64,000 bases of DNA from Asterias rubens (taxonomy: Eukaryota), in assembly GCF_902459465.1 (NCBI RefSeq), contig NC_047070.1:12400001-12464000 (forward strand), given 5' to 3'. The first letter of the stretch is position 1; the number at the start of each line of letters is the position of its first letter. Made by a program: the position numbers and the translations under genes. Under the pieces are notes generated by a model. The model was not told where the DNA came from and did no database searches. It saw only the letters and a list, made by a program, of their open reading frames with translations. This document shows positions 1 through 64,000 of the stretch, in pieces.

Positions 1-1541
1 CTAGTCTTTATCTATCCGATGCCCAAGTATGAACATCATAGCTTTTATACTCGTTGATATACAGCAACAAGCAAATGGTCATTTTTAAACATTAAAAACC
101 TTGTCATGACCTCATCAATGACGTCATCATTCCAAAAAAGTGGCGGTTTCATCTACTCACTATTGCCTATGTACTAGTAAGTTTTAAGTTTGTACAAGCT
201 TTACTTTTGTTTAAAAGCTCAAAAGTTGTTTTGTTGATGTAAAATACCAAAGGCGAACTATGACCCAGGGTAACGACCCGGAAGTTAAGGTCGTACGATT
301 TTAGCATTAACTTTTCAAATGTTGTCAAAGTCTTTATCTATCCGATGCTGAAATATGAACATCATAGCTTTTCTATTCGTTGAGATACAATGTACAGCAA
401 CAAGCAAATGGTCATTTTTCAAAATTAAAAACCCTGTCACGACGTCATCAATGACGCCATCATTCCCAAAATATGGCGGTTTCTTTCACTCACTATTGCC
501 TATGAACATAGTAAGTTTTAAGTTTGTACAAGCTTTACTTTTGTTTAAAAGCTCAAAAGTTGTTTTTTGATGTAAAATACACGAAGGCGAACTTTGACCC
601 AGGGTAACGACCCGGAAGTTAAGGTCGTGCGATTTTGGCATTAACTTTTCAAATATTGTCCAAGTCTTTATCTATCCGATGCTGAAATATGAACATCATA
701 GCTTTTCAATTGGTTGAGATACAGCAACAAGCAAATGGTCATTTTTCAAAATTAAAAACCCTGTCATGACGTTATCAATGACGTCATCATTCCCAAAAAG
801 TGGCGGTTTATTCCACTCACCATTGCCTATGAACATAGTAAGTTTTAAGTTTGTACAAGCTTTACTTTTGTTTAAAAGCTCAAAAGTTGTTTTGTTGATG
901 TAAAATACACGAATGCGAACTTTGACCCAGGGTAACGACCCGGAAGTTAAGGTCGTACGATTTGGGCGTTAACTTTTCAAATGTTGTCCAAGTCTCTATC
1001 TATCCGATGCTGAAATTTGAACATCATAGCTTCAATATTCGTTGAGATACAGCAACAAGCAAATTGTAATTTTTCAACATTAAAAACCTTGCCATGACGT
1101 CATCAATGACGTCATCAATGACGTCATCAATCCAAAAAAGTGGCAGTTTCATCTACGCACTAGTGCCTATGTACAAAGTAAGTTTTAAGTTTGTACAAGC
1201 TTTACTTTTGCTTTAAAGCTCAAAAGTTGTTTTTTGATGAAAAAATGCGAAGGCGAACTTTGACCCAGGGTAACGACCGGAAGTTAAGGTCATACGATTT
1301 TGGCGTTAACTTTTCAAATGTTGTCCAAGTCTTTATCTATCTGATGCCCAAGTATGAACATCATAGCATTCATATTCGTTGAGATACAGCGAAAAGCAAA
1401 TGTCGTTTTTCAACTTTAAAAACCTTGCCATGACGTCATCAATGACGTCATCATTCCCAAAAAGTGGCGGTTTCATCTACTCACTATTGCCTATGTACAT
1501 AGTAAGTTTTGAGTTTGTACAAGCTTTACTTTTGTTTAAAA
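1..1541. repeat. Tandem satellite, ~326-337-bp unit, ~4.7 copies (continues off the left edge)
   Basis: TCT(T/C)TATCTATC(C/T)GATGC recurs at 5, 331, 665, 993 and 1330, and the whole units align. Confidence 0.95.
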
Positions 1542-1670
1542 TTGCTGGAGAAGGTTCGCAGGGAAAGAAGAACACGAGGGAAAAAAAAACAGAACAATAA
1601 CAATAGTTGTTCGGCTGTTGGCCGAACACCTAATAACAATAGTTGTTCGGCTGTTGGCCGAACACCTAAT
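1..1670 (-). mobile_element. Helentron/HINE-like non-autonomous element carrying the 330-bp satellite; 5' end at ~1670
   Basis: The minus-strand start is ttAGGTGTTCGGccaacagCCGAACAa (duplicated stem-loop, ~1595-1670), followed by a T/C-rich tract and then the array. The same AGGTGTTCGG subTIR opens the element at 25014. Confidence 0.6.
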
Positions 1671-1705
1671 TAATAGAGAGCAATAAACAGAGTGGGAACT
1701 CACCT

Positions 1706-2200
1706 ATAGGTGTGAAACTCCTGGCTGGGTAGAAGCCCTGCTAGCAGCCGTTAGAACCGCCCTCCCCGCTCTGCCCTCTGTCCAGAGTACATCTGAGTAC
1801 ATCCCTCAAATAAACGTGAATGTATTTGGGGTCTTCCAGCAGGCTACCTGTGTAATGTCACTCTAAGAAACACCTTTAAAAAATGCCCATGATGTGGAGG
1901 TCGCCCGAATTTCGTGGGCGTTTACCCTCTCCGACGTTGGCACTTTCGCATCCGAGCGTATCGCTGTGACGAGCCATCGAGTAATCGTGTCCCGGGACGC
2001 TGGGACATGCGGCGGCGTCGACGTAACGAACAACTGTAGGTGGTTACGAAACGGTTCCGTTCGGCTGACATACCACTTAAGTGCCCTGACTGGGCACCAT
2101 AGCTTGTCCTTCCGGACCGACGAGTGGGACTTAATGTCCGGCACAAAGGTATCTGGAAGCAAAAACGTGTCAGACTGGTTCTTGGTCAGAAACCCGTCGC
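1706..2200 (-). pseudogene. DIRS tyrosine recombinase, C-terminal half
   Basis: FLTKNQ, LWCPVRAL, TITRW, AHEIRATSTSWA, then past a TAG stop SDITQVACWKTPNTF, (frameshift) YLRDV and GRAVL. Confidence 0.9.
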
Positions 2201-3314
2201 GGACGGTGCACCAGTGGAGCAGCTCCCAGGTGTGTGCGCACAACTGGGGGGACGGAGTCCCCCCCCTGGTGATTGATGTATGACACGACGGTGGTGTTGA
2301 CGGATTGAACCAACACCGCCTGGCCAACTACCACCCTCGGAAACAGTCTAGCAGCTCGAGTACATTGATGTGGGCCGAGCCGTGCTCGGGGCCCGAACAC
2401 CCGGCCACCTGGCGTTGGCCATGGGTAGCCCCCCAGCCAGACAGAGACGCATCCGTTGTGACAGTCAATGACAGTCGAGGCTTGCGGAAAGCTCGACATC
2501 CCAAGAGGTTTGCGTCATCGAGCCACTACAGGAGGTGTGGGTCCAGCCACGCCGAAGTCGGCACCAAATGACCCACGATCAACCAGTCGTCGAGGTAGGT
2601 AAACACCGACATCCCCCTACCACCTTCACTAATCGGGTGAAGACCCGAGGGGAGGTGGAGAGGCCGAACGGGAGCACTGAGAATTCGTATCGGACATTTT
2701 TGTATTGAAACCGAAGGAATTTCCAGTGCTCTCGGCAGACGGGAACGTGAAGGTTAGCGTTCTTTTAAGTCCAGACTTGCCGCCCATGCTGGCGTCCGGA
2801 TGGACTCTAATGTAATTTTGAGAGTATCCATCCGAAACCGCCTGGGGCGAATAAATCTGTTCAGAGGCTTGAGGTTTAGGATTGGACGCCAAGTGCCGGC
2901 CTCCTTCTTTGGGACCAAGAAGAAAGTCGACATAAACCCCAACCCTATTTCGCCCAATGGAACAACATGAACCGCCCTTTTCTTGATAAGGGATGTTATC
3001 TCCCCTTCGAGAGAAAGGCGTTGTTTCGGGTTTGTCGAGATCGGCATCGGCCGAACCAACATTTCCGACGGAGGGGCGCTAGTGAAGTCGATCGCATAGC
3101 CGCGATCGACTGTACTGAGCACCCATCGGTCGAAGGTCACCTGAGCCCAGGACCCTGCAAAGTCGCGGAGGCGGCCCCCCACGGGTCCGACGATGGGAGG
3201 CCGCCACGAGCCTGACACGTCACTTCCGCCAGCCCCAGGGGTAGCGGGGGCCGGTGCTCGGAAGCCAAGACCGGCAGCTGGGCGTTGTTGACCAGCAAAC
3301 GGCTGGGGTTGCAT
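2200..3314 (-). pseudogene. DIRS reverse transcriptase / RNase H (frameshifted)
   Basis: VGGRL...FLVPKKEAGTWRPILNLKPLN...SLDLK; other frames give LPFGLSTSPRVFT, YLDD (2586-2597), TTDAS and NTTVVSYINHQGG. Confidence 0.92.
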
Positions 3315-3454
3315 GTTCCCATCCCCGCCGAGCTGCCTGCTCGGTTCCGAAAAGCACCGCGTGAGGGCTTGAACGGTTTACGCTGAGGGATAACGAATGA
3401 AGGCTTACCCCTAGCCTGAGGTGGCTTGGCGGAGGGGCCCGCCGGCTTCTTTAA

Positions 3455-3825
3455 GGCAGTGGAGACTATTGGTAATTACTACAAATAATTATTAGCATAA
3501 AACCTTTCTTGGTGACGAGCAATGGGGAGAGGTTGATGGTATAAAACATTTTGAGAACCGGCACCCTCTGAAGTGCCATAGTTTTTGAGAAAAAAGTGAT
3601 TTTCCACCAATTTGATTTCGAGAACTCAGATTTAGAGCTTGAGGTCTCGAAGTCAACCATCTAAATGCGTCAACTTCGTGTGACAAGGGTGTTTTTTTCT
3701 TTCATTGTTATCTCGCAAGTTCGATGACCGATTGAGCTCAAATTTTCACAGGTTTGTTATTTTATGCATATGTTGAGATACACCAACTGTGAAGGCTAGA
3801 CAATTACCAATAGTGTCCACTGCCT
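3455..3825. mobile_element. TTAA-type (Kolobok-like) MITE inserted in the DIRS element
   Basis: TIRs GGCAGTGGAGACTATTGGTAATT / AATTACCAATAGTGTCCACTGCCT with TTAA at 3451-3454. Same family as 58081-58466. Confidence 0.85.
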
Positions 3826-3829
3826 TTTA

Positions 3830-5290
3830 GGTTAATTTTCTCAGTAGCCTTAAGCCGCTTGGCCTCCGCCTGCATTAGCTCCTCAAATTTCCCTGCAAAC
3901 AAATCTCCGCCCCCCAAAGGAAGGGCCTAAAACCTCTTGCGAGCGCCCGGAGACGAGAGAAAAAAGGGCATCGAGTGCGTTGCACCGATGAGCACGCGTC
4001 GCCAATGTCGTCACTCGTGCGAACTGGTCTAGCGCTGTTCTCAGCCCATGGTCAAGGCAGTGAAAGGCCGCGCGCAACATGTTCGCGGGAACATCACTGT
4101 CCTCTTCGCACTCCATGGCCAAGTATTCGGTCAAGAGCAGCAAAAATGATGTTGACCGCATACCAAATCTACAAGTGACATCGACTTTCTCAAGGTTCCC
4201 TCTAACTTATCTCGTACCCTTTGAATGCTGTGGCCCCGGCATCGGCGACTAATTTATCTTTCACCGAGTCATGTAGCACTGGTTAAAGAACTCCTCGAAG
4301 TCCGCCTGAGGAAACTGGTAGTATTCACTCTCACGAGATGAATACGGACGCCATTTGGAATTGGCCCTGATTACCTGCATCCGATCAACACACACTTGAT
4401 CCAGCGCATTGGGGAAAAACTTTATCCCTTCCTGCCGCCGGACCCGTTCGGCGTTTGAAAGACTACTTAGTCAGTAACAGCGACTCGCCAACAGTGGGGA
4501 GATCTAGTACCATATCCCGCTGTACCAAGCGCAACTCTGTCTCCGTTATAGATAACCGTTACAGCTGTGCCACCTCGTCCTCCCCAGCCAAATCCCCAGA
4601 GCGAGACGCGTGGGCCGACAGCGGGGATCGGGAGCCGTGTGAACTTGTTGGAGCGGCGTTCCGGCCCTGCACATGAGGCCCCCCCAGGTCGAAAAAGCCG
4701 ACGATGGGTGGATGCTCAACGCCGGCTGGGAGACCGGAGCACGGCTAACCGTGTGCGGTACCGCCCCAAACCAACCATGGCCAATGACCGATGGTTGGGG
4801 GGGTTGAGTAATCTCATTCGGCTGCCCAAACCCGACTGGCATCTGCCGGGGGCAGGGAGGCCAGTCAGGGATGCCGTAAAGGACTGAAATGCTTGGAAAA
4901 GACCAGCCCTTGTCATCAAGTCTTCCCCCTTCAGCGTTTGCCGTGGGTAGACTGATCCGAACTCGAGCTACTCGAGGAAGAGCGGTGCGCACACTGCGAC
5001 TTCTTATTATTTCCACCCCTGTGTGACGTATTGTCTTGAGAAACCAAAGACACGTCAGATGGCCGAGGAACGGGCACCCCCGAACACCGGAAACCCGATG
5101 CCGTGGAGCGCCCGTCAGAGCGTGACCCGCTATGGGGCAACAGTCCGTCTAGCCCTCCCCCGGCCCGCGGCGCCCCAACACCCATCGGGTTGGCGGGCGC
5201 TGCGCGGTCCGGGAACCCGGTTAACAACTCGCCCCGGTCACCCGTGCTGTATTGCACTGTGCCAGGGGGTCCGAGAGGCCAGAACCCATT
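3830..5290 (-). pseudogene. DIRS ORF1 (gag-like), fragmented
   Basis: GC-rich coding-like stretch upstream of RT. ORF 3883-4161 (AHRCNALDAL...EVLGPSFGG) resembles the DIRS ORF1 C-terminus. Confidence 0.6.
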
Positions 5291-5821
5291 GAGCCATGAC
5301 AGCTAGCCACAATGGGCTGCCCGGTACTCTGGGTTTGGTCAGTGGCAAGCATTAGACCCGGTACAACGTCTTGCTTACCAACTCGACCCTTCTTAGGCTT
5401 AAGTTCCTGCCGCTAAGAGAAAAGAGGAAGATCACGTGAGGCGCCGCCGGGCGCTGTGGGGCGGCCAATAGAGGGCGCTATTTAATTCTTAGCGATACTA
5501 CCTGCCGGTATAGGGAAATATGCAAAAATAGTATTGTGCTCTACAGGTAAGTATGAGTAAAGTAGACCTACAAAAACAACTTGCCCAAACTAATGAACTA
5601 CTGTAGTTTCATTAAATTTCGTCAAACTTGGTCGCTGCACAAACAAAGATTAAGTTATTGCTCTTTCTGTGGTCAAACAGGAATGTCTAACTTTTTTATT
5701 TTTTCAAGGGCAGTTTCCAGATAAACCATTATTGTATTAAGTCTAATATACTTGAAACAAAAATGGTGTGTTGACAAACACAAATGCCCCGCTAAGATTG
5801 GAGTTGCTACACCTATATGTA

Positions 5822-6110
5822 CAAGTCCTTTTCGAGTTATTGTTTAAGCCATCATGACCTTACTATTTACCCGAGGGGTCATGAAACAAAAGGCTTCTGG
5901 GGAATCCCTAAAATATTCCACAAACCAAGTTTGGAAGTAATACACCAAGTCCTTTTCGAGTTATTGCCTGGACAACATTTCTTTAGTTTTAGCCATATTG
6001 AGCTTAATATTTATCTGAGGGGCCCAAAACAAAAGGCTTCTGGGGGATCCCATGACTAATCCACAAACCAAGTTTGTAGTTGATATGCCAAGTCCTTTTT
6101 GAGTTTGTTT
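5822..6110. repeat. Diverged tandem repeat, ~125-145-bp unit
   Basis: CAAGTCCTTTT(C/T)GAGTT at ~5822, 5945 and 6088; CAAAAGGCTTCTGGGG and CCACAAACCAAGTTTG also repeat. Confidence 0.6.
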
Positions 6111-6999
6111 TAGCCATAATAGTCTGGTATATACGGGGACCCCCCATACATCCCCCCAGAACTTAACCACACCAATGTTTTTTGGGTGCCTTTTAGGGTC
6201 CTTAATCACAATTGGGATGTTAACAGTGTTTTCTGTATGTTTTTTACCATCCCACTTCCATTTCTGATATCAAATTTTTGCCATTATGCTTCAAATCCAA
6301 GATGGCCGCCAATGGCGGCCATTTTGGCTGCCAAAACTACATGTAGTAAAGATTGAGAAATGTAATATATCAGCCAAATAACAGAACAAAAACAATGTTT
6401 GTTATGTTTTTTACCATCCCACTTCCATTTCTGGCATCCCAATTTTGCTATTGTGAATCAAATCTAAAATGGCGGCTAATGGTGGCCAATTTGGCCGCCA
6501 AAAGTGGTAAAATTTACCAAAAAGTTGTATATCAGCCCAAAATTGTGGAACAGCCATTTAAGTGAAATGAATAGATACATTTTTGTTTAACCATCTAACA
6601 CTTTATTTTGCTGCCTTGCACCAAAATCCAGACAGCCAACAAATGGCTGCAAAAATGGCCACCATAATGGCTTCTAAAATGGCTGCCAAAATTTTTCAAA
6701 TTTTAAGAAAAAAGTCAAAACTTAAGATTTGTTTTATGTTCTGCCCGTATTGTGTATTGTGGTAAATAATGCTTCAAGTATAACCAGTAAGCAGTTTGTA
6801 TGTCTTCCACTTTGATCCATCAAGACCGCAACAGCCCAATTCAATTCATCACTGCAGATTCTTGAGCTTGGTCACTTTTATGTCGTACCCAACTGATAGG
6901 GCCTAACGAGCTAGAATGGGTGATACTTTCCATTGGCCAGGACAGTTGCAGGGCTGTTACAAAATGTAAAATGGAAGCTTCACTCTTCGATATTTCTTC

Positions 7000-7270
7000 C
7001 AAAGAAGACAGCTCAATACACTCCTCTGCACTTTATGGCCGTGTTTAGTGCCTTCTTTGTTGGGATGTTGTCATTAAGGCCAGCAATGAACTACGAGGTC
7101 AATGGTGGCAAGCTTGGTTCTTTGTGCAACCTCTGCATTCGTATTGTGGTCGTACCAATGGATGGCCAGTATGGTCCTTTGGCAACGTTGGTGGAAGGGT
7201 TTTAGTCTTCTCTGGTTAATCTGGAGGAGTGTCCATGTGTCAGAACCATACAGAAGAGGAGGAATGATGC
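7000..7270 (-). pseudogene. RTE-clade LINE RT C-terminal fragment
   Basis: Translates IIPPLLYGSDTWTLLQINQRRLKPFHQRCQRTILAIHWYDHNTNAEV, matching the RTE LLYGSETW...F..RC.R.IL.I.W.D..TN.EV motif. Confidence 0.85.
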
Positions 7271-7589
7271 AGGTTTCTTGTCATTCTGAACTCATCATTG
7301 AGGCCAACGACACTACCTCCTGATGTCTGAAAGGAGTTCTCAATGAAAAAGCCTTCAGCAAGTCTCTCCAGTGCCCCAATATACAAGTAGTAAGTGAAGC
7401 ATGAGAATGGCCACTTCTTGCAGCCATTGCTCATAGAGCCGAATCTACTCGCAGCACAACAAACTTCCCGCTGTTGTTGCTCTCGTAAGACTATAAGCAA
7501 TGCAAGACATCTTGAAGAAGCACTACTGGCTGACGCCATTCTATGCAGTAGGGAAATTAAGAAGTCTTAAACCAACCAGTTAACTCTCT

Positions 7590-8110
7590 TTTCTGCTACA
7601 TTGCCTGCCTAATACTGACAACATCTCAGCAAAGAAGGCACTAAACACGGCCGTAAAATGTAGAGGCAGAATCCCACCGGCACCTGGTTTGTCAAGACCT
7701 AGAGAGGCTGCCCGAGGACATCTTGGATTGAGCAACTGGTACCACCAAGATTCACATCCTGTATCCTACAATCCTGGCCATCTCGTTGGGCCCCACTGCC
7801 CCCTTTCAATGTTGGCACTCATAGCATGGTATTTTATGTTCCCATCAACATTGAGTGAGGGGAAGAGGGATGGGGAGAGAATGTTTATTGTCAGGGGAAG
7901 TGGACAGGGAATGTTTATTGTAACCGGGAACAGGTGGCCCAAGCATTTTGGCTGGGGTTGTAGCTACAAAGCATGGACAGGGGAGATCAGCACAACGGAT
8001 CCCAGCTGTCTAGATGCAGAATCCAACCGGCACCTGGTCTCCCAAAACCTAGAAGCCGCCAAAAACATCTTTGATTGATGAACTGGTCCACCAAACAAGG
8101 TTGACATACT
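7590..8110 (+). pseudogene. Two further degraded 3' fragments of the same RTE family, opposite orientation
   Basis: AAGAAGGCACTAAACACGGCC is shared with the minus copy. Translates DNISAKKALNTAVKCRG...RPR.GCPRTSWIEQL, and a second CCGGCACCTGGT copy lies at ~8025. Confidence 0.7.
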
Positions 8111-8659
8111 CTGGAACCTAGCTACGATGCGTGGACATAGGATATCACAATGGACCCCAGCTGTCTAGATGAAGTAGAGTAAGTTACAAGTGAGTAATAT
8201 CACTCGTGCACTTTTGGCACAATTTGAAGTTGACCGGGTACTTGTTGATGGTATCATCCTGTAGTGCTTTACTGTTAAAATGTGGTAAGCTGACAACCGA
8301 GTGTGTTCAGTTTGACAGCCCATTCTTTGGTTCTGGGGATTCGAGCGAGAGTGATGTGTTCAGTAGGATTTCATCAGATTTGTTAGCTTCTTGTCAGCTT
8401 CATACCAGCTGCAGCACTGAAGGCAGGCCCAATGAAGTCCAGTGAGACGCTGGATGTTCAAAATTGTACAACTTAGAATGCAAAAACAAAATCCCTGGTG
8501 ATTTAACAATTTGACAATGTTAGTTTAAGTAACTGCGCAATATAAATGTCCGTTTTATTATTATTTATTATTATAGAGTATGCCCAATGCCCCTTCGGCT
8601 TCGCTGCGGGGCATAACAAATGAACTTGCAGTTCATCAAGAACAATCATGTATACACAC

Positions 8660-8929
8660 CTTCCCATATCCACACACTCTTGTCTCTGCTGCATGTTGCA
8701 AGTAATGATCCTGATGGAGCCCATGTAACACTTTTCACTTCATTTTCATGTCCTTCCAATGTAGTTACACATTCAAAGTCTCCATTCTTTCGGTTCCATA
8801 TACTTGTAGTGCCATCAAAACTTGCTGATGCTAGCAAATTGCCACATGGAGACCAGCTGACTCGTCGAACTGTACGGGAATGACCGTCTTGAAGCACTGC
8901 CTTGCACACCCAATTAGTGCCTACATCTT
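8660..8929 (-). CDS. CIAO1: CIAO1 internal exon (WD40 repeats 2-3)
   Basis: [39 protein letters not shown]...[39 protein letters not shown], roughly 80% identical to human CIAO1 as recalled. Acceptor cag at 8930 (alternative tag at 8921). Phase-1 donor GAA G|gt at 8659, the same position as a human intron as recalled. Confidence 0.92.
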
Positions 8930-9136
8930 CTGCAAATGAATAGGAAAATAAAACAGTTGGTGAAGTGTACTCATGTACAGTTACAGGCTAATAAGTAGAA
9001 ATACATGACTGACCAATCCAAATCGAACCAACCAACAAACCCATTGATCTTTTATTATATTAACCCTCCTTTTATACATACACTGTACCTTACACATTGT
9101 TTTTTTTTTGGTAGCACACACAGTGGTTGTCAAAGA

Positions 9137-10361
9137 CCTGAGCCCAATTTCAGAGCTGCTTAACGGTCGATTTCGTGCTTAATTGGCGCACCTAGCAAAT
9201 TTGTCATTTCATAGCCTTGGTTAAGCAATGTTATTTGCTTATAGTGGCAAGCAAAAAGGGTCCTTAAAGCCCCATTTCTGTTTAAGCGCAGGGCCCAATT
9301 TCCACATAGAGCTGCGGTAACGGTCAATTTTGTGCTTATTGGGCGCACCTAGCACATTTTTCATTTCATGGCCTTGCTTAAGCAAGGTGTTTTGCTTAAA
9401 GCGGTAAGCAAACAAAAAGGGTCCTTAAAGCCTCTATTTTGCTAAGCAACCTATTCACACAGCGCATAGTGCAACATCATTGCATAATGTTGTTGGTGTA
9501 CGTGTGTATTGACGTGTGTAGTAGGTGTAGCGAAGCAAACGAGTGTCTAAAATGCTTCAGGAATGTTCAAATAATGTATTATCTTCTTGTTTACTGTCAG
9601 ATAGTGTGTAAACCTTTCGAGGGGCACTTTGAACCATTACACATAATACATATCAGACACAGAAGGATATGACTTTTTTTTTTCGCCACTCCGCATTTAT
9701 TTCGCCCGCCATGTTGTCACCACCTTCTTCCTTTTTGCTGAAGCCAACGATCTAAAATGTTGCGCGCGCAGTTTGTTTACGTGCTTAAGCTAGCAACCGC
9801 TCGTGAAATAGGTTTACGCTTAAGCAATTTTTGTTGCTACGTTGAGCAAAAAAATGTGCTTACCGTTAAGCAGCCCTATGCAATTGGGTCCTTCACACAG
9901 TGCACAGTGCGACATAACTGCAATACGTTGTTAGTGTGGCGCGCAGCGGTGTGTATTTTACGTGTGTTTGTATGGTAGGTGTAGCGAAGTAAACGAGTCT
10001 CTAAAATGCCTCAGTAATGTTGTACAATATGTATTATCTTCTTATTTACTCTCTAGTTAGTGTGTAAATCTTTCAAGGGGTGCTTTGAATCATTACAAAT
10101 AGCACATGTAAGACAGAGAAGGCGATGATTTTTTTTTATCGCCACTCTGCATTTATATCGCATGCCATTTTGTCAGTAGGGGGCATACCTTATTCTTTTT
10201 TTTTGCTTAAGCAAGCGATCTAAAATCTTGTACATGCAGTTTGTTTACGTGCTTAAGCTTGTGAAATAGGTGTACAATCCTCCATGGTTGAAGCAATTAT
10301 TGTTACTACGTTAAGCAAAAAAATTTGCTTACCGTTAAGCCGCTCTATGAAATTGGGCCCT
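9137..10361. mobile_element. Harbinger-like MITE with a second copy of the same family nested inside
   Basis: Two left ends GCCCAATTTC..AGAGCTGC (9137, 9291), two right ends GC(T/C)CTATG(A/C)AATTGGG(C/T)CC (~9890, ~10360), and a duplicated ~430-bp interior. Confidence 0.75.
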
Positions 10362-10859
10362 GGAGCCACTGCTTACCCATTGGCCTACATGTACATGTAT
10401 GATTTGAACTGCCTCAAGCCATCAGGCTACATTTACAAACGAGTTCGAATCCCAACCAATTAGTGATTTACTTTGGATTTGTTCACAAAACTTAGACAAG
10501 TACCGAGTAGGCCTATATAATGCTAAACACACTGCAAGGGTAAACAATATTTTTTCTTTATCCTTGATGCAAAACTAAGATCTTATAAATCGTTGCAGGT
10601 CTACTGCAAACACATGGAACTCGAACTACGTACAAAGTAGACTGTACCTACATGTACAAGTAGCCATCGGGCTAATTCGGTGGTCTAGTGGTAAGACAGA
10701 TCTGCTCTAGCAATACAACACCTCATACATGTAACTCAGTGCGCCTATATAAGATCCCATCAAATAAACAAGTTCGCATGAACTGGACAATCAGAGGTAA
10801 CCATAGGCACCACTCCACTGCGTACCACCACCATCGGCCCTATACAAAGCCAAACCACA

Positions 10860-12945
10860 ACTCCAGATACTGAAAATGTGAACTTAGCCCTTCTCAACTG
10901 CCGATCTGCAAGGAATAAAACTGAACTGATAAATGATTTCATTGTAGATAGCAAATTGGATATTTTGGCACTGACAGAAACCTGGTTTACTGGAACTGAA
11001 GATGATCAAAAATACATCGGTGAAATTTGTCCCAGTGGCTTCACTTTCACACACGTCCCTAGAACCGGCCGGCGTGGTGGGGGGTGTTGCTGTCATCTTG
11101 CATAAAAGCTTCAATGTGAAACTTTTGAAAACTCAGTGTTTTGCTTCATTTGAGTACATGATTATTAACATTTCCTCGGGCAACAACTCTGCGATAACTT
11201 TAATTGTACTTTACCGACCACCATTGCCTCTCACAACAACTTCATGACTGAGTTCTCGATGTTGCTTGAGTCCATGGTACTTGAGAACAACTTGGTTGTG
11301 GTTGGTGACTTTAATTTCAACTGGGCACAGAAAGACAGCAGCACCAAAAAGTTAGACAAACTTTTAGACAGCATGGGCTTACTTCAGTGCGTTGAATCAC
11401 CTACACATACCAGTGGCCATGTTCTTGACTACGTCATAGGGAGAGCCAGTGATGATGTACTTATTTCATCTTCGGTCAAGGTATCTACCTTTATATCTGA
11501 TCACTGTAGCGTGGTTTGTGAACTGAAACTAGGTAAACCAAAGTGCTCTTGGAAAGTAGCTACTTACCGTAAATTGAACAAAATAGATCTTGCTGAGTTC
11601 ACCAGGGACATGACCCATCTACTACAAGTTGTACCAGATTCCCTCAAACAACTAATTGACAGACACGCCCCAATACAGAGGCGACTACTACCCGTACGTC
11701 CCCATAGCCCTTGGTATACGCATGACATCATGGAGGCCAAAAAGCAAAAGCGGATGTACGATAAGCAGCGGAGGAAATCGAGTCTAACTGTTCACCGCCA
11801 AATGTTTACAGAGCAAAGAAACCTGGTTCTTCGTTTAATTAGAGATGCCCGACGTGCACATTTCAAACAGAAGATATCAGACAATGCAACAAATCCAAGA
11901 CAACTTTTCGCTGTTGTTGATGGTTCGCTACACAGTAAACCATCACTGTGTCTTCCTGACAGTTCATCTGCATTAGACCTCGCGGAAAGGTTTAATGTTC
12001 ACTTCAAAACCAAAGTTACGCACATCAGGTCGGAGCTTGATGGTCAGATATCATCAGTTTGCAGTCTCTGTCCATGATACTCATTCTACATCGGTACTCC
12101 AACTTTTCGAGACGGAATCGGAAGAAACTGTTGGAAAGCTCATCCGCCGCTCACCCTCAAAATCATGTGACCTCGATCCAATACCCACCTCCTTGTTGAA
12201 AACATTTCTGTCATCTGTCCTACCTGCAATTACAAACATTGTCAACTCATCAATAGAAACAGGAATCGTGCCTCAGCAGCTCAAAAAGGCGCACGTCACC
12301 CCCATCTTAAAGAACTCAAAGCTAGATAAGAACAAGCTGAGTAACTACAGACCTGTGTCGAATCTGCCGTTCATCTCAAAAGTTGTGGAGAAAGTGGTAG
12401 CTGGTCAACTCAATGACTACCTAACATCTAACAACCTGCTTGAGCTGGCACAGTCAGCATATCGAAACCACCACAGCACCGAGACTACGCTCCTGTGTGT
12501 TCAAAATGACATCCTTTGAGCCATTGACAAGAAACTCTCTGTAATTTTAGTGTTACTTGACCTTTCTGCTGCTTTTAAGACTATCGACCACCAAATCCTC
12601 CTTCAACGTCTTCACTACAATTTTGGTATCACTGGAACTGCTTTGAAGTGGTTTACTCCATCAAATTGCACCCAAAATGTAAAAATTGACGGGTCCTTCT
12701 CATCCAACACTACACCACGTTTTGGCGTCCCTCAGGGGTCGGTGCTCGGTCCAGTGTTATTTTCCTTGTACTTTTCACCTGTTGCGAACATTGCTCGTAA
12801 CCACGGACTGTCCGTTCAGCTTTACGCGGATGACGCACAACTATATCTGCCATTTGTCTCCACGGATGCAAACACTGCAGTTGCCCGTACAGAAGCGTGT
12901 GTTGCCGGAGTTCAGGAATGGATGGTCGCAAACAAACTTCAATGG
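10860..12945 (+). pseudogene. L2-clade LINE ORF2 (APE endonuclease + RT), frameshifted, 3' truncated
   Basis: LLNCRSARNK, LALTETW, RRGGG, VVVGDFN, SDH, NYRPVSNLPFISKVVEKVV, QSAYR..HSTET, LLDLSAAF, PQGSVLGP, YADD. Confidence 0.95.
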
Positions 12946-13000
12946 GGTTCGTAGCATAGTGCCTGCCCCTACTACAGCCATGATCTTTGGTTCATAGCCA

Positions 13001-13244
13001 CTAGGGCAAAATTTCATAGAGCTGCTAAGCACAAAACTTTTGCTTGGCAAAACTTTTCTTCCTTGATAAAAGAGGATTAGGCCTATCAACAAAATATCCA
13101 TGTTGTGCTCAAGATAGGCAAGCAACAGCTGAATACCAGTAACAAGCAATATGTAACTGTGGTTGTTAATCTTGTTTTTATCAAGGAAGAAATTTAATGC
13201 TAAGCAAATTTGTGTGCCTAGCAGCTCTATGAAATTGGGCCCAG
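13001..13244. mobile_element. Harbinger-like MITE (GGGCCCAATTTCATAGAGC family)
   Basis: GGGCAAAATTTCATAGAGCTGCT ... AGCAGCTCTATGAAATTGGGCCC termini. Confidence 0.8.
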
Positions 13245-14195
13245 TGGTTTTTTAAATAGAAACTTTGATTGGCTATAATTTTCCCAATTTTTTATGGATC
13301 CTTCCCTTAATCCATTTCCCCCCTTAATCATGGTTACTTTTTAAAAACCTTGAGATTTCAATTGTCAAAGTGTCTATAATTGTATTTTTTTTTTTACATT
13401 TTAGCAAAAGGGCATTTATAAATGGGAATAAAAGTATAGAGACTCATTCTTAAACGTCCGTTTAAAACCTTCTTCGGCTCGGGCCTTTATCACACGGCAA
13501 CAACCCTGCCGGTTTCAAACGGGCGTTAAAGAACTCGTCGCTACCCTTTTATTCCCTTACCCTTCGTAGTCCTACCTTGTACACTCTGTTTCATTGTGGG
13601 CCACTTTAATTTCATTTACAAACATTTTCTCATGAGGAATTTAATGTGAATATATGCGTGCGGACAGCGTGATATCCACGCGAAACACCTGGGCCTAATT
13701 TTAGCTCTGTTGCCACCGTGAAATCGTCGCTTGCGATCACCATTCCACTTCCATCGACCAGCCCAAATATGGAGGAGGATCCCCTACGTGCAAATTTAAT
13801 TACACGCCTGATCTTTCCGGCGTAATTGTAAAACAAAATAACGTTGTAAAAACTGGGTTTTTTTGTCAATAATTCATATTGATGACCTTGTCAACCAATT
13901 TTACATGTAGGTCTGGAAATGCAAGTACGGATTTTGATACCCCAATTATAAATAATCAAAACATAGATCGCCACAAAACTGCAGGATCAGCAAATTGGGA
14001 AAAAACTAGCCCCCATAACCAGGTCCAACCACTCTGATTCTTAGCCAAGCACTTTTTTTTTGAAACCCTGATCTGCAATATGAATCTTACTGAGCTAAGG
14101 CCAAGTAAAATAAATAACATGTTGCTCGTCCCCGCCCGCCTCAATTTTTTTGTTATTTGTTATTAAAACAAAAAACTTAAATTAAAAAATATTTT

Positions 14196-15194
14196 AAACT
14201 AGAGCTAAATTGCATTTGTGCAGAAATGCAGAGCTGTTTCGTTAATAACATTTCCAAATTTCACAACTGAATTTGAAATTCTCTTGGCATCAAAGCAGTT
14301 ATGACCAATCCAGCCTAGTCAAAAAAATAATTTGGATTATACCATGTTCAGATAGCAATTTATGACTTAAAGTTGCTACAGTTAAAAAAAATCATAAAAA
14401 ATCATGTGATGAGGTCATCATGACGTCATTTCACAACTCACAAGAACTTGTCATTATCTAACAACCTACCAAGTTTCAACATGATCGCATAGTTACTTCG
14501 GGAGTTATATTTGTTCAAAAAGTGCACCTTTAAGGCCACGTCACATGACCCCCGCTGACGTCATTGATCTGAAACTCCACACACATGATGGCTGCCTGAC
14601 AGTAAACGTGTGTGTAAAATTTGAAGTGATTACAAAAAACTTCACCACACACATCTTCAAAAATTCAATTTTATAGAGTTTTCAACCTGCCACTAGAGGG
14701 CGCTGTTGCATTTTGTGACGTCATTGATATTTTTTTGGAACTGCCCACCCTTGCCAGGCACTAACATCGTTGAAGCAACTTCATAACTTTTGCCACTATT
14801 GAATTAGAGGGCCACTTCCGGTTTCGACCGGAAGTAGTGGTCATGTGAGGTCACGCACACGAAATAAAATGAAGACCTTATTTATCCGTACCTAATCCAG
14901 CAAACAGAAACCTACGGTCTCATGTGGCTTATTTGTTATAGATTTTCAAATATTTAAAATAAAACACCTTTAAGATGACGGCACGTGACAGGTGATGACG
15001 TCATAATGACATCCTTGTTTTGTGATGATCATTGCACCAATACCTTTCATCACTGAAAGTTTCATTGCAATTGCTCTTTAGGAACATTGCAAAACAGCAC
15101 TTATAAACTGTCATTTCTGAAACAGACAAATAAACAAATAAAAAATAAAAAACTTTAACAAAAACCAAAGCTGTTTTGCGAAACAGCTAATAAA
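14196..15194 (-). mobile_element. Helentron/HINE-like element copy A (complete, ~1 kb)
   Basis: 5' TTATTA + stem-loop GCTGTTTCGCAAAACAGC (15170-15187); 3' subTIR (14233-14241), hairpin TGCATTT..AAATGCA (14211-14230) and CTAG (14199-14202). Confidence 0.7.
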
Positions 15195-15557
15195 AAACTA
15201 GACATGATTGCATCTGTGCACAAATGCAGAGCTGTTTCGTAAATAACATTTTCAAATTTGTCAACTGATTTTGAAATGTTATTGGCATCACAGCAGTTAT
15301 GACCAATCCAGCCTATTTAAAAAAATAATTAGGATTATACTATGTTCAGATTTATGACTAAAAGGTGCTAAAATGAAAAAAAAAATCATAAACAATCATG
15401 TGATGACGTCATCATGACACCATTTCACAATTCACAAGAATTTGCCAATATCTAACAACCTACTATGTTTCAACATGATTGCATTATTACTTCGGGAGTT
15501 ATTAGAGTTCAAAAAGTGCACCTTTAAGGCCCGTCACGTGACCTCTGGTGACGTCAT

Positions 15558-18205
15558 CAGGTGTTTTCTTGGACCTGTCCAAGGCTTTCGACACTGTTAA
15601 CCATGACATTCTTTTTAGTAAATTAGAGAATATTGGTGTTCGTGGGTTGGCCCTGGAATGGTTTAAGAGCTACTAAACACACAGAAAACAATTTGTTTCG
15701 TATAATTCTAGACAATCATCCGATAAATATATTTCTTGTGGAGTTCAAGGTTCCGTATTAGGTCCTCTATTGTTCATCATCTATATAAAAGATATTTGTA
15801 GTTCGTCTAGTTTGATCTCATTCTGTATGTTTGCAGATGACACAAGCCTTTTATATAATCACCATAATGTTGACGTAGCTATACAAAACCTTAACACAGA
15901 GCTTGTTAAAATAAGTAACTGGCTTCTAGCAAATAAACTGTCAATTAATGTTCTTAAAGGGTCATTCCATGTCAAATCAACCAGTGGTCCCCAGGTGACC
16001 CCCTCATATTTTGATGAAACTTCATCAGAATGATTGGATGTGGCTCAAATGAACACATACAAAAAAGCTAAGTCATACTCCATGTCGTTTTCGAGATATG
16101 ATCCTTTGAAATTTGGTCGAGGCGGCCATTTTGTGCGCGCGCGAGTCGCAAAATGTGGTTTTTGATATAATTTCCGACTTTGAAAACTCATAATTTAGAT
16201 TTTGTACCAGGTAGAGAGCTCAAACTTGGTATTCCATCTTACTTTTTGCCAAATTTCATGAATCTGCACTCAATTTAAATGTATCTCCTTTAATTTTCTA
16301 GTTATGGTCACCCAAAGTAGGCACTTTAATCAGCCAAAAATGTTTTTTGTGATAATTGGGGTCACCCTGTGCCCACATGAGGGGTCAAATGAAACCTATA
16401 TTCCCTAGTTATTATCTATGGGTGCATGTCTTTACCCATAAGCAATTATAAGCTCACCAATGCATTCATTTAGAAATAGCATGGACCCAAAGTTGGTTCC
16501 AGCCAGAAAAAGGTCAAAAAGACCCCGCCCGTCTTGACCCCGGTTGACCCCGCGATCAATTGAAACACTTTTTGAAATTGATACCAGTTAAACATATATA
16601 TTATATCTACTTATACACCAATTTTCAGCTTTAGCACTCAACTCCTTCATGGTGTGGTGGCAATTTGAATATTATATGTTTTTGGCACATTTTATGGTAA
16701 TATCATACAGTATACATGTACATGTACATTCATGTACACATGTACAATACATGGTAATATATGTTTCATCATTCTGATGAAGTTTCATCAAAATCTGAGA
16801 GGGTCACCTGGGAACTTTTCTGAAAACTGGTTGATTTGACACGGAATGACCCTAAAATAAACTCTATAATTGTTTGTGCCAGGCAAAGAAAATATGTGTG
16901 CCATGTACCCCTCTGTTTAAATGGCAGTGCTCTCAACAAAACAAAGAGTTGTAAATTCTTAGGTATTAATATTGATGAGAACTTGTCCTGGAAAAAACAC
17001 ATAGATGTTTTAACCACCAAAATCTCAAAAAATGTTGGTATTATGAGTAGATTGAAATATTTTCTACCGCAAAAGATTTTGTTAACTTTATACAATGCAT
17101 TCATTCTTTCATATTTAAATAACGCAATATTATCCTGGGGTCACGGAAAGGCACTATGTAACAAACTTGTACTATTGCAAAAGAAAGCCGATAGAAGTAT
17201 TACAAAAGCTTATTATCTTTCTCATTCAGCTCCTATATTTGCCAAACTTAAAGTGCTCAAATTTAATGACCTGTATTGTCTGAACTTGGGTAAATTCATG
17301 TTCAAGAACAAATACCGCCTGTTACCTAATAGCTTTAATGAAATGTTTACTTTAGCTTCATCGATACATTCTCATGGTGCTCGTAAAGCATTGAAGGGGG
17401 ATCTGTATGTCAATCACAATAGAACTTCAATTCATAAAAATAGCGTTGTGCAAAGAGGAGTAGAATATTGGAATAGTCTTCCCATACATTTTAAGCAACC
17501 TTCTACAATCAGTACATTTTCAAGAAAACTTAAACACTACTTGCTAGATACTTATCTGTAATGCCATCAAAATCTAATGTTGTTCTATTTAATCGCTTGA
17601 TTTGTTTGGTCTCGGCTGTCAGCTTGTGTATACCTGTGTGTCTGTTTTGTCTCTCAAATAGGGATACTTTGGTACACTTTTGGTAGTAATTGGCGTCTTA
17701 CTTCACGAAAGCATGATGTATTTTTTTTTGGGTCATACTGTTGCATTATTTTGTTCTCTGATTTTTATCATCATTGAAATTAGGCATATTTATGTACAAT
17801 TTAATCGGCAATCACTCTACCTGTATTTTCAAGAAAAAAAACTACAATAACTACTACTCAAATGCATATTCCTTATAACCTTATATTTCATGACTTTAAT
17901 AGTACAAGTTGATTTAATGGTGACTTGCCTTTGTGTTGTTTGTAGGCCTACACCTATCGTCTGACCATGTTGTCCCTTGTCTTTGTTTGTGTTCCTTGGT
18001 ATCATGTTTGTCTGTCAATAGGTTAGGGCACAAAAGCATTTTGCTTAAACCTTACACCTAAATGTTGTCTTTAAATTACTGCTTATTTATTTTTTGAAGT
18101 ATTGTGTACCTAATCATACCTCATACTATATTGCTTGTTTTAAATTTTGACATAAATGTACGCTATTGTATTATTGTTTTGTATGACAGCATTGAAATAA
18201 ATGTA
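15558..18205 (+). pseudogene. 5'-truncated CR1/L2-group (Crack-like) LINE RT plus 3' UTR
   Basis: [52 protein letters not shown]; stop at 17559-17561; AATAAA at ~18196. Confidence 0.92.
15958..16853. mobile_element. TTAA-type (Kolobok-like) non-autonomous transposon inside the LINE RT
   Basis: ~80-bp imperfect TIRs starting AGGGTCATTCC(A/G)TGTCAAATCAACCA, TTAA at 15954-15957. The LINE frame resumes after it. Confidence 0.85.
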
Positions 18206-18340
18206 CTGAATATATGAAACTTCACACATATGACGGCTGCCTGACGATCAACATGTGTGTAAATTTTGAGGTGATTACAAAAAACTTCACCACACACATC
18301 TTCAAAATGTCCATTTGAAAGCGTTTTTAACCTGCCGCTA

Positions 18341-18892
18341 TCGTTGCGGTACCCGCTGCCAAACCATAGGATTCGAACTGCCTCTAGCTACCGCGCAACC
18401 TCGGTAGTCTAGTTGGTAAGACACTGCTCTAGAATTGCAAGGGTCGTGGGTTCAAACCCCACCCGAGTAACATGCCTGTGATATTTTTTCACAGGACTCG
18501 GGAAAGTACTGAGTATACAGTGCTAACACACATCGGTGTATGGGTAAAAACCAAAATTAACATTCTTTATCCCTGATGCAAATTTAACATCTCTTATATC
18601 GTTGCGGTACCCGCTGCCAAAACATAGGATTCGAACTGCCTCTAGCTTCCAGACAACCTTAGTAGTCTAGTTGGTAAGACACTGCTCTAGAATTGCAAGG
18701 GTTGTGGGTTCGAATCCCATCCGAGTAACCTGCCTGTGATATTTTTTCACAGGACTCGGGAAAGTACTGAGTATACAGTGCTAACACACATCGCTGTATG
18801 GGTAAAAACCAAAATTAATATTCTTTATCCCCGATGCAAATTTAACGTCTCTTATATCGCTGCAAAAACATAGGATTCGAACTGCTTCTAGC
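18341..18892 (+). repeat. tRNA-derived 258-bp unit, ~2.1 tandem copies
   Basis: Units start at 18343 and 18601. Each contains an A box TAGTCTAGTTGG, a B box GGTTC(G/A)AA(T/C)CC and a foldable cloverleaf (18398-18470). Confidence 0.8.
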
Positions 18893-20812
18893 TGATGGTA
18901 TGTCGTTACAAATCAAATCTGTTTGGCTTGTTCACTGGCCTGCCTATCGGGTCACTGTCGGCGTTCCTGAGGGGCGGTTAGAAAGCAGTCTGCTCTCGGG
19001 TTGTGAAGGAGCATTGTGAACAGGGGTTGGTTTGGTAGAACTCAGAGGAGCTGGTCACAGATGAATCCTGTAACCTCTGAGCTGACTTCCACTTTCCGTT
19101 TCCACATTGTAGGATCGAGGAGTAGTTGATTTGCTCATAACTCTACCTTGGCTCCAGGTTTTGTTAATCGGATTTTGGATGTAGATGGGTTGGTCATTGA
19201 GAAGTTCTTGGATAGGGGTACTGGTAGAGCGTCTGTTGTAGTATTGCGTTTGCGAAGACTGGTCTGCCTGCAGTATATCTCGCACATCTTCTCGATCTGG
19301 TGGAGGGTGCTGAACTGAAGGTAGTGTCATCTTGTATTTCCTTCTGTTCAGTAGCTCCGCAGGGGATGCAAGGTTTGCCTTGAGTGGAGTTGCATGGAGA
19401 GTTAGGAGGGCTAAGTTGGGATCGTCCCCCGACTCTCGACATTTGGTGAGGACTCTCTTCACTGTTTGGATATGTCTTTCAATGAATCCATGACCTCTGG
19501 GGTAGAACAGTGAGGAAGTTTGGATCTGAAATCCGTACTGCTGTGCTAGGGCTCGGAATTGGGAAGAGGTGAACTGCGTGCCATTGTCACATAAGATAAC
19601 CTCTGGGATGCCTTGTTCGGCAAAAAGCACACGTGAAACTCTTGTGATGGTGCTTGCGGTGAGGTTTTCAAGTTTGCGGAAAAACGGAAATTTCGAGAAA
19701 TGGTGTATACGGACTTTCATCTCTGGTATCTCATGCTTTTCCACAGGGGAGTGTTGAGAGTGCATCCGCAATGACCATTTCTTTACCAGGCTTGTAGCGT
19801 AGTTCTATATCGTAAGCCTGTAGACGCAGAAGCATGCGCTGTAGTCGTGGTGGGGCCTGCATTAAGTTTTTCTTGTGGATATGCTGGGGTGGGCGGTGGT
19901 CACTTTCCACAATGAATCGTCTGCCGTACAGGTAAGTATGAAACTTCTCACATCCGTACAGGACTGCTAGTAATTCTTGCTCTATGTTTGCATATCGTGT
20001 CTCTGTTGGTGTAAGAGCTTTTGATGCAAATGCTATCGGACGACCTTTTTGTACCAGGGTTGCTCCTAGTCCTCTGGTTGATGCATCAACTTGCAGTATT
20101 ACAGGCTGCTTCTGGTCGTAGTAAGCGAGAGTGGTGTCTGATGCTATCAGAGCTTTGATGGAGTTGAACACTTTTGTGTGTGATGGAGACCAGATGTACT
20201 CAACATCCTCACGAAGGAGTGTCCGCAGTGATGCAGAGAAGGTTCGCAGTTGTTTTCTGTCACCTGGGGGCTGCATAATTTCAACCGCCTTTACTTTATC
20301 TGGGTGGGGTTAACTCCATCGGGTGAGTATATCAGTCCGAAAAAACTACATTCAGTCGTTTTGATGATGCATTTTTCGGCATTCAACTTGATCACCGCAC
20401 GTCTGGTGCTTTCCATAGCTTCATGAAGGTGAAAGTCATGGTCTCTTGCACTTTTGCCGAATAGTTGGATATCGTCAGCGATGCCCACAGTGCTTTCGCG
20501 TACACAATAAGTTTCATCTATCTTTTGTTGAAATACATCCTGACTCATCCTGAGACCAAAAGGCATTCTCAAGAATTGGTATCGGCCAAAAGGGGTGTTG
20601 AATGTGGTAAAATACGTAGATTGTTCATCTAACCCGACGTTCCAATAGCCGTTTCTGGTTTCTAGGATCAAGCTTGCTAAACATTTTGGCATCGGATAGC
20701 TTTAGTATGATTTCTTCGAGAGTAGGCACAGGGTAGTGATCTCTTTTGATGGCCCGGTTGAGGTCCTTGGGATCTAGACATAGGCGCAGTCGGCCGTTGG
20801 CTTTATATCACC

Positions 20813-22381
20813 CAGGCCCGTGAGAGCACATTTTTTCAAGGGGTGCTGGATTTTCCAAATCCATCGATTCGCGGTATGCGAATCCAAAACGGCGTGGGGT
20901 CCGGGGCCCGCTTAAGGGCCCTGGAAGTTTTTTGGTCCTAGATGCTCTGTCGTGCATTCTCATCCATTATTTGCCACTTAAATTTATCTCTTGGAGGTGG
21001 GATATTATCGGTAATTGAAAATAATAATTACCCCACAATGCATTTTATTTAACACAAACACAAAGGAAATACAGCACTATAATTCTACAACGGTTCTTAT
21101 TTTTAAAAAAGCGACAGCTATGTTCCGACAAACCAGGGGGCGTCAATCCGTCTTTCGGGGAGACATAACATTTACGACGTGGGGTCCGGGCCCGCTTTAG
21201 GGCCCCTGAAAAATTTTCAGGCCGTAATGCTCTCTGATGCAATCTAGGGAGTCTAAGGGGTGATGTGCCCCTCTCTCAGATGTTGGAATTTAATGCCTAT
21301 TTCAAGGTATGATGCATCTATTTTTGCTATCATGGTTATTGTACGTAAAAACAATTATAGATTCGCAATATCCATATTGTTTCTGCACTGTAATGCTCAG
21401 ACAGCGTTTCATCCCTATCATCGTCAAAGGCAAGAAAGTTTAGGGGAGGGGGTGGGGGGTTGGTGAGTGTGGTTACATCTATTAAAGATGGAGCCTACTA
21501 TAAAGCGAAACGCAAAGCCTTTTACGGGAAAATTGTGCATTCTATAGATGCTCTGTAGTGCAGTCTTAGGCCAATAAGTAAAGTAAACAAAAGTAAATCT
21601 TCTAATAATACTATAGAGCTGTATCATAATGTTTTAAAAAATTTTACATTGTTTTTTTTAACCTGTTTTCTTGAATAAGTTGAAGAGAACTGCAGCTGGC
21701 TAAGAGTCATACACAAAGTCTCACAGGACAATAGTCATAACAGATGTTTCTTCCACGTATGGCTTAACTGGGACACCACACTTTCTTGTGATATAATAGA
21801 TAAATAACATGAAAATTATAGAATAGCAGGATTTAGGCTATACAGAAAAAATTGTGTACACATGACATTAACGGAGGTCGGCCGCTCAACCGTTGACTTG
21901 TCTTAGCCATCCGTCGAGTTGTCTCAAAGTCAAGTTGTTTGCACCATCGAGTTGTTCAAACGGACGACTTGTCCGATGGACGAGTTGTCTACCATTCGTA
22001 CGAGTTGTCTACCATTCGTACTAAGAACCGGCGGCAGTGCACAGACTTCACAACATCGCGATCGACATACACACAGCTAGACGTCTCCCTCCCTCTTCAC
22101 GCATGGCATTAGACGTATAATGTGTTTTTAAAAGCAGTTCTATCCTATCCTTGCTGCATGATTTTAGCGTAGCTGCGCCGGCTAGTGGGAGCTAAAAATT
22201 GATTTGTTATAAACTGTTACCCTTTTTTTCACTCAGGGGTTTTAGGGGCGAGTTAAAAATAGTTATTATGTTACAACCATTAACGTTCGAAAAGTAGGGG
22301 TGCTTTAGCATACTCCAGCACCCCCTTCATTTTTGGTAGGGGTACTGCAGCACCCACAGCACCCCCGCTCTCGCGGGCCTG
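20813..22381. mobile_element. Non-autonomous hAT-type element inserted in the Gypsy-1 RT
   Basis: 15-bp TIR CAGGCCCG(T/C)GAGAGC; 8-bp TSD ATATCACC (20805-20812) / GTATCACC (22382-22389). The RT text NSLVI|KPNGRLRLCLDP is split by it. Confidence 0.9.
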
Positions 22382-24217
22382 GTATCACCAGTGAGTTAAC
22401 CCAGTGTGTTGGCTTGGAAACTTTCATGATAATCGCCTTGGATTCCATCTCATCTAACTCTCCCATGAGTTTATCTCTGATCTCCAAGGGGACCCTACGT
22501 GGTGGGTGTATAACCTGTCTAGCTTCCGGATCGAGAGTGATGTGGTATTTAAAGTTCTCAAAGCAGCCAACAGTGCCATCGAAGTAATCGGGATACATTT
22601 CGAGGAGGTCAGATTTACTCCCAATATTCGGCCTCTCGAGCAGTGGTGTATTTCTGTGGATGTATTTCGGAGAACGATGTAGTGTTGGTGATTCCGATGT
22701 CGTCACCAATGGGTCAGCGAAGTGGACGCGTTGATTGCTACATGTGTCTGTCGTGAGCTTTTCCTGTTGATGTTGGACAGGATTATTTTTCTGCCCATTC
22801 TCCACCACAGTTGTTGTTTCCACTGCACAGTGAAGTGTGATCAAGTGAAGGGCTTGGCATGTCTTTAAGCCAAGGATTGCTGGCCCCGCTGCATCAGTGA
22901 CGTAGAAAACGCAGTTGTGCTTTGTGTCGTTGTACATGCATGGAATTTTCACTGTGCCCAGTTGCTTGATCTTGGATCCGCCGTATGCAGCGAGTGCCAT
23001 CTTGCTACATAGTTTCCAGAGTGCTGGGCTCTGGGTTCCCGTTACTGTCCAATTTCTCTGGAAAAATAATGCGGAACAGATGGACGGGTAAAAGATTGCT
23101 CTGTGCATCAGTGTCTACTTTGCACCGGAGCATGATTGGTTTTCTGCCTTTCTGGTTTATGCGTAACTTTGCATTTACTTCATCTCTCGTGTCATCGGAC
23201 GAGCCAATACTGCTGACTTCTATGGTGCCAATGGTGAGGTATTCATCAACAATTTCATCCTCGTTAAGGTAATGCACTCGTCTGCGTGGAGATTTGTGGC
23301 GAGGTTTGCCTTTTGGGGGTTTCCTACATCTGCATACTGATTGCCAGTGGTTGTCTTTCCCACAGTTTCGGCATGTGCTGCCATAGGCGGGGCAGTTGCT
23401 CTTTGGTACTAGCTTCTGCACTCGGCCGCAATTGTAGCATGTAGGCAGTTTGTTCCTGGCTGTTTTGATCTGGTTGTGCGTGATGCATTTATGGACTTTT
23501 CAGTCGTGCCGGCTTGTTTCTGGTAGGGACTTGAGTTGATTGGTAGTTGCTTCATGGCTTTGAGCAACATCGATGGCATCATTTAGTGTTAGTTTCTCGT
23601 CCCCTCCTATCAGCACTTTCTGTACGTCTTTGTGTGACATTGCCAGATCAATTGGTCAACAAGACGATCTTCCATTTTTTTGTCCTCTCTGTATTTGCAT
23701 TTGACAGCTATGGCTTTCATCTTTGTCACAAAATCAGCAACTGCCTCATCGACATTTTGTCGCATGTCTTGCAATTTGTATCGGTAGATTCGCTCTTTTG
23801 ACCTTGGTTCCAAGTGTTGCTGGAAGCGGGACAGTAGCTTATCTGGCTTTTTTCTGTCTTCCTCTTCTTCAAAGGTCCAGCTATTGTATTTATCTAAACC
23901 TTGTTCTCCTACCCATAGAAAGAGATAGCTTGCTCTCTCTTCATCATTTGCAGATTTTAGTACGCTGGAAAACATGAGTTCACATTTTTGTTTGAACCTG
24001 GAGAACGTTACTACAACATCTGGCGCTTCCCAGTCCATCTGGGGAGCTGAGACTGCAGAGCTGAATGCCATTGTAATGTGTTGTATTACACAGTATAGTA
24101 TAATTTATAGTTCTCAGTTCTGTTTTTAACGTTTTGATTTAACGTGAGCGAAAATGGCAAGAAAATCACACATTTATATGATGACTTTGTTTTGCTACTC
24201 ACATAAGTCTTCAGTTT

Positions 24218-24230
24218 ACCGCTGCCACCA
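24218..24230 (-). promoter_or_regulatory. Primer binding site of Gypsy-1, tRNA-Leu(AAG/UAG) type
   Basis: TGGTGGCAGCGGT immediately after the LTR end ...TTACA. Confidence 0.8.
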
Positions 24231-25013
24231 TGTAATGCCTCCTGCTGGCATTTAGACAGAGGGACTGAGCTTGTATCATGAACTTTGGTAGTTTTAATCA
24301 CGTTAACACTTGGCATACATGTTCAGGGAAAGGTACATGAGTGAGGGGTTAGACTCTAGAGGACGCTAGTCCTGTATGTATGCATGTGTGAATGTGACAT
24401 GCACCACTATTGATAAGTGGTCAAGGGGACCCGACAAATAAAAGCGAAATAACGTTAATATCAAAGGTGCTGGGGCCAATGATACGGAGTGAATTGGACC
24501 AATTTATGGGGCTTTATTCAAACACACACGATTGTTCACTCATTCATTTGACTGTAAACTAACATTACGCCTATTTGTCACCAAAGCGAAATCAAAATGG
24601 CCGGCGATCTGTACACGATCACGTGATCTAATGCAACAACGGCTGTTAGTTTACATTTTTATAACATATTGGTAATTGTATTGATCAGTGCACTGAAAAT
24701 AATGTAGCCTGTTGCAAAATAAATATCAACTAAAACAAATCGATCCGCCGCGGATGGGAACGCTAATTTTGGTTTCTGTGAATTTCTCCTTGATTGTATT
24801 TTTTTCAAAAAATTCCTTTTGGTAAACCTGACTTTAAATAAGGGAATCAATGTGTGGCGAAGAGGTTTCCAACTAGTGGTTTAATCCCAACGAGGCCTGG
24901 TTCTTGATCATTTTACCAAGACGAAGTCGAGGTAAATTATATTCAGAAGTCAGTAGGTCATCTCAATGAAAAAATATGTTCATAATCTCTCTCTCTGCAT
25001 CTGTTTACAATCC

Positions 25014-27123
25014 TTTATTAGGTGTTCGGGCCAACAGCCCGGAACACCTCTTATTAGGTGTTCGGGGCAACGGCCCGGAACACCCCTTATTATTATTTTT
25101 TTTCTTCTTATTTTTCTTCACACTTCTTCTTCTTCTTCTTCTTCTCAGCATCCCTTGTCCGCTAACAGAAACAATTTTCCCAAACTCGTATAAACTTGAA
25201 ACTTCGCACATAGTTAGATATTTATTAAGAGAAGAAAAATGTGTAGTTACGTCATCCATTCTTGAGTTAAGAAAATTCAAAGTTTATTATTTCAAAAAAT
25301 CATAACTTTTGATCTACATGATGGATTCCTACAATCGACACATCATCGGAAAGGTCGTTCAAAACTCCGTAAACGCCTCGCAGACATGACCCCATTTTGA
25401 TCTTGTCTTCCGGTTCAAAATCAAGGTTGAACAATCTAAAATTCATATATAAAGGACTACAACATTCCCCCATTGATTGCGCGTAAAGATTTTACAATTA
25501 CATGTTGTACTTTGTCACCATGTGTAAGTATGCGGTGCATTGCGGTCACCACGTGTATTGAGGAGCATAGTCACGCTCTGCACCACGTGTTTATCGTTTT
25601 AGTCTGCATTCGAGGCGTTTTCAACATAATGTCAGGTACATTTGCCTTTCGGTTAGTTAGTCTATTCTACAGTCGTAAATTTTTCGTTAGTTCATATTTC
25701 CTCAACCACATCAGCCATTTTGACAATCTATACATGTACATCATATGAAAGGGCTTTACGTACTTAACAAAAATGGACATGTTGGTAAATTTTTCTTGAC
25801 CTTTTGACCTTTTCAAACCGGAAATGACTGTAAAAATGATTTGAAAGGGCGTTATTTACGGGCTTTTAGGTTGAAATATACATCCTTTCTTGCTTTACCA
25901 TCACAGCATACAAGTCTGGCAAAGGTCTGGTTTAAAAAAAAACACTACTGATGACGTCACCAAAAATAAGTGCACCCTCTAGCGGCAGATTATAAACATC
26001 TAAAAATAACCCTTTACTAGATGTTTGTGTCAGAGTTTATGACATTTGTTTCAAAATTGGTATACATAATCTCCTTCATAATGGCAACGTATCCGTGCAG
26101 TCTTAGCTTGATGAGGTCATCATGTGTCAGGTGGTATTGCTTTAAAGGTGCACTTTTCAAAGCTGTATGTATGCCAAACCAATGTTCGACTGAGGTGAAA
26201 CTTGAGTACAAATCTTGAGAACAAAGCAAGGTGGAGTATTTTTTTACACCAGGTTTTTACTCCCGGAAACCGAACACCTACAGTTTGTTTTAAAACAAAC
26301 TCTAAATTTCTATTTTTTGTTCGTGGTGTAGTTTCAATATAGTCTGTGTTCGAGGCGTTATCATACATTTCCCATTTGATTAGGTAGTCTTCATTTCAGT
26401 CGTCAATACTTCATAAGTTCATATTTCCTCAACCACATAAGCTATTTTGACAATCTTTACATCATATGAAAGGGCTTTACGAACTTCACAAAAATGAATA
26501 TGTTGGTGACCGTTTCTTGACCTTTTAAACTGTCTTCACCCGAAAGTGACTGAACAATGCTTTGAAAAGGCGTTATTTCTTGACCCTTTAGGTTGAATAT
26601 TAACCTTTTGATCAAATAATATAAGTCTGGCAAAGGTCTGGTTTAAAAAAAATAATACGATCAGAGTCACCAAAAATAAGTGCGCTCTCTAGCAGTAGAT
26701 TAAAAACATCTAAAAATATACTTTTACTAGATGTTTGTGTCAGTGTTTAAATGTCAATTGTTTCACAATGGTATACATAATCTCCTTTATAACACCAACA
26801 TATCTGTGGAGTCTTAGCTTGATGACGCCATCATGTGTCACGTGGTATTGCTTTGAACGTCCACTTTTCAAAGCTGCGTGTCTGCCAAACCAAAAGTTTG
26901 ACTGAGGTGAAACTTGGTGTATTGTTAGTTAAGAACATTAACTTCTTGAACTCAAAATGACGTCATGATGACGTCATCATGTTGTTTTGACAATTTTTGC
27001 AATTTTGATAATCTATTACAAATCTTGAGAACAAAGCAAGGTGCAATATTTGTTTTTGACAGCAGGCTTTTACTCCCGGAAACCGAACACCTAGAGTTTG
27101 TTCACAAACTCTGAATTTCTAGT
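25014..27123 (+). mobile_element. Helentron/HINE-like element with a duplicated 3' portion
   Basis: 5' TTATTAGGTGTTCGG..CCGGAACACC (twice) + (TTC)n. 3' subTIR CCGAACACCT + hairpin occurs at 26270-26301 and again at 27083-27112, the latter followed by CTAG (27119-27122). Confidence 0.7.
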
Positions 27124-27599
27124 TATTATTATTTTTTAAATCATGGCTAATGGTTTATTGGGTACTTACATGCGCATACAGCAACAAAAATCCCTGCTCA
27201 CTCGTGGAATAATGCTTAACGTAGCGCTGAATTCACTGCTTCCGCAAGCGCCAGGTTCTTTGCTTACGTATGGTAAGCAGAGCCATGATCTGGCCCTGCG
27301 CATGCCTGGCGGCAATTTTTTTTTCCCTTTTTTTTAAACCGATTTAGAAGAAACAACTTTCCCATTGATAGCACTACGACACTGGCAATTTCATAGTAAG
27401 CCTATTACAGAAAAAATTGCTGCCTGGGGATGGCGGGGTCATTCATTCTGGGAAAAAAAATCACGCCCCTCCCCTTACTTCTAGAAACTATGCTCCCCCA
27501 TGAGGGAGCCTTATAGTTTCTAGAAGTAATTCTCAATAAATTCTTAATATAGTTTTATGTTGAAAATTACAGTGTAGACAACTTGACCAAGCGAGGTCA

Positions 27600-28180
27600 A
27601 GTAATTTGACTGTCCCAACTATAGTTGAGACCATCTCTACCAAATAAAATATTATAAAATAAATTTGGTCTATCCCCACTACAGTTGGGACAGTCATTAC
27701 TACAGATGGGACTGGGGGTCCCAACTAGAGTAACGACTGTCCCAACTGTACCGATGACTGTCCCAACTATAGTTGAGACAGTCTCTACCAGATAAAATAT
27801 TATAAAATAAATTTGGTCTATCCCCACTACAGTTGGGACAGTCATTACTACAGTTTGGACTGGGGGTCCCAACTAGAGTAACGACTGTCCTAACTGTACC
27901 AATGACTGTCCGGACTATAGTTGAGACAATCTCTACCAGATAAATAAATTTGGTCTATCCCCACTACAGTTGGGACAGTCATTACTACAGTTGGGACTGG
28001 GGGTCCCAAGTAGAGTAACAACTGTCCTAACTGTACCAATGACTGTCCCAACTATAGTTGAGACCATCCCTACCAAATAAAATATTATGAAATAAATTTG
28101 GTCTATCCCCACTACAGTTGGGACAGTCATTACTACAGTTGGGACTGGGGGTCCCAACTAGAGTAACGACTGTCCCATCT
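27600..28180. repeat. ~148-bp tandem repeat, ~4 copies, rich in TTGGGAC/GTCCCAA
   Basis: CCCCACTACAGTTGGGACAGTCATTAC at 27674, 27822, 27959 and 28108. Confidence 0.92.
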
Positions 28181-29097
28181 TCTATGAGGAGACCATCCCT
28201 ACCACCACTTAACCCGGGGCTATCCCACAGACTGCACTGAGTTGGGACAGTCAACCCATTGGACAGTTTGGGACGGCAGTCAATTCTGTGTGGCTGATGC
28301 AGAGAAATAACCGCAGTCTCAGACTTGAAATCAAGTCAACACAGTCTGGTCCCGACAGTACAGTAATCCATGCACGGTACTGTTGAGCTCTACGTGAAAT
28401 CCCAACTACAGTTGGGACGCCCCAACTTTACCACTCAAGTTGGGACCAGTACCAACTATAGTTGGGACGATTATCAAGAAATCCTGCAATGGTGCTGGGA
28501 CGGAACAGTGCTACCTTACCTACCTAGCAAGATTTGTCCATGAAGGAACCTCACTGTTCTGTCCTCTGGCTGGTCTACTTCTGAAACTTAACTATAGTTT
28601 CTAGAAGCACCTCTGCTCTGGTCCTATATCCTTAAAATAACTAAAGTTACAGATACAGGCTTGAATTTGAAGACATCGGGACCCTTTTTTACTTTAGTGT
28701 TAGTATATCGTAGGAGGTCCTGTTTTCGAGGTGTCCCTAAAAACATGGCAAATCTTTTACCTCTCTGTGCGCGATGTAAACAGTCCCTAGATAAAAATTG
28801 TGTGGCTTTATTTGCCAAGCAAAGAGTCTCCTCTCCCTTGACCAAAACTTAGAAACACGTAAGGCTCCACTGGATATTTGCACTTGTAAATGCAAAAAGT
28901 TTGGTATTTTAGGCATTTCTACAAGGTACAAAAATATGTCATAATGTTGAGGCCATATAAAAATATTTGCCCACCGAAAAAGTTTCATCAAACACCATTT
29001 CAATTCACAAATCATGATGATCAAACCATGTGACTGAATATTTTGCTGAGCATTCTGGAAAAAAAATACAGAGGCTTAAAGAAGCCATGTGCCTTAT

Positions 29098-32000
29098 CAG
29101 GCCTTCATTTTGATAAATACGAGGAGAGCTGCAAATCGCTCTCCTTAAATCTCCAAAGTGAATTAAGGAGAGTGATTTGCTCTCATTAACAAAAATCAAG
29201 TTTGAGCTGCAAGGAAAACGATTTACTTTTCGCTAACAAAACCCAAGTTTAATAAACACATACTCATACAAACCAACCTGCTACAGGTTTTAGATTTGTT
29301 TTCTTTGTAAACAAGTGGCAAAGTAGATAAAAGAATGAGTTTGTTTAAAACTAATTTGTTTTGATATTTGTTGTTGCTTTGACATTGATAAAGGTTTTGC
29401 TGTCTACTTTATTGTGTCTTATTTATGTTTGGAGAAATCAAAAAGATGAGTCATCTGAAGTGTTATCAGGGTTAGAAGTAGTTGCTTCAGCACCATCACT
29501 GGTCTCACGTTCATCTGATTCAGACCCAGATTTGCCATTCACATCTTCATCGTCAGGCTCAGCAGACCCTCCGCTGTCACTATCTGTATCAGAGCTGCTA
29601 CATGAATCGATGTCTGAGATTTGCAGGTTGTCTTCTGAGAGCTTTATCTTCTTTGGACCAACCTCTACACCATCATCAGGAACTAGTTTACGCCTCTTCA
29701 ACATAAATAATTTGAGAGCATCTTCCAGGATGTCGTCACGCTCGTGCTCCTCCCAGACAAGATGATTGGCCTTAATTAGAAGAAGATCCTCCATTGTGTT
29801 GTGGTTGAGGGAGAGCCTTCGATCAGACAGCATTGATGTCAGGATGCTAAAACCACACTCAACAGTGCTGTTGCTCACTCCGATGGCCATGGCTACCTCA
29901 ACAAGTAGGCACATGTTCGGCATGTCATTTCTCCTGTACTTGATAATCTGCCCCCACATATCCTTGGTCTTCGTACCTCTGTAGAATGTCTTGTGCAAAA
30001 CTTTCAACATCTGCCACTCTCGCTTAATCTTATTGGACTGGAAGCCAACAGCAGCCAGTGAAGTTGAGAAGTGAGCAGCAACAGCTTCCATTGCTTCCAC
30101 CTCAGCGGTCACATCATCCTCTCTCCAATTAGCTGGATTCAGCCAAGACATGCTTGTAAACACGCTCTCGTTGTTGAATGAGCTGAATCGGTCATCAAGT
30201 CGCTTCATCAACAAAGGAATGCACTTCTGACAGAGACTTTCGCTGACATCATTTACACCATGGCGAAGATTACGTTGGGCCATTTTCTCCAAAGAGACTG
30301 TTGAGTATTGCCGATTTTCTGCACTTCTTCTCATGTGTCCTTCTTTTGGAAGATCCCGGCTAATTTGACTGCTGTTTGGGTCATAAGTATATCCAGCTTT
30401 CTGGATCAGGGAGGCAGAACTTTCATCTTCAAGTAGGCCCTGCAAGCTGATCTTTGTCACCTCAACTGCAGGGAGAACTTCAAAAGCGTGGATATCCCCT
30501 CTCTCAAACTTCAGGGACAGAGCTGAGATGATGTCGAGAATCTCGAAGAAGAGACAGCTGGTGGCAAGGAAATCAGGTCGTCTCAGCTTCTTCAGAATAC
30601 CTCTTAGTTTGGCATTCAGGTTAGAGTGAGTGCTGTGCATGATGGAGTTCTCAATAGCCAGAGCAAGTGGGATCCAGTTGTTGAGAAGGATGCGCAGACC
30701 ATTTCTCTGGTGGCCCACAAAACGCGTTCCGTGAACCTTTGGAAACTTGTACACTTGACATTCCAGTGCTTTTCCGGTAGCTTCAAAGTGCCTCTTGAAT
30801 TTTCCGGATCTTTTCATCAGGTAGTAGATGGTAACCATCAGCTCTTTCACCTCAACAAGGGCAGCCTCATTCATAAGGGCGTCTTTTACTGCCAGCTCCA
30901 GTCGGTGTGAGATGCAGTGAATCATAACAAGCCAGGGGCGGCCGTCTCTCTGTAGTCTAACCAAAAGACCATTGTAAACTCCGGTATTGACAGATGCTCC
31001 ATCTGCAGTAGCCGACACCAAAGCTTTTGTGTATTTGTCAGCAGGGAGCTTTACCTTCTCTGTCAGTGCATGTTTGATAGATTTGTGAAGATTTCCTGCA
31101 GTCGCATCTCCATAACTGTCTACGTTCTCTAGAGCAGCTACAAAGAATTTCGGATGCCCATCTTTCACGACCCGAACCATCACAAGCTCTTTCTCGTTTC
31201 CAGTTTTTCTAGTCTGAGATCCATCACTCAGCACAGAAAATGCAGGAGCTGAACACAATATGGATGTTAACTTAGATCGGATGACATCTGCGATTACATG
31301 AACAAATTCTTTCGCTCTGTTGCTGCTCTCTGTTCCTTGGATGAGTTTCACTCCATTTGCTTTCTGTACTCTCACCAAGGTCTTAAAAGTGGAAAGTGGT
31401 AATCCATCAACAGCCATGATGTAAGCACTTCTCAGCAACTTTCTATATGCCTCGTCTGATACACTGTGGATGGCCTGGGCTATGTTGGGCTGGGTACGTT
31501 TGATTGGGCCAGGCGTAGCAACGACACCTGAGGATGATGCCTCTCCTTCTTCACCAAGAAGTCTCTGATATTCCAGACCAATGGAATGCGCCTAAGGAGG
31601 AAGAACAAAATAAAATTTAACAAATGTTATTGCTCAAATGTCACTGTTTAATTGAAGGTAAAGTATGCATTCAATAAAAAGAAATGCATCATTCAAGATG
31701 AAAACAATACATTTTGTTTGCTGGTTTCAAAAAACAAGGGATGGTTTCAAAATTCAACCATGAATGATATGTCCAGATAAATCTTTTTATTTTACCGATA
31801 ATCTTTAAAACAAAGTCAAATTGTGTAAACAAACTCAAAAGTGGATTTCAATTTCTCATTTTGAATTAGATTTGTTTTAAAGATTGGAACTAAATTATTA
31901 CTTTGTTTGAGCTGCACGTATAAAAGTTCACTTCATGCTCAGCGACATACAACCAAGAAAGAATAAGATTTTTAAAATCCACAAATGAATTATTTGATAC

Positions 32001-34165
32001 ATTAATGATGCCCCTCACAATAATTTATGCATATCATCCCCACAATTTTGTTTTTAATTGTCTGCTTACTCCGCTGTTAATGCTCCCATACATTGGAAAA
32101 AATAAAAACATGTAAGTGAAAACATGGCAGAGAATACGATTGTCTTAACTGTCACAGTAATTATCTTTTAGAAGATTTTATATTGCTCTGCAAGTTGCAA
32201 TAATTTAATTGAAACCTATGCTAAAATAAGTAGCAGTGGATGATGCCCCTTTCTTTTTAGTTTTGAACAATTATTATTCAAGCCTCCAAACTTAGATATA
32301 TTTTTGTGACACACGTTCCCTATGTGATAATAGTGTGTTTACTTAATTTAATCTTAGCTTCGATATTATTTTTTCAATTCCAGTAAAAGAAGCTATTCAA
32401 TTGATCCCTATTCAAAATCATAGGAAAACGCGTTTAAGATAACAGAAAAACGAAACATTTGTGATCGCAGTCCTCCAGTTATTGTATCGCGTTTCTTTGG
32501 GGTCACGACCGCTACTGACTGCCCTGACCAGGCTCACATACAGCGCCGACCACCTCACATCACTACTGTGGTCCTTTCTCTATGAGCGTAATGACAGCAC
32601 GAGCAGCGCAGCGAAGGGCGGCACGGTATGTACATGTACATGTGTACATGTACGAACATGCACAGTGCAAACATTATCCATATGCATGAGCTACAATACA
32701 ATGTGCGGTTGTGATTGGTCTGGAATTGTTTCCTAAATATTTGCATACAAAGGCCATCCAGCGAGCTACACCATTCTGCACGTGGGAAAATACTACACGG
32801 GGTATCAACCATATGCATCATTACACGATATATGGCTTGTGATGGACCCCTCCCATAAAATATGTTAATCACACTCACGCATGCGTACAGACCCTGTTGG
32901 TTGGCAAACGCCATCACGCACCCATTAGCCGTGTACAAAACAGCGCGATGTTCCCTTATTTTGCCAACCAAAACGTTACATGTAGTGCGCACGCGCTATG
33001 TGCAATTTACATATTTCATGGGAAAGGTCTATTGGTCTGGCGTAGTTGAGCGACAGTGGGCGCCAAGAGTGAAGGACGCTGGCAGCAGTTCAGAACATTT
33101 TCGAGGGCGGGACTTGAATTCGAGCCAAAAGTGTTGTAATTTTGGGACGCACGTGTGTTTTAAGTCTACGGCAAATGTTTCTGTTTACCCTTCTTTCCTC
33201 CATGATGTATCTAAACGTTACCCAGTTTCTTTGCTCTATGGTTTACCATGTAGTTTAGTGGCGAGTCGAAACATGGGCAAATTGAATTTGGCACTTCTTA
33301 ACAATTATTTAAAGAAAATAATAATTTGTCATATTATACTTGATCAAAATTATTTAATTATAAAACAATACTTCTAGGTCTATCCAAAACTCACCTTTGA
33401 TGACAGATGTCGTGTGGCGGTGTACTTGGTGACAAATGCAGACCCGATTACGTACGCCTCGATGTCTTTTTGGGCTTGCCCCCGAATTCTTGTATCCTCC
33501 TTGATTTTATTGATGAAGGTCCGACAAACCTTACACCAAATTTTGGTGACCATGATGCGGTCATTTATTGGTTTCGTCTCGTAACCATAGCTATTTAAAT
33601 TCCACCTCAAAAACGTTGATAGCTGAACACTTGACATTTTAATGGCATTTATAATCTAGCAAAACAAAACGTGCATGCTCTACACTACCAATAATTAGAA
33701 CAAGCAGCCCGGCCGCGAGCTATGAACTTACTTACAAAATTCCTAACCAATCACAGGCGTGTATTTGTGGTGCCCGTGAATATTTATTACCAATCGTCCA
33801 CCAGCTAGAATACTATAGGCCCCGCCCAGATACGTTTGTGTGCAACCAGCTGGCCGGCCGGGGACCGGCATCATCAAACACGCCGCATGAACGCACAACT
33901 CACACACTTTGATACAAAACGTTTGCCTCTGCCAAGTTCAACAATCGCGGGTTTAAAACACAAAACAAAAAACTTCCGCTCATTAAATTTTGCCATTGCC
34001 AACTCTGAAGCGGCTTGTTTCGATCACCAGTTTCAGGTTTTGGGTTTTGATTAAAAAATGCTCTTGTTAAATTTGTAAGGAGCGCTTTTTTTTGCTCTCC
34101 TTGGAAAACATTAAGGAGCGCGGAGGAGCGCGAGTGCGATCGCGCTCCTTAAAAATTAAGGTCTG
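29098..34165 (-). mobile_element. Full-length hAT-superfamily DNA transposon (5068 bp)
   Basis: TIR CAGGCCTTCATTTT / CAGACCTTAATTTT, flanking CCTTAT duplication, AGGAG(C/A)G subterminal motifs. An empty-site paralog has a single ATAAGG at 42833-42838. Confidence 0.9.
29438..33637 (-). CDS. Spliced hAT transposase (ZNF862-like type), ~798 aa; exons 33637-33395 and 31591-29438
   Basis: Donor AAG|gtgagt, acceptor ccttag|GCG, phase 0, no stops. Zn-finger-like WCKVC...RHLSSK|AH spans the intron. Catalytic-type motifs VLSDGS, TADGASVN, HCISHRLEL and TVECGFS. Confidence 0.88.
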
Positions 34166-34815
34166 CCTTATATCATTTTCTAATATTTTTTGAGATTTTT
34201 TTTTTAACCCTCCGATCAATATTATTATTAATATTAAAATTTAAAACGATCAGCTTGTTGATTCAATATCACTGTTTATTTATACACTTTATTCTAAATT
34301 TTAAGAGAAAAAAAAGGGGGAAAAAATAAATAAAAATCAGATTTGAAAGCCAATTATTATTCACACTTTTTTTTTAATTATTTATTTTTGTTATTTTTTG
34401 CAAATTACCATGGTAATTTTAAAATTTCATTAAAAAATATTTTGAACAAAACGAAGACAACTGCTGGCTATAGAGTAATATACACAGTCTCAAAGAACAC
34501 TTGTAGTCACTGTAGATGTTTCTTCCATGTATGGCTTCACCGGGAAACTATGCTTTCTTGTTTGCCGTGAAAACAGGAAAAACTCAAAACAAATGGGGCC
34601 AGTTGAAGTCATCGAAGATCGGTGTGTAGTGTGAACATTTCAATGTCCATCAAGTTTTAACAATATGTTTGCATACTTCATATTAACAAAAGAAGGTAAT
34701 TAGGGCATCGGTTGATATAAGGCATCATTATTTTTTTCCCAATTCTAAGAAAAAGGCATATTACTTTTATTAGCGTGAAAACTGGTAAGGGGAGGATATA
34801 ATTAATTCTGCTTAC

Positions 34816-35005
34816 CACCAGTGCCAGTACCACTAACTCCAGTGACACTGTGATGTTCTTGGTCATGTTGCTTTTTACCCCAAATTCGGACAGTTTTATC
34901 ACCCCCACAGCTAGCAAGAAGTGAACCACTTGGATTCCAAGCAACATGCCAGACACGATCTAAATGGCCATCTAATGTAGCAACGTTCTCCATGTACCCA
35001 CTCAT
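34816..35005 (-). CDS. CIAO1: CIAO1 first coding exon (WD40 repeat 1)
   Basis: MSGYMENVATLDGHLDRVWHVAWNPSGSLLASCGGDKTVRIWG matches the CIAO1 N-terminus. Phase-1 donors at 34815 (gtaagc) or 34878 (gtaaaa). Confidence 0.88.
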
Positions 35006-35526
35006 AATAATTATGTTGCTCTTTTATCGACAAAAAAGTGTGATGTGTTTCTTTTCCGATTACGAAAGATACGCCACTTTTTCAACAAGTGCTGCAGTAG
35101 TAGTGAAGAAATATCGCTACTGACTGTATGTTTTGTGATGGCACACGTGTGCGCAGGGCGCACACAACCATTAATATATAATTGACTAGTCTTGGTTCAA
35201 GATAGTCTGGTTCCCAGACCCAAAAATCAACTTTCCGCTGTGTTCAGTTTTCCGAATGACCAAATACGGTAGCATTACGTCATGCGATGCCTGCGCACAG
35301 CAAGCGAAAGTAGTCCATTTTTAGTGCCGTATTGAGTTATCCATTACCCTCCGGTCCCAACAAACATTGGGTAATGGGCCCCGTACGGGTAATGTTAGGG
35401 CGCGTACCGGCAGTACCGCTACGGTACTGCCCTTATTCAACCCGTAAAAAGCCAGTATAGGGCCGGCCGTGTCCGAAACGGCGACTACGGTACTGCCCTT
35501 ATTCAACCCGTAAAAAGCCAGTATAG

Positions 35527-35655
35527 GGCCGTGTCCGAAACGGCGACTTCGGCTACAGCTACGGCTAGATCGCGCGCGTCTGCCTATTCTTTAACACTGG
35601 TAGACGCGCTGATCTAGACGTAGCTGTAGCCGAAGTCGCCGTTTCGGACACGGCC
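35527..35655. mobile_element. 129-bp Harbinger-like MITE
   Basis: Long TIR GGCCGTGTCCGAAACGGCGACTTCGGCTACAGCTACG; 3-bp TAG on both flanks (35524-35526, 35656-35658). Confidence 0.85.
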
Positions 35656-36180
35656 TAGGTTTGATTGTGGCGGACGTTGCAGGACCTGTTAGGGCACACC
35701 GTAAAGGTTCGTTACAGGCCCTGTAACCGTAACGCGGCACGGCAGATCGACCCTCAGCTGAATCAAGCTACGGACGATACCATTATCAGACTGAGTTAGG
35801 GGCGGGTGATGGCAACTTCAAATGCTATGACATTTTAATGCCGTTTATAATGTATTTGTTTACCATGCACATTAAAAGAAGAAACAAATCTTTATAAAAA
35901 TTATTGTGAAGTTTTGAAATATTGTGCATTTTTGGTGTCTAAAAACAATAATTGTTGTTTGACTTATTTTCTATACCCCTTTCAATAATGCTTTGATTCA
36001 CAAATTAGGCCCCGCCCCTTGACCGGTTTTGTTGTAAACATACGGGCATGCGGTACCGTTCCCGTAATGGACCTGTTCGAGTATTTCGGTACTTGCCAAA
36101 AACGCATGCGCAGCACCGTATTGCGCGTTGAGTGGCGCGCGTATACGGGCGCAGGCCATAGATGTAGAATATTATACACA

Positions 36181-36334
36181 TAATGAATGTTTATGAGTGC
36201 AATGGTGCGAATATGTTCATGAGTTGAAAGATGGAATGTTCTATTCAACGAGGCGGAGCCGAGTTGAATGGAACATTCCAGCTTTCAACGAATGAACATA
36301 TTCGCACCATTGCACGAATGAAAAACATTCATTA
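36181..36334. mobile_element. Palindromic mini-element with central GAGGCGGAGCCGAG
   Basis: Arms AATGAATGTTT..TGCAATGGTGCGAATATGTTCAT..TTCAAC and their reverse complement surround 36249-36263. Confidence 0.75.
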
Positions 36335-36506
36335 TTTGTTTTATATAACATCCAAGTAGAACTTTGTCATTTTGATTGAAAGAAACAACTTTCAAAACAA
36401 ACAATTTCAACTGTAGAAGCCGAATGCTAGTAATTTTACTATGCCTTCTTGCAGTAACACCTGCTGCGTTACCAAAGACACGCGCACGCAGTGATGTTTT
36501 TACTCA

Positions 36507-36591
36507 GCTTTTTCGTTCCATCCGAAAAGTACCATTGCACGCTGGCAGCGTGCCAGCGTGCAATGGTACTTTTCGGATGGAACGAAAAAGC
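36507..36591. repeat. Perfect inverted repeat, 41-bp arms, 3-nt loop
   Basis: GCTTTTTCGTTCCATCCGAAAAGTACCATTGCACGCTGGCA-gcg-reverse complement. Confidence 0.95.
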
Positions 36592-37287
36592 ACGGCGAGT
36601 GACTCAGCGTGCAATGGTACTTTTATTTGCTATCACGTGACGGACAATCCTCCAATCAAATGGCAAGGATCTGCTTGGGTGTTATATAAAGTGTTCTATA
36701 TCTATGGCGCACGCACGGACGCAGGCGTGCAAACTCACATTCGTGCGCTGCTGGGCGGTAGTTTTTTTCTCACTTTTCTGCCGAACTTTAGATTTGCGCA
36801 CGTACGTTCACCCGAAATCTGACAGAACTGTCCTCTTGTCCTCTGTATGACCCTGTTCTCTCCAACTGCTTCGTGACACCTGCTTTGGGAACATCAACAC
36901 GGCAATATTTGGTGAGTTGGTCACGTTGTCGTGACGTTAACTGACAGAAGTTTTTGGTATACACAGTCATTGACGGTTGTTGATGATGCATGCATTCATA
37001 GTTGGTTGTTCTGTGACACACTGACGTTCTATCACTCTAAGTATTTACTCGGGCTCAGCTAGTTATTTTTTAACTATTTTATTGTGTTTAATCGTTTTAC
37101 TAAGCTGTTGTGTTTCGAAAGTCTTCTTATTATTTACGGTTGTGTTAAAAATTTCATTAAAGTTGTAAAACGAACCTAACTAAAGTATTAAATAAATATA
37201 TAGGAAGATAATATTTCTTAGCCACTGCTCTTTGTTGGTATATATAGCCCTATAGGCATACGTACGTTCAGCTAAGCACCATCAACC

Positions 37288-40200
37288 ATGGCATATGTAC
37301 GCCATCTTGATGGTTCTACAATGTCTTATTGGACCAAGCGACGTAATGTAGCAAAACAAATTAACCAACACTTGCAAGACATAGTAGATCATGATGAACA
37401 AATTGTAAATGAAACACTTGTTTTGGCAGTTGCGCGTGCAGAAACAATAGATCGAGAACTTATTGAACGCTCAGTAGAAAGTGGGACTCCTGGGAGAAGT
37501 GATGAAGAGCCATGTTCTGAATCTTATCCTGATTTCTTGATTGCAGATGATATTGATAGTGCTGGGTTTAATTATTCTGATAGCGAGTCCGATAGTGATA
37601 GTGATGCATCTCGACTTCCCGAATGTGATCCAAACTCGGAACTTCCCAAAGAGCTAAAACATTGGGCCATCAAACACAACATAACTCACCTTGCCCTTGG
37701 GGAACTGTTACCGGTACTGCAGAAATATCACTCCTCATTGCCTAAAGATCCCCGTACTCTGTTGTCAACAGGTAGATTAGACGGTATCAAAAATATAGAT
37801 GGAGGACAGTATTACCATTTTGGGATAAGGGCTGGCATTGTTGCGACTTTCATGTGCAATCATTCAATCTTCCACAGTTCTCAGAAATTCCACCTTCAAG
37901 TGAATATTGATGGTCTACCAATTTTCAAAAGCAGCAACACACAGCTTTGGCCTATCTTAGGCTTATTGGTTAATCTACCTCAGTCACACTTAAAAGCTGA
38001 GCCATTTGTAATAGGCTTGTTTTCAGGAAAGGAAAAGCCTAAAAACCCAGAAGAATTCTTGTGTGATTTTGTAGATGACATGTCAGATATTGAATCTAAT
38101 GGACTAGAGTACCAGGGACAATTACACAAAGTGTTTGTGTCTGCAATAATATGTGATGCGCCAGCTAGAGCCTATGTCAAGCAAGTGAAGTCTCATTCTG
38201 GTTATTATGGTTGTGAGAAGTGTACTTTTCGTGGTGTCTACGCCGGAAAAATGACATTTCCGAAACTTAATGCCCCATTACGCACTGACCTCTCTTTCAC
38301 TAATAGGTTAGACAATAATCATCACATAGGACCCAACCCATTGAGCCGTCTTTCCAATCTAGGGATGGTTTCAAGATTTCCCCTAGATTATATGCATCTG
38401 GTTGCTTGTGTTCTGGATGAAAGGTCCACTGAAATATCGCCTGGGACGACGTATGTATGGTGTTCCATAGAGGACAGCCTCCGTCGGAGTTGTGAGTTGT
38501 CCGTCGGAGTTGTGAGTTGGGGCGTCGGAGTTGTGAGTTGGGGAGTCGGAGTTGTGGGTTGGCCGTCGTAGTTGTGAGTTGCCCGTCGGAGTTGTGAGTT
38601 GGGCCGTCGTAGTTGTGAGTTGTCCGTCGGAGTTGTGAGTTGGCCGTCGTAGTTGTGAGTTGGGCCGTCGGAGTTGTGAGTTGGCCGTCGTAGTTGTGAG
38701 TTGGGCCGTCGGAGTTGTGAGTTGGCCGTCGTAGTTGTGAGTTGGCCGTCGTAGTTGTGAGTTGGCCGTCGTAGTTGTGAGTTGTCCGTCGGAGTTGTGA
38801 GTTGGGGCGTCGGAGTTGTGAGTTGGGGCGTCGGAGTTGTGGGTTGGCCGTCGTAGTTGTGAGTTGTCCGTCGGAGTTGTGAGTTGGGCCGTCGTAGTTG
38901 TGAGTTGTCCGTCGGAGTTGTGAGTTGGCCGTCGTAGTTGTGAGTTGTCCGTCGGAGTTGTGAGTTGGGCCGTCGGAGTTGTGAGTTGGCCGTCGTAGTT
39001 GTGAGTTGGCCGTCGTAGTTGTGAGTTGTCCGTCGGAGTTGTGAGTTGGCCGTCGTAGTTGTGAGTTATTTGACATTCTATCATTTTTTGTTAATAGTGA
39101 AAACGCCCATTCCTATTTTCATTTATTTTATAACATCGTAGAGAAAACGTTTTTTAAAGATACCTTACAGTTTAGGCCGGTTCGCAGGAATTAAAGATGA
39201 TGGTTAGCCCGTATTCCTCAACAAAATGAAAGAACAAAATATTTACATATTTTTAACGCCAGGAACTGTAGGTAGAACGATTTTTATCCAGACCATTTCA
39301 TTCTGATTGGTTGAGCTCCGGTCAATCAGGAGAATGTGCAACTTACTGAATATTCATGACTGTTCGTTTCGCGCACACTGCGAAATTGTCAGCTATAATG
39401 TGTCACTTTGTGTACAGAAGTACATAATATTCAAGCACCAGACTGCTGCCCAATGTAAATTATTGAAATTGACGTCATAATACAGGAAAATGAAAAGGCT
39501 GATCCAGCCATTCACTGTATTTTGTAATCTTTGAAGTATATATAAAGTAAGTGGCAACAACTCTATATCCTGGGATAATTGCAATTTAACATATTTTGGC
39601 TTTCAGATCGTCTAAAAATCTGGCAATGCATCTGTAAATTGCTACTAGTTTCCCGGGGGATCCATAAGAAGTATAGTTTTTGTTTTTGTTTGAACAGCAA
39701 ATAAACCCACCAAGGATACAAGTCAATAAAACAAACTCAAGGCATCGTCAGATTTATGTCTATAATTTGTTATTTGGAAGCACAGCTTGCATACACACAG
39801 GTCACAGCTCGGGTATCAGGAAAATTTGCATAGTTCCGTTGGCTTATGCGTTCATGCGTTCGTATTTCCGTTTACAACAAACAACATATAAATTATTTCA
39901 AGTTAACCAACTAAAACACTATTCATCCATACCTAGTCAATCCAACTTACATAACACTTTCAAATACTAAAGTTTTAGTATGTGTTTGTGTTTGTTTGTT
40001 TGTTTGTTGGGGTGTTTGTTTAACCTGTTCGTTGAGTGAAATTGTTTGTCCTTTTGTCTCTTGGTTGGACTGACACACCTCTTGGTGACAGTGCAGGCAC
40101 TATTGTCAGTCCTGGCAAACCTGTAGTGTTGATGTCTTTCTGTTGTCCTCAGTCGTGTAGTACTTTTTTCTTTCTTTTTTTCTTTTACTGCCTGCCATCC

Positions 40201-41717
40201 TTTTTATATATCTTGATGTATCCCCCTTGTTACTGTTTTCCAATACAGATGTATGTTTTTATATAATTAATGTTTTAAAGAGTTGTTTCCTTTTCGTATA
40301 AATTTTTGTAATTTTTTGTATTTTATGTGAATTGCCAAATAATAATAATAATAATAAATGATAATAAAGGATGATTTGACCATCTTTGGACTAATTTAAT
40401 GATAGGCATACACTTTAAATTTTATTTAATTTTTATTTAATGTTAAATTGCTATCGGGGTGTAAAAACATATAACGCTTTCATGGTGCCTTGAACGAAAA
40501 AGAATTTAGTGAAAGATTAATGCTAGTTCGTTATAAGGCCCGCATCCTACCTGCAGTTATTAAAGAATATGTTACAATTCATAAACAACATTTCGAAGGG
40601 GCGTAGATAAATATAAAATATCAGATCTGCAACTGACAACATAGTGCTGTGCGAACTAAACATAGGCCTAATTTCCCAATAAAAGCATCGAACACATGGG
40701 TCCATCCATTTCCTGTAGGCATAGGCAAGCAAAAGTGACGAATCGATGGATTCAGCAAGGTATAATTCATCACAATCGGAACTCAATCACATGTGTAGAA
40801 GAACCCGGAAGTAGGCATACGCCACCTATTGACCATTGCAGTTTAGTAAACAAAATAAAAAGTCCGACGGCCAACTCACAACTCCGACGGCCCAACTCAC
40901 AACTCCGACGGCTCTACTCACAACTACGACGGACAACCCACAACTCCGACGGACAACTCACAACTACGACGGACAACCCACAACTACGACACACAACTCA
41001 CAACTCCGACGGCCCAACTCACAACTCCGACGGACAGCCCACAACTCCGACGGCCCAACTCACAACTCCGACGGACAGCCCACAACTACGACGCCCAACT
41101 CACAACTCCGACGCCCCAACTCACAACTCCGACGGACCAACTCACAACTACGACGCACAACTCACAACTCCGACGGACAGCCCACAACTACGACGCACAA
41201 CTCACAACTCCGACGGACCAACTCACAACTACGACGCACAACTCACAACTCCGACGGCCCATGGAGGTAGAATTAGAATTCTACCTCCATGGACGGCCCA
41301 ACTCACAACTCCGACGGCCCAACTCACAACTCCGACGCCCCAACTCACAACTCCGACGGACCAACTCACAACTACGACGCACAACTCACAACTCCGACGG
41401 CCCAACTCACAACTCCGACGCCCCAACTCACAACTCCGACGGACAACTCACAACTACGACGGCCAACTCACAACTCCGACGGCCCAACTCACAACTCCGA
41501 CGCCCCAACTCACAACTCCGACGCCCCAACTCACAACTCCGACGGACAACTCACAACTACGACGGAGGCTGTCCTCTATGGAACACCATACGTATGAGAT
41601 TGCAGGTCTCTGAAACGCTTGTATCTCTTCGCTCTAACATTCCTCATGAATTTGCTAGGAAACCACGTTCCCTCACTGAATTGGACCGATGGAAAGCCAC
41701 TGAATTCAGATTGTTTG
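37288..41717 (+). pseudogene. EnSpm/CACTA (CMC)-type transposase, frameshifted, interrupted and truncated
   Basis: VNIDGLP, LWPIL, ICDAPARA, GYYGCEKC, PLDYMHLV. It resumes after 41591 as MRLQVS...IPHEFARKPRSLTELDRWKATEFRLF. Confidence 0.88.
38455..41591. mobile_element. Foldback-type element with ~0.6-0.7-kb inverted arms built of 20-21-bp tandem repeats
   Basis: Perfect 28-bp outer TIR GTATGGTGTTCCATAGAGGACAGCCTCC. Arrays GTCG(G/T)AGTTGTGAGTTG(G/T)(G)CC at 38481-39066 and the reverse complement at 40863-41565. The target duplication reads as GTAT or CGTATG. Confidence 0.92.
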
Positions 41718-42048
41718 CGTAGCGTTAATGTAGTGTATGGATAGTACGCCAGGCCTAATACGGTTTTGTTTTGCAAACTAAAACAAGGAGAACGTCTTGT
41801 AGCCCCATAGCCTTGAAGTGTGACGTCAGATGTTCAGGCTGAACGTCTTGATCGCTCGGCCCCTCAGCGGGGGCCGAGCAACAACGTCTTGCACCAAGAC
41901 TAGAACGCTGGAGGAGATTGGTTCAAAAGAGGGCGCTGTTATTAATTTGTCTGTGCAAAAGAAGCAGGTCAATTAGAGGTCAACAGTTCTCCGTGCCATC
42001 CATCTGTCCAAAATACAACTTAACAATTTAGTTTGGCAAGAAGTAAAA

Positions 42049-42166
42049 ATGAATTCTTCTCCCATGCAGATTGATTGTCTTATTCCTACAGTTCTAGTAA
42101 TCATTGCTGTGTTGGTTGGAGCAATTTTATTTTACGTGAGTAAGCTTAAGAAGTCTGCTGGTGGTG
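42049..42166 (+). CDS. Candidate first exon encoding an N-terminal signal-anchor peptide (unknown gene or relic)
   Basis: aaaaATG; MNSSPMQIDCLIPTVLVIIAVLVGAILFYVSKLKKSAGG followed by G|gtaagt. Confidence 0.35.
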
Positions 42167-42214
42167 GTAAGTAATTAATATTTATTAAAAATAATTGAGA
42201 GAGACTCCCCAACC

Positions 42215-43210
42215 ATAATATAATATTAATATCCTCCTCTTACCAGTTTTCACGGTATTATGCCTTTTTCTTTGAATTGGGAAACAAATAATGATGCGAT
42301 ATATCAACCGATGCCCTAATTATCTTCATTTGTTTATATTAAGTATGCAAACATAAATTAAAACTTGATGGACATTGAAATGTTCTCACCACACACCGAT
42401 CTCCAATGACTTCAACTGGTCCCATTTGTTTTTCCTGTTTTCACGGCAAACGAGAAAGTATGGTTTCCCGGTGAAGCCATACATGGAAGAAACATCTGCA
42501 GTGACTACAAGTGTTCTTTGAGACTCTCTGTATGACTATATAGCCAGCAGTTGTCTTAATTTTATTCCCAATATTTTTTTATTAAATTTTAAAAATTACC
42601 ATGGTAACTTGCAAAAAAATTAAAACAATAATAAAAAGTGTGAATAATTACTGGCTTTCAAAGCTGATTTATTATTTTTATTATTATTTTTTTATTTCTT
42701 AATATTTATAATAAAGCGTATAAATAAACAGTGATAATTGAATCAACAAGCTGATGTTTAAATGTTAATATTAATAATAATATTGATATGAGGGTTAAAA
42801 AATAAAAATCTCCAAAAATATTAGAAAATGATATAAGGCACATGGCTTCTATAAGCCTCTGTATTTTTTTTCCAGAATGCTCAGCAAAATATTCAGTCAC
42901 ATGGTTTGATCATCATGAATTGTGAATTGAAATAGTGTTTGATGAAACTTTTTCGGTGGGCAAATATTTTTATTATGGCCTCAACATTTTGACATATTTT
43001 TTGTACCTGGTAGAAATGCCTAAAATACCAAACTTTTTGCATTTACAAGTGCAAATAACCAATGGAGCCTTACGTGTTGGTCAAGGGAGAGGAGACTCTT
43101 TGCTTGGCAAATAAAACCACAACATTTTTATCTAGGGACTGTTTACATCGTGCACAGATTTGCCACGATTTTAATTTAGGGACACCTCGAAAACAGGACC
43201 TCCTACGATA
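42215..43210 (+). repeat. Inverted ~1-kb paralog of 34800-34166 joined to 29097-28705 (empty site of the hAT)
   Basis: Colinear reverse-complement alignment, e.g. shared VKGEETLCLANK pseudo-ORFs and CATGGTTTGATCATCATGA. Confidence 0.9.
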
Positions 43211-44304
43211 TCATAAAAGACATGATCATGCCCTGCAAAGTATCCTGGTGTCATGTGTTTTCAGTAGGATAACAGGAAAATTGTTCACAATCAAAAACTG
43301 AATGTTTTTTATTTTAAATCATCTATCCAATTTTTTAACAATAACACTTACACTTCATGGTGTGTTGAAATTTTTAAAGTTTTGGTTTTACGTTGCGAGA
43401 GACAGTCCGCCATTAACAGTGCTTATGCATGCACGACATTGGAGTAACGTCATATTTTTCACACCTTTCATTGGTTGGTATTTTAGTGAATATTCAGAAG
43501 CTAGTATGGCGTGCAAAATAAATCAAAAATATTATTCAATTACTACTTAACAAATTTAATTACATTTTTGTCCTTTCAGGCATTATGGCTACTATATTAG
43601 AATCCAGAGATATCATAAGGCATGAAAGTAAAACACCCCACCCCCCCTTGAAGCACACACACTTCATAACAATCCCTTTTCCCCCATTTCAGACCAGTAA
43701 TGTTTGGTTTCAGGAGATAAGAAACCAATCTATGATATTTTCTCTTTAATATAGACTTAATATATATTACGCTAAATCAGAATTTATTACAGTATGCAGT
43801 TAATCAAAAAAAAAAAAAATCCACATATTTTTCACTTAAATAATTTTAATTTTTTCCCCATATTGGCACACCATAGAATCCCAAAAAGTAACCACCTCAC
43901 GTGATCCATCTACTGACTAAAGCAGAATGAAACTCAATCTTGCAGATAGTAATTTTCGTTTGAACTTTCGATGTTTCTTTGACTCATTTGAATGTTGGCA
44001 TAATAATGCACTAGTGATTTGTACAAAAAATCAATCATGTTATAAATGTTTGAGCATAACCAACAACAGGAAACTTTATTCTCAGCATGATTAAGCCTGA
44101 TGAAAATACAAACCGTGAGTAAACTGCATAGCTTCTGTCACCAGTGCAGCTTGCTCAATCTCGCGGTAAACAAGAATCAAAGTTGGGGTTCGAAAACATA
44201 TGAGGGTCGAAAACATATGACGCTACGATACAACAATGCATACTCTCTCTCAGGTATTTAATTGATTGATGGTCTACCATGACTGTCTTGGTCTAGGACT
44301 CTCT

Positions 44305-44399
44305 TAGACCCAGTAACTGTACTCCTTTTTCGAAATTTTTACATTCTCTGTCGTACTAGCTCGAAAAAAAGGAGTACAGCGCCCCAGTTACTGGGTCTA
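44305..44399. mobile_element. 95-bp MITE-like hairpin
   Basis: TAGACCCAGTAACTG / CAGTTACTGGGTCTA ends plus inner TACTCCTTTTTCGA / TCGAAAAAAAGGAGTA. Confidence 0.7.
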
Positions 44400-45525
44400 G
44401 TAGAATAAAGGATGCTAGATCCCAATAAAACTGTCTGGTTCTGGTTGATAACCAATGCGCACAATGGTTGAGATCCAATTCAAAAATGCAAATGTCAAAA
44501 TTGTTTGAAATTAGTACAGAGCCCCAGTTCCGAATCCTGGGTCTAGGTGGAAGCTACTGGCTGCAGTGGTGGGTACTCCTACCTAGTCCTACTCCTAGAA
44601 CTACATGATGATGAGGTTCATTCCGCTATATTGTAGCAGAATGAACCTCTAGCTAGTTCTAGGACTCTCAAGTACATGTAGTACTTTTACTCGTGATAAC
44701 TTTCCTCACATGTCACAGCGCTGCCATTTTTTAACTAATTTTTACAAAAAGGGATATCTCATTCATTGAGGTAAATTAGATACCATATTATTTTATATCA
44801 AATGAAAAAGATGTGGCGCCATACAGAAACTTTTCCCTACTACGTACATGTAGTACATGTAGGACTAGTACTACTTTACCAGACTAGTATTATTAAACAT
44901 GGGATAGTTTTACATAACTTTCTAGATCTGCAACAACACCAAATTGTATTTTTTTTTTTAGTCCCAACTTGGTTTAAGAGAATTAAATAACTAACAGCAA
45001 ACTTTGAGGGGTGTTATTTCCACACAGTTTGCAAGTTTATTGAAAACAAAACTCTCCTTCAATACTTTCACTTTAAAATTTTAAAGGAAGAATGGTCTTA
45101 TATGAAATAAAATCACAATGGATTTAGTCAGCAAACTTCTACTTCTTGATTTGACAATGTTCAGTTTTGAGTTAACAGTAACTACAACTTACGGTTTTCA
45201 ATGCGTCGTACTCTTGGATTATGCTGGTTGGAACTGCTTGCCGGGCTGCTTGCCCTCATACATGTGTTGGCTGGCTGGCGGCAATGCCGCGATCAAGTTT
45301 TAAATGATTTGCCTCAGTGGCTGAGTCCACTGAGCTTCGACTTTGGCATAAAAATTGTATGCCAACTGCTGCACAAATCTGCCTCAGGAACATGCACTGG
45401 TTGGTGGCTAGAGCAGAACCTCACACACCTTCTTACTCTCAGGTTTTGATGTCAACTGACTTCTCACAGTATTTGCACAAAGTTCTTTCTCACTCACTTT
45501 CGTTGTTTTCAGCCACACCCTAACT

Positions 45526-46619
45526 AATTGTAGCTGTTTCGTAGCGCAGCGCAGCGCAGCGAACGAAACACCTCTTGTTTTCGTTTAAGTTTTTTTATTT
45601 TTTTTTATTTGTCTTTTTCAGAACCAAAATGTTCTTCGCGCTGTTTTGTACTTTTCCCATTAAGCGATTGCATTGGAACTTTCAGAGAGGAAAGGTATTC
45701 ATGCAATGGTCAACATGTTGTAATTGATGACATCATCACCTGTCACATCATGTCACCTTAAATTTTTCTATATAAAATATTTGAAAATCTATAACAAATC
45801 ACCCACAAGTGACCGTAGGTTTCTGTTTATGGGATTGGGTTGGAATAAAAAAGATTTTTCTTTGGTTTTTGTAACCCATATATACGATGATGTGTGTAGC
45901 ACTGTATACTCAGTACTTTCCCGTGTCATGTGAAAAAAATCACAGGCATATTACTCAGATGGGAATCGAACCCCTGACCTTTGCAATTCTAGAGCAGTGT
46001 CATACCAACTAGACCACCGAAATTGCCCGGTAGCTAGAGGCAGTTCTCATCCTACGTTTTAGCAGCGGGTACTGCAAACGATTTAATGGTAAACTTGCAT
46101 CGGGGATAAAGAATATTAATTTTGGTTTTACCCCAATACACCGATGTGTGTAGCACTGTATACTTAGTACTTTCCCGCGTCCTGTGAAAAATTAATATTC
46201 TTCATCCCCGATGCAAATTTACTATCTATTAAATCGTTTGCAGTACCCGCTGCTAAAACATAGGATTAGAACTGCCTCTAGCTACCGGGCAATCTCAGTG
46301 GTTTACATGTAGTTGGTATGACACTGCTCTAGAATTGCAAAAGTCGTGGGTTCGAAACCCACCCGAGTAATATGCTTGTGATTTTTTTTTTAATATTCTT
46401 TATCCCCGATGCAAATTTACCATTTAATAAAACAAATCTTCATTTTATTTTGTGTGCATGACCCACATGACCTCTACTTCTGGTCGAAACCGGAAGTGCC
46501 TTTTAAATAATTCAAAAGTGGCAAAAGTTATTAAGTTGCTTTCAACAATAATAGTGTCTAGCAAGGGCAGCGTGGGCAGTTAAAAAAAATATCGATGACG
46601 TCACATAACGCAACAGGGC
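45526..46619 (+). mobile_element. HINE-like copy C (5' half of family A/B), interrupted by tRNA-derived repeats
   Basis: Starts GCTGTTTCG..CGAAACAC. 45690-45885 and 46440-46619 are the reverse complement of A 15075-14700. Confidence 0.7.
45885..46430. repeat. Inverted pair of the tRNA-derived 258-bp unit
   Basis: Minus copy 45885-46180, then plus copy 46185-46430 with GGTTCGAAACCC. Confidence 0.8.
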
Positions 46620-47800
46620 AGTTCCACAGTCTGACGATGTCGGACGTACATTTCGGGCACTTTAACAGAGTGTAATATTAAAGTGATATAAATAACAGGA
46701 ATTTCTATTCTGATTGAGATTTAAGGTAGTAGTTATTTTTTCAAAAAATTATTCATCCACATCTTTGGATATGTAGAAGCCATTCGCTCAAGACACCATG
46801 GTGTGGGACGTACTCAGAGAAACGCCTTTTTATGGAAACCAATATTTGTAGTTCAAACTCTGTGATGAACTTTGATGCATTTTTTTCTTATTTATGGATT
46901 CATCAGACCTCTGTTAATACACTTCACAATAAGACATTTGTTTTTTAAATTTGAATTTTAAGAAACGGCGATTAAAATATTGGTGTCGGACGTACATTTC
47001 ATAGTGTTGAATGTACCTGTCTGAAATTGCATAAAAAAATAGCCTATACAATCAGTTCAACTTTTCACTTGTAATGCAAGTTGTACATGATATGAATATC
47101 CTTTTGCATTGCTGTGGCAACCGAAAATGGGCAAAAAACCCCAGTTTCAAAATGTTGAGAAAGAGATCCATGCAAAACAACATTTGGTCAAATATACATG
47201 TACATTGTAGATTGGACTTGTAATTGTTAAAGTTTAAAGTTGGTGGGTAACTGTTGCCAAGGTCAAAGGTCACAAAAAATGTTGAGTGAAATCTGTTTTG
47301 ATATTTTCTGTCAAGAACCAACTTTGAAACCTTGCCAACATTTTACTAAATGAATAAGAGCTCTATCCTTACTTATGTAACCACATGTACAGTATTTACC
47401 AAAATAGTGCAAAATCAAGCTTTTCTGATATTAATTATACGTACCAGTGGGTTTTGGAAATGGAAATTAAATTTTTCTGCAGACTAAAATTATTGTGTAG
47501 AAAAAAAGGAATGGGATACAGGTGTTTTGATGCTTTGTATGTTTTTTTAAAGGCCTTCAAAAAGGCGTTTCTCATATTTATTTCGGGGGTGTCGGATACG
47601 TACATGTACTGGTGTTGAACGTACAAACAAAATGTACGTCCGACACCAGGATTTTGTACAATTAAGAAGATTTAAAAAAATATATATCTGTATGTATAGA
47701 TAGAGGGTATCAGTTGTGCTTTATAATGGAAATTTAAACAATTTCTGCCAACGGTTGAAATAGGGAGATTAAAATTCACTATTTTGGTGTCGGACTCACA
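46620..47800. mobile_element. Unclassified non-coding element with repeated GTCGGACGTACA motifs
   Basis: The motif or variants occur at ~46639, 46803, 46985, 47590, 47635 (inverted) and 47787. Confidence 0.4.
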
Positions 47801-48390
47801 TCGTAAAAGTAAGTTTCCTATTTTTATTGAACATCATAAAGAAAATTTTAGGTTTTTTCCCCATCATTGTGTTGTTACTAAAGCAAACTTCAAACAGGTA
47901 CAAAATCAAAACAAACACTATTCAATCAGGATAAAAACATGGATTAATTCGGCAAAATATTTTTGTTGAGCCAATTTCACTATTTTTCAGTGTTTCAGTA
48001 TTTTTTCAATGAAACCCTAGTTAAAGGTTTAAAGAAACATTCCACCATATGAACAAAGTTACTAATGGTATCCAGCAAAAAATACTGTGTGTGTGCAACA
48101 AAAGCTTATTTCAACAAAAGGAACATACATGTACCACATGGTTAACACTGGTGCATCTAACAAAACCACAGCCTGAGTATGTGTACCTGGTGATCTTAAC
48201 TAGTTTGAGTAATGCTAATAAGACTGTTCCATTAATTGTTTTTAAAGGTCAGTTAAAATAAGGACTGATTCATTTTATCTACACGTAAGTAACAAAATAA
48301 AGGAACAATTTAAACTACATTGTGACAGAGTACAGAGCCCCGGTTACTGGGTCTAGCTCCACTTAGTAAGTTCGTCCAAACTTAGAGTAT

Positions 48391-49613
48391 GCCACAGCAG
48401 CCTGGGCCAAACATAGTTAAAAGAACTGTCAAGCCACATCAGTCTTAGACCAACATAGTCAAAAGAACTGTCAAGCCACAGCAGTCTTAGACCAACATAG
48501 TCAAAAGAACTGTCAAGCCACAGCAGTCTTAGACCAACATAGTCAAAAGAACTGTCAAGCCACAGCGGTCTTAGACCAACATAGTCAAAAGAACTGTCAA
48601 GCCACAGCAGTCTTAGACCAACATAGTCAAAAGAACTGTCCAGCCACATCAGTCTTAGACCAACATACATGTAGTCAAAAGAACTGTCCAGCCACAGCAG
48701 TCTTAGACAACATAGTCAAAAGAACTGTCAAGCCACAGCAGTCTTAGACCAACATAGTCAAAAGAACTGTCAAGCCACAGCAGTCTTAGACCAATATAGT
48801 CTAAAGAACTGTCAAGCCACATCAGCCTTAGACCAACATAGTCAAAAGAACTGTCAAGCCACAGCAGTCTTAGACCAACATAGTCAAAAGAACTGTCAAG
48901 CCACAGCAGTCTTAGACCAACATAGTCAAAAGAACTGTCAAGCCACAGCAGTCTTAGACCAACATAGTCAAAAGAACTGTCCAGCCACATCAGTCTTAGA
49001 CCAACATACATGTAGTCAAAAGAACTGTCAAGCCACAGCAGTCTTAGACCAACATAGTCAAAAGAACTGTCAAGCCACAGCAGTCTTAGACCAATATAGT
49101 CTAAAGAACTGTCAAGCCACATCAGCCTTAGACCAACACAGTCAAAAGAACTGTCAAGCCACAGCAGTCTTAGACCAACACAGTCAAAAGAACTGTCAAG
49201 CCACAGCAGTCTTAGACCAACATAGTCAAAAGAACTGTCAAGCCACATCAGTCTTAGACCAACATAGTCAAAAGAACTGTCAAGCCACATCAGCCTTAGA
49301 CCAACATAGTCAAAACAGCTGTCAAGCGACGGCAGTCTTAGACCAACATAGTCAAACGAACTGTCAAGCCACAGCAGTCTTAGACCAACATAGTCAAAAC
49401 AGCTGTTAAGCCACCGTAGTCTTAGACCAACATAGTCAAACGAACTGTCAAGCCACAGCAGTCTTAGACCAACATAGTCAAAAGAACTGTCAAGCCACAG
49501 CAGCCTTAGACCAACAAAGTCAAAATAACTGTCAAGCCACGGCAGTCTTAGACCAACATAGTCAAACGAACTGTCAAGCCACAGCAGTCTTAGACCAACA
49601 TAGTCAAATGAAC
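48391..49613. repeat. 42-bp minisatellite, ~29 units
   Basis: GCAGTCTTAGACCAACATAGTCAAAAGAACTGTCAAGCCACA repeated. One more unit lies at 57488-57532. Confidence 0.97.
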
Positions 49614-52045
49614 TATTATTATTATTATTATTTATTTGACCTCAACAAATACAAGTACATCAAAAAGCACAGCAAAAGTTAACGAAAAGCAACGAACCAA
49701 TCAAAATAATAACGAATACAATAAATATACAAGCAAAAAGCACACAATAAATATAAAAAATAAAAATAAAAACCCAGAACAGAACATGACAGGAGGGCAA
49801 CTAGATGAGCAAAAAAAAGGAATGAATTTAAGAGGAGCATGCAGGCATGGGGAGTAAATCAACTGAGGGAAACAACTGGACAGACCAACAAGGAACAACT
49901 TATGTGGGTCAGGAACAACAAAAGTAAACTTGATTACTGTTGCTCGGAAGCATGTTGTCCCATGCATAAGTAGCACTAATCCAGAGGATCAAACGAAACA
50001 CAATGGACATAGAACTGACTTTACAACAATAGTGATTAGGTTCACCATGCCTGCAAGCACCAGCAAGTTAAAACTAGTTAAGAGGTGGGGTTTAAACAGA
50101 CATCTCTAAGTTGGCGGAGAAATGTCGGCAGAGGAGAGATTACAGCAGCGTCCCGAATATGTGAGGGGAAAGTATCCCATAACCTTGGAAATCGATGGGA
50201 AGGTGAATTGAACAAAGAATCTGTGCGAGCGGAGAGATGGCAGAATTTAGAGTGTGAGGATGACGTGGATTGATGACGGTATTTTCACTGAGAGATTCGC
50301 AGTATGAAATGCCGTGCAAGACCTTAAAGACAAAGGAGCTCAGTAAATAATTACGCCTGTGTATCAAGGGGTGCCAATGGAGCCGCTGCAATCTGTCTTC
50401 GTACGACATTTCTCCTCGCCTTTGGCCAAGAGCAAGACGGGTGGCTGTTCTTTGAACTCTTTCACGTAAATGTTGTTGAGATGAGGTGTAAGGGTGCAAT
50501 GCTGGTAAACCATACTCTAGGATTGGGACAACTAAAGATCTATACAAAGAAAAAATGGCTTTAGGTGAGGAACCCCTGGCAACTGATCGGATGAAACCTA
50601 AGAGGCGATTTGCTCTAGCTACTATGGATGAGGTGTGTGTTGCCCAGGATAGGTTGGAGTCTATTGTGAGACCCAAGTATTGAAATGATTTGACTGCTTA
50701 AGTGGATTGTTGCCTAATTTGTAGATTGGAGGGTGGATGTGTCTGCTTCTAGTGATATGCAAGACTTTGGTTTTACCAGCATTAAAGTTCATGTCATTGT
50801 TATCACACCAGTTTTTAAGTCTGTCTATGTCGAGTTGAAGTGTTTTCATCATCAGGGTTTTGTATGGAACGGTATAAGAGAACGTCGTCTGCAAACAATA
50901 CACAGTTGGAGGAGATTGAATAAGAAATGTCATTAACAAAAAGATTGAACAATAGCGGTCCGAGTACACTTCCCTGTGGTACGCCAGAAGTAACACCAAC
51001 CCATGGAGAAACCCCGCCCCGGAAGAGGACACGTTGTCTGCGACCAGTCAAAAACGACCTAACCCAATGCCACAACTCACCCCGCACATTAAACGATGTT
51101 GCCAGTTTTTCAAGCAAGGTGTGATGCGGCATCGTATCAAAGGCCTTTGACATGTCTAGGAAAACGGCATCTACTCTTGGGGGGGCGGCGTTTATCCAGG
51201 GTAGATGACCAGGAATGCATGATGTTGACCAGTTGGGTGACACAACTTCTGTGCTTCACAAAGCCATGCTGATTAGAGTTGAGGAGGCCAAATGCGCTCA
51301 ACTGATCATTAATAGCAGCAGATACAATGCGCTCGAGAACTTTACAAAGCACAGAAGTAAGAGCAACCGTTCTATAGTTAGTAACTAATGACTTGTCGCC
51401 CTTCTTGTACACTGGCCTTATGTTAGCGCATCGCCAATCATCAGGTAATTGTCCTGTGCTCAACGATGCACTGAGCAACGAACAAAGAGGGTGGGCTATT
51501 TCTGGAGCAATTTTGTTAAGGATATTTGGCAAAATACCATCAGGTCCAGGAGATTTATTCGAAGGGAGCTTTTTGAGTGTAGCGGCAATTTGGCTAGCAG
51601 AAACGGAAATATGAGATAACTCAGGAATGTGAAGTGAACATCGCGGGGGATTGTGGGGTACAGGACCTGATGGTTTACAAACAGAAGCAAAATAATCACT
51701 GAAAGCAGAGGAGATTTTGTCAGGGCAAGTCAGCTTACGATTGTTGTGATTAAAGGATGGAGGGGGAGGAGATTGTTTACGGCTTCTAACAAAGGACCAA
51801 AACTGACCCCTGTTATCGTCACCTTCGAACAATCTATTTACATATTGCCAGTAAGCCTTACAGGTGGATTTCTGAACATTGTTACGAACAGATTTGTACA
51901 AGTTCCAATCAAGGGAACGACCAAATTTGCGAGCTAAATTGAAAAGTTTATGTTTTTTGTTGATCAAGTTCTTAAGTTCACGAGTGATCCAGGGCGTGTG
52001 ACGGGACTTGCGTTTGGTAACCTGTGGAATAGAGTCTCTGATAGC

Positions 52046-52210
52046 TGTTATGTATATGTTATACCGCCCTCTTGTGTTGGTAACTATAGGCAGTTGCCAC
52101 GCGGGCAGCCATCTTGTATTACATGTGACTCCTGAGAGTTAGAGAACATGACCCAATGATACTACAACAGAAATGTGTCTTTTGTCTCTATTTATAAACT
52201 ATAAATAACA
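52046..52210 (+). repeat. 5' LTR (165 bp)
   Basis: Differs from the 3' LTR at about 3 positions. Confidence 0.97.
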
Positions 52211-52223
52211 TGGTGTCAGAAGT
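52211..52223 (+). promoter_or_regulatory. Primer binding site, tRNA-Leu(CAA) type
   Basis: TGGTGTCAGAAGT directly after the LTR. Confidence 0.85.
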
Positions 52224-52674
52224 AGAGGTACTTCGCCTGATCTACAAGGATTCCAAGTGCAATTTCGCGAAGGAAATTCTGGAATTTGAACTCTGAAAAC
52301 GGAACTTTAGAACGAGTTTCCACATCAACACTTCACGACGAACGTGTGCGAGAGTGAATCGCCACGCGACGCTGTACGCTGTGTGTGAACTCCATATTGC
52401 TACATGGAAATAGGTTGTGTACGTGTGACTATAATCATCGGACTGAACTATAACTTACGATTGCAAAGAGTATCATATGAATGAACTTGGAGGTGAACTG
52501 TTAGTAGTAGTATACATTTTAGACATAAGATTACGAAACACTTTCTCATGTGTTTTTCATGTGGTGTTGTTACATGAATCTGTATTCCCACAGAACTTTG
52601 TTGGATTGTTTGATTGAGATATTGTGAATTTATTGCAAGAGTATTGAACTGTGCTATTTTCTAGCTAATTTATA

Positions 52675-55600
52675 ATGGAAACTGATGCCCATACAAGTTC
52701 TAGAACGAGGGTTCCACTGCCAAGACCCTTAGATCTCCAGTCTGTCAATTTAAAAAGCAGCTGGGAAAAGTTTAAACAGGTCTGGGACAGCTATGAAATC
52801 ATAACGGGACTTGATAAAGATAGTGATAGGGTGAGGATAGCACATTTCATCACTGCAATAGGTCACGATGCCCTAGATGTACACAATGGTTTACCATATA
52901 AGACTGAAGATGAGAAGAAGGATTTCACTGTAATTTTAAACTTATGGGAGAAATATTGTGTAGGGAAGACCAACATAACATATGAACGATATAAGTTTAA
53001 TTGTTGTGTTCAGCAAAATGAGACGTTCGACAGTTACTATGTGCGCTTGCGGAAATTGGCTTTAACATGCGAATTTGGGCAACTAACGGATGAATTAATC
53101 CGTGACCGGATTGTCTGTGGAATCACAGATAATGCCACCAAAAAGAAATTGCTCCAAGAACCAGAACTTAATTTGAACAAATGTCTGGATTTATGCAGAG
53201 CCACTGAAACATAAAAAAGTCAGTTGAAGATAATGTCGAGCGATCATGTTGCAGAGACAACTGTGCATGCTGTGAATAAAAGGAAAACGCACAAAATGCA
53301 AAAGACACAGGCAAAGAATGAAACTATAAATTGCCGTTATTGTGGTCAACGTCATGAATTGATCAAAACCGAATGTCCAGCATTTGGGAAAATCTGTAAA
53401 AAGTGTGGAAAATCTAACCACTTTGCTGAAAAATGCATGACCAGCCAGTTTAATCAATATCAGTCTGGCTCTAAACTCCAATCCAAAATGAGGGGCAAGG
53501 TTAACGTTGTACAAAGTGACAATTCATCTGAATCAGAATTTGAGGATGAGGTTGAACAGTGTTTGTGGCTTACTACTGTTGTCATGAACGAGGAAGTTAA
53601 ATGTGTTGATGAACACATAAATGCCCAAAACACCAAGAAGATATATGCTCTGATGAAAATCAAAGGAAACCATAGAGCAACTAAGTTTCAAGTGGATTCA
53701 GGAGCCACATGCAATGTCATACCAGAGGCAAACCTTCCTTTTGGTACTGAAATAAAAGAATCAGATCAGAAGTTGTCGATGTACAATCAGAACACTATGC
53801 CGGTACAAGGAACTTGTAAACTACAGATCAGAAATTTAAAGAACAGAAAGAAGTATCTGGTACCATTTGTTGTAATTAAAGGGTGTAAGCAAATGCCATT
53901 GTTAGGATCAAGTACTGCTCAACAAATGAAGTTGATTGAAGTTAAACATGAGAATATAGCTGTAACTTTAAGTGAGAACTGTACAGTTAAGGGTGATACT
54001 CAAGTCGCATACACACTTCATGATCACGCGCGGAACAACGAACAAACTTTATCGACTCACACATGCAAAACGAAGGAGGAGATCTTCAGAGATCACGCTT
54101 GTGTTTTCACTGGATTAGGTCACTTGCCAGGAAAAGTGCGTCTACAAATAGAACCGGACTCACAACCTGTGGTAATGCCTCCACGACGTGTTCCCATCGC
54201 AATTAAACCTAAGTTAAAGGAAGAACTTGAAAGACTGGAACATCTGGAAGTCATAAAGAAAGTTGAAGGACCAACAGACTGGGTTTCCAGCTTGGTAAAT
54301 GTTATAAAACCGAGTGGTAAACTGCGTGTCTGTATCGACCCACAACATCTGAATCAAGCACTCAAACGAGAACAATATCCACTGCCAGTCATTGATGATG
54401 TCCTGCCCAAGCTAGCAAAGGTTAAGATTTTCAGTAAGGCAGACTGCAAAGAAGGATTTCTCCAGTGTGAACTTGATGAGGAGTCATCTCATCTTACTAC
54501 ATGCCAAACACCATGGGGCAGATATAGATGGTGTCGACTACCTTTCGGACTCTCACCTTCTCCAGAACTTTTCCAAATGAAATTGGATCAGTGCCTCGAA
54601 GGGTTGCCAGGTATTCACACTATCGCAGATGATATTTTGATCACAGGCCAAGGTGAAACTTACAAGGAAGCAGAAAGTGATCATGATGAGAATATGACAC
54701 AATTCCTCAATCGCTGTGAAAAAATGAACATCAAACTGAACAAGGCCAATTTTGAATACAAGTGTGACGAAATCACATATATTGGCCACCGCCTCACAAA
54801 CAAAGGACTCAAACCGGATCCAAACAAAGTGGAAGCAATTCTGAACATGGGAACACCAGCAAATGTTGAAGAAATACAGAGATTTGTTGGCATGGTTAAA
54901 TATCTAGCCAAATTCCTACCAGATCTGTCTGACATCAGCGAACCACTCAGACGACTAACACATAAAGATACTGAATGGTGTTGGACAGAGGAACAATCAC
55001 AAGCATTCCACACAATCAAGCAACGTCTGTCAACAGCTCCGATTCTTACATACTTTGATCCCAAAGTAGCGACAGAGGGTCAGGGTGATGCGAGTGAAAA
55101 AGGACTGGGATTTGTCTTACTGCAAAATGGACACCCAATCACATATGCTAGTAGAGCTCTAACGCCAGCTGAAACGCGATACTCACAGATTGAGAAAGAA
55201 TTACTCGCACAGATTTTCGGTCTTGAGCGCAACCATGAATATACTTATGGCCGACAAATGGTTTTATGGACTGATCACAAACCACTAGTCTCCATATCAA
55301 GGAAGCCGCTTGCAAATGCACCAAAACGCTTACAACGACTCCTACTCAGGATGCAAAGATATGATGTAAATATTCAGTACAAACCAGGTCCTGAAATGTA
55401 TCTGGCAGATACGTTATCGCGTGCATATCTGAAAACCAGTAATCGCTCAGCTGTTGAGGAAGAAGTAGAGAGTGTGCACATGATTGATACAGTACCAATC
55501 ACACACAAAACCCATGCACTGATCAAAGCAGCAACTACTGAGGATGAAAGTCTACAAACTGTCAAACGCTATCCTCAGCGGTTGGCCCGAAGACAAACGA

Positions 55601-56850
55601 CAACTTCCTACAATCGCTCATGCATATTACAGCGTACGGGATGAACTATCATATCAAGATGGAATCATTTTTCGCGGAGAACACTGTGTTAATCCTAAAT
55701 CAGCTCGTCCACGAATTCGACAGAGACTGCATAAGGCACACATGGGTATTCAAAGTACACTTCGCAGAGCCAGAGACACAGTATATTGGCCAGGCATGAC
55801 ACATGAGCTCACTGACTACATATCGAATTGTGAGACATGCAACACGTACCAAGCAGTGCACACAAAGGAACCTCTGATCAATCATCCCATACCAAGCCAC
55901 CCTTGGGAAAAGATTGGAGTAGATTTCTTCACGCTGGACAGCAAAGACTATTTATGCACTGTGGACTATTATTCTGATTACTTTGAGATTGATAGCCTAC
56001 CACATAAGAAGGATGCCAAAACTACAGTCAAACGCCTAAAGCGTCACTTTTCAACGCACGGTATTCCGGCTTTCATCTACTCGGACAATGGCCCCCCTTT
56101 CAACTCACACGAATTCGCTAACTTTGCAAATGACTATGAATTTCAACGGGTCACCAGCTCACCAGAATGTCCACAGAGTAACGGTAAAGTAGAAAGTGCT
56201 GTTAAGATCGCAAAGACACTACTCCGAAAAAACGCAGATAGCAACGGAGATGTTTATCAAGCTTTGTTGGCATGGCGAAATACACCAACTGAAGGAATGG
56301 GAAGCTCTCCAGCTCAAAGCTTTTTCGGAAGCGAACGAGAACCGGTTTGCCAATCTCACCAAAGCTACTCAAACCAAAAGTGCAGAGTGACGTCAAAGCA
56401 AAGAAACAAGACAAATAAGCTCGTCAAAAACGTCACTATGACAAGAACGCAAAAGAACTGCCAAAGTTAAAGACAGGAGACACAATACGTATCAAACCAA
56501 GCGCGAATCGCACAAACAGGCGTTGGGAAAAAGGACAAGTACAAGATCAAGTGAACATCAGGTCTTACAAAGTAAGAACAGAAGATGGACGCGAATACAG
56601 ACGCAACAGAAGACATCTCAAACTCAGTTCAGAATCTTTCATACCGCAACACGAGATTCAATTTCCCACAAATGCCCAAGACGAGTCAACAAAGGATACG
56701 ACCAAACAAACACAGAACGCGAATGGAGGTACTCCACGAAACACGGAAAACACAGAAAAGACTACACCACCAGAGACAGAATTGACAAACATCAGACAGA
56801 GCACTCGAGAACGTAGAGCGCCAGCATACCTAAAGGACTATATAACTTGA
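52675..56850 (+). pseudogene. Gypsy-2 gag-pol with one in-frame TAA (53212-53214) and frameshifts near 55560 and 56330
   Basis: gag, CCHC knuckles, QVDSGATCN protease, LPFGL/IADDIL RT, GDASEKGLG RNase H, HHCC + GVDFF/SDNGPPF/SNGKVE integrase. Confidence 0.95.
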
Positions 56851-57118
56851 ACTCAAACCAAATCAAAGACATCACAATAGTTGATCATTAAAGTTGTTTA
56901 TTGAGTTTGTGTGTTATACATGTACAAAGAAGGAAAAAGTTTAAGGATCCAGTCTTGGTTGAAAGTTAAACCTGTTAAACTTTCGGTGAAAACCAACTGT
57001 GAAAGTTTTGTTCACTTAGTAAGGTTTTGCTTTTTGCAAACTTGTTGTGTTTATTACTTGGTTTGTTAAAGTTTGGAGTTCATGACAATCTTCTTGTTTA
57101 CTGTTAAAAAAAGAAGGA

Positions 57119-57284
57119 TGTTACGTTATATGTTATACCGCCCTCTTGTGTTGGTAACTATAGGCAGTTGCCACGCGGGCAGCCATCTTGTATTACATGT
57201 GATTCCTGAGAGTTAGAGAACATGACCCAATGATACTACAACAGAAATGTGTCTTTTGTCTCTATTTATAAACTATAAATAACA
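57119..57284 (+). repeat. 3' LTR (166 bp)
   Basis: Near-identical to 52046-52210. Confidence 0.97.
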
Positions 57285-57534
57285 ATAGCGGCATCAAGTA
57301 AGTCTTGAAAGTTCTCAGCAGACTGGTTGATATCATCGCTGATGAAAGCTGACCAAGGGACGAGGTGGACTAATTGTCGCAGGTGGTCAAAATCACCGCG
57401 ATGAGTTTGTAAGAACGATCGAAGAATTGCAGGGCGAGGAGCTGGTTGGATGGAGCGAAAGATTATCTGTACAGCAAAATGATCGGAGCCACAGCAGCCT
57501 TAGACCAACATAGTCTAAAGAACTGTTCAGCCCT

Positions 57535-57960
57535 GGAAGGATTCAAAGACAAGCAGCTTGCTTCACCACAAATAACTACAACAGAAACTTGGGTACAGCC
57601 ACCAGTATACTCAACTGAACTCGGCTGGAAACCACTTCATATTAATAGAAGGACAGCTAGAAGACTAGCCATGTTCTACAAACTTGTCAATTATTTACTT
57701 GAAATCCCTCTTAAAGATTTTGCACAACATTCCACTCAACCCTAAAGAAAACACAATCTTCAATTCCAAGAAATTTGTCACACAACCAAAATTTATGGCA
57801 ACAGATTTTTTTCCCGCCACCATCAAGGACTGGATAGAATGCCTTACACTGTAGTGTGATTTCTAGCAACTCATAGACATCATCAAAGGCACTCGTTCTA
57901 AACACTTCACAAATGAAGCCATCCCATCCACACAATGCGCATAAATAAGCATGTGTGATG
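57535..57960 (+). pseudogene. CR1-like LINE 3' fragment
   Basis: LEGIQRQAACFTTNNY...ELGWKPL...RLAMFYK...FFPATIKDW across frameshifts. Confidence 0.75.
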
Positions 57961-58080
57961 TGTCTTTAGACATTTTTTACTGCTCAGCAACACATCAGTA
58001 TGATCAGTCCATAAACATTCATCGACAGTTCATAACATGTTCATCACGGCTGTTCATGAACGGTTCATCCTTTTAATTAA

Positions 58081-58466
58081 AGGCAGTGAACACTCTTGGT
58101 AATTACTCAAAATAATTATTATTATAAAACCTTACTTGTTAATGAGTAATAGGGAGCTGTTGATAGTATAAAACATTAATGTGAGAAACGGCTCCCTCTG
58201 AAGTACATGTAATGTAGTTTTCGAGACAGAAGTAAATTTCCACGAATTTGATTTCGAGACCTCAGAATTAGATTTTGAGGTCTCGAAATCAAGCATCTGA
58301 AAGCACACAACTGGGTGTTTTTTCTTTTATTATTATTATATCTCGCAACTCCGACGACCAATTGAGCTCAAATTTTCACAGGTTTGTCATTTTGTGCATA
58401 CAGTATATTCAGATACACCGAGTGAAAAGTCTGGTCTTTGACAATTACCAATAGTGTCTAGTGCCT
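58081..58466. mobile_element. TTAA-type (Kolobok-like) MITE
   Basis: AGGCAGTGAACACTCTTGGTAATT ... AATTACCAATAGTGTCTAGTGCCT with TTAA at 58077-58080 and 58467-58470. Confidence 0.9.
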
Positions 58467-58498
58467 TTAATGAACATTTATTTGACTTTTTTGAACTA

Positions 58499-58655
58499 TT
58501 GTCCATACTCCTTGAACTTATGCTCAATTTAATTTTGGGAGTCATGAATTTTCATGAAAGTCCATCTAAACATTCTTTGCAGCTTATGAACTTTAAAAGA
58601 AATAATAATGACTCCCCAAATTAAATTGAGCAGAAGTTCAAGGAGTATGGACAAC
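58499..58655. repeat. Inverted repeat, ~47-bp imperfect arms
   Basis: TTGTCCATACTCCTTGAACTT..GGGAGTCAT / ATGACTCCC..AAGTTCAAGGAGTATGGACAA. Confidence 0.75.
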
Positions 58656-59540
58656 TTTCTGTAAAAAACTGTGAGACTTCATTACAATAAAAATGGATTC
58701 TAGATGCTCATTGAAGAAGATTCTTGCAATTTTCGGGAATGGATTCTTTATACTTTCAAGTATATTTGCAATGAATGTAATGTTGGAAAATAAAGCATCC
58801 AATGAACTTTGCCCTGCATCTTTCAATTGGTCAAAAGTTGTTGATGCTTGACTAGCCTCAATCCAAGGCTACATGTATGTGTAGCACACATATTTTTATG
58901 TAAACCGCAGCCGTGTGCCACATTTGTGCATCAATTCTTTACCCAGCTTGTAAGTGTACCGATTTGGAGTCTAGCCTGAAGCTTTTAAATAAATTTGTAA
59001 TTATCAACATGCCAATCATGGCAGGTGGAATATTGGTTAGGTTGGACACATGTGTTTGGTGTCCATTGGTGGGTGGGGCCCTTAGATACTCACTACACAG
59101 AGCACCCTTTGGTCATGTACATGTACATGTTTTTACATCTGAAATTAACTCTCTCGATCGAGGCCACATCAACAAATATCAAAACTTTTATTGAGTTTTT
59201 GGTATTATTATTGAAATTGAGTCTTCAGGAAAAGTAGAAAAGATACATGTATGGTGACCCAAATAATAAATGTAAATTTTGATTTTTCCTCTGCTGAATG
59301 CTGGCAATGCCAGGCAAATATACATAACCAATACATGTAGCTAACTTTAGACAGAGCTTGCATAAAATTATCAGGCCTACAGTAATATGTACAAATAACA
59401 GCTGTGAAAATTTGTGCGTTACAGGTTTTTTTTAATCATTTGCTCAAGTGACAATTGACATAAAGAAAGGGCAATTGTTACTTCAGTACATGCCAAAAGT
59501 ACACCATGTACAATGTACCATGTCTACACTATAGGCCTAT

Positions 59541-59679
59541 AATTGTTGCACGCTGTGACGGGATCCATGGCGTTTTGTACATCCAAGGGGGAAAATGGTA
59601 CCTGAGGCAAAGCCGAGGGTGCCATTTGCCCCCGAGGTTGTACAAAACCTAGGGACCACCGTCACAGCGTGCAACAATT
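59541..59679. mobile_element. Palindromic mini-element with central GAGGCAAAGCCGAG
   Basis: AATTGTTGCACGCTGTGACGG / CCGTCACAGCGTGCAACAATT arms; centre 59604-59617. Confidence 0.75.
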
Positions 59680-60360
59680 GTTTTCTTATACCTTGGTAAC
59701 ATGATTATTCCTCTTCTCAAAGTTCTGGGGTCATCTTCAAACATTTTTTACGACAAAGCAGATAAAGTGTTCAAAACAGAAACAGCTATTCACTGTTCCC
59801 TCAAACCGGCGGCCTATTCGTACTTAGCGCTCGAAATCAACCAACGGTGGAAACGATCAAGGTAATGCACACCGGTTGACAAAACTCATGTTTCCCACTG
59901 CGCCGTTTTTGTTCCACGTAAAGTAATTGGTTCTCGACCAATCAAACTTCACAATTTGTTACAGAGGTATAACAATGAAACATCTCTTATGTGTACAGGT
60001 AGAGGAGGCAGTGATGGAGATGTACGTCATGTTGAGAGAGATATTGATGAAGCTCAAGTCAGGGTACCTCTACCTGCTCGTCGTAGAGGAAGAGCTGCCA
60101 GGGATAGAATGATCAGACAACCTGAAGAGCAAGGTTGGTTCCAGGCAGAAACGTAATTAATTAGCCTTGTCTACAATATTTTCCCAAACCTGCATTATTC
60201 TAAACATAGACAATGGGAGGCAGTTACCTTTTTCGCAGCTTTATTACTTGTATAGTACACATATGCACTATGCAGTCAGTAATAAATGCTTGTAATTTAA
60301 AATGACACAACAATACACTGTAAAATAGGGACTGTGGTTTCCCGTCTACATTTTATGTAC

Positions 60361-61033
60361 TAGGCCTGGGCGAATAATTTGAATATCCGGTTAATGGCAA
60401 ATAGTTTTTCCCAACCCTAATCGTGAATACCGTTTTAGACGTAACCGGATATCCACAAGGGGCGCGGATATCTTGTAATAAACCGGATAGTCCTCTAAAT
60501 ACAACCAAGAAACCGGATTCCTATTATCCCTGATCGTCGGGTCGTCGACTGATAGGAATGTTTTGTCGGAATCCTTATGACACTTCTATCAAAACAGCAC
60601 AAAACAGCATAAAATAAGTATTTAACTATCCCCCCTTCCATAAAGAGTTAAAACAATGACATTTCCAACGTTTTTGTTTGAAAGATAAGCGAAAGTTTTC
60701 CTTCTACACATAGAGTCAATGAAGATATCAAAAGAAAAAGCGAATCGCTATCTTGAAATTAAATCTGGTTATTTTTATGAATGAATCGAGTGACACTGTC
60801 TAAAACTAATATGTAAATCTGCCCATACAATTAACGACCAAAAAGGAACAGCGCCTCTTGCGGCAACCCCCCCCCCCCAAAAAAAACCCCCAAAAAACAC
60901 ATTGCCTTCTAGCGATCGTGGCGCTCACTATTAAGCAAGTAAGTACTGGGGACAAAATGTTTGAATATCGGGTTAATTTTGGATAGTGGCCAGCGGTTAA
61001 CCGAATACCAAATTTCACTATTCGCCCAGCACT
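60361..61033. mobile_element. hAT-like MITE
   Basis: TAGGCCTGGGCGAATA / TATTCGCCCAGCACT ends and repeated CCGGAT/GGTTAA subterminal motifs. No clear TSD. Confidence 0.55.
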
Positions 61034-61550
61034 TACATCATTGGACTATTACCAGGAATCTTCTTGAATGCCACTTATTGCATCAGATGAAGTACATTGT
61101 ACCTGTGAACTTTATTATCCAGTCATGTGCTGTTCAATGTACACTGTGTCTCAAGTGCAAAATAATTTAAATTCATAAATACCTCCGACAGTTTCGCTAT
61201 TCCTATTGGTGGAGAGCGCGTCACGTGGGTGTGTATAAACCTTTGTTTATGACCGGTATAAAATGTTGAAACATGTGCGTTACACGCGAGCTTGCACCTG
61301 TGCTTATAGACAGTTTCTTCATACCTTTTGGTCGAGAGCAACGGCCGGGACAGTTGTGCCACATCACGTTATACGCGTGACGCCCACAGCATTCCCTTAT
61401 AAGGAGTTGTTTACCCAAGGGCGGCGGAGGGCCTTACCGTTTCATTGCTGGAGGGGTGTTGTGTTGAAAGAAATCATTGAACAATTAAAATTTTTGCATT
61501 TATTTTACTTTTTGACCAAAAGTGTTGATGTTTTTTTACCGAAAAGGTAT

Positions 61551-61736
61551 TTATGAATGGGAATCAAAGTGTGTTGAATCGGTTTTCAACTAGTGGTTTA
61601 ACACAAAACCCGTCGAGGCCTGGTTCTTGATAATTTACCTCGACTTCGTCTCGGTAAAATTATCAAGAACCAGGTCTCGTTGGGATTAAACCACTAGTTG
61701 AAACTCTCTTCACCACACATTGATTCCCTTATTTAA
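61551..61736. mobile_element. Palindromic mini-element with central CTCGACTTCGTCTCG; half-copy at 24835-24940
   Basis: GGGAATCAA..ACTAGTGGTTTAA..CCTGGTTCTTGATAATTTACC and reverse complement. Confidence 0.8.
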
Positions 61737-62484
61737 AAAGTGAATCAATTTTTGGCATAGCACTAATTGTACACTGGACTTCCATTGTCTTCATAAGGAT
61801 ACTTTGGAGACCTTCTTACTTGAACAATTGAGGTTGGAAGCCAGGGAATCGGTCTTACTGGCCCAGATCATGTTCCGATAAAGTTCCGATAAAGTTCCCA
61901 GAGCTGGAGCCTAAGAGCAAAAGAATAATTTGCATAATAGACCCCTTGAACTGACGCCACACACTGCTGCTGTCTGTTTCATGCTTATCATGCTTGTGGG
62001 CAATTCCAAGCAAACACGAACATGACATAAATAAAATCAACTTTCTTTCCAATTAGAAGTTTTAGCTAACATGTGAAATCAATTTACTTTTAGTTGTTGA
62101 CAAGGAATAAACCTAATTTTGACAAATAAGAACTCAGCTTGGGCTCCATACATGTACATGTACATAACTGTAATGCAACTGACCGTAATGTGACTGACCA
62201 TGGTTTTGACATATTGTACATGTATATATGTACCTTAAAGTTCATGTTGCTGACCATTTATAGGTATCCTGTTGGATAATCATGTACAGTGTGTAAGAGT
62301 TGTGTGTTACATGTAGTCAAATGTAGTAAAACTTTTGCAAGGTTTTTTTAGTAAGAGGAAACTTTTGAATTGTGACTTCTGTATTTTTTTACGTCCTTTT
62401 TATGTAATAATGCGACTGACCGCTTTTTACAATATTTTCACATTCAGAGCACACAGCCCACAACATTTCTAATATCATCAACTC

Positions 62485-63732
62485 ATAGTCCTGCTAGACT
62501 TGAGTGCTGCTTTTGAGAATGTTGATCATAACATCCTTCTCTCTCGGCTCCAGAATCACCTTGGCATAGAGGACACAGCCCTATCATGGTGCAAATCGTA
62601 TCTCCACAATAGAACTCAGCATGTATGTATTGGCACTGCGATATCCGACCCTGTTGTTTTGAACTACTCTGTGCCACAGGGGTCGGTACTCGGCCCGCAG
62701 TGGTTTACGCTGTACACTTTAACGATTCGTGACATTATCCTCAAATTTAATCTGAATTACCATGTGTACGCAGACGACACTCAGCTATACATCACGTTTA
62801 AATCTTCTCAAGAAAACGCCAATGCATCTATTGCAAGACTTGAGAAATGCATCCAAGAGATTCGACGTTGGACACCACACAACTTCCTGAAGTTAAATGA
62901 TGATAAGACAGAGTTCCTGTTATTTGGGTCACGTCAACAGTTAACTAAGGTTTCAGTGCCATACATCTCCATCGGTGATGCTCGGATAGCTCCCTCGCTG
63001 AAAGCTCGGAACTTGGGGGTTATTTTTGATTCATCGATGACACTTCAGCCACACATCAACAACATTGTTCGTTTATCATCATATCACATCAGGAATATAG
63101 GTAAGATTCGCAAGTACTTGGACAAAAGTGCCACTGAAAAGGTCATTCATGCATTTGTTACTTCTCGTCTTGACAACGGCAATGCTCTTCTCTACAGTCT
63201 TCCTAACAACCAGATTTCCCGACTTCAACGGCTCCAAAATACTGCTGCCCGCATTGTGACACTGTCTAGAAAATCCTGTTCTATCACCCCCATTCTAAAA
63301 CAACTACACTGGCTCCCTATCTCTCAACGAATCATCTTCAAGCTGATGCTCATTGTCCACAAAGCTCTAAATGGCAAGGCTATATTTCTGAACTGCTTCA
63401 AGTTTACACTCCATCAAGGAATCTTCGATCAAGTTCCATGCTTCTCCTTATTGAACCCAAGTCTCGACACTCATGGGGTGACAGGTCTTTTTCTTCAGCT
63501 GCGCCACGCATCTGGAACTCTTTACCACTTAATCTTAGATCTTGTCTTTGTACCACAACATTCAAATCTCTTCTCAAAACTTATCTTATGTCACAGGTTT
63601 TCAAGGACTAATTTTGTTGTGTCTGTTTTGTTTTGTTTTTGTTTTTGTTTTTGTTTTTGTTTGTTTGTTTTTTTGTTGGTTTTTACTGTGCCTTGAACAC
63701 CCAGCAGGGTGGATACATGCGCATTACAAGTC

Positions 63733-63767
<35 letters not shown>

Positions 63768-63790
63768 TATTATTATTATTATTAATATAC
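62485..63790 (+). pseudogene. 5'-truncated L2-clade LINE with (TTA)n tail
   Basis: LLDLSAAF, PQGSVLGP, YADDTQLY, LKLNDDKTEF, FVTSRLDNGNALL, LHWLPI; tail GCGCATTACAAGTC(TTA)n. Confidence 0.95.
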
Positions 63791-64000
63791 GTTTTGTACT
63801 TGTGGCCTAACATGCTTTGATCATCACAAATGCCAAAACTGATCGCTAATTTCAAAATCCATTGCAAGGTAGCGTTGGATTTTGGATAACGATCCAGGTG
63901 TCTTGGCAGAGCAAGGACATCCAATCAATGGAAGAACATTTTTATTGTATTAACTCCAACTTGTAACTAACCTTGTGCTTTTTATACAGATGTCATTGAG

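What the first reader, a model, noticed from the sequence alone, without database searches (positions are those of the whole stretch)
29098..34165. Apparently intact, spliced hAT transposon with a 6-bp target duplication, confirmed by an in-window empty site
Seen: joining 33637-33395 to 31591-29438 gives an open 798-codon transposase, with the Zn-finger-like motif completed only after splicing. The paralog at 42833 shows a single copy of the target. With symmetric CAG...CTG termini the TSD is CCTTAT (6 bp); the alternative reading is 8-bp TGCCTTAT with 2 nt missing from the right end. Known: canonical hATs make 8-bp TSDs, and minor groups with shorter TSDs are described, as recalled. The usual ERxFS motif reads ECGFS here. 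Inference: a candidate active or recently active element from an atypical hAT lineage.
Basis: partly seen in the sequence, partly recalled or inferred. Interest (0 to 1): 0.7.

Follow-up and report, generated by a model that had tools for sequence, protein, structure and literature searches.

The report
Intact 6-bp-duplicating hAT transposon in starfish
This is a complete, apparently undamaged cut-and-paste jumping gene of the hAT6 kind in the common starfish. It is annotated in public databases as an ordinary host gene, and short derivatives of its family have spread through the genome very recently.

Summary
Window 29098-34165 (Asterias rubens, chromosome-scale contig C10) is a 5,068-bp element. 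It has CAG...CTG ends, subterminal AGGAG(A/C)GC motifs and a minus-strand gene of two exons. The GT..AG intron (33394-31592) sits inside a conserved C2H2 zinc finger.

**Target duplication.** It is 6 bp, not 8. Of 30 copies with both ends in this genome, 24 have perfect 6-bp duplications, 4 are near-perfect, 2 have 5 bp and none has 8. Relatives in Patiria, Glandiceps and Patella also make 6 bp. A sister clade in Hydra makes 8 bp.

**Protein.** It is a hAT transposase: the AlphaFold model's top 11 hits are Hermes, and the D, D, E and CxxH positions are invariant. It is the only open copy of its family in the assembly.

**Splicing.** Three things support it: an identical junction in NCBI's model XP_033632523.1, the same intron position in two other species, and an intronless mollusc relative.

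**Recent activity.** A 2.3-kb non-autonomous derivative has at least 25 copies, 17 of them only 0.3% apart.

**Novelty.** hAT elements with 6-bp duplications are already described as hAT6 (Kapitonov and Jurka 2007). This is a new member of a known kind. Present-day activity is inferred, not shown.

The parts
29092..29097 (.). left copy of the 6-bp target-site duplication (CCTTAT)
   Evidence: a single copy in the empty paralogs
29098..34165 (-). complete autonomous hAT6-type transposon, 5,068 bp (the gene reads on the minus strand)
29098..29111 (.). terminal inverted repeat at the gene-3' end (CAGGCCTTCATTTT)
   Evidence: identical first 14 bases in the 27 other full-length or 2.3-kb copies with both ends
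29112..29200 (.). subterminal region with two palindromic AAGGAGAGC-N8-GCTCTCCTT units, taken as putative transposase binding sites
   Evidence: conserved in subfamily B and in Patiria miniata
29408..29413 (-). AATAAA on the minus strand, 25-30 nt after the stop codon; candidate polyadenylation signal
   Evidence: read directly; not tested
29438..31591 (-). exon 2: 717 codons plus a stop. It holds the last His of the zinc finger, the catalytic core (D123, D197, C226-x2-H229, E578 in exon-2 numbering), the helical insertion domain, the hAT C-terminal region and an acidic/Ser-rich tail
31592..33394 (-). intron, 1,803 bp, GTGAGT...TTAG, phase 0
   Evidence: NCBI model P0001 has the same junction. 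Patiria and Glandiceps have the intron at the same position
32842..33035 (.). dispersed repeat of about 200 bp nested in the intron (dozens of genomic copies at 82-89%)
   Evidence: not aligned in subfamily B copies; no Rfam or tRNA match
33395..33637 (-). exon 1: 81 codons from ATG. It holds the conserved N-terminal SVQLSTF..W block and C35-x2-C38...H77 of the zinc finger
33638..34165 (-). upstream region (5' UTR and promoter, inferred). The last 90 bp carry five AGGAG(A/C)GC motifs and the terminal repeat (34152-34165)
34166..34171 (.). right copy of the 6-bp target-site duplication (CCTTAT)
28705..29097 (.). left part of the high-copy host repeat into which the element inserted
   Evidence: 532 first-look candidates; the 39 other full-length matches scored are 96-98% identical
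34172..34362 (.). right part of the same host repeat.
42833..42840 (-). empty target (TGCCTTAT, single copy) in an older inverted paralog of the host repeat (42225-43211; 86-91% identical to the flanks)

Best explanation
Window 29098-34165 is a full-length autonomous DNA transposon of the hAT superfamily in Asterias rubens. It belongs to the lineage that duplicates 6 bp of target, the group Repbase calls hAT6. It inserted into a copy of a high-copy repeat.

Its one gene is transcribed on the minus strand. Removing a 1.8-kb intron that splits an N-terminal C2H2 zinc finger gives a 798-residue transposase.

Inferred mechanism, by homology with Hermes: the zinc-finger region and the rest of the N-terminal part recognise the AAGGAG(A/C)GC motifs packed into the last 50-90 bp of each end. 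The RNase-H-like DDE core, with the CxxH motif, cuts at the CAG/CTG termini. The excised element is then joined to target DNA cut with a 6-nt stagger, which gives the 6-bp duplication. The target shows a weak nTnnAn preference.

Shown here: the anatomy, the 6-bp duplication, the fold, the intactness and the very recent spread of related non-autonomous copies. Inferred: transcription, catalytic competence, and whether this copy supplied the transposase for the recent 2.3-kb burst. I put competence at about 0.4-0.5.
For: **Anatomy and empty site:**

**Duplication length:**
- Of 30 copies with both ends, 24 have a perfect 6-bp duplication, 3 have one mismatch, 1 has two mismatches, 2 have 5 bp, and none has 8 bp.
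- Relatives in Patiria miniata, Glandiceps talaboti and Patella caerulea have 14-15/16 matching CAG termini and perfect 6-bp duplications.
- On the tree these species form one clade (97/95 support). Its sister is a Hydra clade whose one informative copy has a perfect 8-bp duplication.

**hAT identity:**
- AF2 model with mean pLDDT 81. The Foldseek top 11 hits are all Hermes transposase, E 1e-9 to 2e-7, TM 0.54-0.67 on the target.
- The family profile hits the Hermes C-terminal region at E 2.7e-5.
- D123, D197, C226, H229 and E578 are invariant in 20 relatives.
- Many relatives carry PF05699.

**Splice:**
- Canonical GT..AG, phase 0.
- NCBI XP_033632523.1 uses the same junction.
- The intron is at the identical position in Patiria and Glandiceps.
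- The Patella homolog is one uninterrupted ORF that covers both parts.
- The finger residues W-C-K-x-C...R-H...H are invariant across the junction.

**Intactness and youth:**
- It is the only copy with no stop in 717 codons.
- 10 private substitutions in 2,157 sites.
- Its four departures from clade-conserved residues are also seen in other Asterias copies, wherever those cover the position.

**Family activity:** the 2.3-kb derivative has at least 25 copies at different loci with different duplications. Seventeen of them are 0.30% apart on average, and one pair has no substitutions.

**Binding-site motif:** all 7 AGGAGMGC matches in the 64-kb window lie within about 50 bp of the left end or about 90 bp of the right end. 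None of 100 shuffles reached 7. The motifs are conserved in both subfamilies and in Patiria.
Against: - No RNA evidence.
- The recently amplified 2.3-kb family derives from subfamily B. It is 94-99% identical to the broken C7, C32 and C10b copies, but only 74-94% identical to the window copy. Its driver may therefore have been a subfamily-B transposase that is missing from this haploid assembly.
- Subfamily A itself has only two copies, 1.5% apart.
- Pfam's hAT dimerisation model scores just below its cut-off on this protein alone, 19.9 against 21.4 bits.
- No protein-level comparison with Repbase hAT6 references was possible.
Confidence: 0.85

Rival explanations
1. An intact-looking but silent or incompetent relic. 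On this view the copy is fixed in the species, no longer transcribed or catalytically able, and the recent 2.3-kb burst was driven by a different (subfamily B) transposase source not present in this assembly.
For: - The 2.3-kb family is 94-99% identical to subfamily B remnants and only 74-94% identical to the window copy.
- Subfamily A has just two copies, 1.5% apart.
- There are no RNA data.
Against: - The ORF of 798 codons is open, while every other copy carries stops, frameshifts or deletions.
- The window copy has no private loss of conserved residues.
- The terminal 14 bp and the subterminal motifs are shared between the subfamilies, so cross-mobilisation is plausible.
- No intact B copy was found in 418 Mb.
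Confidence: 0.35
2. A host gene, as NCBI annotates it ('zinc finger protein 862-like'): a domesticated hAT transposase serving the starfish rather than a mobile element.
For: - The NCBI name.
- An intact ORF with a conserved intron position across Ambulacraria.
Against: - It has terminal inverted repeats and a target duplication, and it sits inside a repeat whose other copies are uninterrupted.
- The family has many dispersed copies and deletion derivatives, each with its own 6-bp duplication.
- It has no KRAB or DUF4371 domain.
- The homologs in Patiria, Glandiceps and Patella are likewise bounded by inverted repeats and duplications.
Confidence: 0.03
3. A canonical hAT with an 8-bp duplication (TGCCTTAT) whose right end has lost its last two bases.
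For: In the window alone, TGCCTTAT is present on the left, and TG+CCTTAT can be read on the right.
Against: All 29 other paired copies end in GGTCTG and are followed by a duplication of 6 bp (2 of 5 bp). For none of them do 8 bp match.
Confidence: 0.01

Closest known systems
hAT6 group of hAT transposons (Kapitonov and Jurka 2007, Repbase Reports 7:1192-1204, as cited in PMC12730594)
   Same: A hAT-type transposase combined with 6-bp target-site duplications, found in animals. PMC12730594 places hAT5 and hAT6 inside an animal lineage that includes Blackjack.
   Different: No Repbase hAT6 sequence could be compared here, so identity of the protein clade is inferred from the defining trait only. 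This Asterias family, its conserved intron and its 2.3-kb derivative were not found described in the searchable literature.
Hermes transposase (Musca domestica; PDB 2BW3, 4D1Q, 6DWW, 8EDG)
   Same: Same overall fold across about 570-650 aligned columns. The C-terminal region around the catalytic E matches by sequence profile. It is also an element with short CAG-type ends and subterminal binding motifs.
   Different: Only 11-13% sequence identity. Hermes makes 8-bp duplications, so the spacing of the two strand-transfer sites must differ by 2 bp here (inference).
Hydra vulgaris 'ZNF862-like' hAT elements (P0040 cluster)
   Same: Sister clade on the tree, 36% identical, with the same N-terminal finger and CAGG termini.
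   Different: The one informative copy has a perfect 8-bp duplication. The other three sit in (TA)n, which fits 6 or 8 bp but not 7.
Human ZNF862 and ZMYM-type domesticated hAT genes (the source of the database name)
   Same: Distant homology. Proteins carrying DUF4371 plus the hAT C-terminal domain appear at 25-28% identity.
   Different: No KRAB and no DUF4371 hit. The DUF4371 proteins form a separate clade with 100/100 support. The element is mobile, multi-copy and bounded by inverted repeats.
hAT5 group (5-bp duplications)
   Same: Another minor animal hAT group with shortened duplications. Two of the 30 copies here have 5-bp duplications.
   Different: The modal duplication here is 6 bp (24 perfect and 4 near-perfect of 30).

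Membership tests
hAT superfamily | Hermes-like transposase fold: RNase-H-like DDE core interrupted by a large helical insertion domain | tested here: met
   AF2 model with pLDDT 81. The Foldseek top 11 hits are all Hermes, E 1e-9 to 2e-7. D123, D197 and E578 are invariant.
hAT superfamily | C-terminal hAT dimerisation region (PF05699) holding the catalytic E | tested here: met
   On the single protein the score is 19.9 bits, just under the 21.4 cut-off. The family profile hits the Hermes C-terminus at E 2.7e-5, and many relatives carry PF05699.
hAT superfamily | CxxH motif after the second catalytic D | tested here: met
   C226 and H229 are invariant in 20 relatives.
hAT superfamily | Short terminal inverted repeats beginning YAG (from established knowledge of the family) | tested here: met
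   CAGGCC... and CAGACC... ends, 11 of the first 14 bases complementary between the two ends.
hAT superfamily | 8-bp target-site duplication (the usual state) | tested here: not met
   6 bp in 24 perfect and 4 near-perfect of 30 copies, and none with 8 bp. This is the known exception that defines hAT6, so it does not exclude the superfamily.
hAT superfamily | N-terminal BED-type zinc finger (Cx2C...Hx3-5H) | tested here: inconclusive
   C-x2-C-x38-H-x5-H is invariant in 8 relatives, but exon 1 matches no Pfam finger model. The N-terminal domain was not folded.
hAT6 group | hAT transposase together with 6-bp target-site duplications | tested here: met
   The definition is as cited in PMC12730594.
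hAT6 group | Transposase clusters with the Repbase hAT6 reference proteins | not testable with these tools
   No Repbase sequences are on hand. The four members with a known 6-bp duplication do form one clade at 97/95 support.
ZNF862 (host gene) | KRAB domain, TTF-type fingers and DUF4371, as a single-copy host locus without transposon ends | tested here: not met
   No KRAB or DUF4371 hit. The element has inverted repeats, a duplication and many copies.

The most novel reading that the evidence does not exclude
The window copy is the working transposase source of a hAT6 family that is moving in Asterias rubens populations today. On this reading it cross-mobilises the 2.3-kb derivative, whose copies differ less than alleles usually do. 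The 6-bp clade and its 8-bp Hydra sister clade, about 36-42% identical, would then be a natural matched pair for finding what sets the stagger of hAT target cleavage. It would also be a source of a new vertebrate-independent transposon tool for echinoderms.
Probability: 0.3. Interest if true: 0.55.

Novelty: new member of a known kind. Interest (0 to 1): 0.4.

Why it matters
- **Annotation.** It corrects a public record. XP_033632523.1, 'zinc finger protein 862-like', is a transposon gene, and its start lies 28 codons further upstream.
- **A characterised hAT6 family.** It supplies a fully characterised autonomous hAT6 element with its non-autonomous partners. Thirty insertions document the 6-bp duplication.
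- **Very recent activity.** The family has been active very recently in a model echinoderm.
- **Old features.** The intron inside the zinc finger and the end motifs are conserved between two distantly related sea-star genera. The intron is also conserved in a hemichordate.
- **The length change on a tree.** The change from 8 to 6 bp falls between two sister clades. This makes the structural basis of duplication length experimentally approachable.

Tried and rejected
- **Read laying.** No read-level evidence on splicing or on presence/absence could be obtained.
- **Single-sequence PDB search.** It found nothing. The profile and the fold search were needed.
- **Pfam on exon 1.** No finger model matched.
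- **Rfam and tRNA scans of the element and intron.** Nothing found.
- **Brute-force end scan.** It timed out and was replaced by an indexed scan.
- **Liolophura (L073) and the second Hydra locus (L075).** No convincing ends were found, so their duplication length is unknown.
- **8-bp reading of the window's duplication.** Rejected.
- **In-window paralog as an allele or haplotig.** Rejected. It is 86-91% identical and is one of hundreds of copies of a repeat.
- **The joined 798-residue sequence.** The exons were handled by reference, and the junction was examined through NCBI's own model P0001 and through relatives.
- **The large representative-protein search.** Not used, because the word search and the family evidence settled the protein.
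Full report
**Where we are.** The exon-2 protein is 100% identical to NCBI XP_033632523.1, 'zinc finger protein 862-like [Asterias rubens]'. The window is G000:C10:12400001-12464000 of a 418-Mb assembly.

**The observation.** On the minus strand, 33637-33395 translates to 81 codons from ATG, and 31591-29438 to 717 codons plus a stop. The intervening 1,803 bases begin GTGAGT and end TTAG, in phase 0. Without splicing, the first ORF stops four codons into the intron (33380-33637, 85 aa).

The element starts with CAGGCCTTCATTTT at 29098. Its other end, read on the opposite strand, is CAGACCTTAATTTT and ends at 34165. CCTTAT flanks both ends.

The inverted paralog at 42833-42840 has the two flanks joined over a single TGCCTTAT. 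The flanks turn out to be part of a high-copy repeat. There were 532 first-look candidates, and the 39 other full-length matches scored are 96-98% identical. Five of those copies all show the same uninterrupted target. So the insertion is real. It is also younger than a repeat copy that is itself only 2-4% from its relatives.

**6 or 8 bp.** I searched the genome with the whole element and with each end. I then fetched every place that had both ends. Thirty copies have paired ends:

| Type | Copies |
|---|---|
| The window copy | 1 |
| A 4.3-kb deletion derivative on C3 | 1 |
| An 8.7-kb broken copy on C7 | 1 |
| Copies of a 2.3-kb non-autonomous element | 25 |
| Short elements (301 and 1,504 bp) | 2 |

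Their duplications are as follows:

| Duplication | Copies |
|---|---|
| Perfect 6 bp | 24 |
| 6 bp with one mismatch | 3 |
| 6 bp with two mismatches | 1 |
| Perfect 5 bp | 2 |
| 8 bp | 0 |

All copies end in GGTCTG. The 8-bp reading in the window is therefore a coincidence of the target starting with TG.

Among the 24 perfect sites, T is commonest at position 2 (12 of 24) and A at position 5 (14 of 24), against a background of 31% T and 35% A. From my own knowledge, this weak nTnnAn preference mirrors the usual hAT nTnnnnAn with two central bases fewer. With 24 sites it is only suggestive.

**The protein.**
- Pfam alone is weak: the hAT dimerisation model scores 19.9 bits against a cut-off of 21.4.
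- The word search found 59 relatives in echinoderms, hemichordates, molluscs, cnidarians, a priapulid and a pycnogonid, many with PF05699.
- A 20-sequence alignment has invariant D123, D197, C226, H229 and E578 in exon-2 numbering.
- The alignment's profile hits the C-terminal part of Hermes transposase at E 2.7e-5.
- An AlphaFold model of exon 2 has mean pLDDT 81, and only the acidic tail and a linker are disordered. Its 11 best PDB matches are all Hermes, at E 1e-9 to 2e-7.

It is therefore a hAT transposase.

Of 120 columns that are identical in at least 11 of 12 clade members, the window protein departs at four real positions. The same residues are seen in other Asterias copies wherever those cover the position. 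At one of the four, two subfamily-B copies carry a different residue. None of the four is damage private to this copy.

**The splice.** The junction was judged from NCBI's own spliced model P0001 and from relatives.
- P0001 has exactly this junction (...HLSSK|AHSIG...) but starts at Met29 of exon 1.
- Exon 1 aligns to the N-termini of relatives from its second residue onward: 51% to P0012 and 43% to P0013. The conserved SVQLSTF..W block lies upstream of NCBI's start. The 798-residue model is therefore better supported than the 770-residue one.
- W-C-K-x-C, R-H and a final H are invariant in eight relatives from several phyla. That final H is the second residue of exon 2.
- In Patiria miniata and Glandiceps talaboti the homologous gene has a GT..AG intron at exactly the same codon boundary, 1,041 and 866 bp long.
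- In Patella caerulea the homolog is one uninterrupted 792-codon ORF.

This comparative evidence is strong, but it is not expression evidence. I worked beside those places afterwards. Among the runs that hold part of the stretch, only one is on record as RNA.

**Ends and binding motifs.** All seven AGGAG(A/C)GC matches in the 64-kb window lie within about 50 bp of the left end or about 90 bp of the right end. The expectation was 1.6, and none of 100 shuffles reached 7. They are arranged as palindromic pairs. The first roughly 100 bp of each end, including these motifs, are conserved between both Asterias subfamilies and the Patiria element, although the proteins are only 62% identical. This points to constraint on transposase binding sites (inference).

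**Is it young and active?**
- Every other coding copy has stops, frameshifts or deletions. The window copy is the only one open over all 717 exon-2 codons.
- It differs from its sister copy on C3 by 1.5% in substitutions. Polarised with a subfamily-B copy, 10 changes in 2,157 sites are private to the window copy and 20 to C3.
- The 2.3-kb derivative is strikingly young. Its 25 copies average 98.8% pairwise identity. A core of 17 copies average 0.30% substitution divergence, and one pair has no substitutions over 2,310 sites. They lie on many chromosomes, each with its own duplication.
- That derivative descends from subfamily B. It is 94-99% identical to the broken C7, C32 and C10b copies, against 74-94% to the window copy. 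No intact B copy exists in the assembly.

So one of two things is true. Either the window's transposase cross-mobilises the derivative, which is plausible because the termini and motifs are shared. Or the true driver is absent from this haploid assembly. I cannot decide between these.

**Wider lineage.** Bounded elements around the relatives gave the following:

| Species | Termini matching | Duplication |
|---|---|---|
| Patiria miniata | 14/16 (CAGTCCTTCATTT...) | CTGATG, 6 bp |
| Glandiceps talaboti | 15/16 | TACTAT, 6 bp |
| Patella caerulea | 15/16 | GCGTAC, 6 bp |
| Hydra vulgaris (P0040 group, four copies) | 14-16/16 | one perfect 8-bp (CTCCTATG); three in (TA)n, which fits 6 or 8 bp but not 7 |

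On a maximum-likelihood tree, the four proteins whose elements duplicate 6 bp fall in one clade (97/95 support). That clade is sister to the Hydra clade (98/96). Both are separated at 100/100 from DUF4371-bearing ZNF862/ZMYM-like proteins. The tree has long branches at the base and the root is only a midpoint, so I claim no direction of change.

**Comparison with what is known.** hAT families with 5-bp and 6-bp duplications were named hAT5 and hAT6 by Kapitonov and Jurka in 2007. They are placed within an animal lineage that includes Blackjack (PMC12730594; hAT5 also in PMC9004415). The element meets the definition of hAT6. Clustering with the Repbase reference proteins could not be tested.

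It is not a ZNF862 ortholog. It has no KRAB or DUF4371 domain, and it has transposon ends and many copies. I found no paper describing this family in Asterias.

**Verdict.** This is a new, well-preserved member of a known minor hAT group, and its family was active very recently. Interest is moderate. Its value lies in the corrected annotation, in the matched 6-bp and 8-bp sister clades, and in a possibly live element in a model echinoderm.

Noticed in passing
window 28705-29097 and 34166-34362 (older inverted copy at 42225-43211): The transposon sits inside a copy of a very abundant repeat of about 1 kb or more. There were 532 first-look candidates, and the 39 other full-length matches scored are 96-98% identical. 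Its family was not identified.
   Followed up: partly
window 32842-33035: A dispersed repeat of about 200 bp is nested in the transposase intron, with dozens of genomic copies at 82-89%. It has no tRNA or Rfam match. This part of the intron does not align with subfamily B copies.
   Followed up: partly
L039 (G000:C18:10154636-10156949) and L047 (G000:C7:14897302-14899607): Two copies of the 2.3-kb element have perfect 5-bp duplications (AATTG, GCGTG) instead of 6 bp, so the stagger is occasionally one base shorter.
   Followed up: no
G000:C24:55604-56608: A different hAT-like gene, 35% identical over residues 50-383, lies in an open frame of 718 aa with no stops. It may be another intact element of a separate family.
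   Followed up: no
L071, L083, L084 (Hydra vulgaris): Three of four Hydra relatives sit in (TA)n tracts, which suggests a TA-repeat target preference in that sister clade.
   Followed up: no
window 38455-39067 and 40860-41591: Inverted blocks of short tandem repeats (period about 20 bp) face each other. This is the foldback-like structure that another note of this scan (s1-175498) reports.
   Followed up: no
window 48391-49614 and 3-1541: Two tandem arrays show up in the self-comparison, with periods of about 42 bp and about 330 bp.
   Followed up: no
They lie outside the element, in the host repeat, and were not sent to any search tool afterwards.
   Followed up: no
L070 3874-9263 (Patiria miniata): The NCBI model for the Patiria homolog (P0002) starts in mid exon 2. 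An exon-1 equivalent (4549-4785) and the conserved intron lie upstream, so that model is truncated as well.
   Followed up: partly

What the first reader, a model, noticed from the sequence alone, without database searches (positions are those of the whole stretch)
38455..41591. Foldback transposon with modular tandem-repeat arms that matches no obvious superfamily signature
Seen: a 3.1-kb insertion splits an EnSpm transposase exactly at CGA CGT ATG|AGA. It has a perfect 28-bp unique outer TIR, then about 28 (left) and about 32 (right) inverted copies of a 20-21-bp unit, around a 1.8-kb AT-rich core with no recognisable ORF. The target duplication reads either as 4 bp (GTAT, termini GTATGG) or 6 bp (CGTATG, termini TATGG). 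Known: sea-urchin TU and Drosophila FB elements have tandem-repeat arms but, as recalled, 8-9-bp TSDs. Inference: a possibly undescribed foldback family whose transposase is unknown, with the repeats acting as binding sites.
Basis: partly seen in the sequence, partly recalled or inferred. Interest (0 to 1): 0.75.

Follow-up and report, generated by a model that had tools for sequence, protein, structure and literature searches.

The report
IS3EU-type foldback transposon in starfish
This is a real, recently multiplied, gene-less hairpin-shaped jumping element of a starfish genome; its ends and its 6-base target duplication match the published signature of the little-studied IS3EU transposon group, so it is a new family of a known kind, not a new kind of transposon.

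Summary
Window 38456-41590 is a 3,135-bp insertion with a perfect 31-bp terminal inverted repeat, arms of 29 and about 33 units of 20-21 bp, and a 1.8-kb AT-rich non-coding core.

The genome holds about 20 complete copies and about 10 partial ones. Cores are 96-98% identical. Ten of 14 copies examined have a perfect 6-bp target duplication, so this copy reads CGTATG with ends TATGG..CCATA; the 4-bp reading is wrong. Two paralogues of the interrupted host transposon carry the target once, which gives an empty site.

A 6-bp duplication, inverted repeats over 30 bp and ends TAYGG..CCRTA are the published signature of IS3EU/GingerRoot (PMC12730594, PMC10045372).

I found no transposase-coding copy with these ends.

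A longer, diverged version of the element also lies, without a target duplication, at the centre of seven 11-17-kb foldbacks. These have 189-bp satellite arms and 8-bp duplications. This is unexplained.

This scan already reported IS3EU foldback elements elsewhere in this genome (s1-150412, s1-150310). No searchable paper describes a foldback layout for IS3EU.

The parts
38450..38455 (.). Left copy of the 6-bp target site duplication, CGTATG
   Evidence: It matches 41591-41596. The paralogues of the host sequence carry this stretch once. Reads show a joint that skips 3,141 bp, which is 3,135 + 6.
38456..38486 (+). Left terminal inverted repeat: 31 bp, perfect, starting TATGG. The first 14 bases are a small palindrome, TATGG-TGTT-CCATA.
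38481..39067 (+). Left arm: 29 tandem units of 20-21 bp
39068..40862 (.). AT-rich non-coding core, 1.8 kb. It is 96-98% identical to the cores of the other copies.
39972..40368 (.). An unrelated dispersed repeat of about 385 bp inside the core. It is present in all copies of the family, so it was there before the family spread.
   Evidence: core positions 913-1309 match many other places in the genome at 83-85% identity.
40863..41565 (-). Right arm: about 33 inverted units of 20-21 bp
41260..41291 (.). A 32-bp palindrome inside the right arm. It consists of two fused 15-bp ends (CATGGAGGTAGAATT) of another transposon and is flanked by a 7-bp duplication, GACGGCC.
   Evidence: The same 15-mer ends an unrelated repeat at L058:7955-7969.
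41560..41590 (-). Right terminal inverted repeat: 31 bp, perfect, ending CCATA
41591..41596 (.). Right copy of the target site duplication, CGTATG
37288..38455 (+). Host ORF interrupted by the insertion. It is a decayed transposase-like gene, probably CACTA/EnSpm-like. It resumes at 41597 and stops at 41722.

Best explanation
The element is one copy of a young, non-autonomous foldback family of the IS3EU/GingerRoot superfamily of cut-and-paste DNA transposons.

**Shown**
- It is an insertion.
- It has a 6-bp target duplication and ends TATGG..CCATA.
- It belongs to a family of about 20 complete and about 10 partial copies with nearly identical cores.
- The arm arrays vary widely in length between copies.

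**Inferred**
- An IS3EU-type DDE (integrase-like) transposase, made elsewhere, moves it. That enzyme would recognise the terminal roughly 25-31 bp and cut the target with a 6-base stagger.
- The 20-21-bp units are its subterminal binding sites. Their period is about two turns of the helix, so repeated sites would lie on one face of the DNA.
- The arrays grow and shrink by slippage or unequal exchange. This gives unequal arms and the foldback shape.
For: **Family and insertion**
- The 31-bp end occurs 33 times on each strand of the genome with 3 or fewer mismatches. The reversed control pattern occurs 0 times.
- Of 14 copies, 10 have a perfect 6-bp duplication, 2 match at 5 of 6 positions and 1 reads as 7 bp. 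The chance of a perfect match is 1 in 4,096 per copy.
- Window positions 38449-38455 and 41590-41596 map to the same 7 bases of a paralogue on contig 15. One of the 7 is a coincidental A.
- Contigs from four sequencing runs join 38448 to 41590, skipping 3,141 bp.
- Cores are 96-98% identical across copies.
- Arms range from 153 to 1,354 bp, while most cores stay near 1.8 kb.

**Superfamily signature in the literature**
[quoted passage not shown] GingerRoot also makes 6-bp TSDs (PMC10045372; PMC6839031).
- An IS3EU relative in a fungus has 6-bp duplications without a consensus sequence (PMC8232023). The duplications here likewise show no consensus.

**Parallel for the binding-site idea**
- The title and abstract of a Galileo paper (P superfamily) report multiple binding sites for the transposase's THAP domain in the long inverted repeats (PMC3688188).
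Against: - No copy with these ends encodes a transposase. All 66 ends, and all 22 places that hold the arm-core junction, lie in non-coding copies or fragments.
- Scans of the genome with IS3 and IS481 transposase models were dominated by retrotransposon integrases. They gave only one hit near an end of this type, at contig 15 position 5,648,506, about 2.8 kb outside a 14-mer end. That could be chance.
- The ends also fit four of the five positions of the hAT end consensus YARNG, which I quote from memory. An intact hAT with a 6-bp duplication lies in the same window.
- A diverged long version of the element lies inside larger elements that make 8-bp duplications. A second transposition system therefore touches this sequence.
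Confidence: 0.75

Rival explanations
1. It is a non-autonomous derivative of a hAT family that makes 6-bp duplications (the 'hAT6' type) and is moved by a hAT transposase.
For: - An intact hAT6-type element with a 6-bp duplication lies at window 29098-34165 (note s1-175525). I read its ends, and its ORF carries a weak hAT dimerisation domain.
- TATGG fits positions 1, 2, 4 and 5 of the hAT end consensus YARNG, which I quote from memory.
Against: - The resident hAT6 ends read CAGGCCTT and CAGACCTT, and are unrelated to these ends.
- None of the roughly 10 hAT6-like transposase places in the genome lies next to a TATGG-type end (compared).
- As I recall, hAT subterminal binding motifs are short and scattered, not kilobase-long 20-bp arrays.
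- TAYGG..CCRTA is a literal published IS3EU end motif.
Confidence: 0.07
2. The small family is the inner domain and middle of the 11-17-kb satellite-armed foldbacks that has broken loose. Both would be moved by that family's own, unidentified transposase, possibly of the Mutator/Foldback or P type.
For: - Seven giant copies carry the same end and the same repeat units inside their arms, with no target duplication at that junction.
- Their three-part arms resemble those of Tetris: a unique outer part, a satellite of about 190-220 bp, and an inner part (PMC4079207).
- The giant core holds a possible decayed THAP remnant.
Against: - The giants make 8-bp duplications and start with ACCGAACGG. The small family makes 6-bp duplications and starts with TATGG. 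One enzyme is unlikely to do both.
- Relatives of the giants with about 78% similar outer ends exist without the inner end motif (searches compared with 5, 23). The outer element is therefore independent and the inner one looks like a passenger.
Confidence: 0.08
3. It belongs to a still undescribed superfamily, and its ends and duplication length merely coincide with those of IS3EU.
For: No transposase could be linked to the family in this assembly.
Against: Three independent signature features match a described superfamily. Earlier notes of this scan, which I did not check, report that this superfamily is present and active in this genome with arrays of about 21-bp repeats.
Confidence: 0.08
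4. It is a local inverted duplication or an assembly artefact, not a mobile element.
For: None beyond the palindromic shape.
Against: - Dozens of dispersed copies have different flanks and their own duplications.
- Paralogues provide an empty site.
- Core contigs are present in four independent sequencing runs.
Confidence: 0.01

Closest known systems
[quoted passage not shown]
   Same: 6-bp target duplication without a consensus sequence, TA..TA ends (literally TAYGG..CCRTA), and inverted repeats longer than 30 bp.
   Different: - This family encodes nothing, and its partner transposase was not found.
- Arms built of 0.15-1.35 kb of 20-21-bp tandem units around a small core (a foldback shape) are not described for IS3EU in any paper I could search.
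- The nearest published hints are tandem repeats or satellites similar to IS3EU elements in Hydractinia, oyster and Tribolium.
Galileo (P superfamily) of Drosophila
   Same: Long, internally repetitive inverted repeats that give a foldback look. The repeats hold multiple transposase-binding sites (PMC3688188). Arm structure varies strongly between copies (PMC3573991).
   Different: Galileo makes 7-bp duplications (from memory) and encodes a THAP-type P transposase. The element here makes 6-bp duplications and has TAYGG ends.
Drosophila FB and Tetris foldback elements (assigned to Mutator)
   Same: Arms made of tandem repeats, usually no coding capacity, and a source of satellite DNA (PMC4079207).
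   Different: Their duplications are 8-10 bp. The small family here does not fit. The 11-17-kb giants that enclose it, with 189-bp satellite arms and 8-bp duplications, resemble Tetris more closely.
Sea-urchin TU elements
   Same: An echinoderm host and arms with a unique outer domain followed by short tandem repeats.
   Different: Their superfamily is unknown to me, and no TU sequence was available for comparison.
hAT families with 6-bp duplications (hAT6)
   Same: A 6-bp duplication. One intact member lies 4 kb upstream in this window.
   Different: The ends differ (CAGRCCTT against TATGGTGT). No hAT transposase lies near any end of this family.

Membership tests
IS3EU/GingerRoot | Target site duplication of 6 bp | tested here: met
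   - 10 of 14 copies have a perfect 6-bp duplication, 2 match at 5 of 6, and 1 reads as 7 bp.
- The paralogue empty site fits 6 bp.
- The read joint skips 3,135 + 6 bp.
IS3EU/GingerRoot | Ends TA..TA, in the detailed form TAYGG..CCRTA | tested here: met
   The ends read TATGG..CCATA in all copies. The motif is taken from PMC12730594 and PMC10045372.
IS3EU/GingerRoot | Terminal inverted repeats longer than 30 bp | tested here: met
   A perfect 31 bp, continuing at 96% over 111 bp.
IS3EU/GingerRoot | Moved by a DDE transposase of the IS3EU/GingerRoot clade, that is, an autonomous partner with the same ends | tested here: inconclusive
   - No coding copy shares the ends or the arm-core junction.
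- Scans with IS3 and IS481 models gave no hit inside any copy.
hAT (6-bp type) | End consensus YARNG and a hAT transposase partner | tested here: not met
   - Position 3 of the end is T.
- The ends are unrelated to those of the resident hAT6.
- No hAT6-like transposase lies near an end of this family.
Foldback/Mutator (FB, Tetris) | Target duplication of 8-10 bp | tested here: not met
   The duplication is 6 bp. The Pfam MULE domain model (PF10551) gave no hit in or near any copy.
P superfamily (Galileo) | Target duplication of 7-8 bp and a THAP-type transposase | tested here: not met
   - The duplication is 6 bp in the small family.
- No THAP hit lies inside any copy.
- The only trace is a weak THAP-like remnant (E 0.08) in the long version inside the giants.
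Dada | 6-7-bp duplication with insertion into small-RNA genes (feature recalled from memory) | tested here: not met
   The targets are unrelated sequences and no RNA gene lies at the site.

The most novel reading that the evidence does not exclude
The family may be more than an ordinary deletion derivative. No coding partner with its ends exists in the assembly, yet a long version of it sits exactly at the centre of seven 11-17-kb foldbacks without a target duplication. Those foldbacks have satellite arms and move with 8-bp duplications.

The most novel reading not excluded is a two-level 'transposon within a transposon'. An IS3EU foldback would have been captured in the middle of another foldback. 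The outer arms would then have been made symmetrical up to its ends, for example by hairpin-primed repair. The two are now carried together, while the inner part can still move alone with a different enzyme.
Probability: 0.2. Interest if true: 0.55.

Novelty: new member of a known kind. Interest (0 to 1): 0.35.

Why it matters
- **For IS3EU biology.** IS3EU is one of the least studied superfamilies of eukaryotic DNA transposons. One paper calls it 'poorly characterized', known mainly from Repbase (PMC8232023). A young family of about 30 copies with clear ends and duplications and highly variable repeat arms would be a good substrate for finding what an IS3EU transposase binds.
- **For foldback elements.** It adds IS3EU to the superfamilies (Mutator, P) in which the foldback shape has arisen. 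This supports the view that the shape evolves repeatedly by loss of the gene and growth of the inverted repeats (the Marzo 2008 proposal as summarised in PMC4079207).
- **For the host.** This copy has no visible effect, because it sits in a decayed transposon gene.

Tried and rejected
- **ORFs.** I looked for long copies with a transposase. The 5-6-kb copies and the cores of the giants have no ORF outside repeats longer than about 165 aa and no significant Pfam hit.
- **Further loci.** I tried to fetch candidate autonomous loci: contigs 6, 13 and 32, and the single-ended TATGGTGTTCTATA group. I did not try to read those letters by another route.
- **Coordinate-only scans of the whole genome.** I ran HECT, IS3 (37), IS481 (61), the window's hAT6 transposase (60), MULE (68) and THAP (80). 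None lies inside or directly beside an end of this family. The integrase models are swamped by LTR retrotransposons, so this absence is weak evidence.
- **Core and junction searches.** The core and the arm-core junction occur only in known non-coding copies.
- **Metagenomes.** A scan of metagenome contigs for the 20-mer end found nothing.
- **Insertion polymorphism.** Reads show an empty-site contig at about half the depth of the flank. I rejected this as evidence of polymorphism. A paralogue is 100% identical over the right flank, and both it and the contigs leave the window sequence at 41716. The contigs are therefore probably the paralogue.
- **Rfam.** A scan of the element found nothing.
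- **The 4-bp reading.** It arises only because CGTATG happens to extend the inverted repeat by a few bases in this copy (I12). Other copies exclude it.
Full report
**1. What is there**

Window 38456-41590 is a 3,135-bp element.
- Its two ends are a perfect 31-bp inverted repeat, starting TATGGTGTTCCATAGAGGAC. It is found only at these two places in the window, with no match expected by chance.
- About 25 bp of the end are unique. Tandem units of 20-21 bp then begin.
- Tandem Repeats Finder gives 28.9 copies at 38481-39067 and 34.4 copies at 40863-41565.
- My own parsing gives 29 units on the left and about 33 on the right. The consensus is (C/G)CGTCG(G/T)AGTTGTGAGTTG(G/T)(G), with GGAG and GTAG forms alternating, which explains the 41-bp higher period.
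- The arms are 53-58% G+C and strongly strand-skewed. The 1.8-kb core is 24-37% G+C, has no ORF outside the arrays and no Rfam match.
- The first 14 bases of each end form a small palindrome, TATGG-TGTT-CCATA.

**2. It is a mobile family, and the duplication is 6 bp**

- The window lies on contig 10 of a 417.6-Mb assembly.
- The 31-mer occurs 33 times on each strand with 3 or fewer mismatches. The reversed control occurs 0 times.
- The matches form about 20 pairs 2.8-5.1 kb apart, about 10 single or truncated ends, and 7 pairs inside much larger elements (see section 5).
- In 14 copies that I fetched, the six bases outside TATGG..CCATA are identical on both sides in 10. Two differ at one base. 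One fits 7 bp, or 6 bp plus an extra base. One is broken.
- In this copy the duplication is therefore CGTATG (38450-38455 and 41591-41596).
- Cores of the other copies are 96-98% identical to this one. Arm lengths range from 153 to 1,354 bp. The arrays therefore change far faster than the rest of the element.

**3. Empty site**

- The interrupted host sequence has two paralogues on contig 15, at 97% and 94% identity. Both match up to window 38455 and no further.
- The right flank, 41590-41716, matches the same two places at 100% and 98%.
- In coordinates, window 38449-38455 and 41590-41596 fall on the same seven bases of the paralogue. The target is therefore single there. The seven bases are the 6-bp duplication plus one coincidental A.
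- Contigs from four public runs show the same joint, 38448 to 41590, skipping 3,141 bp, which is 3,135 + 6.
- I first read the half-depth empty contig in run X1 as heterozygosity. I withdraw that. All empty-site contigs leave the window sequence at 41716, exactly where the paralogues do. They are probably the paralogue, so insertion polymorphism is not shown.

**4. Which superfamily**

- No copy I hold has a transposase.
- The signature, however, is a described one.
[quoted passage not shown] They also place GingerRoot (6-bp duplications) in the same lineage.
  - An IS3EU relative in a fungus shows 6-bp duplications without a consensus, as here.
- TATGG..CCATA, a 31-bp inverted repeat and 6 bp meet all three features. 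The lead came from earlier notes of this scan (s1-150412, s1-150310). I tested it only against the literature and this family's own features.
- The hAT rival:
  - The intact hAT6 in this window has unrelated ends, CAGGCCTT and CAGACCTT.
  - None of the hAT6-like transposase places in the genome lies next to a TATGG-type end.
- What is missing is the enzyme.
  - The ends, the core and the arm-core junction occur only in non-coding copies.
  - Coordinate-only scans with IS3, IS481, HECT, MULE and THAP models gave nothing inside or beside a copy.
  - The family may be cross-mobilised by an IS3EU element whose ends share only the first bases.
  - The 14-mer TATGGTGTTCYATA marks at least three further groups of short elements: 58 and 54 places on the two strands, against 2 and 5 for the control.

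**5. The larger elements**

- Seven copies with the end variant ..CCGTTG are not flanked by a duplication. Their flanks are inverted repeats of each other.
- Moving outward from the inner end there is a second, diverged copy of the terminal 20-mer. Next come about 20 copies of a 189-bp satellite. Last is a unique 355-bp end starting ACCGAACGG.
- These elements are 10.8-16.6 kb long. They have 8-bp duplications: two perfect (CAATTTCT and CGCACGAC) and one imperfect.
- Their inner part shares about 0.7 kb of core with the small family at 82% identity. It also holds a possible decayed THAP remnant at Pfam E 0.08, which is not significant.
- Relatives with about 78% similar outer ends exist without the inner end motif. 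The outer element therefore seems independent, and the IS3EU-type element looks like a passenger.
- I cannot explain how it came to sit symmetrically without a duplication. Symmetrisation of a hairpin-prone centre is a guess.
- The three-part arm resembles Tetris of Drosophila virilis.

**6. How it most likely works**

- Shown: it is an insertion with a 6-bp duplication, it is multi-copy and young, and its arrays vary in length.
- Inferred:
  - It moves by cut-and-paste, using an IS3EU DDE transposase supplied in trans.
  - That enzyme recognises the TAYGG end and probably the phased 20-21-bp units. The abstract of PMC3688188 reports a parallel case: multiple binding sites for the Galileo THAP domain in its long repeats.
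  - The foldback shape arose by loss of the gene and growth of the arrays, as proposed for foldback elements in general (Marzo 2008, as summarised in PMC4079207).

**7. Novelty**

- This is a new family of a known superfamily.
- No paper in the searchable library combines IS3EU with a foldback layout. This scan has already noted such elements elsewhere in this genome.

Noticed in passing
L051:3840 to L052:5308 with L037 between them (contig 16, 3992119-4006382); six more copies on contigs 1, 4 (two), 7, 11 and 20: Giant foldbacks of 11-17 kb. Each has a 355-bp unique end, about 20 copies of a 189-bp satellite per arm, and then the IS3EU-type end and its 21-bp arrays. The outer duplication is 8 bp and the inner junction has none.
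   Followed up: partly
window 41260-41291: A 32-bp perfect palindrome inside the right arm, made of two 15-bp ends (CATGGAGGTAGAATT) of another transposon. It is flanked by a 7-bp duplication (GACGGCC) and looks like an ends-only stub or an excision footprint. Reads show 1-2-bp variants at its centre, and many contigs have unmatched ends at 41259.
   Followed up: partly
window 39972-40368: A dispersed repeat of about 385 bp (83-85% identical to many other places in the genome) with an AT-rich (AATAAT)n-like tail. It sits in the core of every copy of the family, so it was carried along when the family spread.
   Followed up: no
window 41717-41910: The host transposon copy stops matching its two paralogues at 41716. 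Just beyond lie a very high-copy short repeat (contig breaks at 41809 and 41840 in all runs) and a stretch, CAGGCCTAATACGG at about 41750, that resembles the end of the window's hAT6.
   Followed up: no
contig 17 at 8990036-8990384; contig 10 at 11445081-11445120; contig 12 at 3988703-3988742 (coordinates only): The terminal 20-mer is itself repeated. There are seven or more copies with a 42-bp period on contig 17, and exact tandem doublets at the ends of two ordinary copies.
   Followed up: no
contig 12 at 3986039-3993647 (L016-L020) and contig 4 at 15751594/15753217 (L044): Rearranged copies. In one, a copy is nested in another and three right ends lie about 803 bp apart. In the other, a right end and its flank are duplicated 1.6 kb apart.
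   Followed up: no
L037:2174-2328, and the same place in the other giants: A possible frameshifted THAP zinc-finger remnant: MSTRCIAAGCSK.. followed in another frame by ..LCSKHFEPS. Pfam gives THAP at E 0.08, so this is suggestive only.
   Followed up: partly
window 19055-24071 (-) and 51137-56470 (+): Two Gypsy-type LTR retrotransposon bodies. The first has gag, protease, RT, RNase H and integrase. The second has RT, RNase H, integrase zinc finger and integrase core.
   Followed up: no
contig 1 at 1949888-1951567; contig 4 at 3441261-3442738; contig 5 at 514709-515386 and 1639459-1640544; contig 8 at 5617656-5618736; contig 12 at 16061094-16062629; contig 16 at 10977179-10978968 (coordinates only): Short paired elements of 0.7-1.8 kb that share the terminal 14-mer TATGGTGTTCCATA but not the rest of the 31-mer. 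They are probably sister miniature families of the same superfamily.
   Followed up: no
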